Source: a virus (lineage: Duplodnaviria; Caudoviricetes). From it: 38,553 nt of DNA. The translations under genes were made by a program, and so were the position numbers. The stretch spans positions 1-38,553 of IMG/VR virus record IMGVR_UViG_3300031949_000100. The stretch is one strand, 5' to 3'. Below are positions 1 through 38,553 of the stretch, one piece after another (position 1 is the stretch's first letter; every line of letters begins with the position of its first letter). Below the pieces are notes generated by a model, which was not told where the DNA came from, made no database searches, and saw nothing but the letters and a program-made list of their open reading frames with translations.

Positions 1-126
1 TTTTTTTTGGTGTTATTACCGGTATTGTAATGTGCATTTTTATTATTATTGCGAAAAGGCAGACAGGCAATCCTCAGTTAATGTCTGAACTTGAGGTCGG
101 CGGCGGAGTCGGCGAGGTCGGCGGCG
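1..126. repeat. Terminal direct repeat, left copy (circular closure or assembly overlap)
   Basis: 1-126 is identical to 38420-38545. The last 8 nt of the window diverge. Implies a unit genome of about 38419 bp. Confidence 0.95.
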
Positions 127-263
127 TAGATATGTCAGTGAGAGGCAATGCGGTCAGATTTGCTATTCTAAATCCTAGGAGCCAAGTAGAACAAGATAGA
201 GATAATTTGGTAAAAGAAAATGAGCGTCGGGGTAAGGACACGCCATTAGAAGATATTTTGTGA
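30..263 (+). CDS. Hypothetical membrane-anchored protein, true start probably ATG 38413 across the circular junction
   Basis: In frame with MTFFFGVITGIV from 38413, giving a hydrophobic N-terminus. GTGA overlap with groES. Confidence 0.6.
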   Translation: MCIFIIIAKRQTGNPQLMSELEVGGGVGEVGGVDMSVRGNAVRFAILNPRSQVEQDRDNLVKENERRGKDTPLEDIL

Positions 264-508
264 AAGTTTTAAATAATAAAATTCTTATTACCATTCAAAA
301 CGCCGGCAAGACAAAGTCCGGTATAATTTTGACTTCTACGGATAAGATAATCGCGGAAGTTGGGACAGTGAAAGAGATCGCAAAAGAAGTAAAGAAAGTA
401 AAAAAAGGCGATAAAGTTTTATTTAAATCTTATTCGTTAGACATTGTAGAAGTGGATGATGCGAAGTATGTATTTCTGGATGAGAAAGATGTAATTGCTA
501 TTTTTTAA
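260..508 (+). CDS. groES: Co-chaperonin GroES (Cpn10)
   Basis: MKVLNNKILI start, mobile loop KTKSGIILT, then VKKGDKVLF and YVFLDEKDVIAI, all matching the Cpn10 pattern. Confidence 0.92.
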   Translation: MKVLNNKILITIQNAGKTKSGIILTSTDKIIAEVGTVKEIAKEVKKVKKGDKVLFKSYSLDIVEVDDAKYVFLDEKDVIAIF

Positions 509-549
509 AAATATTATGGATAAATTTAGTGAGAAAGAATTAATGAACT

Positions 550-759
550 ATGAGCGAACATCTGCACAAGTGTATAACCTTAACTGATAGTTTTGAAGCT
601 TTAATTGACTTGTGTGTTGAATGCAAAACGAAATTAGTTTATAGAAAGTGTCGTCATAGCGGAAGGATAAACAATGAGCGATACAGAGATGACCATAGGC
701 GTGATTTCTTGCAGAGGTACGATAAGTTGTATAAAAAATACTATAGTGGCAACAATTAA
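550..759 (+). CDS. Hypothetical Cys/His-rich small protein
   Basis: HxHxC and CxxC motifs. Same strand and tightly packed within the operon. Confidence 0.6.
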   Translation: MSEHLHKCITLTDSFEALIDLCVECKTKLVYRKCRHSGRINNERYRDDHRRDFLQRYDKLYKKYYSGNN

Positions 760-1216
760 ACAAAAAGCGACAGCAAAAGAAATGGTAAAAGTAATAGAGG
801 GAAAGCAAAATAAAACTGCTGGAGAAATATTGGAAAATGTAGGATATAGCGAGGGGATATGCGAAAATCCAAAAGTTGTTTTAGAGAGCAAAGGATACCA
901 AGAAGTTTTAAATGAATATCTTCCAGATGATTTATTAGCCGAAAAACATAAAGAATTATTAACTGTTCCTAAAATTATAAAAACTACTAAGCGAGGAGAA
1001 CTCATTGATAGCGAAGAAAGTTTAGACGTTCAGGCTATAAGCAAAGGATTAGATATGGCTTACAAGGTTAAAGGAAGTTATGCTCCAGAGAAAAAACAAT
1101 CAGTCAATCTATATCTCAACACTAAAATTAAGAACCTAAAAGAGAGTAAAGACTTAGTTGATGAATACGAAGCAAAACTGAAGAATATGCTAAAAGAGCC
1201 GAAAACGACGCAATAA
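746..1216 (+). CDS. Putative terminase small subunit
   Basis: HTH-like AGEILENVGYSE and position directly upstream of the large terminase. Start inferred at GTG 746 (ORF track starts at 674). Confidence 0.65.
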   Translation: MATIKQKATAKEMVKVIEGKQNKTAGEILENVGYSEGICENPKVVLESKGYQEVLNEYLPDDLLAEKHKELLTVPKIIKTTKRGELIDSEESLDVQAISKGLDMAYKVKGSYAPEKKQSVNLYLNTKIKNLKESKDLVDEYEAKLKNMLKEPKTTQ

Positions 1217-1261
1217 AATGCGATTTAAGGCCGATATAAAAACTAAAAGGACATAGTGTGT

Positions 1262-2890
1262 ATGCTAGAAGAGCTATCAATTCTCGCTTTTGTTTCCAAA
1301 TACGAAATTAAAAACGAACAAGGAACGCCGATAGACTTTTACAATCACTATTTTTTGTTTGACATTTATAAAGATTTTTCAAAAAAGTTATGCGTAATGA
1401 AAGCCGCGCAGATCGGAATGACAACTTGCGAAATTCTGAAATCATTATGGGCGGTTAAAAATAAAGGAATAGATTCAGTATATATTCTTCCGACTGATTC
1501 TGATGTGAACACAATGGTCGGCTCAAAGGTCAACCGTATCATCGCCCAAAATCCCATTCTAATGGAATGGACAAAAGACAAAGACAGCGTTGAACAAAAA
1601 CAGATAGGTACTAACTATATTCATTACCGAGGAAGTTGGACGCAAAAAGCGGCAATCATGGTAACGAGCGACTGGAATATTTATGACGAAGTGGATGCCT
1701 GCAAGCAAGATGTGATAGAGCAATACTCAACTCGTTTACAGCATTCAGCGCTAAAGTGGGAACATTATTTCAGCCATCCGAGTTCAGTCGGGACCGGAAT
1801 TGATAAATATTGGCAAAAATCAGATCAAAAGCATTGGTTCATCACTTGCCAAGGTTGCAAAGAAGAGCAATTTATGGAATGGCCGAAGAGTTTTGATATA
1901 GACAGGGGAATTTATTTGTGTAAATATTGTGGCAAAGAACTGACTAACGAAGAACGAAGAGTAGGTAGATGGGTCGCAAAATACAAAGATAGAGAGTTTT
2001 CAGGATATTGGATACCTCTATTCATAGCTCCATGGGTATCAGCAAAGGAAATAATCGCCTATAACAAAGATAAATCAGAAGAATACTTCTATAACAAGGT
2101 TTTGGGGCTTCCGTATGTGGGCGGTGGTAACAAACTCACCAAGGCTCATTTAATGCAGAACTTAACAGGGGAGCTTATAATCACACCAGAAGACAACGAA
2201 AGGATAGTAATAGGAGTCGATACTGGAAATAATGTGCATTATGTGGTTGGTTGTGAGCAAGGTATATTCTATTACTCATATTTTTCCAAAGGGGAATTGA
2301 ATTCAAGTATAGCCAAATATGACGAACTGGAACAATTAATGAAGCGGTGGCCGAGAGCTGTGATGGTTATTGATCAAGGAGGAGACATAAAAGGTTCGCG
2401 CGAATTGCGCGCCAAGTATCCGGGTAGAGTGTTCCTCTGCTCATTCGGTTCAGATAGGAAGACTAAGGAGCTTGTCAGGTGGGGAAAAAATGACGAGGAT
2501 GGGGCTGTTATCGCTGATAGGAACAGAAATATTCAGTTAGTTGTTGATGAATTTATAGATGGCAAAATTTCGTTACAAGGAAAAGAAGACGATTGGTATG
2601 ATTATTGGATTCACTGGAACGCTCTCACTAGGATAAAAGAATTTGACCAAAAGACAATGGAAATTAAACGGAAGCTTTGGGTCAGAAATGGGGACGATCA
2701 CTGGGCTATGGCTACAATTTATTGGCGAGTAGGAATGAGTCGCTTCGGTTCAATGGACAATAAAATTATCGGAGGAAATGAAACTAATATCAAGGAAGCA
2801 CCTGTTGTGTATGCCAACCAAACTATTGACGCAAAATTTGCTCTCGGACAGTATAAGTATAAAAAAAAGTATGATTGGCGAAAATTATGA
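1262..2890 (+). CDS. Terminase large subunit, lambda GpA-like
   Basis: GpA-type Walker A KAAQIGMT, Walker B IYDEVD, CQGC/CKYC zinc motifs, nuclease IGVDTG and GDDHW. Confidence 0.9.
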   Translation: MLEELSILAFVSKYEIKNEQGTPIDFYNHYFLFDIYKDFSKKLCVMKAAQIGMTTCEILKSLWAVKNKGIDSVYILPTDSDVNTMVGSKVNRIIAQNPILMEWTKDKDSVEQKQIGTNYIHYRGSWTQKAAIMVTSDWNIYDEVDACKQDVIEQYSTRLQHSALKWEHYFSHPSSVGTGIDKYWQKSDQKHWFITCQGCKEEQFMEWPKSFDIDRGIYLCKYCGKELTNEERRVGRWVAKYKDREFSGYWIPLFIAPWVSAKEIIAYNKDKSEEYFYNKVLGLPYVGGGNKLTKAHLMQNLTGELIITPEDNERIVIGVDTGNNVHYVVGCEQGIFYYSYFSKGELNSSIAKYDELEQLMKRWPRAVMVIDQGGDIKGSRELRAKYPGRVFLCSFGSDRKTKELVRWGKNDEDGAVIADRNRNIQLVVDEFIDGKISLQGKEDDWYDYWIHWNALTRIKEFDQKTMEIKRKLWVRNGDDHWAMATIYWRVGMSRFGSMDNKIIGGNETNIKEAPVVYANQTIDAKFALGQYKYKKKYDWRKL

Positions 2891-3072
2891 TAGACACAAA
2901 TAATGAAAACAAAAAACTAGCGAGAATACAAAGGGACTTATTGCTTCCGGCTCAAACTAATGAGGACAATGTTGATGTCGTCATTAAGATTCGTAACGGG
3001 GTCATAGTATGGGCTGAAACAATGTCAGTCATCAAGGTTAGAGTTGATTTTAAAGAAATTTTTAACATTTAA
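2887..3072 (+). CDS. Hypothetical small protein, weak DUF2292/YezD-like resemblance
   Basis: ATGA overlap with the terminase stop. VVIKIRNGVIVWAE beta-hairpin pattern. Confidence 0.55.
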   Translation: MIDTNNENKKLARIQRDLLLPAQTNEDNVDVVIKIRNGVIVWAETMSVIKVRVDFKEIFNI

Positions 3073-3075
3073 TTC

Positions 3076-4590
3076 ATGAAACAAATCACACTAGAAGACA
3101 CAAAACAAAAACTTAAAAATGGAGTGGATAAGTTGGCAGATATAGTTCGCGTAACTCTCGGAGGCAAGGGCAAGAATGTAATCATCAGAGATGCCGCCTT
3201 CAGTCAGGTCAGTGTCATCAACGACGGGATGAATATTTCTAAAAAGGTTGAATTAGAAGATGTAATCGAAAACACAGGGGCTATGCTGGTTAAATTAGCG
3301 GCTTATAAGACCGATGAAGAGGTGGGAGACGGCACCACAACTACAATTGTATTACTTCAATCCTATCTTAATGAAATGATGAGAATCGAAACCAATAATC
3401 AGAGAGGGTTAAGAGACGCAATCAAAGTTAAGATTGACGAAATCATAGCCAAGATTGATAAGGAAAAGAGACAAATATCAGGTAATGACCTATACAAGGT
3501 AGCTAAAAACGCATCCCTTGACGATGAAATAGCCGAAGCAGTTGTCGGCGTAGTCAAAAAGATAGGCAAGAATGGGGTATATGACATTGAAGAATCGTCA
3601 GTTAAAGGTATTCAAGTGGAGGTAGTGGACGGAATAAGAGTTAGTGTGGGATATATAACCCCTTATTTTATCAACAATAACGAAAACGGCAAGGCGGAAT
3701 TTAGAAATGTGCCTGTTCTATTGGTTGATCAAAGAATTGAAACTATCCACGAATTAGTAAAACTAATAGACGAGATGTTAAAAAAAGGAAGAAAAGCAAT
3801 GGTTTTATTCTGCAAGCAAATATCTGATGAAGTTGTTGGTTTTCTAGTGGCGAATAAAATGCAAGGAATTTTTCAAACTTGTGTAGTAAAAACTATTGAG
3901 ATGAATGAACTGGAACTTATAACAGGTGCTAAGGTTATTGCGGATAATAGTGCCAATGGATATACTATGGATTCGTTGGGTATTGCCAAAAGCGTAAGTA
4001 TTGGAAAGAAAGAATCAATCGTATCAGCAGGAAAGAATAAAAAAGAAATCAACGAAAAACTCGCGGCGCTTAAAAGCCAAATGGAAGTCGCTGACGAGAA
4101 TGAGAAATTGAAATTAAAACAACTTATATCTAAACTTGAGAACGGAATAGCTACCTTGAGGATAGGCGGAGAAAATGTGCAAGAAACAAAAGAGAAGAAA
4201 TATAAACTGGAAGACGCTATGAATGCCGTAATGGCTGCCATTGATGATGGAGTGGTTGAAGGCGGAGGAATGACGCTATACCGTATCTCCGAAAGTATGA
4301 ATAAATATGGCGAAGCCAGCCGACTGGTAAAAGAAGTCTTAAAATCCCCTCTAAAACAAATACTATTGAATGGGGAAGAAGATTTTGGTGAGGTAATTAA
4401 GGGATATTCTGAAGATAAGGGGTATAATGTAATTACCAGGAAGTGGGAAGATTTATTTGAATCAGGAGTTATTGACCCAGCCAAAGTTGTGAAGTGTTCA
4501 TTGTTTAACGCGTTCAGTATGGGCAACCAAATATTAACTGTTGAAGCTGGAATTTTTGAAGAAAATCCGGAAGAAAAAAAACACATTTGA
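3076..4590 (+). CDS. groEL: Chaperonin GroEL (Cpn60), divergent
   Basis: VTLGGKGKNV, INDG, GDGTTT, LEDAMNA, GVVEGGG and GVIDPAKV motifs. No GGM tail. Confidence 0.95.
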   Translation: MKQITLEDTKQKLKNGVDKLADIVRVTLGGKGKNVIIRDAAFSQVSVINDGMNISKKVELEDVIENTGAMLVKLAAYKTDEEVGDGTTTTIVLLQSYLNEMMRIETNNQRGLRDAIKVKIDEIIAKIDKEKRQISGNDLYKVAKNASLDDEIAEAVVGVVKKIGKNGVYDIEESSVKGIQVEVVDGIRVSVGYITPYFINNNENGKAEFRNVPVLLVDQRIETIHELVKLIDEMLKKGRKAMVLFCKQISDEVVGFLVANKMQGIFQTCVVKTIEMNELELITGAKVIADNSANGYTMDSLGIAKSVSIGKKESIVSAGKNKKEINEKLAALKSQMEVADENEKLKLKQLISKLENGIATLRIGGENVQETKEKKYKLEDAMNAVMAAIDDGVVEGGGMTLYRISESMNKYGEASRLVKEVLKSPLKQILLNGEEDFGEVIKGYSEDKGYNVITRKWEDLFESGVIDPAKVVKCSLFNAFSMGNQILTVEAGIFEENPEEKKHI

Positions 4591-4615
4591 CAATATATTA
4601 AATGTATGCTAGGCT
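4587..4615 (+). promoter_or_regulatory. Sigma70-type promoter upstream of the portal/structural operon
   Basis: TTGACA-17nt-TAGGCT with extended TGn. Confidence 0.7.
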
Positions 4616-4648
4616 GTAATTAAATAGTGCTGACCGTAAAATCGTGAG

Positions 4649-4678
4649 GCGAAAAACATTCAAGTTTTTCGTTTTTTT
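4649..4678 (+). terminator. Intrinsic terminator shortly after the promoter
   Basis: GCGAAAAAC/GTTTTTCGT stem, 6-nt loop, followed by a T run. Confidence 0.7.
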
Positions 4679-4797
4679 GCGTCTAAGGGAGTAATATAAA
4701 AACCTGGATTATTCGTAATCAGGAAAATGGAGGAAAATACTCGCAAATAAAGTCCCTAGTGGCAAAATATTTGTATTCCTCCCTTAGAAAACAAATT

Positions 4798-6663
4798 ATG
4801 AAAGTTATTGACGGTTTTCGCTCTCTGTTCACAGGTGGCAACAGGCACAAGTCCATTGAATCAGAGGTTCAAGAGGGTACTTTTGAATTGTTGGAGGAAC
4901 TAAAGCTGGAAATGGAAGACAAGGAGCTTATCGCCTTGAAAAACTCTTGGACTGAAAAATGGGAAAAGTATTATGGAGCTGTAAAAAAGCAACAAGAAGA
5001 AAATGAAAACTACTGGCTGGGAAAACAATTCAAGAGTGCGTCAGTTGAAGATAGGGCTATTGTGGACAATGTCATTTTTGAAGCGGTTGAAACATTCTTG
5101 CCAATCGCTACCAATAGAAATCCAGAGCCGAATGTGCGAGGAGATAATACTAAAGAGGGCGATGAGTTGGCAAAAAAGATTCAATCAATGCTGGTTTATC
5201 AGGCAGATGTTCAGAGAATAAAATTAAAGTTAAAAAAAGTTTGTAGGTTTTGGTCATTGTATTTATTGGGTGTGGTTAAAATAAGCTGGTCAGTCAATGA
5301 AAATGACATATCTACTAAGGCACTGCGACCGCAAAGGCTTATTCTTGACCCCGACGGAATGATTACCGAAGATATGCAGTATGATGGCGAGTATATCGGC
5401 GAATATAAAAGCGAAGTAGCGTCTGATATTATTAAAAGATTCCCGAAAAGCGCTGAATATATAAATAAAGTTGTCGGTAAAAAACTAGGTTCAAAGGTAA
5501 ATTACATAGAATGGTGGACTGAAGAATATACTTTTTGGACTTTATTTGATGTAGTTTTAGGAAAGATTAAAAATCCTCACTGGAATTACCCCGAAGAACA
5601 GAAGATTATAAACGAATACGGAGACGAGACAGGCGAGATTAAAATGATACCTGGAAAAAACCATTTCAATTATCCGAAGTTTCCTTATGTGTTCCTTTCA
5701 ATATTTAATTTAGGAAAGCATCCTTTTGACGACACTTCCTTAGTAGGACAGAATCTCGCCAATCAGGACATCATCAACAAACGACAAGCTCAAATAGACA
5801 AAAATGTGGACGGAATGAATGGGGGCTGGATTATATCCGGCGAGATGTCAGGGCTCACGCAAGAACAGGCTACGACAGCTATGGAGGCTTGCAGGCAAGG
5901 AGGTTCATTATGGATAGCTCAAGGCAATCCAAGCACGGCAGTAGCCGAAACAAAAGCGACAGGACTGCCTAGTGATGTGTTTAATCATCTCGTGGATACG
6001 CGTGAAGAGCTTAGAAACATCTTCGGAGTAAGAGGTTCAAGCCCACAAGGGACAATGAATGAGCAGACACTGGGCGGGAAACAGATTATCAAAGCTCAAG
6101 ATTCATCTCGTATCGGCGGTGGAATATCTGAATATCTGGAACAATTCTGCGACCAAGTCTTTAATTGGTGGGTTCAAATGATGTATGTATATTACGATGA
6201 AGCTCATATGGCTTCCATAGTCGGAAAAGACAGGGCTATGGAATTTGTTTACATATCAACCGCAGACCTCAACAGTAAACTAGTCGTGAGCGTAAAAGAA
6301 GGTTCATTGCTTCCAAAAGACGAATTCAGTGAGGCTAACACGGCTTTAACATTAGGACAGCAGAACTTGTTGGACCCAATTAGCCTTTTCGACAAACTCG
6401 GTTTCTCGGACCCACAAGGTTCAGCAGAAAGATTGTATATTTGGCAGACAGCTCCGCAACTTTTATTTCCTGAGGCGGCTAAGGCATCGTTATTAGCCAA
6501 TCAAGCGAAGATAGTAGAAGAATCCGCAACGGAGATGACCATAAACGAGGAGGCGATGGCGGGCAGTCAAGCTATAACCACACCAGACCCAGTAGAAGAA
6601 AAGGCAAAAGGCGAAATTGAACATAAAAGAGCTTTAGAGTTAAAATCTAAATCTAAAAAATAA
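4798..6663 (+). CDS. Portal protein (P22-like)
   Basis: About 620 aa between terminase and scaffold, with DNVIFEAVETFLP and coiled-coil NQDIINKRQAQI. Start inferred at ATG 4798. Confidence 0.85.
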   Translation: MKVIDGFRSLFTGGNRHKSIESEVQEGTFELLEELKLEMEDKELIALKNSWTEKWEKYYGAVKKQQEENENYWLGKQFKSASVEDRAIVDNVIFEAVETFLPIATNRNPEPNVRGDNTKEGDELAKKIQSMLVYQADVQRIKLKLKKVCRFWSLYLLGVVKISWSVNENDISTKALRPQRLILDPDGMITEDMQYDGEYIGEYKSEVASDIIKRFPKSAEYINKVVGKKLGSKVNYIEWWTEEYTFWTLFDVVLGKIKNPHWNYPEEQKIINEYGDETGEIKMIPGKNHFNYPKFPYVFLSIFNLGKHPFDDTSLVGQNLANQDIINKRQAQIDKNVDGMNGGWIISGEMSGLTQEQATTAMEACRQGGSLWIAQGNPSTAVAETKATGLPSDVFNHLVDTREELRNIFGVRGSSPQGTMNEQTLGGKQIIKAQDSSRIGGGISEYLEQFCDQVFNWWVQMMYVYYDEAHMASIVGKDRAMEFVYISTADLNSKLVVSVKEGSLLPKDEFSEANTALTLGQQNLLDPISLFDKLGFSDPQGSAERLYIWQTAPQLLFPEAAKASLLANQAKIVEESATEMTINEEAMAGSQAITTPDPVEEKAKGEIEHKRALELKSKSKK

Positions 6664-6664
6664 T

Positions 6665-6865
6665 ATGCGAGGAAAATTATCAAAAAGAGAATACACCGCC
6701 AAAATGTCAGGCAAGCCAATGCCGTATGAGAATAAAAGAAAAATGCAAATGGAAGCATTGAAAAAGAAAGTCCCAGTATATAAATCAGGTTTTGACAGTA
6801 AGGGCAACAGAATAGATTTTTCAAATCCCAAAACAAAACGAGGGATAATAAGTAGCATTGACTGA
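6665..6865 (+). CDS. Hypothetical basic protein
   Basis: ORF abutting the portal stop. Confidence 0.6.
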   Translation: MRGKLSKREYTAKMSGKPMPYENKRKMQMEALKKKVPVYKSGFDSKGNRIDFSNPKTKRGIISSID

Positions 6866-6873
6866 AATTTTAA

Positions 6874-6938
6874 ATAGGTGCTAATCAAGCGGAACTCACC
6901 AACCGCATAAATATTGGGTGCAAAGAGAATTCACCCAA
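6874..6938 (+). promoter_or_regulatory. Structured leader motif, copy A (pseudoknot plus hairpin)
   Basis: GGTG/CACC and GCGG/CCGC interleaved, then a TTGGGTG/CACCCAA hairpin. Paralogous to 10738-10794. Confidence 0.55.
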
Positions 6939-6947
6939 CTCACACAA

Positions 6948-7700
6948 ATGGACATAAAAGACGAACTGGCGGAAATTCCTTCCGATGGAATCAAATTAGA
7001 AGACATCAAAAAGGAAGAGGAGAAAGCTCCCGCGGAATCGCCAACCGAAAACAAATCAGAGGAGGAAACCGAAGAGGAAAAAACTGCTCGTGAAGTTAAA
7101 GAGCAGGAAGAAGAGGATAAAATTCCTTTTCACAAACATCCTCGGTTTAAGGCTCTTGTAGAGGAGAAAAACCAATACAAAGAAGACCTTGAAAAAATGC
7201 GGGAAGATATGGAGTCTAAATTCAGCGAAATAAAGGAATCGCAATCCAAGACAACAGAAATCCCTAGTTGGTTTACGGAACTGTTGTATGGAGACAACGA
7301 AGTCGCTTGGGGAAAATACCAAGAACACGACAAGGAAACTCGCGCTGAAATAAAGCGTGAATTGCGAGAAGAATTTGAGAGCGAGAAAAAAGAGCAAGAA
7401 AACTCTGCCACAAAATGGAACACTTGGATTGATAATCAAGTTGACTCGCTGAAAGATGAAGGTTTGAAGTTTGATAAAAACGAACTGATGAAAGTAATGA
7501 TGGACTATAAGCCTTCAGATGACGCGGGAAACCTAGATTTCAAGAAAGGTTACCAAATTATGGAAGTTCTCAAAAAGAAAGACCCTGAAAAGTTCAAAGC
7601 TCGCAAGGAAATTGTCGATGACAGCGGAAAATCCAAAGCAGAACCGCAAAACAAAGCATACTTCACCCCAGAAGATATGCGCGGAAAAGGTTGGGGCTAA
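6948..7700 (+). CDS. Capsid scaffolding protein
   Basis: Acidic coiled-coil protein (PFHKHPRFK) directly before the major capsid gene. Start inferred at ATG 6948. Confidence 0.75.
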   Translation: MDIKDELAEIPSDGIKLEDIKKEEEKAPAESPTENKSEEETEEEKTAREVKEQEEEDKIPFHKHPRFKALVEEKNQYKEDLEKMREDMESKFSEIKESQSKTTEIPSWFTELLYGDNEVAWGKYQEHDKETRAEIKRELREEFESEKKEQENSATKWNTWIDNQVDSLKDEGLKFDKNELMKVMMDYKPSDDAGNLDFKKGYQIMEVLKKKDPEKFKARKEIVDDSGKSKAEPQNKAYFTPEDMRGKGWG

Positions 7701-7720
7701 TTAATTAATAATTTATTACG

Positions 7721-8752
7721 ATGGCTAATACAAATCGAGTCGTAACGACTAGCCAAGATGTGCTCTTACCAAAAGTTTTAGATACGATTTTAAGAGAAAA
7801 TGTATTGTATCAACGCTTGATGGGAGCAGTAAAAACTTGGAAAGGCGAGACGATGAAGAAATCTATTAAGGTTTCTAAAAACACAACCGGCGGACATTTC
7901 AAAGGGTATGACCTTTTGGATACTTCCGCTAGCGACAATAGAATTCAACTGAGCTTTATTCCTGAATTCTATTACAAAACTGTTTCTGTTCCGGTAACTG
8001 ACCTTTCAATCAATGCAGCAAGCGAAGGAAAAATCATTGACTTGATGAGCGCAGAAATGGAATCAACCGCGCACGATATGGCTGATGACCTTGGAACGAA
8101 ACTTTACGCAGATGATGGCACAACCGCGCCAACAGGTTCAGGTTCATTGTTTAACGGACTTGCTAACATTGTTGATGACGGAGGTGTCGCCGCTACTTAT
8201 GGTGGACAGACTCGCGCAACATACACAACTCTTAACGCGACTGATACAGCTTCCGGCGGAACTTTGACCCTAGCTAAGATGGCTACATTATTCAACGCTA
8301 TCGCTGACGGCGCGCAGGGTCCTTCAATTGGAGTATGCGACCGAACAGTTTGGTCTCTGTATGAACAACTTTTGCAACCACAAGAAAGAATCAATAAAAA
8401 TGTTCAGGCTTATAAGGACGGATTAAAAGGCGGAACAGGATTCACTGGTCTTTCTTACAAGAACTTCGATATCGTTGCTGACAGAAAAGCTACATCAGGT
8501 GTTCTTTTCTTCCTTGATGAAACATATATCGACTTCTATGCGTTGCCTGTTTATGGAGAAGAATCTTTCAAATTCAAATCTGTTACTGAAGGAAATGACT
8601 ATGGTCAACTTCAAGGTATGGGATTCACTTGGGATGGTTGGAAGAAACCAGTTAATCAAAAAGCTTATGTAACTCAAATTACATTAGGTGGAAACTTTGT
8701 TTCTTGGGACCCAGGTAAGATGGGCAAATTGACAGGAATTACAGGGGTATAG
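7721..8752 (+). CDS. Major capsid protein (HK97 fold)
   Basis: 343 aa after the scaffold, with FNGLANIVD and GFTGLSYKNFDIVADR patterns. Confidence 0.88.
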   Translation: MANTNRVVTTSQDVLLPKVLDTILRENVLYQRLMGAVKTWKGETMKKSIKVSKNTTGGHFKGYDLLDTSASDNRIQLSFIPEFYYKTVSVPVTDLSINAASEGKIIDLMSAEMESTAHDMADDLGTKLYADDGTTAPTGSGSLFNGLANIVDDGGVAATYGGQTRATYTTLNATDTASGGTLTLAKMATLFNAIADGAQGPSIGVCDRTVWSLYEQLLQPQERINKNVQAYKDGLKGGTGFTGLSYKNFDIVADRKATSGVLFFLDETYIDFYALPVYGEESFKFKSVTEGNDYGQLQGMGFTWDGWKKPVNQKAYVTQITLGGNFVSWDPGKMGKLTGITGV

Positions 8753-8888
8753 AAATATATGCAAAGTATATCCAAAGGAGAAAAAACCAAAGAAATTAGA
8801 TCAAAAAAGTTTTGGTCAACAAAAATTTAATCAATAAGAAACTCTTGACCTCGGGTTTTTAAAACTACGGGAGAGAGCAAACAAAAAT

Positions 8889-9866
8889 ATGTTAGTAAGA
8901 GATTTTTTACCGGCGTTGCGATACGGAGCAAAGATTCTTCCAGGGGAAATCTTGGGAGGCGGAGCTACTGTTTATGGCGATGTTTGGTATGTCAATCCTA
9001 CGACGGGGGATGACAATAGCACTGGAAAGACTCCCGATGAGGCTTTCGCTTCTGTAGCAGCTGCTAATTCAGCAATGACAAATAACAATCAGGATGTTGT
9101 CTTGATGAGTGCGTACGCCGCACACACACCTACTTCAATGCTTACAATCACTAAGAATCGCTCACATTTCGTGGGAACTGACCTTAGAGGTGGCATTGGA
9201 ATGGGAGCACGCACAAGATTGACAATGGGCGACAGTACAGTTGCTGCCGACATTGCTCTTATGCAAAACACAGGAGTAGGAAACACTTTTGAAGGTATCA
9301 AGTTTGATAGTTCCAGCACAGTTGCTGCGTCTGTCTATGGTATCGCCGAGGGTGGAGAATATTCAGTGTACCAACGATGTGAAATGTACAAATCAACTGA
9401 CTTAGACGAAACTGGTGCTGCTGAAATCCTAAACAATGGAGACAGCGCGCAATGGTTGGATTGTTACATTGGTTCTACTGCGAATATCGTAGCTGACGGA
9501 GCGATCCGCGCTAATATGCTTTTGACAGCAACTCTATCTGGCAAGAAATGTCGTGATAACTTTGTTGAAAACTGCGTATTCGCAACCAAAGCTGGTGGTA
9601 CTGAACATGTTGATATTTATGGCGCAAACGCCACTGATGTGGAAAGAATGTTCTATATGAAAGATTGTCTATTCTTCAACAGTATTCTGGCTGCCGCTGA
9701 CCCAGCTCACGCCGTAGGTTTCGGCGCCGCACAAACTGAAGGACAAGTAATTCTTAAAAACTGCACTTCAGTTCTGCACATAGTTATGAAAGAAGCATCA
9801 AGGAATATTTATATTGATGGAGCTGTTCCAACACATAATACTTCTGGTGTTTCTGTAACTGGATAA
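8889..9866 (+). CDS. Virion structural protein, probable beta-helix (capsid fibre or decoration)
   Basis: VWYVNPTTGDDNSTGKTPDEAFASV lead-in typical of parallel beta-helix proteins. Follows the capsid gene. Confidence 0.6.
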   Translation: MLVRDFLPALRYGAKILPGEILGGGATVYGDVWYVNPTTGDDNSTGKTPDEAFASVAAANSAMTNNNQDVVLMSAYAAHTPTSMLTITKNRSHFVGTDLRGGIGMGARTRLTMGDSTVAADIALMQNTGVGNTFEGIKFDSSSTVAASVYGIAEGGEYSVYQRCEMYKSTDLDETGAAEILNNGDSAQWLDCYIGSTANIVADGAIRANMLLTATLSGKKCRDNFVENCVFATKAGGTEHVDIYGANATDVERMFYMKDCLFFNSILAAADPAHAVGFGAAQTEGQVILKNCTSVLHIVMKEASRNIYIDGAVPTHNTSGVSVTG

Positions 9867-9884
9867 TTAATTAACTAAAATATT

Positions 9885-10613
9885 ATGGCAAAATTTACAC
9901 AAAACGCTGTTACCGTGCCTAGTAATATCAGAGGGAATTCTTCTGTTCAAGAGTGTGCTTTGGGAACAAAGATTGTCACTGCTGACGGACGAGCTTTCCG
10001 ATATGTAAAAGCCGGAGTAACTGCACTCGTACCTGGAAAATTGCAAGATGGACCAGCTATGATTGCTAATCACACAAACATTGCCGTCGCTGCCGCTGCT
10101 GCCGCTGGAGCTTTGACAATCACAGTAACTCTTGGAAATACTGCTGCTACCGCTAATCAGTATGCAGGTGGCATTGTTTCAGTGAATGACGCTGATGGTG
10201 AGGGGTATTCCTACACTATCAAGTCTCATCCTGCTGCTGACGCTTCCGCTTCATTGGTTATCACTCTCGATGACAACGAACCAATCGTAACTGCTTTGAC
10301 AACAAGTTCAGAAGTTACTTTGGTTCCAAACCAATATAATGGAGTTGTTATCCACGCTCAAACAGAGGCTGGTGCTTCAGTTGGAGTTGGAGTGACTGCT
10401 ATTACAGCTGCTTACTTTGGTTGGATTCAGACTCGTGGACCAGTATCTTGTTTGCACGATTCATCTCCTGCTGAAATTGGAGAAGGTGTTTCTGCTTCAA
10501 CGACTACTGATGGTTGCGTAACCGAATTGGCTGCCGGATTGACAGCTATCGGAACTGCAATGGTTCAAGGAGTATCGACCGAATACAATCCGATATTCTT
10601 ACAGCTTGACTAA
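9885..10613 (+). CDS. Capsid decoration/cement-like protein
   Basis: LGTKIVTADGRAFRYVKAG and YFGWIQTRG motifs. Ala/Thr/Gly rich. Confidence 0.65.
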   Translation: MAKFTQNAVTVPSNIRGNSSVQECALGTKIVTADGRAFRYVKAGVTALVPGKLQDGPAMIANHTNIAVAAAAAAGALTITVTLGNTAATANQYAGGIVSVNDADGEGYSYTIKSHPAADASASLVITLDDNEPIVTALTTSSEVTLVPNQYNGVVIHAQTEAGASVGVGVTAITAAYFGWIQTRGPVSCLHDSSPAEIGEGVSASTTTDGCVTELAAGLTAIGTAMVQGVSTEYNPIFLQLD

Positions 10614-10628
10614 TTAGGTTTATGGCTT

Positions 10629-10652
10629 GGGGCTGTGCCTTTAAACAGCCCC
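10629..10652. other. GC-rich hairpin between the structural gene and the tRNA
   Basis: GGGGCTGT/ACAGCCCC 8-bp perfect stem with no U tail. Confidence 0.6.
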
Positions 10653-10661
10653 GTCGGGGAA

Positions 10662-10732
10662 GCCCGATTAGCTCAATAGCAGAGCAATTGTTTTGTAAAC
10701 AAAAGACAAGCGTTCGATTCGTTTATTGGGCT
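10662..10732 (+). tRNA. tRNA-Thr(UGU), atypical
   Basis: Acceptor GCCCGAT/ATTGGGC, D stem GCTC/GAGC, anticodon loop TT-TGT-AA, T arm AAGCG-TTCGATT-CGTTT. CCA not encoded. Confidence 0.8.
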
Positions 10733-10737
10733 CAACT

Positions 10738-10794
10738 AAATAGCGGCGATAATTAAGCGGCTCGCCACCGCGTAATCAGGGTCAGAATTACCCT
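10738..10794 (+). promoter_or_regulatory. Structured leader motif, copy B
   Basis: GGCGA/TCGCC and GCGG/CCGC interleaved, then an AGGGT/ACCCT hairpin with loop ending AGAATT. Confidence 0.55.
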
Positions 10795-10803
10795 ATTAAA
10801 AAT

Positions 10804-11184
10804 ATGGAATTTAAAAAAATAGCGATTCGCTTCACAAACTGGACGGATCAAGACTTCTCACATAAGTGGGACAATGTAGAGTATAATTTCAAAGCCGGTC
10901 AATCAGAAATGTTGCAAGATTATCTTGCCCATCATTTCGCGAAACATCTTGCTCAAAGAGAAATTAACAGAAAAAACCTTTTGATGAGCGATTTAAGGTA
11001 TCAGGAATATTACGATAAGTGCCTTGCGGAAACGACATCAGCAGAAAGCTCATTAAAACTTGAAATGGAAATAGAGAAATTGAATAAAGCAGAAGTTGTC
11101 GCGCCAATTATTACCGCACCAGAAGCACCAAAGAAAAAACCCGGACGACCAAAAAAAGCAGAAGATAATTTTGAAGGAAAATAA
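10804..11184 (+). CDS. Hypothetical protein of the virion module
   Basis: Clean ORF with C-terminal KKKPGRPKK. Confidence 0.75.
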   Translation: MEFKKIAIRFTNWTDQDFSHKWDNVEYNFKAGQSEMLQDYLAHHFAKHLAQREINRKNLLMSDLRYQEYYDKCLAETTSAESSLKLEMEIEKLNKAEVVAPIITAPEAPKKKPGRPKKAEDNFEGK

Positions 11185-11681
11185 TGAAACTATTGGATTC
11201 AAAAACTGCCCAGCAAAAAAAACAATCCCGCTCGGATGTTGATTTGTATAAGACTTTAAAAATAAGACAGTCGCTTGAAAAAGAAGTTCTTAAATTGAGG
11301 GAGTTTGAAGATTCAATACCTTTGGCGAAAAAACAAGCAATCAAAGAATTCTCGGCTTTTATGGCGGAAATGCAAAAGAAGAAAGCCGAGATATTGGGAG
11401 AGATTAAAGACTTGGAAGAACAAAGAGAAAGAATCCTTGAACCTTTAATTGAAGATAAGTTGGAAATGATGGAATTAAGCGGAACAAGCGCCAAAAAGAG
11501 GATAATCAACGAAAAAATAGACAAACTGGAAAAGATAGAGGCGGAATTCAACGCTAGAAGCCTAAAACTCGCCCAGGACGAACGAAAACTTAATAAGGAC
11601 AGAATAGACCTTGAAAAAAGAGAAAACGCCTTAGAAGTCAAAATTAAGGCTTTCAATAATTTTTTAATAAAAAATAAATGA
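11184..11681 (+). CDS. Hypothetical coiled-coil protein
   Basis: E/K/L-rich heptads. Overlapping start and stop with neighbours. Confidence 0.75.
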   Translation: MKLLDSKTAQQKKQSRSDVDLYKTLKIRQSLEKEVLKLREFEDSIPLAKKQAIKEFSAFMAEMQKKKAEILGEIKDLEEQRERILEPLIEDKLEMMELSGTSAKKRIINEKIDKLEKIEAEFNARSLKLAQDERKLNKDRIDLEKRENALEVKIKAFNNFLIKNK

Positions 11682-11965
11682 CATACATACCAAACATCTC
11701 AAACGCAGTAGCAATAGAGGAAACTTATGACGCCACAATTTCATCATCTACATCGATAACTCTTAATACAGCGACATCTCGCATTGAGGTTTCTGCTGTG
11801 GATAAGGGAATTTTCCTAAAGTGGGGAGCAACTGCTTCAAGTTCTGATTTTGATGAATTTATTCCTGCCGGCACATCCAAGACTTTCGGAATTCCAGCCG
11901 GACAGACAACAGTCCAATTTATTGAAGAAGCCGCCACAGCTCACTTAGTAGTTATTGAAAAATAA
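11678..11965 (+). CDS. Small beta-rich structural protein
   Basis: IFLKWGATASSSDFD, similar to the next ORF. Confidence 0.7.
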   Translation: MTYIPNISNAVAIEETYDATISSSTSITLNTATSRIEVSAVDKGIFLKWGATASSSDFDEFIPAGTSKTFGIPAGQTTVQFIEEAATAHLVVIEK

Positions 11966-11976
11966 ACAATAAATGT

Positions 11977-12285
11977 ATGTGCGCGAATATTATAACACCA
12001 GCCAACAAAGCGGAAACAGGTTCAGTCGTTATCACTTCTAACGGCACACTCTTTGATTCCAATCCTTCCCGAAGATATTGGTTTATTCAGAATGTCGGCA
12101 CGGTTCCGATATTTGTTAAATTCGGCGCGGGAGCTTCCGCGACAAGTTTCAACGCGATCATCCATGGAGGAACTTCCGATTCAGACGGCACAGGTGGCAC
12201 GGCTTCATCGGATAATCCCATAAGCTATACAGGAGATATTTCAGTGTATAGCACTAATCTAAAAGTAGTAGCTTACGAATTATGA
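11977..12285 (+). CDS. Small beta-rich structural protein
   Basis: RRYWFIQNVGTVPIFVKFGAGASATSF motif. Confidence 0.7.
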   Translation: MCANIITPANKAETGSVVITSNGTLFDSNPSRRYWFIQNVGTVPIFVKFGAGASATSFNAIIHGGTSDSDGTGGTASSDNPISYTGDISVYSTNLKVVAYEL

Positions 12286-12764
12286 TTATAACCAATGTTT
12301 CACAACCGATTAACTTGCCGGAAGACTTGAAACGAGAGATTGAAAAAGTCCGTGTTCAGCTGATTATCAATCAAAATGAGGTCAATATTCTGAAAAAAAC
12401 AAGAATTTCCGAGCAAGGAGTGGTAGAACATCTCGTCAGGGACAGGCAGTTTTTAACCGAGAAAACGGAAGAACTGGAAAAATCAGTCAAAGAGAAATCC
12501 GATTATATCGGGCAGATTGACAAAGTGATTGAAAGCAAAAAAGACGCAGTGGAACAGATACAAAAAGAACTGGAAGAATCCACTGTCAAAATCAAAGCAA
12601 ACGAAAAAAGAAAGATTGAAATCGACGGGTATATTGAGAAACGAGAAAAAGAAATCGCGCTGAAACTGGCTGAATTATCAGAAAGAGAAATAGAAGTTTT
12701 AAATAAAGAAAAAGAAGCGGATAAAAAATTAGAAGATATTAAACAATTTTTAGCAAAAGTATGA
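12282..12764 (+). CDS. Hypothetical coiled-coil protein
   Basis: E/K-rich heptads and ATGA overlaps. Confidence 0.75.
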   Translation: MIITNVSQPINLPEDLKREIEKVRVQLIINQNEVNILKKTRISEQGVVEHLVRDRQFLTEKTEELEKSVKEKSDYIGQIDKVIESKKDAVEQIQKELEESTVKIKANEKRKIEIDGYIEKREKEIALKLAELSEREIEVLNKEKEADKKLEDIKQFLAKV

Positions 12765-12958
12765 CATTTTGGTCAAAACCATCAGGAGTGGACACTGGCT
12801 GGACAAGGCCTGCTGATTTAACAGTAACTTCAGAAACAGATATTTTATTGTGCGAAGACGGAAGTGAGCTATTGCAAGAAACAGAAAACACTATTTTAAT
12901 TGAATTTTGGTCAGGATTTAGAAAAATAGTTAGTGTTATAAATACTATTTGGCAATAA
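12761..12958 (+). CDS. Small virion protein
   Basis: ILLCEDGSELLQE motif, commonly found just before fibre genes. Confidence 0.6.
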   Translation: MTFWSKPSGVDTGWTRPADLTVTSETDILLCEDGSELLQETENTILIEFWSGFRKIVSVINTIWQ

Positions 12959-12960
12959 TT

Positions 12961-13899
12961 ATGGGAATAAAAATATCTAATTTACCCGAACTTACATCAG
13001 TATCAAGCACTAATATTATTCCTATTGTATCGGAAGGCGTAACGCAGAAAATAAAACAAGATAATCTAATCCCTGACGCTACCGATTTAGTGAAAGGAAA
13101 AGCAATAACAGTAGAAGCGACAATCACCGCCGCCGCCGAAGCCACCACACCAGTGGACGCAGACCTTTTCTCTGTAATCGTTTCCAGTGTTCTCAAAAAA
13201 CTCACTTGGGCGAATTTAAAGGCGACGCTCAAAACTTATTTTGATACGCTTTATGCTCCAATATCTTCAACTTCTGACGGATGGAGTGCTGTTAGTTCTT
13301 GGACTTATGCTTCCGCAAATACCATAACAGTTGCGAGTGGTGCCGCTGCAATTTACAGAGTAGGAGATAAAATCAAATGGACTCAAACCACTGTTAAATA
13401 TGGAGTGATAATCGCAGTAGCGGACACTCTTTTAACTATCGCTATAAATACTGATTATGTAGTAGCCAACGCCGCAATAACTTTGCCTTATTATTCTCAT
13501 CAAGAAACTCCAATTGGCTTTCCTTCTTCATTCGCTTACACACCAACCGGTCCGACAAATACAACTTTAACAGGCAGATTTTCGGTGAGAGGAAGAACTG
13601 CTTTGTGTAGAATAAAAGGAGTTTTAACTGGAGCACCAAGTTTTGCTTCTATGCCGACACTGCCTTTTGCCGCAAGTGCCAATATGGAATCAGCAGATTA
13701 TATTCCTGCTGGTGTAGGAGGTTATCTCGATTCAGGCACGGCTAACGGAATGAATGGAATTATCCCTTCAGTCGGTTCAAGCGGAACAACTTGCTTACTT
13801 AAATCAGTCGCAGGAGCAGGAGGGACAATATCAGCAACTGTGCCAATCACTTGGGCAACTAACGATGTGTGGTTTGTTCAATTTGAATACGAAATCTAA
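12961..13899 (+). CDS. Tail fibre / receptor-binding protein
   Basis: IKISNLPELTS N-terminus, KKLTWANLKATLKTYFDTLY, Thr/Gly/Ala-rich beta C-terminus. Confidence 0.7.
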   Translation: MGIKISNLPELTSVSSTNIIPIVSEGVTQKIKQDNLIPDATDLVKGKAITVEATITAAAEATTPVDADLFSVIVSSVLKKLTWANLKATLKTYFDTLYAPISSTSDGWSAVSSWTYASANTITVASGAAAIYRVGDKIKWTQTTVKYGVIIAVADTLLTIAINTDYVVANAAITLPYYSHQETPIGFPSSFAYTPTGPTNTTLTGRFSVRGRTALCRIKGVLTGAPSFASMPTLPFAASANMESADYIPAGVGGYLDSGTANGMNGIIPSVGSSGTTCLLKSVAGAGGTISATVPITWATNDVWFVQFEYEI

Positions 13900-13965
13900 T
13901 CTCAATAATCATATTCCTCCCAATCTCACTAGCGTGGGGGAAATAAAAAATTAAAGACAACAAAA

Positions 13966-14871
13966 ATGCAAACTTTTACTTCAAGAAGAAATCTATACGG
14001 AAAACTCTCAAACGATTCAAGTTCGGCTAATTTAAGCGTGGGCGATACTTTAATGAACGCCTTTGAAAAGAAAATAAGTAAAAAATTCAACTTTCTTGAA
14101 GCGTCTTTGTATGCTTCCACTGTCGCCTCACAACAGTTTTATGAACTGCCTAAAAACTTCGGTAAATTAAAGACTATTACCGTAACTATCGGCTCAACTA
14201 AATATCAACCAATCCTCATAACTTCCCGAGAGCAATGGGATAATCTCAACGCCACGACTTCGATAACTTCAAATATTCCAGAATATTGTTTTATCTTTGA
14301 CAAACAAATCGGTTTTTATCCCAAACCATCTTCGGCGACAACTAACGCTATTTATCTACAATATCACAAGAATCTCAAAGACCTTTCAATCGCGGATTAT
14401 ACGACTGGAATGATTGTTAGTATCGCTAATGGTGGCACGGCAGTTGTAGGAAGCGGAACGACTTGGACTGTCAAAATGGCTGGAATGTTTATACAATTTA
14501 CAGATTCTACTACCGCGAATACAGGCGACGGTGAATGGTATGAAATTGAATCAGTTGAATCAGCCACCACCTTAACCTTGAAAGTTCCATATCAAGGACT
14601 GTCAATCTCGGCAGGTTCAGGAGCTTATACTATCGGTCAGGTTTCACTTCTACCCGAGGATATCCAAATTCTACCAGTCTTTCAGGCACTCGTTGCATAC
14701 TTCGCAAGTATAAAACCCGATACTGCTAAATTATCAGTTTATAAGGGACTAGCGAAAGAAATGGAAGATTCTATGATGGAAAATTATGGTTCAAGTTTAA
14801 TCAGTCCAGTGTGTTCAACAGAAGATTTTGAGTTAAAAAATCCAAATAATTATCTTCAGCCTACAAGTTAA
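13966..14871 (+). CDS. Head-tail adaptor-like protein
   Basis: TVASQQFYELPKNF and IGFYPKPSS pattern of podoviral adaptors, with an inserted VVGSGTTWT fibre-like domain. Confidence 0.6.
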   Translation: MQTFTSRRNLYGKLSNDSSSANLSVGDTLMNAFEKKISKKFNFLEASLYASTVASQQFYELPKNFGKLKTITVTIGSTKYQPILITSREQWDNLNATTSITSNIPEYCFIFDKQIGFYPKPSSATTNAIYLQYHKNLKDLSIADYTTGMIVSIANGGTAVVGSGTTWTVKMAGMFIQFTDSTTANTGDGEWYEIESVESATTLTLKVPYQGLSISAGSGAYTIGQVSLLPEDIQILPVFQALVAYFASIKPDTAKLSVYKGLAKEMEDSMMENYGSSLISPVCSTEDFELKNPNNYLQPTS

Positions 14872-16436
14872 TGCAAAAAAAAATAACGATAAATTCAATT
14901 TTAGGAGGTCAATCTGTTACTGAATATTTCAGCGCGGATGATTCTTATCTTGCTTCAATAGCAATAGACCCAGATATGCCAGTTGGCTCATCCGTCAAAG
15001 CGTCAGGTTGCCTTGTTCCGGTAGTTTACGAGGAATTTAGCGGTGCTAACATCACAGGTTATCCCAAATGGCTCATTACCAATATCAAAGACGCTTTGGT
15101 TTATGCCTATATGTCAGACGGCAAAGTGGTCAGTTATAATAGTTCTTTGGCAAGTGAAACACTTTTGACCACTCCGACCAGCGGAGCGGGCAATGGGGCG
15201 GATTATTACAAAAATTATCTATATTTTGCCACTCCGACAGATGTCGCCAGATATGGACCATTAAACGGAAGTCCGTCTTTGACTCAAACAGTATGGACAG
15301 GAGCGACACTAGGAAGCCAAGTAGCCCTCGCTAACACGACTTATCCAACTATTGGAGGCGTTTCTATCCCTAATCATCCTATGCACTCCCACGCGGACGG
15401 AGCGTTGTATTTCGCTGATGTTATAAACGGAGCCGGAGTTTTGCATAAAATTAAAACCACTAAAGTAACGGTGGAGGGAGACACTAATGATACTTCGGTT
15501 TATAACGCACTAGACCTTCCGCAAGGATGGTTTATTACCGATATTGATTCATGGGGACTAGATGTGGCTATTCTGGCGATTCAGACTTCTTCGTCTTCTA
15601 TTGACCAAGGGAAATCAGCTTTATTTTTGTGGGATCCGACAAATACCCTTACTTTCTATAGAGGACCGATATACCTTCCCGACCCACTGGCTACCTCGCT
15701 TGCAAACGCTAACGGTAGGCTCTATATCTGGTCAGGGAACGCCGTAGCAGGGGTAAGGCTGTCAGAGTATATCGGAGGGGATTCAGTGTCGGAAATCGCA
15801 TTTTTAGAGGACGGACTACCACCACTCGCTGGTTGTTGTGATGTGAATGGTTCTCGTATAGTCTGGGGACAAACTGTGAGTATCCCCGAAACGGCCGTAT
15901 CGGTGATGAGTTATGGTTCAAAAAATTCAAGACTTCCCAAGTCAATTCACAATATCGCTCGCGCAACTTCGGCGTCAGGACTTTGCACGGCTTTGAAATA
16001 TGTTCAGCAAGGGAGCAGTGTCCAAAAATTGGTCATCGGAAGTGGCACAGGTTCGGCTTACGCGCTTGACAAATTTTCTACGACATCCGCCTATGATTCT
16101 ATTTGGCGGTCAAAAATGTTTACAGTCGGTTCAAGATTCACGATAGATAGGATTAGAATACCTTTAGGAGTGGCACTGGCGGCGAATATGTCATTAGTGG
16201 TAAAACTGGTTTACGACGACGGAAGTGCAACAAAAATACTCACCACGATCAACACGACAAATTTCACCGCAGGAACGAGAAAGATAATTTTTGACCAACA
16301 ATCAATTCTCGACAACTCAATCACTCCGCAGAATAATTTTTTCATAGAATTAAGTTGGGGAGGGTCAGTAAAACTGCCGATAATTTTTCCTCTGGAGATA
16401 ATAATTGACATCCAATCGGATGAATCAAACGACTAA
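14871..16436 (+). CDS. Tail nozzle / head stabilisation protein (beta-propeller-like)
   Basis: 521 aa beta-rich protein following the adaptor in podoviral gene order. Confidence 0.6.
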   Translation: MQKKITINSILGGQSVTEYFSADDSYLASIAIDPDMPVGSSVKASGCLVPVVYEEFSGANITGYPKWLITNIKDALVYAYMSDGKVVSYNSSLASETLLTTPTSGAGNGADYYKNYLYFATPTDVARYGPLNGSPSLTQTVWTGATLGSQVALANTTYPTIGGVSIPNHPMHSHADGALYFADVINGAGVLHKIKTTKVTVEGDTNDTSVYNALDLPQGWFITDIDSWGLDVAILAIQTSSSSIDQGKSALFLWDPTNTLTFYRGPIYLPDPLATSLANANGRLYIWSGNAVAGVRLSEYIGGDSVSEIAFLEDGLPPLAGCCDVNGSRIVWGQTVSIPETAVSVMSYGSKNSRLPKSIHNIARATSASGLCTALKYVQQGSSVQKLVIGSGTGSAYALDKFSTTSAYDSIWRSKMFTVGSRFTIDRIRIPLGVALAANMSLVVKLVYDDGSATKILTTINTTNFTAGTRKIIFDQQSILDNSITPQNNFFIELSWGGSVKLPIIFPLEIIIDIQSDESND

Positions 16437-16894
16437 TGGACGAACTTAAACAGCCTACAATTTCAACACCGACTACAAGTATGACTGAAGAACAAATCAG
16501 GAATTTAATCGTGGAAACAATGCTGAATTACAGCGGACTGATGCGGATAAAATCAGGTAATTTACAGAGCGGAAATTTTATTTCAGGGTCAACGGGTTGG
16601 GGATTAAATGCCAGTGGTGTCGCTGAATTTTTACAAGGCATATTTAGGGGAGCATTATCGGCAGCAACAATAGATATAGGCGGAGCTGACGCAACTTCTT
16701 GGCATGTGGATATAAATGGTAACATGTGGTGGGGAAATTATACTACATATGCAAGTGCTTTAATAAAAATATCAAATACTGGATTAATAAATTTAGGAAC
16801 AAAAGTTTCAATAGACGGACCAAATGAAAGATATATAGTTAATGACGGAACAAATGACAGAGTTTTAATTGGCAAGGCCACAGGATTATTTTAA
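16436..16894 (+). CDS. Tail-associated protein
   Basis: LQSGNFISGSTGW and VNDGTNDRVLIGK motifs typical of tail tip proteins. Confidence 0.65.
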   Translation: MDELKQPTISTPTTSMTEEQIRNLIVETMLNYSGLMRIKSGNLQSGNFISGSTGWGLNASGVAEFLQGIFRGALSAATIDIGGADATSWHVDINGNMWWGNYTTYASALIKISNTGLINLGTKVSIDGPNERYIVNDGTNDRVLIGKATGLF

Positions 16895-16898
16895 TTAT

Positions 16899-17663
16899 AT
16901 GGGAGATTATGGAGCAGCAGTTTCACAAAAAGGATATGATGTAAAAACCTGCGCGGATAGATTTCTCGTATATAGTTCGGCGTTTCAGACCTTGAAAATA
17001 TTTAATACATATTCTGTTTCTACTACAATTCCAGCATCAGGAGATAATACCATAACAATAAATCATAATTTAGGATATTTAGCTCCATTTATTGTTTTAT
17101 ATAATGGAAGTTCTAGTATAGGAACCTCAAATACATATTTTTTTTGCGATAGTTATTTTAGTTCATTCACTCAAGATTATTGGAATAATTGCCGACAATA
17201 TACAGATAAATTAGAAATAGATGTTAGTAGTTTTTTTGATGACGGCACTACCGGAGCTACAGTTTATTTTACAGTATATATATTTTTAGATGATTTTAGA
17301 ACTGTAGCAGAACAAAACATAAATACCAGTACTACAAGTGGAGCGAGTTCAAATGATTATGGAATAAGGATAAGCAAGTCTGGATATGATGTAAAAACCT
17401 GCGCGGATATAGATTGTGTTTTATCTAGTTCATTTTTTAATCAGATAATTAATAAGAAGGGAATTTTAACATCTACTGCCGATGATTTATATTCAATTTC
17501 TCATAATTTAAGTTATTTTCCATCAGTATTAGTATATTATAGGTCTAGTGGAAATAGCTATATGAATTATGATACGTCCATTATTCAAAACAATAGTATT
17601 CAGAGATTTTTATATAATGGAGATAAGTTATATTATATAATTTTTAAACAAAAAAATGGCTGA
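16899..17663 (+). CDS. Tail-associated protein with two internal repeats
   Basis: DYG..(V/I)S..GYDVKTCAD occurs twice. Start inferred at ATG 16899. Confidence 0.7.
   Translation: MGDYGAAVSQKGYDVKTCADRFLVYSSAFQTLKIFNTYSVSTTIPASGDNTITINHNLGYLAPFIVLYNGSSSIGTSNTYFFCDSYFSSFTQDYWNNCRQYTDKLEIDVSSFFDDGTTGATVYFTVYIFLDDFRTVAEQNINTSTTSGASSNDYGIRISKSGYDVKTCADIDCVLSSSFFNQIINKKGILTSTADDLYSISHNLSYFPSVLVYYRSSGNSYMNYDTSIIQNNSIQRFLYNGDKLYYIIFKQKNG
16932..17409 (+). repeat. 28-bp exact direct repeat (16932-16959 and 17382-17409)
   Basis: GGATATGATGTAAAAACCTGCGCGGATA twice, 450 bp apart. Confidence 0.9.
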
Positions 17664-18039
17664 TTATGGATTTAGAATATCTAAAACTGGAGATGTTAAA
17701 ACATGTGATGATTTAGATACTTCAGTTAATTCAAAATATTCGTTATTAAAAGGAAAACTATCTGGTAGTGGAAATATTACTGTTGGAGGTGACGATATTC
17801 AAACTGTAACTGTCGCTCATTCTTTGGGGTATATTCCTTTTGCGCAGGTTTATATAAAATTAAATAGTGAAGGATTTTGGAGAGAATCGCCACTATATTT
17901 TGCAGGTATGGGCGTTGGTACATTCGCAAATCATTATTGCAATACAGGTAACTTATATATTAGATTTGAACAATATGGAAGTTCATCGGAAACGTTTTAT
18001 TATCAATATTTTATTTATTTAGATAAAGGAGATTTATGA
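17656..18039 (+). CDS. Tail-associated protein, single copy of the same domain
   Basis: ADYGFRISKTGDVKTCDD and VAHSLGYIP. Confidence 0.7.
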   Translation: MADYGFRISKTGDVKTCDDLDTSVNSKYSLLKGKLSGSGNITVGGDDIQTVTVAHSLGYIPFAQVYIKLNSEGFWRESPLYFAGMGVGTFANHYCNTGNLYIRFEQYGSSSETFYYQYFIYLDKGDL

Positions 18040-18086
18040 TTAAAATACCACTAACAAAAGGAAAATTTGCTAGAATAAATTTTTAA
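18036..18086 (+). pseudogene. Relic N-terminus of an HNH/AP2-type homing endonuclease
   Basis: 16-codon ORF MIKIPLTKGKFARINF resembles the IPLTxGKxA start of that family. ATGA overlap with the previous gene. Confidence 0.5.
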
Positions 18087-18095
18087 TATAATTAT

Positions 18096-18371
18096 ATGGC
18101 TATATTTTTTTACAACAAACAAAACGGACAAATTTTCGCCACAATAGATGGTCGTGTTCACGATGAAAAACAACTGGAATGTTATGTGGATAACGGGATA
18201 GGCAAAGAAAATATCGGAAAGTATATAATCGGGTGGATAGAAAATAAAACTGGCAAAATAGAATACAATATGGATAAATTTGAATTATTGCAGAGATTTG
18301 AGGATATTACACCTGAAAGTCCTCTTGATTATAAAATAGATATTGAAAATAATAACTTAATTAAAACCTAA
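18096..18371 (+). CDS. Hypothetical protein, possible fibre assembly factor
   Basis: Clean ORF at the end of the fibre block. Confidence 0.65.
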   Translation: MAIFFYNKQNGQIFATIDGRVHDEKQLECYVDNGIGKENIGKYIIGWIENKTGKIEYNMDKFELLQRFEDITPESPLDYKIDIENNNLIKT

Positions 18372-18443
18372 TAATAAAATAACTAATTTACAAGTCTTGT
18401 GTCGAAGTTGTCACTCAACTTTACACGCAATACTAAGAAAAAA

Positions 18444-19235
18444 ATGGCTAGCAAAGCAAAAAAAGCAAGAGGTAATTTAAGCGCGCGAGAGGCGGCGGCA
18501 ATCAAAGCAGGACTGCCAATGCCTTATACTACTAAAGCAAAAACTACAACTAAAAAAGCAACCACTCAAAAATCATCTTCTGGGGTTGATTTGAGTATCC
18601 CAAAGGTGGACACTTCACAACTAAAAGCCCTGCAAGGGAAATATCAAGAAACAATAGCTCCGACCGCCGATGAAACTAACACAGAAACCCAACTTGGAAA
18701 CATTATCACTTCCAAAGAATTAGGCGTAGCAAAAGCCGAACAAGAACCGATGGCTCAAGGATTCGTTACAGGTCAGAGCGCGGCGCTGGAAAAATCAGCG
18801 GCGCTTAAAAGCCTCCCATTGCAGACAAGACTAGCTGATTTACAGTCAAGAAGACAATCGGCGGCCGATGTCTTAAAAGCCCAACTTGGATTTGAAACTG
18901 GAAATGTGGACAGACAAACTCAACTGGCTGAATCCGCGAGGGCGAGAGCATTGCAACAAGAGGAATCTGCGGCCAATAGAGCGTATCAAGAAAAGACTTT
19001 TGCGGAAAGTCAGAGGCAGTTTAATGTCGGACAAGCGAAAACATCGGATAAAAATAGTTTTAGTAATTACATAACATCCTTATCTTCGTTAGTAATGACT
19101 GGCAAACTATCCGGAGAAGGGGCAAAAGATTTGTTAAAAAGAAAATTTCCCGATATGGATGAAAATATAATTTATCAGTATATTCCTGATTTTTATGAAA
19201 AACAGAAATCTGCGCAACAATCTGACTGGAAATAA
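18444..19235 (+). CDS. Putative internal virion (ejection) protein
   Basis: Ala/Gln-rich helical protein with ESQRQFN. Start inferred at ATG 18444. Confidence 0.6.
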   Translation: MASKAKKARGNLSAREAAAIKAGLPMPYTTKAKTTTKKATTQKSSSGVDLSIPKVDTSQLKALQGKYQETIAPTADETNTETQLGNIITSKELGVAKAEQEPMAQGFVTGQSAALEKSAALKSLPLQTRLADLQSRRQSAADVLKAQLGFETGNVDRQTQLAESARARALQQEESAANRAYQEKTFAESQRQFNVGQAKTSDKNSFSNYITSLSSLVMTGKLSGEGAKDLLKRKFPDMDENIIYQYIPDFYEKQKSAQQSDWK

Positions 19236-19238
19236 TTT

Positions 19239-21929
19239 ATGGCAAATTTTTTTAATCAATTATCGGCATTAAAAAACAGGGTTGGCGGAAGCATAACTTC
19301 CGCTGTTCAAGATGTCCAAAAAGATGACTCTTGGATGGGCAGAGCGATGAGGTTTGTGCGGGATAATCCTACCCCGATTGATTACGCTAAAAAATATTTT
19401 CAACCGACAAAACAATTAAGGACAAGAGATGTTATCAGAGAAATCCCCACCGGTATTCTGCAAACAGCTAAGAATATAAAACAAGGTAAAATACTTTCTC
19501 CTATTTCTGAAGAACTGGCAAAAACTGAATATTTTAAACCAACCGAAAAAGTTAGAGCAAGAGATTTTATTCGTGAACTTCCGACAGGAATTGAAGAAAC
19601 AGCAAAGATGGTTGTTCGGGATATTGCCAGGTTTGGAATTTCGTTAAAGGAACTACCTGAAACTTTTAGAACAGGAAAAGCAAGCGAAAAATATTATAAT
19701 ACTCCTCTTGGTAAATTAGGAAGTTTTCAAACCGAAGCTCAATTGAGAGTAAAAAGAGGAGATCCGCTATGGAAAGCTATTGGTAATCCAGCTATTGAAA
19801 CAATTTTTGCGGCGGGAGATATAGGAACAATATCAAAAGTTTTCACCGGAGCGATGAAATCAAGCGGTATTAAAGCTCTTTCTGATATAGCTCACGACTT
19901 GACTACTCCTGTAAAAGGAAAGGAAATAGTAAAATCGGTTAAATTTAATATCGGCAATAAATGGAAAAGCATCCAGGAAATAGAAGATTATGTTATGAAG
20001 CAAAATGAGGATATGGGTAAAATCCCGATGTTTGCCGATGACATTAAAAAAGAAGCCCAGCGATTGGCTAAACTTTCAGAAGTTAAAATATTTAAAAAAG
20101 AAATTCCTAAAACTGGATTTGAATATAAAAGCGGATTATTAAAAAATTTGCAAAGACCTGGACTTTCTATTGAAGATGTATCAAAAAAATCCCCTCTCAT
20201 AAAAGAAGGAATAACTCCTAAAAAAGGTATTCTTCAGGTTGCTAGAGAAGAGAAGTTGGCTAAAGAAGTAGATGGAATTACTCGTAAAATAAATCAGAAG
20301 GTATCTCAAATGGAGAAAACTGGAGCGACAGGAACAACTCCACCGCCAAAAATCCCATCGCAAGGATTATTAAATACCACATCCAGTCGGGAATTTTATG
20401 GTTCTTCATATAAAAATATTACCGATGCGTTAAAAAACACTTGGAAAACTCGTGCCAGAGCTTACTTCGTGGATAGGATGGCTAAGGTTAAAAATCTTTT
20501 ACGAACAGAGGGAGTGAAAATAAGCGATGAAGCAGACCCCTATTTGGCGGAAACTTTGTTTCACGGACGATTAGCTACTAGGCTAAAAAATATACAGAGA
20601 GAAGTAAAAATGATAGATAAGGATATTATCAATACAGCCAAAAAATTAAAAAAGGACATCCCCGATATAAGTGAAGCACGGCTCACGGAAAAAGTCAATA
20701 AATTTTTAATTGCTAAACACACACCAGAAAGAAATTTAGCATTGGGAGAAAAAGCAACTGGTATTACAACTGAAGAATCCAAAGCAATAATTAGTGAAAT
20801 AGAAAGTTCAAAGGACGGAATGGAGATTAAAAGAATTGCCGAGAGTTATAGAAAAATTGATGATATGATTCTAGATACTTTACTTGAAGGACAAGTTATA
20901 ACCAAGGAACTTTATCAGACGCTTAAAACTAAATATCCCAGCCATATTCCGCTTCAAAGAATGCTTGGCGAAGTTGATGATTTAAAGGAGTTTTTGACTG
21001 GAGGAAGAGGATTTAATATTAAGGGAACTGGGCTTAAGAGAGCAAAAGGAAGCGAACTTGAGATTAAGGATATTCTTACTAACATCACCGCTAATCTTGA
21101 TGAAGCGGTTATGCGGGCTGAAAAAAACAGAGTAGGTTTGTCGGTTTTAAATTTTGCTCGTGAGAATAAAAAAGTTTTTGGAGATTTGTTTGAAGAAATA
21201 AAACCCCAAGCCATTGGAGAAACTTGGGCAAAAGAAGGAATAAGAAAACCAATTTTACAAGAAGTCAAAGACCCATTAGTAATAACTATTCGGGAAAATG
21301 GAAAACCAGTTTATCTTAAAATAAATGATGATGCACTTTCCAAAGCATTACAAGGAATCAATAAGGAACAACTGCCTGGATTTTTCAAAATTACTGGAGC
21401 TTTTACCAGATTTTATTCTGGTTTAGCTACTAGATATAATCCTGAATTTGTGTTTTCAAACCTAATTAGAGATATGCAGGAGAATATGGTTTTTATGTCA
21501 GCCCAGAAAGACATCGGAATTAAGGGAGCTTTAAAAACTCCAACTAAAACTCCAAAGGCAATGTGGGATATAATGGATTATATGCGAGGAGGAAAAAGCA
21601 AGGGCGCCAATCTTTATAAGCAAATGATAGAAGATGGAGGGACTACCGGAGGAATGGCTCTTTCAACTAGGAAAAATGTAGAACTTGATATTGAGGCTAT
21701 AAAAAAAGTAAATCGTTCTAATCCGAGAAAAGCGATTCAGGGAATAATAAAATCAATAGATAACTGGAATCAAATTTTTGAAGATTCTTCTCGTCTATCG
21801 GCATATAAAGTAGCATTGCAAAAAGGATATAGCCGATCAAGGGCTGCTCAAATTGCCAAAGAAGCGACAGTTAATTTTAACCGCAAAGGCATAGCCGGTC
21901 CGATTATAAATTCTTTATATATGTTTTAA
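19239..21929 (+). CDS. Large internal virion / polyvalent protein, N-terminal part (LPD38-like region begins)
   Basis: YNPEFVFSNLIRD and AKEATVNFNRKG. Ends at NSLYMF, and the motif continues in the +1 frame. Confidence 0.75.
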   Translation: MANFFNQLSALKNRVGGSITSAVQDVQKDDSWMGRAMRFVRDNPTPIDYAKKYFQPTKQLRTRDVIREIPTGILQTAKNIKQGKILSPISEELAKTEYFKPTEKVRARDFIRELPTGIEETAKMVVRDIARFGISLKELPETFRTGKASEKYYNTPLGKLGSFQTEAQLRVKRGDPLWKAIGNPAIETIFAAGDIGTISKVFTGAMKSSGIKALSDIAHDLTTPVKGKEIVKSVKFNIGNKWKSIQEIEDYVMKQNEDMGKIPMFADDIKKEAQRLAKLSEVKIFKKEIPKTGFEYKSGLLKNLQRPGLSIEDVSKKSPLIKEGITPKKGILQVAREEKLAKEVDGITRKINQKVSQMEKTGATGTTPPPKIPSQGLLNTTSSREFYGSSYKNITDALKNTWKTRARAYFVDRMAKVKNLLRTEGVKISDEADPYLAETLFHGRLATRLKNIQREVKMIDKDIINTAKKLKKDIPDISEARLTEKVNKFLIAKHTPERNLALGEKATGITTEESKAIISEIESSKDGMEIKRIAESYRKIDDMILDTLLEGQVITKELYQTLKTKYPSHIPLQRMLGEVDDLKEFLTGGRGFNIKGTGLKRAKGSELEIKDILTNITANLDEAVMRAEKNRVGLSVLNFARENKKVFGDLFEEIKPQAIGETWAKEGIRKPILQEVKDPLVITIRENGKPVYLKINDDALSKALQGINKEQLPGFFKITGAFTRFYSGLATRYNPEFVFSNLIRDMQENMVFMSAQKDIGIKGALKTPTKTPKAMWDIMDYMRGGKSKGANLYKQMIEDGGTTGGMALSTRKNVELDIEAIKKVNRSNPRKAIQGIIKSIDNWNQIFEDSSRLSAYKVALQKGYSRSRAAQIAKEATVNFNRKGIAGPIINSLYMF

Positions 21930-23205
21930 CGCTTCAATTCAGGGTTCGGCAAAAATGATTCGTTCCTTGAAAAATCCAAAAACAGCGGCGGCAGTTTTAA
22001 CAACCGTAGGAGGAGCGACTTGGGCGGTAAATAGTTGGAATGACAATATTGACCCCGATTGGAGGGAAAAAGCCAGTGATTGGGATCGAACTAGCAATCT
22101 GGTTGTGGTTTTGCCATCTTCAAAAGAAGGAGCTTTTAATTACATTACCATTCCTACCTCTTGGGGAATAAAACCTATCAAAGTGGCCTTTGACCAAGTT
22201 TATGATATTTCAAAAGGAGTAGAGAGTGATATTGTAAAAGCTGGAGAAAAAACAATCGCATCAATTTTAGAGGCATATAATCCCATTGGCGGAACAACGC
22301 TGGGGCAGGCGGTAGTTCCAACAATAGGGGATATTCCTTTTGACATAGCAACTAATAAGGCGTGGCACGGTGGTAGTTTAAGACCGACAGGGAAGGAAGG
22401 ATTGCCAAGAAGCGAACAATTTTTTCCATCGTTGGGAGAAAATAAATTTGGAAAAACGCTAATTGGAATGACTAAATGGCTTTCTGAAAAATCAGAACGA
22501 AGAATAGATATAAATCCAGCAGATGCAAAATATGCTATTGAACAAGCAATTGGCGGCGCAGGAAAGTTTGTAAGTAAAACTATAAATACTATTGCTTCTG
22601 TCGGAAAAACTAGACCGCAGGAAGAACCATTTATAAGCAGGTTTTTAAAAAGTATTCCATCCGACCAAATTGAACAAAGAATTAAAGGCAAGGAAAAAGG
22701 AGATGTTTTTAAACAACTCAAAAAAATGGAAACTGGAAGTGATGAACAGAAACAATTTATTCAAGAATATATAAAAAACCTGCCCGACGAAGAAGCAAGA
22801 GAAGGATTTAAGGGAAGTTTGTATTTTAAGGGTATTCCTACAAAGGGCATTACTACCTCTGAAAATGTCATCAAAGCTAAAGAACTTTACAAAGAATGGA
22901 AAGATTTGACTCCCGAAGACCGAACCCAGCAAATCACTGAATGGAAAAAGACCGTTAAAAAAGAAGAAGGACAACCGATACTTTCCAAAATCAACCAACT
23001 TCGCAAAAACGATTTAGCAAGACAAAAGGGTTTAGATACGGAAGACGACTGGTTAAGTATGGGACTAGATGAACGAGCTGAATTTTTGATTAAAAAGACA
23101 AAGGATATGGGCGATCAGAGAATTCCCTACCTTAGGGATTTGGAAAAAAACGGGTTAATTTCAGATGATTTAAGGAAAAAATATAATAATTTAAGGCAAT
23201 TATGA
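21928..23205 (+). CDS. C-terminal continuation of the same protein (LPD38-like)
   Basis: Frame is open from 21928 as NASIQGSAKMIRSL, then YITIPTSWG and DIATNKAWHG. Confidence 0.75.
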   Translation, partial: NASIQGSAKMIRSLKNPKTAAAVLTTVGGATWAVNSWNDNIDPDWREKASDWDRTSNLVVVLPSSKEGAFNYITIPTSWGIKPIKVAFDQVYDISKGVESDIVKAGEKTIASILEAYNPIGGTTLGQAVVPTIGDIPFDIATNKAWHGGSLRPTGKEGLPRSEQFFPSLGENKFGKTLIGMTKWLSEKSERRIDINPADAKYAIEQAIGGAGKFVSKTINTIASVGKTRPQEEPFISRFLKSIPSDQIEQRIKGKEKGDVFKQLKKMETGSDEQKQFIQEYIKNLPDEEAREGFKGSLYFKGIPTKGITTSENVIKAKELYKEWKDLTPEDRTQQITEWKKTVKKEEGQPILSKINQLRKNDLARQKGLDTEDDWLSMGLDERAEFLIKKTKDMGDQRIPYLRDLEKNGLISDDLRKKYNNLRQL

Positions 23206-23588
23206 AAATAGAACAAGGATTATTAGGAGTATCCGATCTAGCCACCGAAGCCAAGCAAGATACCGGCAATACGAGTTTAGACAATATAAACAAGAATATA
23301 AAAACTCCTCAGGGCGCCGTTTCTGCCGGAACAGTGGCGTTGGCTTCGGCCAACATTTGGTATGCTGTTCCCGCCAGTCCTCCCGCCGGAGATTATATTT
23401 TACTTCCTTCCATTGAAAATGGAGTAGGGACTGTCAGATTTTCTTTAGCCAATGTTTCCGTTCCCAGCGCGACTTACGGCAATCAAGACATTCCCTTATC
23501 AATCAAAGTCAAAGGCGGGACATCGGTATATTTCGGTTCAACCACGGCGGGAGATGATATTAATTATACTTTAATCGCTCAAGTTTAA
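23202..23588 (+). CDS. Small structural protein
   Basis: LATEAKQDTGNTSL coiled segment followed by a beta domain. Confidence 0.65.
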   Translation: MKIEQGLLGVSDLATEAKQDTGNTSLDNINKNIKTPQGAVSAGTVALASANIWYAVPASPPAGDYILLPSIENGVGTVRFSLANVSVPSATYGNQDIPLSIKVKGGTSVYFGSTTAGDDINYTLIAQV

Positions 23589-23603
23589 TAATTAAAAAAA
23601 CCT

Positions 23604-23888
23604 ATGCCTTACAAAAAAATATCAAACAATGAATTTGAGGAAGTGTCGGAAGCAAGGATTAGAACCATCAACCTTCAAGAATTGGAAAGTAATTTAATGA
23701 TGGCGAAACAAAAAGAAAAGGAAATGAATGAGAAAAAAGAATATTTCCTAAGTTTAAAGCCGTCAATTCTTCCTAAATATCAGGAGGATTTCGATATGAT
23801 TTTCAATCATCTTGACAGCCGTCTTTCAATGATGGGGTCGAATGCCAATGATTTGGATAATTTAATCAAGGAGTTAAAAAAACTCTAA
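23604..23888 (+). CDS. Hypothetical coiled-coil protein
   Basis: Clean ORF in the operon. Confidence 0.65.
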   Translation: MPYKKISNNEFEEVSEARIRTINLQELESNLMMAKQKEKEMNEKKEYFLSLKPSILPKYQEDFDMIFNHLDSRLSMMGSNANDLDNLIKELKKL

Positions 23889-23898
23889 TAAAAAACCT

Positions 23899-24033
23899 AT
23901 GAATTATTTAAAAGGATTAATAGAGGGGTTTCTTTTTATCAGGAAACCAGAAGAAGGCTGGGCGATACGATTAGGAAGAATGACTGGGCATATCATTCTG
24001 ATGATAATAATAATGTATTTAATGATGATGTAA
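23899..24033 (+). CDS. Small hydrophobic protein (44 aa, not in ORF track)
   Basis: MNYLKGLIEGFLFIRKPEEGWAIRLGRMTGHIILMIIIMYLMMM. Same AAAAAACCTATG start context as 23604. Confidence 0.5.
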   Translation: MNYLKGLIEGFLFIRKPEEGWAIRLGRMTGHIILMIIIMYLMMM

Positions 24034-24034
24034 T

Positions 24035-25774
24035 ATGGCGGCAGCTTACACATTTTCCAATACGGCTAAAACAATTCTTGCGGTCAAAGACACGGGAGAC
24101 GGAGACAGTTATGTCAATGGAATCACTGAAGCGAAACTTTACGCCGCTGACATTGCGGGAACTTTGACTTTGAAGGCGGCAACCGCTTGCACGGTCAATA
24201 TAACCCTAACCACCCAGATACAGCCCGCCGATAAAAAAGCGTTAAAAATAGATTTTGTTTTGAATTTAACCACGGCAGGGGCGGGAGATACCTTAGACAT
24301 CACGGGAACCGATGCTTGGGACAACGTCCAGACCGAAAGCATTGATGTATCGGCGGGAAACGGAACTTATACCTCCGCTAAATACTTTAAGACAATTACC
24401 GATATTGACTGCACTGGCTGGGCTGACGGCACTTTAACAGTTAATCAAAATCAATGGGGTGTGGTTTCAAGATACTTAATCGCAGGACGATATACTTATA
24501 TCTGGGATTGCCGTCTTCTAATTGGGGATGCTACTTATTTTTGGTTCAAAAATACAAGCAATCATATCAGAATAAATTCTGGTATGACTGGGAGTGGAAA
24601 ATACTGGATAATGTTTAATAGTTCAAGTAATTTGATTTATCTGAAAATTGGGGATATTACGGGTGATAGTCCGAAAAATGGATGCTACTTTCTGTTTGAC
24701 GACACAACCGCCAAGTTGACGGGAGCAATTCAATTAAACGCCAACGCCTCAGAATTATATGTTTATGACTCTGTTTTTGAAACAGTTATAAGGCGGACCA
24801 CAAGTGCCGTAGAATACGGTTTAGCCATTAGAAATACCGTAGGCGAAATAAAAAATGTGTCCCTTAAGGGGTTTCAAGGTCCCGCGTTCTTTTTCAATAC
24901 TACGCCGAATAATGTGATTCTAAAGGATGTATGGGTATCAGATTGCGGGGCTGGAACTTACGCTCCTTTTCACCAAATGTCAGAACTAACCACTCCTCCG
25001 ACTGAAGTCCATATCTTTGACAGCGATCTTGCTTTGCAGGGAATGGCGGGAGCGACTCCTAACGCGGACATCTGGGACAGCGAAACGCACAACATTAACG
25101 GAGCTGATTTATCTACTGTCGCGGCTGGGGCTATAACTCTGCGGTTAATTGATTGTAATGTGGGAGCTTCGCCCGTAATTCAAATAGCCAGCAATTCTAA
25201 TCCGCAAGCGATAGAATTGTGTACTTCCTTGCAAATTCAATCCGAACCAAACGCTAGAGTTTATCTCAAAGACGCCAGCGGGGCAAACGGTTTGTCTTAT
25301 TATTCTGGAAGTCGCTTAGCGGAAGCTCTTGATATTTCTGAAACAGGGATAGATATGGATGACGGGATGGATTTTGCGATAGGTAATGTAATGAGGGTCA
25401 ATGCGGAGCAGATGTTAATAACAGGAATAAGCACCAATACCTTAACGGTCACGAGAGGATATAACGGCACAACCGCCGCTACTCACGCAGATAATACGTG
25501 GGTATGGATAGTGCCTGATTGTCTGACTTTGGACGCTAACGGGAATATCTCGGTAACTCAACCGGAAGGGACAAAAAATTATGTGATATTAGTCCAGAAA
25601 AGATGGGCTACCACTGCGGAAACACCGACTACTTTTTCAAACCATAAAATAACAATAAAAAAATCAGGATATGCGGACTACAAAGACACGATTACTTCTT
25701 ATCCCATTGGAGGAATTAAACTGGAAGTAGCGTTAGAAAGACCAAGATTATCATTAACTGACATAAGATTTTGA
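24035..25774 (+). CDS. Large beta-rich virion protein (spike/fibre-like)
   Basis: Beta-helix-like middle and LTVTRGYNGTTAATH module. Confidence 0.65.
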   Translation: MAAAYTFSNTAKTILAVKDTGDGDSYVNGITEAKLYAADIAGTLTLKAATACTVNITLTTQIQPADKKALKIDFVLNLTTAGAGDTLDITGTDAWDNVQTESIDVSAGNGTYTSAKYFKTITDIDCTGWADGTLTVNQNQWGVVSRYLIAGRYTYIWDCRLLIGDATYFWFKNTSNHIRINSGMTGSGKYWIMFNSSSNLIYLKIGDITGDSPKNGCYFLFDDTTAKLTGAIQLNANASELYVYDSVFETVIRRTTSAVEYGLAIRNTVGEIKNVSLKGFQGPAFFFNTTPNNVILKDVWVSDCGAGTYAPFHQMSELTTPPTEVHIFDSDLALQGMAGATPNADIWDSETHNINGADLSTVAAGAITLRLIDCNVGASPVIQIASNSNPQAIELCTSLQIQSEPNARVYLKDASGANGLSYYSGSRLAEALDISETGIDMDDGMDFAIGNVMRVNAEQMLITGISTNTLTVTRGYNGTTAATHADNTWVWIVPDCLTLDANGNISVTQPEGTKNYVILVQKRWATTAETPTTFSNHKITIKKSGYADYKDTITSYPIGGIKLEVALERPRLSLTDIRF

Positions 25775-26070
25775 ACATAAACATTAAAATAGCCAAAATG
25801 GAAGAAAACCTGAAAAACATTGAGGAAAAGTTAGACGAACATTGCATCAATCAAAAAACAGTAGAAGCGAAAATTGAAAGAAGATTTGAGGAAACACAAA
25901 CTCAAATGAACATTCATTTTGATTCTGTGGAAAAAAAATTGGATGGATTTTGGGAAAGGGCGGATACAAGATACGCCGCTTACTGGATAGAAAAGCCGGT
26001 TTATGCCATCGTCGGAGCTTTGGCTTTGGCGGCGTTGTATTTCATTTTCGAAAAAACGGGTTTAAAATAA
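25771..26070 (+). CDS. Coiled-coil plus C-terminal TM protein (lysis module, XhlA/holin-like)
   Basis: Heptads followed by one hydrophobic helix, at the start of the lysis block. Confidence 0.6.
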   Translation: MNINIKIAKMEENLKNIEEKLDEHCINQKTVEAKIERRFEETQTQMNIHFDSVEKKLDGFWERADTRYAAYWIEKPVYAIVGALALAALYFIFEKTGLK

Positions 26071-26090
26071 CTAGGAAAGAGGTGAAAATT

Positions 26091-26222
26091 ATGGCAAGTA
26101 AAATACTATGGACAGGAATCGCTTTAAGTGGATTGGGAGTAGGATATTTCATTCCGCAGACGGTAGTTGTCGGAGCAGTAATTGTAATTATCGGAGCGAT
26201 TTTATTATGGCTTGATAAATAA
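26091..26222 (+). CDS. Small two-TM membrane protein (holin candidate)
   Basis: MASKILWTGIALSGLGVGYFIPQTVVVGAVIVIIGAILLWLDK with SD GAGGTG. Confidence 0.7.
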   Translation: MASKILWTGIALSGLGVGYFIPQTVVVGAVIVIIGAILLWLDK

Positions 26223-26234
26223 AGGAGGTGTAAA

Positions 26235-26402
26235 ATGGAAAAAAAACACTTTTTCCAAGTATGCCGGAAACATCGGCGGGCAAATGTGCACGGGCTTTGG
26301 ATGAATGACGACCAATTCATTAAGTTCATTCGGGCTTACGGAATTACGGCAGACCAAATCAAAATATCCGAAATCCAGTGCGACAAATGCGTAAAAGAAT
26401 AA
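26235..26402 (+). CDS. Small putative zinc-binding protein (55 aa, not in ORF track)
   Basis: SD AGGAGGTG, with CRKH and CDKC motifs. Confidence 0.7.
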   Translation: MEKKHFFQVCRKHRRANVHGLWMNDDQFIKFIRAYGITADQIKISEIQCDKCVKE

Positions 26403-26455
26403 TCAAGGGGAGAAGATATTTCTTCTCCCTCAAAAACTAATTATTAAATTTTAAT

Positions 26456-26548
26456 ATGGCAAATGATTGTAAATTAAAGTTGCTAGGTTTAGCGATAACT
26501 GGTATAATAATACTGATAGGAATTTATCTGTGTGTTGAAAAATATTGA
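26456..26548 (+). CDS. Possible 30-aa single-TM peptide
   Basis: MANDCKLKLLGLAITGIIILIGIYLCVEKY. Overlaps a promoter match. Confidence 0.4.
   Translation: MANDCKLKLLGLAITGIIILIGIYLCVEKY
26480..26508 (+). promoter_or_regulatory. Candidate promoter for the structured RNA
   Basis: TTGCTA-17nt-TATAAT with extended TGn. Confidence 0.5.
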
Positions 26549-26789
26549 ATAATTTAATATCGGAGAGCGTTGAGGTCGGCGTAAAAAGTGCCGATGCGAG
26601 ATGACTTAATCAATCATCTTTAAGATACATTGGTTGCAAGACCATTGGCGTGCCGTTGATTACGGTTTAAATAACGGTCAAGGACGGAGCGTAAGCCCAA
26701 AATTGAACTGTATCTGCCATAAAACACGCCTCCGGTATTAAGTAATTTAATATTTCCCAGCAAAGCGGAAACGCCAAGCATTAAGGGAA
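26540..26789 (+). ncRNA. Unassigned multi-branched structured RNA
   Basis: Closing stem of about 30 bp with G-U pairs, five internal helices, and GCAA, GTAA and GAAA tetraloops. No long ORF. Confidence 0.7.
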
Positions 26790-26845
26790 GAAATTAATTT
26801 TTTAATTAAAAATATACGAGCGGATTAACAAAATGGTTCGAACTG

Positions 26846-27118
26846 ATGCTAACTGCTTTTTTAATTTTAATTCTCGCCTTAATCGGGTTGCTTTTACTAA
26901 CGCAAAAAGTGATTTCTAAAATTGAACCCCGAACATTACCCGAACCTACTCAAAGTGAACCCAAACCTACCCAAATTGAACCCCAATCTACTCAAAATAA
27001 TCCAATAAAACCAACCAAAGAAGAATTATACGACGCCGGCTGGACGACTAAAATAATAGAAAAAGACGGAAAATTATGTATTGAAAAACAGAATGAGATA
27101 ATTTATTGTAGTGAATAA
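26846..27118 (+). CDS. Membrane-anchored protein with Pro/Thr/Gln repeats
   Basis: N-terminal TM helix and degenerate 24-nt PTQxEP repeats. Confidence 0.7.
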   Translation: MLTAFLILILALIGLLLLTQKVISKIEPRTLPEPTQSEPKPTQIEPQSTQNNPIKPTKEELYDAGWTTKIIEKDGKLCIEKQNEIIYCSE

Positions 27119-27134
27119 TTTTTAAGAAAAATTT

Positions 27135-27596
27135 ATGAAAAAGTATCACTTATTCGGACATATGGATAGGAATTTTGTCCGGAAAGGCAATAGAGTCATA
27201 AAATATGTCACGCCGATCGGAACAGTCGGAACGGGGAATGGACAGTATTACGCTCATCTTCACTTTTCAATTTCTGAAGGATTGACGATAAATGAGTTAT
27301 ACCGCTATGTGCGGAACTGGACGAAAGATAAAGTGCAAAGATTTTATATTGAACCGAAAGTTGATTTTGAAAAAATGTTCGGTAGAAAAGTAGATGTGGG
27401 GAACTCCGGATATGGCTGGCTGGATTGGGTCGGATACGGCTGGCATCCAGGAGTAGATGTTAATGGAATGGGAGGAGGCAATACGGATTTCGGCTACCCG
27501 TTTAAATCAAGTTGTAATGGAACGGTAATTTACGAAAAAAGAACCTGGTTTAGAAATGGTGGGTGGGGAAATCTTATCGTGATTGCCGAGGATTAA
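27135..27596 (+). CDS. M23-family peptidase (endolysin candidate), circularly permuted
   Basis: FGHM..V.KG.RV..IGTVG..AHLHF precedes HPGVD..G.P..NGTV..GGWGNLIVI. Confidence 0.85.
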   Translation: MKKYHLFGHMDRNFVRKGNRVIKYVTPIGTVGTGNGQYYAHLHFSISEGLTINELYRYVRNWTKDKVQRFYIEPKVDFEKMFGRKVDVGNSGYGWLDWVGYGWHPGVDVNGMGGGNTDFGYPFKSSCNGTVIYEKRTWFRNGGWGNLIVIAED

Positions 27597-27612
27597 TTAT
27601 TAATAGAATTAT

Positions 27613-27792
27613 ATGAATTTAGAATTTTCAAAAAGTAATCGTTTTTGGGCGTTAACAGTGGGAGCGGTAGTTTTCTACTTGAAAAGCAAGGGCTTAATCG
27701 GAAACGAAGAAACTATCCTGATTGAAACGATACTGGGAGGATTCATTGGAATTAAAACAATTGACAGATTGGGAGAAAAAATCGGACAATAA
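27613..27792 (+). CDS. Holin-like small membrane protein (59 aa, not in ORF track)
   Basis: SNRFWALTVGAVVFYL and ILGGFIGIKTIDRLGEK, directly after the peptidase. Confidence 0.65.
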   Translation: MNLEFSKSNRFWALTVGAVVFYLKSKGLIGNEETILIETILGGFIGIKTIDRLGEKIGQ

Positions 27793-27912
27793 AAACAAAA
27801 ATAAAATTCTCGGATACTGGAATTTAGGCAATATAAAAAAAGCGACCCTTAATGGAGTCGGATAATAATTTTACATTTTAGCCCTTAGAAGATTCCGTAT
27901 CTTTGGCAAATT

Positions 27913-27931
27913 ACCGCTTCGGCGGTTTTTT
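27913..27931 (+). terminator. Intrinsic terminator ending the late operon
   Basis: ACCGC-TTCG-GCGGT followed by a T run, at the convergence of the two gene blocks. Confidence 0.85.
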
Positions 27932-27933
27932 GT

Positions 27934-28221
27934 TTATTTGCTCTTATAAATTCCACAATAAGTCCTGGCTTCATCTTGCTTATAACAAGTCCTAGAAAAA
28001 GGATTGCCGCATTCGTGATAATACCGGCATCTGCCTAATAAAAAATTGATAATTTGCTGAAATAAATTTTTCATATTCTTAATTTCCTCTTTATTTTTTA
28101 ACTCTTTTTTTAAAACTTCTCTAATTTCCATTGCAAACATCCATAAAGCATCCTCGCCCGAAATATGATTTTCCATTCTTTTTAGAATGTAAAGCATTTT
28201 CTCTTTTATTTTTTCTTTCAT
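27934..28221 (-). CDS. Hypothetical protein with Cys-rich C-terminus
   Basis: ORF in the leftward operon. Confidence 0.6.
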   Translation of the reverse strand: MKEKIKEKMLYILKRMENHISGEDALWMFAMEIREVLKKELKNKEEIKNMKNLFQQIINFLLGRCRYYHECGNPFSRTCYKQDEARTYCGIYKSK

Positions 28222-28239
28222 ATTATTATCTTTTAGTAA

Positions 28240-28500
28240 TTACAACTTTTTCCTAATTATTGTTAAATTATTCAATTTTTCCTGTGTTCCTTTGAATTGT
28301 GGTATTTCTTTGAATTGTGGTATTTCTTTCTGTGGCGGGGTATAAGTTTTTTCTTCCAGTTTTTTCCAGAACTTTTTGAAAAGCCGAAATGCCTGGTCTT
28401 TTGTCATTGTGTTAAAATTTTCCATATCGGGAGGATAGCAGTCAAAAATCATATCCCACACTTCATCAAGAGTTATACATTTTTTATGTTCTTTCTTCAT
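28240..28500 (-). CDS. Hypothetical protein with tandem KEIPQF duplication
   Basis: ORF in the leftward operon containing an 18-nt tandem repeat. Confidence 0.65.
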   Translation of the reverse strand: MKKEHKKCITLDEVWDMIFDCYPPDMENFNTMTKDQAFRLFKKFWKKLEEKTYTPPQKEIPQFKEIPQFKGTQEKLNNLTIIRKKL

Positions 28501-28510
28501 ATTGATTAGA

Positions 28511-28915
28511 TTATAAATAAATTTCGTCAGGACTAGGAATGGAAAGCGCCAATTCAGCCGCCGCCCATTGTTTTACCTGTTCAATATATTCCATAAAAGC
28601 CAAACTGCTTAATGACGCGGTGCTTTGAATAATCGTATATCTTTTTCCTCTAAAATCCAAATGTTTTTTCATAAAAAAAGTTTTCATCAGAGAATGGGTT
28701 TCGTCAACGGAATACCCTGTTTCATCTGAAATGTATTTAAGCGCCACTCCCCAGTAATAAGCGTTTTGTTTCAAGCTCCGTTTTCTTTTTTTTGTCTCGC
28801 AGGTGATATAGACCTCTCCGTCCAGCGAGTTGAGATGTATCTGCCATAACTCGTCATTGGCCATTATCAACTTGCCGTTATTCACCGATCCGAGAAATTT
28901 AATTATGGGACGCAT
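28511..28915 (-). CDS. NinB/Orf-like recombination protein
   Basis: RSLKQNAYYWGV, STASLS..FMEYIEQV and LSIPSP motifs. Confidence 0.75.
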   Translation of the reverse strand: MRPIIKFLGSVNNGKLIMANDELWQIHLNSLDGEVYITCETKKRKRSLKQNAYYWGVALKYISDETGYSVDETHSLMKTFFMKKHLDFRGKRYTIIQSTASLSSLAFMEYIEQVKQWAAAELALSIPSPDEIYL

Positions 28916-29349
28916 TATTCGTGTTCCGGAATAGGAATATCATCGTATTCCGCTCCCAGAGGGCTAGAATTGGTTTGTGGCGCGTTTTTATCCTTACTTT
29001 GGACAAATGAGCCATCTTCAAGCATAACCCAGTTTAGACCGCAAATATAAGCGATATTCTTTAGTTTGCCGCCAATTTTCTGTTTGACGATGTAAGTTCT
29101 CGCCATTTGGTTAATCCACTGGTTGCTGTCGTCTCCATAAGCATCAACTAAATTATTTAACGATGTCTGATTAAAAGTCATAATCTTGTCGCCGTTCGTG
29201 GTCTTAATGGAAAAGACCGTTCTTTTTTTCCCGTAATCGCCGTCAACTTCTTTCCCTTCGTCTTGAATTGTTATAGTTCCATTATCTATTATGTCCTCTC
29301 CCACCTTTGCCCAGTTGCCCGAAAGCAACACTTTTTTAGTTATTTTCAT
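28915..29349 (-). CDS. Putative single-stranded DNA-binding protein
   Basis: OB-like beta pattern with acidic tail EYDDIPIPEHE, next to a nuclease. Confidence 0.55.
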   Translation of the reverse strand: MKITKKVLLSGNWAKVGEDIIDNGTITIQDEGKEVDGDYGKKRTVFSIKTTNGDKIMTFNQTSLNNLVDAYGDDSNQWINQMARTYIVKQKIGGKLKNIAYICGLNWVMLEDGSFVQSKDKNAPQTNSSPLGAEYDDIPIPEHE

Positions 29350-30352
29350 TTTTTTGTTCGTCAGAGACGAAATTAATTATTAGATTATTTAAAATATGTC
29401 CTGCGTCTTCTATTTCTTTAATCACATCTTTGTTTTTGTCGGTTATATTGTCGCCGGCTTTGATTCTGGCCAATACTCTATTCCAGCGTGCGACAATCGG
29501 AGTATGTTTTGCATCAAATTCAGCCTGGTCTTTAAATCCGTAAAGCATTGTGAGGTATCCGCTATATGCGACATTAAAGTTTTTAGCGAATTTTCCCAAA
29601 TCATTGCTAAACTCAATGGCTTTTTCCAGGGGAGGTCTTTCGTTGCTTAAATGATATTTGCTAATCTTTTCAATAAATTCTTTATATTCAGTTTCAGTTT
29701 CCGATGGATTTTCGACTAAAAATTCCATCATTCTTAAATCGTCCCGGCAAATATAGACTATGGTGGCGATAGGTTTATTCGTAGATTTCAAATAATGAAA
29801 AGTTTGTAGTCGGTGCATTTTTGAAGCGGACTTGTTTTTTTCCAATGCTTCAAATATAAACGAGGAAACACTTTTAATTTCTAACGGCATTTCAGTTAAT
29901 CCTTCGGGAAATTCATTGGCAAAATACTTTATGATTTTTTCTCCGTTTCTTTTGAAAACATCCGGTAATTCAAGATTAATCATTTCTTGCTCGAATTTTT
30001 GAATATCAGGTTTACCGCCGGCAATGAAATCAGCCTTCCCAGTTACTTCCAGTAATCCCGGATACTGATAGGAGCTCCATTTTTGACTTTCTTGTAAAAT
30101 GCCAGCTCGTTTGAGTATAAGAGACACAATCCATTCAAAAACATTGCCTGCCTCAAATTTACGCATTGAGCGAGGGTTTGGCGGGTTGGTTGGTTCTATC
30201 GCTCTCATTTTTAGCCACAAATCAATCGGAGCCTTGCCAAGTTCAGAAGCCCATATATTATCCCGCACTTTCATTGGTCTTTGGGATATGTCTGATAATC
30301 CAGCATTCCAAATAGGTGCAAAACCCCACATTTTTTGGTCTAATTTATTCAT
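29336..30352 (-). CDS. PD-(D/E)xK (Cas4/YqaJ-like) exonuclease
   Basis: ASELG, GNVFE, GKADF, LEIKS and QTFHY motifs. Confidence 0.75.
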   Translation of the reverse strand: MNKLDQKMWGFAPIWNAGLSDISQRPMKVRDNIWASELGKAPIDLWLKMRAIEPTNPPNPRSMRKFEAGNVFEWIVSLILKRAGILQESQKWSSYQYPGLLEVTGKADFIAGGKPDIQKFEQEMINLELPDVFKRNGEKIIKYFANEFPEGLTEMPLEIKSVSSFIFEALEKNKSASKMHRLQTFHYLKSTNKPIATIVYICRDDLRMMEFLVENPSETETEYKEFIEKISKYHLSNERPPLEKAIEFSNDLGKFAKNFNVAYSGYLTMLYGFKDQAEFDAKHTPIVARWNRVLARIKAGDNITDKNKDVIKEIEDAGHILNNLIINFVSDEQKNENN

Positions 30353-30512
30353 AAATTTCCGGGCGTTCCATTATATTATTTTCTTCCATTTCTTCGTATT
30401 TTTCCCATTCTTTTTTCGATCCAATCCATTGCAATTCGCCGTCTTCTTCTCCACAAATTTGCAGTCCGGCCTTGAAATTGTTTTGAATTTCCGCCGCTGT
30501 TCTTAGTTTCAT
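30345..30512 (-). CDS. Small acidic hypothetical protein (55 aa, not in ORF track)
   Basis: MKLRTAAEIQ...PEIYE. Stop overlaps the nuclease start. Confidence 0.6.
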   Translation of the reverse strand: MKLRTAAEIQNNFKAGLQICGEEDGELQWIGSKKEWEKYEEMEENNIMERPEIYE

Positions 30513-30526
30513 AATTTTTAAGGTTG

Positions 30527-30691
30527 TTAATAATTATTTTTTAATTTTTTTTGGTCGTTCCAATACTCCCTGATTTCCGAAGGGGTAAGATATATTTTTA
30601 CTTCGTCATAAAATTCCAAAATATCTTCCGAGTTAATCAGCGAACGGACAATGTAGAAGTCAATTAGGTTTTCTATGATTGCATTTTTCAT
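30527..30691 (-). CDS. Small hypothetical protein (54 aa, not in ORF track)
   Basis: MKNAIIENLIDF...LKNNY. Fills the gap in the operon. Confidence 0.6.
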   Translation of the reverse strand: MKNAIIENLIDFYIVRSLINSEDILEFYDEVKIYLTPSEIREYWNDQKKLKNNY

Positions 30692-30693
30692 TT

Positions 30694-31224
30694 TTATAAA
30701 CTTAAAAAATTATTAAGATATTCGCAGGACGATTGATTGATGCCGAGATTATACAGGCAGAGGGCGTTTTCTAGTGGCATCTTTTCCAGTTTTCTTTCAA
30801 ACCATTTTTCTACCAATTCCCTGTCTTGTCCTTCTTGATAGCAATTAGGCGGAGCGAATCCATAATCATTCGCCAGTCCTTTACCTTTACAAGTGAGTGC
30901 CAGTCCAGCCGTTCCATTCGCGCTTTCCAGCATTTTAATCTTATCCGCTATTTCTGAAATAGAGGGGGCGGTTTTTACCCCGCCCGTGTTCTCTACTTCT
31001 ATCGCAGAAACCTCATGAGCGCCAGGCGAAACCGCCGCTCCGAGCAACGCTTCGTTCCTATATTCCAATCCCTGTTTCAGCCAGTCATACCAGTTTTGAC
31101 TTTCAATCCAGCAGAAGGTAAACGAAATTCCGATTGTCAGCGTCAATATGATTACTAACGCCATCTTACTTTTTGAAAAAACTTTCCGTCCTTGTTTGCT
31201 ACGCATTTTTATTTTTTCCTTCAC
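30694..31224 (-). CDS. Membrane-anchored lysozyme/lytic-transglycosylase-like protein
   Basis: N-terminal TM, catalytic-type IKMLES motif and ALCLYNLG. Confidence 0.55.
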   Translation of the reverse strand: MKEKIKMRSKQGRKVFSKSKMALVIILTLTIGISFTFCWIESQNWYDWLKQGLEYRNEALLGAAVSPGAHEVSAIEVENTGGVKTAPSISEIADKIKMLESANGTAGLALTCKGKGLANDYGFAPPNCYQEGQDRELVEKWFERKLEKMPLENALCLYNLGINQSSCEYLNNFLSL

Positions 31225-31321
31225 CCGAGAAAAAATTATTGATTATAATTTTCACCCGTTAGATATTGTTTCAGGCAGTCCGACTAGGTCGCGACTGACG
31301 CAGAAACTTTATGTTGCCTTG

Positions 31322-31350
31322 AGTATATCAGTTGTCTAGTATTTTGTCAA
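31322..31350 (-). promoter_or_regulatory. Leftward sigma70 promoter
   Basis: TTGACA-17nt-TATACT on the minus strand, with a DnaA-box match at 31358-31366. Confidence 0.8.
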
Positions 31351-31917
31351 GGGCGAGTTATCCACACCCTGTTTCCCATAGTGTTTACGCCAATATTCTC
31401 GCTTATATCTTCTCCGTGTTTTCTGATAACATCTATTGCATATTCCAAATGATACATGTTTACTGTCGGTTTTTTTACAAATAACGCATTCTGAATAATG
31501 TAGTGTCCACATGTCTTTTCTTTTTTCATTTATTCTTCTAGCATCTTCTCTCCTGCAGCATTTTTTACAAAGGACTTGCAGGTTGTTGAGATTGTTATTT
31601 TTTTCTTCGTGCTTATATTTTGTTCCTTTTCCATCTATATGGTGAATGTCCAATTTCCCAATTTTCCCGCATATATCGCACTTATTTCCAAGTAAAGCAA
31701 ACAACTCTTCTCTTGTCCTGCCGAAATGATGCCGTTCTTGTTGGTTTTTCTTTAACTGTTTGTATTTTTCAGGTTGTTCATTTTTCATTTTAAATATCCA
31801 TCTCTTTGTCCCCTTTTTAGCTATGGCAAGAACCTTATCTCTATTTTTATTTCTCCATAGTTTATTTCTAGCATCAATAACCTCTTTGTTTTTTTGATAA
31901 TATTCTGATCTTGTCAT
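31336..31917 (-). CDS. HNH endonuclease-like protein with extra C-terminal zinc finger
   Basis: CDICG..DIHHIDG..NNNLNNLQVLCKKC, then CVIC..CNRC. Confidence 0.85.
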   Translation of the reverse strand: MTRSEYYQKNKEVIDARNKLWRNKNRDKVLAIAKKGTKRWIFKMKNEQPEKYKQLKKNQQERHHFGRTREELFALLGNKCDICGKIGKLDIHHIDGKGTKYKHEEKNNNLNNLQVLCKKCCRREDARRINEKRKDMWTLHYSECVICKKTDSKHVSFGICNRCYQKTRRRYKREYWRKHYGKQGVDNSPLTKY

Positions 31918-31927
31918 ATATTCTTTA

Positions 31928-32035
31928 CTACATTGCTATGATCGCATACAAAGCCGTCCACACCGGCCCAAAAAGCCAGCTCGGTGGAGACCATGTCGGT
32001 TTGATAAGTTGTGAATACTGGTTGTAGGTGTTCAT
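31928..32035 (-). pseudogene. tspO: 5' fragment of a TspO/MBR tryptophan-rich sensory protein
   Basis: MNTYNQYSQLIKPTWSPPSWLFGPVWTALYAIIAM then stop. Matches the TspO N-terminal signature but is only 35 aa. Confidence 0.85.
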
Positions 32036-32069
32036 ATTGTTTTATTTGTTATTTTGCCGCCGAATTTTG

Positions 32070-32172
32070 ATCCCGCCTTGGCGGGATTGCTTCTGGGGTT
32101 CCGCCGCCGCTGATTTTAGGAGGTAAGTAATTAATTACGTAATTATTTTTAATCATAATTCCACGGCCGTGG
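32070..32172. repeat. Cluster of short palindromes in the captured intergenic region
   Basis: ATCCCGCC-TT-GGCGGGAT (32070-32087), TAATTACGTAATTA (32132-32145), CCACGGCCGTGG (32161-32172). Confidence 0.85.
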
Positions 32173-32181
32173 GTAAAGTGA

Positions 32182-32631
32182 TTACTGGGTTTTTTTGAAA
32201 AAATGATTTTTTATTTTATCCTGGTTGTCAATATACGAAGCCATAATCACCCGCACATATGGTTCGGCGGAATAGAGGGAGATTAATTCCAAAATCGGCT
32301 TTTCATAAGGATGCGGAGAAACAAAAACACTGTGCTGCAATTTGAAAAATTCAAGCTCGCGAAGATGCTCGCGCAAAATATCGCGGAATAGTCTGTCTTT
32401 CTCCGGAATATCAAAAAGAACTATCCTCCATTTTCTATCCCATTTTTTCGGTTTCTTGAAATTTATGCAACTACCCAATAAGTTGAGTATTTTGGCTTGC
32501 CGCCTCCCTTCTTCGGTAAGAATTAGTTTAAAAGAGCCATTAGGAAGCATCTTTTCTTCAATTAATTTTTCTCTGGAAAGCCGGCGGATTGAGCGGTTGA
32601 AGTTTTGTTGATTTATTTTCTGCCAATCCCT
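32182..32631 (-). pseudogene. 5'-truncated PaaX-like regulator with Cas2-like domain (CPR type)
   Basis: LTEEG..WDRKWRIVLFDIPE..R..L..LEFFKLQHSVFVSP. Frame extends upstream of ATG 32550 (RDWQKINQQNFNRSIRRL) to a TAA at 32632-32634 with no proper start. Confidence 0.8.
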
Positions 32632-32645
32632 TTAATGTTATTTTT

Positions 32646-32706
32646 ATTTTAGCAGTTGTCTGGTTTTATGTCAAGGATTGCCTTTATTCCGCCAACCTGA
32701 TATACT
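32646..32706. promoter_or_regulatory. Back-to-back divergent promoters
   Basis: Minus strand: TTGACA(32674-32669)-17nt-TAAAAT. Plus strand: TTGCCT(32678)-17nt-TATACT(32701). Confidence 0.75.
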
Positions 32707-32745
32707 GGAAACAGAGAGTTAGCGATTAATAAAGATATAAAATGA

Positions 32746-32901
32746 ATGAAAATAATTTGTTTCATTAAAACAATTTTGAGAACCGCGGGCAGACCAGCTT
32801 TTTGGTTGGATTTAATTCATATTAGCGGACACGATTACGCGGAGCAAGAAGACGGGAGTTTAAAGTGTAAAATATGTGGAGATAAATCACAATTAAAATA
32901 A
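32746..32901 (+). CDS. Small zinc-ribbon protein (51 aa, not in ORF track)
   Basis: MKIICFIK...GHDY...CKICG. First ORF after the rightward promoter. Confidence 0.55.
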   Translation: MKIICFIKTILRTAGRPAFWLDLIHISGHDYAEQEDGSLKCKICGDKSQLK

Positions 32902-32981
32902 ACTGCGGAACGCTTATTATTGAAACTAAGGAAGGGGGAATTTGCGTCGAATGCGGAAAAAAGTTATCCACTTATCAGAGT

Positions 32982-33010
32982 TTGACAGAATAATAAAAAT
33001 AAAGTAGAAT
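32982..33010 (+). promoter_or_regulatory. Sigma70 promoter of the replication operon
   Basis: TTGACA-17nt-TAGAAT. Confidence 0.8.
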
Positions 33011-33054
33011 ACAAATATGAAAAATACCACGAGACAATTTAGAAAATTAACACC

Positions 33055-33105
33055 CCGCTATCTGGTTGCGCTTCGTGGCGCTTTTCATGCAGGTAGCGGT
33101 TTTTT
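33055..33105 (+). terminator. Leader terminator/attenuator
   Basis: CCGCTATCTG/CAGGTAGCGG stem with a large loop, then T6. Confidence 0.65.
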
Positions 33106-33119
33106 AATGTTTTAAATTT

Positions 33120-33350
33120 ATGGATGAAGCATATAAAATTTTACCCAAAGAAAAACACAAACATTAGGATAACTTCACAAAAATTCATTCGGAAAAAATA
33201 ATAAATTTTGTGCGATCTCGCTTAGGGGAAAAAGAAGACCCCGAAAAATTTGCTTTAATTTATAGTCGTCTTACTACTGCCAAAAAGAGAAAATTAAAAG
33301 AAGGCAGAAGAACCTACAATTATCTGAAAAAACATAATTGGATAAAATAA
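33120..33350 (+). pseudogene. Hypothetical gene with one in-frame TAG
   Basis: 77-codon frame broken only by TAG at 33165-33167. Ends 1 nt before the initiator start. Confidence 0.6.
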
Positions 33351-33351
33351 A

Positions 33352-34113
33352 ATGGCAAATCCACAACTAGAAAATGGTTATGTAAGAATAGCCACAGAAA
33401 CTTATGAAGCATTATGTAGAATCAGAATCAATGGGGAGGCAAGGCAGGTTATGGATCTGATTATAAGAAAGACCTATGGATTTAGAAAGCGAGACGATAA
33501 TATATCCTTGTCGCAATTCAGTGTAGGAACTGGATTAAGACGACCAACTGTATGCCGGGCAATAAATAAATTAAAACAAATGAATCTAATTATTATTACC
33601 CAAAAAGATAACAATAAATTCACTTTATTTAGATTTAATAAGGATTTTGACACTTGGGAAGCATTACCCAAAAAGATAACATTACCCAAAAAGATAATGG
33701 GCATTACCCAAAAAGATAATAATTCATTACCCAAAAAGAGACATACAATAGATATAGATACAAAAGATAATATTACAAAAGAAACTAGCGAGCAAAGCTC
33801 GCAGATTATTCCTTTAAAAGAAAAAGAGATTAAAATTGTTGCGCCGTTCAATGCTTTTGAATATATAGAAAGTTTGCGGTTAGCAAAACAAAGGCACATT
33901 TCTATAATCGGAAAATATATGCGCTACAGGAAAATGGAAAAATCACTGCCAACAAAAAGAGCCGCCGAAACTGAAATGAAGAGACATTTAAGGTCAGCTA
34001 GAGAATTGGCTGAATATTCAGATAATCAATTAAAAAGAGCCACACTTAAAGCGATGAAATTAACTAAGGAATGGACACTTGAAACCTGTTTAAAAGTAAT
34101 AAATAAAAACTAA
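33352..34113 (+). CDS. Replication initiator, lambda O-like
   Basis: MANPQLENGYVRIA..IIRKTYGF..ISLSQF N-terminal domain with internal iterons. Confidence 0.88.
   Translation: MANPQLENGYVRIATETYEALCRIRINGEARQVMDLIIRKTYGFRKRDDNISLSQFSVGTGLRRPTVCRAINKLKQMNLIIITQKDNNKFTLFRFNKDFDTWEALPKKITLPKKIMGITQKDNNSLPKKRHTIDIDTKDNITKETSEQSSQIIPLKEKEIKIVAPFNAFEYIESLRLAKQRHISIIGKYMRYRKMEKSLPTKRAAETEMKRHLRSARELAEYSDNQLKRATLKAMKLTKEWTLETCLKVINKN
33595..33742 (+). repeat. Iterons, probable replication origin
   Basis: ATTACCCAAAAAGATAA at 33595, 33663, 33681 and 33703, with a variant at 33726. Confidence 0.88.
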
Positions 34114-35064
34114 ATGAAAACACCAACAGAAAAAGCTCTAGATATTCAGTCAATATCTAAAGCTAAAGTAATCCACTTGGCTTACGATGAGCTAATGGCG
34201 ACTAAACCAGAAGAGATTATAAGTTATGGCTACCAATGGCTGGATGATAAACTATCGGGAATTTTCCCGGGGCAACTGGTATTAGTTGGCGGGGAATCAG
34301 GAGTGGGTAAGTCGCTGTTCGTTATAGGAATTGTCTACAAATGCAAAAAACCGACCGCAGTATTCGTGCTTGAGGAACGGTTGGAAGATTATGGCAAGAA
34401 AGCATTATATTTTGAAATAGGCAAAATTCGTAAAAGCGAGAGTAAAAAACAATACCCTTGGAATGCTTATGTGCGGGGAGAACTTAATGGCGATCCGCAG
34501 TTCCAAGAATTTGTAGCTCGCGCCCATGAAAATATGAAAGGCGACTACCCTAAATTTCAAAAAATGGACGGAATGGCGACTATTGATGTTTTAGAGGAGA
34601 GATTGCGACAACTTTCTTGGCTTGGAATAAAACTGGTGTTGATAGATCATCTCCATTATTTTGACTTAATGACCAAAGAAAGCTCTAAGGCGGACTACAT
34701 TGAGCATATAATGATTCGCCTTCGTATGGCGGCAATTAAATTTAACCTCGCGATAATTATTGTCGCCCATTATAGAAAACTAAATGGCAACCGCCCCACG
34801 CTGGATTCTTTCAAAGATTCAATTTCAATTGTGCAAAACGCCTCAACCGTCATCAATATCTGGCGTAATCGGGAAGAAGGCGCGGATGAAAAAGAAAAAT
34901 ACAAAACTCAATTCATCATTCCAAAGTCCAGAGATTTAGGCGGAGAAGGAAAAATAGAAGTGTCTTTTGATCCGAATACTGGCGAGTATGTTTCTCCTGA
35001 CCAGTGGAAATTCGGAGTGCCGGTAGTGGAAACTAACCGCGATTTATCAACATTAGATTTATGA
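34114..35064 (+). CDS. DnaB-like replicative helicase (ATPase domain)
   Basis: Walker A GGESGVGKS, LIDHLH, VAHYRK and SIVQNASTVI. Confidence 0.88.
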   Translation: MKTPTEKALDIQSISKAKVIHLAYDELMATKPEEIISYGYQWLDDKLSGIFPGQLVLVGGESGVGKSLFVIGIVYKCKKPTAVFVLEERLEDYGKKALYFEIGKIRKSESKKQYPWNAYVRGELNGDPQFQEFVARAHENMKGDYPKFQKMDGMATIDVLEERLRQLSWLGIKLVLIDHLHYFDLMTKESSKADYIEHIMIRLRMAAIKFNLAIIIVAHYRKLNGNRPTLDSFKDSISIVQNASTVINIWRNREEGADEKEKYKTQFIIPKSRDLGGEGKIEVSFDPNTGEYVSPDQWKFGVPVVETNRDLSTLDL

Positions 35065-35294
35065 TTCATATCGTTAAAACTAAACGGTGGTCTTACTGGC
35101 AGGATAAATTATCCGAACAGGTCTATCGGTTAATTTTTGGGCTGGATTGCATTCACATCACCCCCAAAGAACGGCTGGCGCAACTCGCCCATAAAAAACT
35201 CGGAAAGTATAGCATTTCGGCAATCAGAAGAATTAAAAAACATAATTTAAAGGGAATAGTATATGAAAAAATAATTTTTAACAAAACAATATGA
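35061..35294 (+). CDS. Hypothetical basic protein
   Basis: ATGA overlaps on both sides. Confidence 0.6.
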   Translation: MIHIVKTKRWSYWQDKLSEQVYRLIFGLDCIHITPKERLAQLAHKKLGKYSISAIRRIKKHNLKGIVYEKIIFNKTI

Positions 35295-36154
35295 AAAAAA
35301 CAAGATGGAAATTTTTAAGGGAAGGATTAATGTCCAACTTTGGGGATAAAAAGTGGGAGTTAGACAAATGGGAACGCGAAGACAAAATTAATATGTGCAA
35401 TTCAGGTTTTCACTGTTCCAAGGAAATAAATCAGGCTTTTATTTTTGTTCAAGGTGAAATTTTGGCGGAGGTAGAAGTCAAGGGCAAGTGCGATAAACAA
35501 GACAATAAAGAAGTTTATACTGATATGCGTATTTTAAAGGCATATAAATGGCAGAAAAAAGATAGCGTGGCTCTTTCTATTTATGCAGCCGAATTATGCT
35601 TAAAGAATTTTGAGAAAGTTTTTCCCGATGATAAGCGCCCGAGAGAAGCAATTGAAGCCGCTAAAAAATGGTTAGCTGAGCCGACGAGTGCTAACGAGTC
35701 GGCGAGGTCGGCGTGGTCGACGGCGGAGTGGTCGGCGTGGGCGGCGTGGTCGGCGGCGGAGTCGGTGGCGAGGTCGGCGGCGAGGTCGACGGCGGAGTCG
35801 GCGGCGAGGTCGACGGCGGAGTCGGCGGCGGAGTCGGCGAGGTCGGCGGTGAGGTCGGCGGCGTGGTCGGCGTGGTCGACGGCGGAGTGGTCGGCGTGGT
35901 CGGCGAGGTCGGCGGCGGAGTCGGCGAGGTCGGCGGCGAGGTCGGCGGCGTGGTCGGCGTGGTCGACGGCGGAGTGGTCGGCGTGGGCGGCGGCGGCGTG
36001 GTCGGCGTGGTCGGCGAGGTCGGCGGCGGAGTCGGCGAGGTCGGCGGCGGAGTCGGCGAGGTCGGCGGCGGAGTCGGCGTGGTCGGCTTTAACTGGAAAA
36101 ATAGAAGTATGGTTTTTAAAAAGATTAAAAGAACTTGAAAAATATGAAAAATAA
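35291..36154 (+). CDS. Phage protein with CNSGFHC domain, Imm5-like segment and Ser/Ala low-complexity repeats
   Basis: MCNSGFHCS, DDKRPREAIEAAKKW and SAAESARSAAW repeats. Confidence 0.8.
   Translation: MKKTRWKFLREGLMSNFGDKKWELDKWEREDKINMCNSGFHCSKEINQAFIFVQGEILAEVEVKGKCDKQDNKEVYTDMRILKAYKWQKKDSVALSIYAAELCLKNFEKVFPDDKRPREAIEAAKKWLAEPTSANESARSAWSTAEWSAWAAWSAAESVARSAARSTAESAARSTAESAAESARSAVRSAAWSAWSTAEWSAWSARSAAESARSAARSAAWSAWSTAEWSAWAAAAWSAWSARSAAESARSAAESARSAAESAWSALTGKIEVWFLKRLKELEKYEK
35696..36087 (+). repeat. GC-rich minisatellite of 9- and 12-nt units
   Basis: Repeated GTCGGCG core with GAG, AGG or TGG codons. Confidence 0.95.
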
Positions 36155-36300
36155 ACCAATAGCTGTCATCGGAACATTTACTAAGGATTATAACAAGGCG
36201 ATTAACCTCGCCGAACAGAAAAGCACGGGTGGTAGCTACATAACCGCACTAACCTAATTTAAGACGCTCTCAGGGGCGAATAATCAATTAAATTAAAATT

Positions 36301-36744
36301 ATGAAAAAGATAAAGTTTCGCGCATGGGACAAAGAGCCAAAAATAATGCGTTTTTTGGGGCAAGACCCCAACCACGACACACTATGGTTCAGACCGAACG
36401 GAGAAGGGGTTTATTACAATCTGCAAAACGGAAGCGGAGGGGACGAGTATGAGCTTATGCAATACACCGGTATAGATGATTTAAAAGGCAAAGAAATATA
36501 CGAAATGGACATCGTGCAAAAAGGCGAGGAAATCGGACTGGTTGTTTATAGCGACGGGCAATATGATATTATCTGGACACCGCACAATAAAAAAAGAAAA
36601 GCTGGGGCAGAAAGACTAGTGCAAAGAAATTCACTAAACAACACTTTCCCCTCACCTGCAAATTATGTTTTAGGAAACTACTTTGAAAATCCAGAATTGA
36701 TACCTGAAATTAACTACGAACTAATAAAAACATACGCCCTCTAA
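36301..36744 (+). CDS. YopX family protein
   Basis: IKFRAWDK, LMQYTG..D..GKEIYE.DIV and VLGNYFENPEL. Confidence 0.92.
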   Translation: MKKIKFRAWDKEPKIMRFLGQDPNHDTLWFRPNGEGVYYNLQNGSGGDEYELMQYTGIDDLKGKEIYEMDIVQKGEEIGLVVYSDGQYDIIWTPHNKKRKAGAERLVQRNSLNNTFPSPANYVLGNYFENPELIPEINYELIKTYAL

Positions 36745-36771
36745 TCGCCTTATAATCTAATATAAATAAAT

Positions 36772-37011
36772 ATGGAAATTAAACAAGTAATAATTAAAGG
36801 CACAACCGTTTTTATTTTTACTGAAGAACCGGAAAAGGATATTCTTGTTCTTAAAGACGAATACGAAAAAAGAGATGATGTTGAGCCGAGTTTTCCACTT
36901 GGATATGATGTGCCAGAATTAACAGACTTTACTTTCTTAGGAAATAAATATAAGTGTATTTCTTTGTGGTTCGATAACGAAGATGTCCCTGATTTTTTTA
37001 CTAATCTATGA
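36772..37011 (+). CDS. Hypothetical acidic protein
   Basis: ORF in the operon with ATGA overlap. Confidence 0.65.
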   Translation: MEIKQVIIKGTTVFIFTEEPEKDILVLKDEYEKRDDVEPSFPLGYDVPELTDFTFLGNKYKCISLWFDNEDVPDFFTNL

Positions 37012-37421
37012 AAACAAAACCAAAAAAGAAAAATAAAAAACAACTTTGGAAAACAGCGTGGGAAGTATTTAGCGGGTATATAAAAAAAATAGCGACTGAT
37101 TGGAGAGGATATTGCCGATGTTATACTTGCGGTAAAATAATGAATACTGAAAATTCAGGGGAAATACACGCCGGACACTTTAGGCACGGAAAACACAAGG
37201 AAAATTATTTTAATCCAAAAAATGTTAAAATCCAATGCCGTCAATGCAATTATTTCGGAGGCGATAGAATTGTGAAACAATACACAATCAATCTCATCAG
37301 GGAAATAGGAATGGAAGAAGTGGAAAAACTGCAAAACTCCAAAGATAAATACTGGAGCAATAAAGATCTGGAATATGTGATTAAAAAATATCAGATACTT
37401 TTAAAAGATGAATTAAAATGA
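37008..37421 (+). CDS. ninG: NinG/Rap-like endonuclease
   Basis: CYTCG..HAGHF..FNPKNVKIQCRQCN. Confidence 0.85.
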   Translation: MKTKPKKKNKKQLWKTAWEVFSGYIKKIATDWRGYCRCYTCGKIMNTENSGEIHAGHFRHGKHKENYFNPKNVKIQCRQCNYFGGDRIVKQYTINLIREIGMEEVEKLQNSKDKYWSNKDLEYVIKKYQILLKDELK

Positions 37422-37540
37422 CAAAATTTGAAAAAGATTTAAATTGTTTGAAAAAACAAATTGAAGAAATAAAAATCCTTATATGGGAATTGACTGGAAT
37501 TTGGCTTAAATAAAGCAAATAATCTGTATAACTTTTTCGT

Positions 37541-37569
37541 TTGACAAAAAATCAGAAGTGTGCTAGGAT
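37541..37569 (+). promoter_or_regulatory. Sigma70 promoter, possibly driving the packaging/chaperonin operon
   Basis: TTGACA-17nt-TAGGAT. Shares TGCTAGG with the 4587 promoter. Confidence 0.75.
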
Positions 37570-37710
37570 TAATCGATAGAACTTTTATTATCGGATAATA
37601 AAAAATGAAAGATTATTATTTACATTTCGGAAAGCGGAAGTATCAGCGCAGCTGAAGCTGTTAAGAAACAGGAAAGCTGGCGGGGTTATACCCCTATCTC
37701 ACCAGCTTTG

Positions 37711-37740
37711 GAAAAAGAAAAAGCCCCTAATGGGACTTCT
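37711..37740 (-). terminator. Terminator for the minus-strand inserted gene
   Basis: Minus strand AAGTCCC-ATTAG-GGGCTTT followed by TTCTTTTT. Confidence 0.6.
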
Positions 37741-38002
37741 TCTCTCGACCATGAGTTTTCCGCTTTTCTTGAAGTTCCTTGAAAAATTGACTGCGTTGAT
37801 TAGGGGTGCGTCCGTCGGTGAGCCATCGCATCATTGCCATTCTCTGTCCCGCCGTCAGTCCGTATAATCGGTCAATCTCATCTAGCACTGTCTCGCAGAC
37901 ATCTCGGTAATCGGCGAAGTCTCCTAGTATTTCGGGCAGGAATCTGCCTTGATAGGTAGCCAGAATAGATTGGGAATCCCAAGATATAATTTGAATTTTC
38001 AT
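37727..38002 (-). CDS. Hypothetical protein within a foreign-looking insert
   Basis: Opposite strand to neighbours, higher GC, ATGA overlap with an upstream fragment, own terminator. Confidence 0.65.
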   Translation of the reverse strand: MKIQIISWDSQSILATYQGRFLPEILGDFADYRDVCETVLDEIDRLYGLTAGQRMAMMRWLTDGRTPNQRSQFFKELQEKRKTHGREKKSH

Positions 38003-38145
38003 ATAAGTTTTTCAGCCACGGAAATCAGTGCGGCAATATGGAGATCAGATGCCCGATCCCATTCTATATCGGTGTCCACTGCATCCATTGGGTCATTCAC
38101 AATGTTGCCCTCGGCATCATGCAGGTCCGTTGCAAGCCACTCGTC
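37999..38145 (-). pseudogene. 3' fragment of an acidic protein gene
   Basis: DEWLATDLHD...VAEKLI frame begins directly after a TAA with no start at its 5' end. Confidence 0.5.
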
Positions 38146-38228
38146 TTATTTTATTGGCTTATTTAAGCCACAAAACAACATAACTAAAAAAGTTATCCAC
38201 AGATTAATTTTTTAAGTGAAAATAAATT

Positions 38229-38411
38229 ATGAAAATCGAAGAGATTAGAAACAAAATGTCGGAAGAAAAAAAACAACAAACCGAACAAGAAATAAGAGTA
38301 GCCAAATTCCAAGAATGCTACACAAAACTCGTTGAAGAGTTCCAACTTGATTTTACCGCAACTATTCAGCCAGTGATGAAAATTGTGGATTTAAAAATTA
38401 AAAGCAAATAA
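38229..38411 (+). CDS. Hypothetical protein
   Basis: Clean ORF preceding the junction-spanning gene. Confidence 0.7.
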   Translation: MKIEEIRNKMSEEKKQQTEQEIRVAKFQECYTKLVEEFQLDFTATIQPVMKIVDLKIKSK

Positions 38412-38419
38412 AATGACAT

Positions 38420-38545
38420 TTTTTTTTGGTGTTATTACCGGTATTGTAATGTGCATTTTTATTATTATTGCGAAAAGGCAGACAGGCAATCCTCAGTTAA
38501 TGTCTGAACTTGAGGTCGGCGGCGGAGTCGGCGAGGTCGGCGGCG
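38420..38545. repeat. Terminal direct repeat, right copy
   Basis: Identical to 1-126. Confidence 0.95.
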
Positions 38546-38553
38546 AGGTCGGC

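What the first reader, a model, noticed from the sequence alone, without database searches (positions are those of the whole stretch)
26540..26789. Unassigned ~250-nt multi-branched RNA in the lysis module
Seen: 26541-26570 pairs with 26726-26754, with most deviations being G-U, which favours RNA on the plus strand. Inside are helices 26575-82/26588-95, 26599-604/26614-19 and 26623-29/26709-15, the last enclosing TGGTT-GCAA-GACCA, GCCGTT/AACGGT and GC-GTAA-GC. A 3' domain TTCCC/GGGAA carries GCG-GAAA-CGC. A candidate promoter lies about 30 nt upstream. Three GNRA loops suggest tertiary packing. I cannot match it to tmRNA, RNase P, SRP, 6S or a group I/II intron.
Basis: partly seen in the sequence, partly recalled or inferred. 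Interest (0 to 1): 0.75.

Follow-up and report, generated by a model that had tools for sequence, protein, structure and literature searches.

The report
Orphan kissing-loop RNA before phage endolysin
In an uncultured phage, a 214-base non-coding stretch just ahead of the cell-wall-cutting gene has ends that pair over 28 bases, far beyond chance, and is predicted to fold into a compact RNA with a loop-to-loop contact; it is likely a stable accessory RNA of a family not yet catalogued, but no relative was found to test this.

Summary
The element is real but an orphan. 26541-26570 pairs with 26726-26754 (28 pairs, 3 G-U; 0 of 1000 shuffles of the gap match it). Folding favours the plus strand (z -5.2 vs -3.7). 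A consensus extended -10 promoter lies at 26480-26508. No Rfam family fits, and direct tests for manA, raiA, RNase P, group I intron and 6S are negative. No homologue was found in 95 related phage records, GenBank phages, plasmids or capped exact-pattern scans, so covariation could not be tested. The closest relative (96% capsid identity) holds a tRNA gene behind a promoter-like site in the same slot. Best reading (0.40): a separately transcribed, stem-clamped, tertiary-folded accessory RNA of the manA/ROOL/GOLLD kind. Main rivals: a lysis-operon leader, or a plain RNase III stem.

The parts
26091..26402 (+). Two small upstream ORFs (43 aa at 26091-26222; 55 aa, Cys/His-rich, at 26235-26402): the only 2 of 40 genes checked with a Shine-Dalgarno motif
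   Evidence: no Pfam hit; the 55-aa ORF finds only itself; weakly similar ORFs sit at the same place in L188 (E 9e-4) and, by eye, in L271
26408..26429 (.). 9-bp hairpin after the upstream ORF; terminator-like only on the minus strand
26480..26508 (+). sigma70-type promoter: -35 at 26480-85, TG at 26500-01, -10 at 26503-08; start site inferred near 26515
   Evidence: 10 of 12 matches; consensus match only
26515..26540 (+). Predicted 5' leader; forms a small hairpin or extends the closing helix by pairing with about 26758-26778
26541..26570 (+). P1, 5' arm of the 28-pair closing helix
26575..26595 (+). P2 hairpin, A-rich loop
   Evidence: 0.7-0.99
26598..26620 (+). P3 hairpin; its 9-nt loop L3 (26605-13) carries one half of the predicted kissing contact (26607-13)
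26623..26719 (+). Inner domain closed either by 26623-29/26709-15 (about 0.3) or by 26646-50/26715-19 (about 0.57); unresolved
26631..26644 (+). P5 hairpin with GCAA (GNRA) tetraloop
   Evidence: 0.78-0.95
26652..26666 (+). P6 hairpin; 26656-62 is the exact 7-nt Watson-Crick complement of 26607-13 (predicted kissing loop)
26686..26698 (+). P7 hairpin with GUAA (GNRA) tetraloop
   Evidence: 0.72
26726..26754 (+). P1, 3' arm
26755..26788 (+).
26846..27118 (+). 90-aa ORF with a hydrophobic N-terminus; finds only itself
27135..27596 (+). M23 peptidase, likely the endolysin
   Evidence: Pfam PF01551 E 1.8e-7; 154 homologues
27613..27792 (+). 59-aa hydrophobic ORF, holin-like (inferred; no Pfam hit)
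27913..27926 (+). First plus-strand intrinsic-terminator-like site downstream of the promoter

Best explanation
The element is likely a separately transcribed accessory non-coding RNA gene in a variable slot of the phage lysis region, and its 28-pair end-to-end helix would clamp a compact core predicted to be held by a 7-bp loop-loop contact and two GNRA tetraloops. Shown: the inverted repeat, its plus-strand G-U bias, the promoter consensus, the two GNRA hairpins, the loop complementarity and the lack of a real ORF. Inferred steps: host sigma70 polymerase starts near 26515; the transcript runs on towards the lysis genes because no terminator follows; a cut in or trimming back to the long helix (RNase III or 3' exonuclease) releases a stable RNA of about 210-260 nt; L3 pairs with L6 within one molecule or between molecules, so the RNA would act as a protein-free structural particle or decoy during infection, as proposed for manA, ROOL and GOLLD. 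Its molecular target is not identified.
For: Closing stem beyond chance. GNRA-capped hairpins: 2 in the real fold, 2 of 1000 interior shuffles reach 2, 3 of 766 genome tiles reach 2, two of them overlapping this element, and none on the minus strand. Loop-loop match of 7 bp: 1 of 1000 shuffles; 2 of the other 765 genome tiles; no other tile has both features. Interior G+C 43.5% against 24-28% in the flanks. Promoter about 30 nt upstream. In the closest relative G012 (capsid 96%) the same slot is also non-coding and holds a tRNA(CAT) gene right behind a TG-TATAAT motif seen in the sequence. Other capsid relatives carry promoter-led, stem-closed elements of 215-230 nt, one with a weak manA match (L239: 20 bits, E 0.031, gathering score 55). 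manA oligomerises through kissing loops and GNRA-receptor contacts (bioRxiv 10.64898/2026.07.01.735769, parts 1-2 of 5 read); ROOL and GOLLD are phage RNAs, often near tRNA islands, held by kissing loops and A-minor contacts (PMC12286853, passages).
Against: No homologue, so no covariation: 0 of 95 related records with model R1; only generic long hairpins in 1.05, 0.68 and 1.05 Mb of loci. Interior folding energy is not significant. The kissing test was devised after the loops were seen. The match is 6 A-U pairs and 1 C-G (-3.7 kcal/mol) and needs the terminal U-A pair of P6 to open; with strict loops it is 5 bp, reached by 50 of 766 tiles; the minus strand scores 6. Long G-U-rich stems are common in this phage group (43 rows in 1.73 Mb against 1, 6 and 5 in three shuffles), so the stem alone is ordinary. 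No terminator separates the RNA from the lysis genes. Promoter-like sites are no more frequent than chance here. The element is absent from the slot in G012 and in L188/L189, so it is dispensable.
Confidence: 0.4

Rival explanations
1. A cis-acting 5' leader of the lysis operon: the folded RNA, or a ligand or protein bound to it, sets how much transcript from the 26480 promoter reaches or is translated into the membrane ORF, the M23 endolysin and the holin-like gene.
For: Promoter, element and three lysis-region genes are co-directional with no terminator until 27913. The 3' tail has two alternative folds depending on the 5' leader. A constitutive promoter in front of lysis genes would need control (inference). 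manA itself was first described as a likely cis element (PMC2864571, passages).
Against: No terminator hairpin or expression platform after the element. The next start codon is about 90 nt beyond the stem and largely unaffected by it. None of the relatives with the same endolysin family has the element (7 loci). The closest relative has a tRNA in the slot.
Confidence: 0.25
2. An ordinary double-stranded processing or stability stem (RNase III type) in a phage mRNA, with an incidental interior.
For: Almost all folding significance comes from the stem. 28 pairs exceed the roughly two helical turns RNase III needs (recalled). Long G-U-rich stems are frequent in related phages. Earlier agents read similar orphans this way (unchecked notes).
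Against: A processing stem needs no 155-nt, G+C-raised interior with two GNRA loops and a loop-loop match. It sits directly behind a promoter, not between two cistrons.
Confidence: 0.15
3. A DNA element: a miniature transposon remnant or inverted repeat trapped in a recombination hot spot.
For: Imperfect terminal inverted repeat around 155 nt; single lineage; variable slot.
Against: No target-site duplication at four candidate ends. One copy in the genome. No match in plasmids or GenBank phages. All 3 transition mismatches are G-U on the plus strand. No joint skipping the element in the one run laid, which may be the source run.
Confidence: 0.08
4. A strongly diverged copy of a known RNA (RNase P, 6S, raiA, manA, group I intron) captured from the host.
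For: Two short stretches near 26686-26706 and 26719-26733 resemble RNase P conserved regions by eye (recalled consensus, no call). CPR RNase P RNAs can fall below Rfam cut-offs (PMC8172020, passages).
Against: No match at E <= 10 per genome for RF00010, RF00013, RF03072, RF01745 or RF00028, nor among 4227 families at E <= 10. The helix order lacks the P2-P3-P4 arrangement, a central bubble, or P3-P7.
Confidence: 0.06

Closest known systems
manA RNA (Rfam RF01745)
   Same: About 190-220 nt, phage-borne, closed by a 5'/3' helix, multi-hairpin core, GNRA loops and loop-loop contacts; forms RNA-only cages (bioRxiv 10.64898/2026.07.01.735769, parts 1-2 read). A capsid relative, L239, carries a weakly manA-like element behind a similar promoter.
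   Different: No covariance-model match here. The conserved internal loop and the two 3' hairpins of the manA consensus shown have no counterpart. The closing helix is 28 pairs, not 5.
ROOL and GOLLD (large ornate phage RNAs)
   Same: Phage accessory RNAs of unknown function, often near tRNA genes, stabilised by kissing loops and A-minor contacts (PMC12286853, passages).
   Different: Several hundred nucleotides longer; no Rfam match; no covariation available here.
RNase III processing stems of phage mRNAs and rRNA precursors (recalled)
   Same: Long, A-U-rich, slightly imperfect 5'/3' duplex enclosing a sequence.
   Different: Promoter-proximal; encloses GNRA hairpins and a loop-loop match; cleavage untested.
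Type I toxin fold-back mRNAs (hok, aapA1; recalled)
   Same: About 220-250 nt with 5'-3' long-distance pairing of GGAG and CUCC. Relatives L273 and L278 have this layout around a 22-aa hydrophobic ORF.
   Different: The window's element encodes no hydrophobic peptide on either strand.

Membership tests
Any Rfam 15 family | Score at or above the family's gathering threshold | tested here: not met
   only tRNA-Thr at 10662 in the window; 9 matches at E 1.3-9.7, all far below their thresholds
manA (RF01745) | Covariance-model match with conserved internal loop and 3' hairpins | tested here: not met
   0 candidates, none at E <= 10
manA / ROOL / GOLLD type | Loop-loop complementarity able to form a kissing contact | tested here: inconclusive
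   7 bp, 1 of 1000 shuffles and 2 of 765 other tiles, but post hoc, A-U-rich and without covariation
manA / ROOL / GOLLD type | RNA-only oligomer or cage | not testable with these tools
   needs mass photometry or cryo-EM
manA / ROOL / GOLLD type | Covariation across homologues | not testable with these tools
   no homologue found
RNase P RNA type A (RF00010) | Conserved regions and P4 pseudoknot | tested here: not met
   1 candidate scored, none at E <= 10; controls pass the cut-off in 8 of 14 genomes
Group I intron (RF00028) | P3-P7 core and interrupted gene | tested here: not met
   7 candidates scored, none at E <= 10; the element interrupts no ORF or tRNA
6S RNA (RF00013) | Rod with a central bubble | tested here: not met
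   predicted fold is multi-branched
raiA motif (RF03072) | Covariance-model match | tested here: not met
   no control genome passes the cut-off, so this test has no positive control
tmRNA / tRNA | tRNA-like acceptor and T arm, tag frame | tested here: not met
   ARAGORN finds only tRNA-Thr at 10662
Type I toxin fold-back mRNA | Short hydrophobic ORF with a sequestered ribosome-binding site | tested here: not met
   six-frame translation; no Pfam hit of note for the two longest frames
MITE / IS remnant | Target-site duplication and multiple copies | tested here: not met
   host genomes could be probed only with one exact 24-mer
RNase III substrate | Duplex of at least about 22 bp (recalled) | tested here: met
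   28 pairs with one mismatch and one bulge
RNase III substrate | Staggered cleavage by the enzyme | not testable with these tools
   needs in vitro cleavage or end mapping

The most novel reading that the evidence does not exclude
The first member of an undescribed family of small phage RNAs that self-assemble through intermolecular L3-L6 kissing and GNRA contacts into protein-free oligomers or cages, made from a dedicated promoter at the head of the lysis genes of a phage of ultra-small (CPR-type) bacteria.
Probability: 0.12. Interest if true: 0.8.

Novelty: new member of a known kind. Interest (0 to 1): 0.42.

Why it matters
Phage RNAs that build tertiary and quaternary structures without protein (manA, ROOL, GOLLD) have no established function. 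A 214-nt example with one testable loop-loop contact, next to lysis genes in a CPR-like phage, would widen that class to a poorly studied host group and is easy to transcribe and probe. As a single sequence without covariation it cannot yet answer the functional question, which holds the score down.

Tried and rejected
Homologue searches, all negative. blastn against 50,697 GenBank phages (18 short chance hits) and 72,556 plasmids. Four DNA patterns in IMG/VR: 119 stretches from 17 of 64 parts of the collection; none homologous by blastn/nhmmer or by model R1; 0; 4, chance; 46, chance. One exact 24-mer in JGI metagenomes found only the window's own contig and nothing in GTDB genomes; these two scans see only near-identical copies. 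Relatives fetched through the endolysin, the exonuclease and the capsid alignment (best 80 of 574 kept) gave no match by DNA (11 records) or by models R1/R2. Many of these records are fragments lacking the lysis region: 12 of the 95 were at least 90% complete. The endolysin alignment found nothing in GTDB, so no bacterial genome could serve as a search centre.

L196 590-768 looked homologous by eye (similar loops and spacing; 2 of 300 shuffles, best of 8 comparisons). On the interiors alone it was 65 of 2000, and 224 of 3004 non-coding tiles scored as well: rejected. L277, L239, L287, L273, L188 and L271 were not similar either.

Expression: no RNA holder listed; this says nothing about expression. 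The only run holding the DNA, X1, may be its source; laid on it, one contig spans the region with no variants or joints.

A coding explanation was rejected: a 53-aa minus-strand frame and a 40-aa plus-strand frame have no family. A switch through 26645-51/26771-77 or 26647-52/26725-30 was rejected (pair probability <= 0.001). The 8-bp complementarity of 26726-33 to the Shine-Dalgarno motif of ORF 26235 was noted and not pursued, because that arm is locked in the closing helix. ESM Atlas gave nothing usable for the two flanking ORFs. Cluster look-up gave no host names.

Literature searches showed no description of this element. In PMC10690425 (10,000 candidate viral RNAs) six supplementary files had no hit for the motifs tried, but files 1, 2 and 4, which may hold the alignments, were not searched, so prior listing there is not excluded. 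Supplements of bioRxiv preprints are closed.

Full report
Context. The window is a whole virus record, G000, 38,553 nt, 99% complete, with a 126-nt overlap of its ends. It encodes GroES, GroEL, terminase, portal, major capsid, tail-related proteins, an M23 peptidase, NinB, a Cas4-like exonuclease, an O-like initiator and a DnaB-like helicase. The host is probably a CPR (Parcubacteria-type) bacterium. This is an inference: 38 of 40 genes checked lack a Shine-Dalgarno motif, there is a PaaX-like regulator (its link to CPR is recalled), and only 48% of Parcubacteria retain the anti-SD motif (PMC9297842, passages). No tool gave a host name. The element lies in a 443-nt gap between a 55-aa ORF ending at 26402 and a 90-aa ORF starting at 26846, which is followed by the M23 peptidase and a holin-like ORF. 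'Lysis module' is therefore fair.

The observation. The closing helix is as described: 28 pairs, three G-U, one A-A mismatch, one bulged A, probabilities near 1. The 250-nt stretch folds at z -5.18 on the plus strand and -3.74 on the minus strand. It ranks second of 154 tiles, behind a repetitive coding region and ahead of the tRNA tile. No shuffle of the gap, of 1000, gives such a stem. Most of that signal is the stem: the interior alone gives z -1.7, and 75 of 1000 interior shuffles fold as well. GCCGTT/AACGGT does not (0.01 against 0.72 for the local hairpin), the 7-bp helix 26623-29/26709-15 is one of two alternatives, and the 3' GAAA domain disappears when folding starts at the predicted +1.

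What speaks for a folded RNA beyond the stem. The interior is 43.5% G+C against 24-28% in the flanking gap. Two hairpins carry GNRA loops; 2 of 1000 interior shuffles and, apart from tiles on this element, 1 of 766 genome tiles do so, and the minus strand has none. With the 3' domain included the count is 3, reached by 0 of 300 shuffles. The loop of P3 (26607-13) is the exact 7-nt complement of the loop of P6 with its terminal pair (26656-62); 1 of 1000 shuffles and 2 of 765 other tiles reach 7. This test was devised after the loops were seen, the duplex is weak (-3.7 kcal/mol), and with strict loops it is 5 bp, which 50 of 766 tiles reach. No other tile combines both features. A 10-of-12 extended -10 promoter ends at 26508, and no plus-strand terminator follows until 27913.

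Known families. Rfam gives nothing at the gathering level or at E <= 10. Single-family searches for manA, raiA, RNase P type A, group I intron and 6S are empty. ARAGORN finds no tRNA or tmRNA here. No hydrophobic peptide is encoded, there is no target-site duplication, and the genome has one copy.

Relatives. No homologue was found. GenBank phages, plasmids, four IMG/VR patterns and one exact 24-mer each in metagenomes and GTDB were negative or chance. A single-sequence covariance model found nothing in 95 related phage records (12 of them at least 90% complete), and only generic hairpins in the fetched loci. The slot itself is informative. In G012 (capsid 96% identical, same gene order) it is also non-coding, about 580 nt, and holds a tRNA(CAT) behind a TG-TATAAT motif, followed by a different endolysin. 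In L188/L189 it holds small ORFs. A scan of 1.73 Mb of related phage DNA gave 43 rows of long-range stems against 1, 6 and 5 in three shuffles. Several enclose 215-230 nt directly behind promoters; one, L239, weakly matches manA (20 bits, E 0.031, below the cut-off of 55), and two, L273 and L278, enclose a short hydrophobic ORF. None aligns with the window's RNA better than chance; the best, L196, failed on retest. So stem-closed RNA cassettes of this size recur in this phage group, each with its own sequence.

Mechanism. I commit, at 0.40, to a stand-alone accessory RNA. Host sigma70 polymerase would start near 26515. The 5' and 3' arms would close a 28-pair helix, perhaps longer with the leader, that protects the ends and may be cut by RNase III to free the RNA from the read-through lysis transcript. 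The core would pack through the L3-L6 kiss and GNRA docking, within or between molecules. This is how manA builds pentamers and 60-mers (bioRxiv 10.64898/2026.07.01.735769, parts 1-2 of 5) and how ROOL and GOLLD cages are held (PMC12286853, passages). It would work like these but is a member of none. Rivals: a cis-acting lysis leader (0.25), a plain processing stem (0.15), a DNA repeat (0.08), a diverged known RNA (0.06). All steps after the sequence features are inferred.

Literature seen. Passages only: PMC8172020, PMC2864571, PMC9297842, PMC12286853, 10.64898/2026.10.21.760802 (nothing relevant). Parts 1-2 of 5: 10.64898/2026.07.01.735769. PMC10690425: search listing and a term search of six supplementary files, with three files not searched. 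Searches showed no description of this element. RNase III, type I toxin mRNA and RNase P consensus features are recalled. Earlier scan notes describe similar orphans in other phages; they are unchecked leads.

Verdict. A real, probably transcribed, probably tertiary-folded RNA of no catalogued family, present in one phage lineage so far. Novelty: new member of a known kind (phage accessory structured RNA). Interest 0.42.

Noticed in passing
window 26091-26402; L188 3689-4478; L272 7380-7833: In a phage whose other genes lack Shine-Dalgarno motifs (38 of 40), the small ORFs at the head of the lysis slot have strong GGAGG/GAGGT motifs, and so do the small ORFs at the same place in two relatives. 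They may be meant for a different ribosome (for example the CPR cell's own host) or for special control.
   Followed up: partly
L239 3091-3307 (+), G064: 217-nt stem-closed element (z -4.2) right behind a TG-TATAAT promoter, with a weak manA match (20 bits, E 0.031, cut-off 55): possibly a diverged manA-like RNA in a CPR-like phage.
   Followed up: partly
L287 7355-7573 (-), G070: 219-nt element with a 25-pair closing stem (z -5.2) behind a strong sigma70 promoter; no Rfam match; followed by the same 12-nt GAAA-hairpin motif as the window's 3' tail.
   Followed up: partly
L273 4862-5080 and L278 3563-3778: Fold-back of about 217 nt enclosing a conserved 22-aa hydrophobic ORF with a basic end: looks like a type I toxin-antitoxin mRNA.
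   Followed up: no
L196 345-1050 (G021): Perfect TTGACA-17-TATAAT promoter followed by about 400 nt of non-coding sequence with consecutive long stems (498-592, 590-768) and a third at 953-1050; no Rfam or GenBank phage match.
   Followed up: partly
L277 about 725-910 (G039): 186-nt element closed by an extended helix whose inner end resembles a tRNA acceptor stem, with a T-arm-like hairpin before the 3' arm; no Rfam or ARAGORN hit.
   Followed up: partly
L271 3109-3700 (G012): The syntenic slot holds several hairpins, an atypical tRNA(CAT) (38 bits) and a second promoter ahead of a short hydrophobic ORF of about 26 aa.
   Followed up: partly
window 260-508 and 3076-4590: A 38-kb phage carries its own GroES and GroEL around the terminase gene, unusual for so small a genome.
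   Followed up: no
window 1-126 and 38420-38545: 126-nt terminal overlap that ends in a short tandem repeat: the record is a nearly closed circle of about 38,419 bp.
   Followed up: yes
window 35291-36154: DUF7666/Imm5-like protein with a long (S/W)SAARSAAE repeat tract; the strongest folding signal of the genome is this coding repeat.
   Followed up: no
window 10620-10800: tRNA-Thr(TGT) at 10662-10733 flanked by further G+C-rich hairpins between head and tail genes.
   Followed up: no
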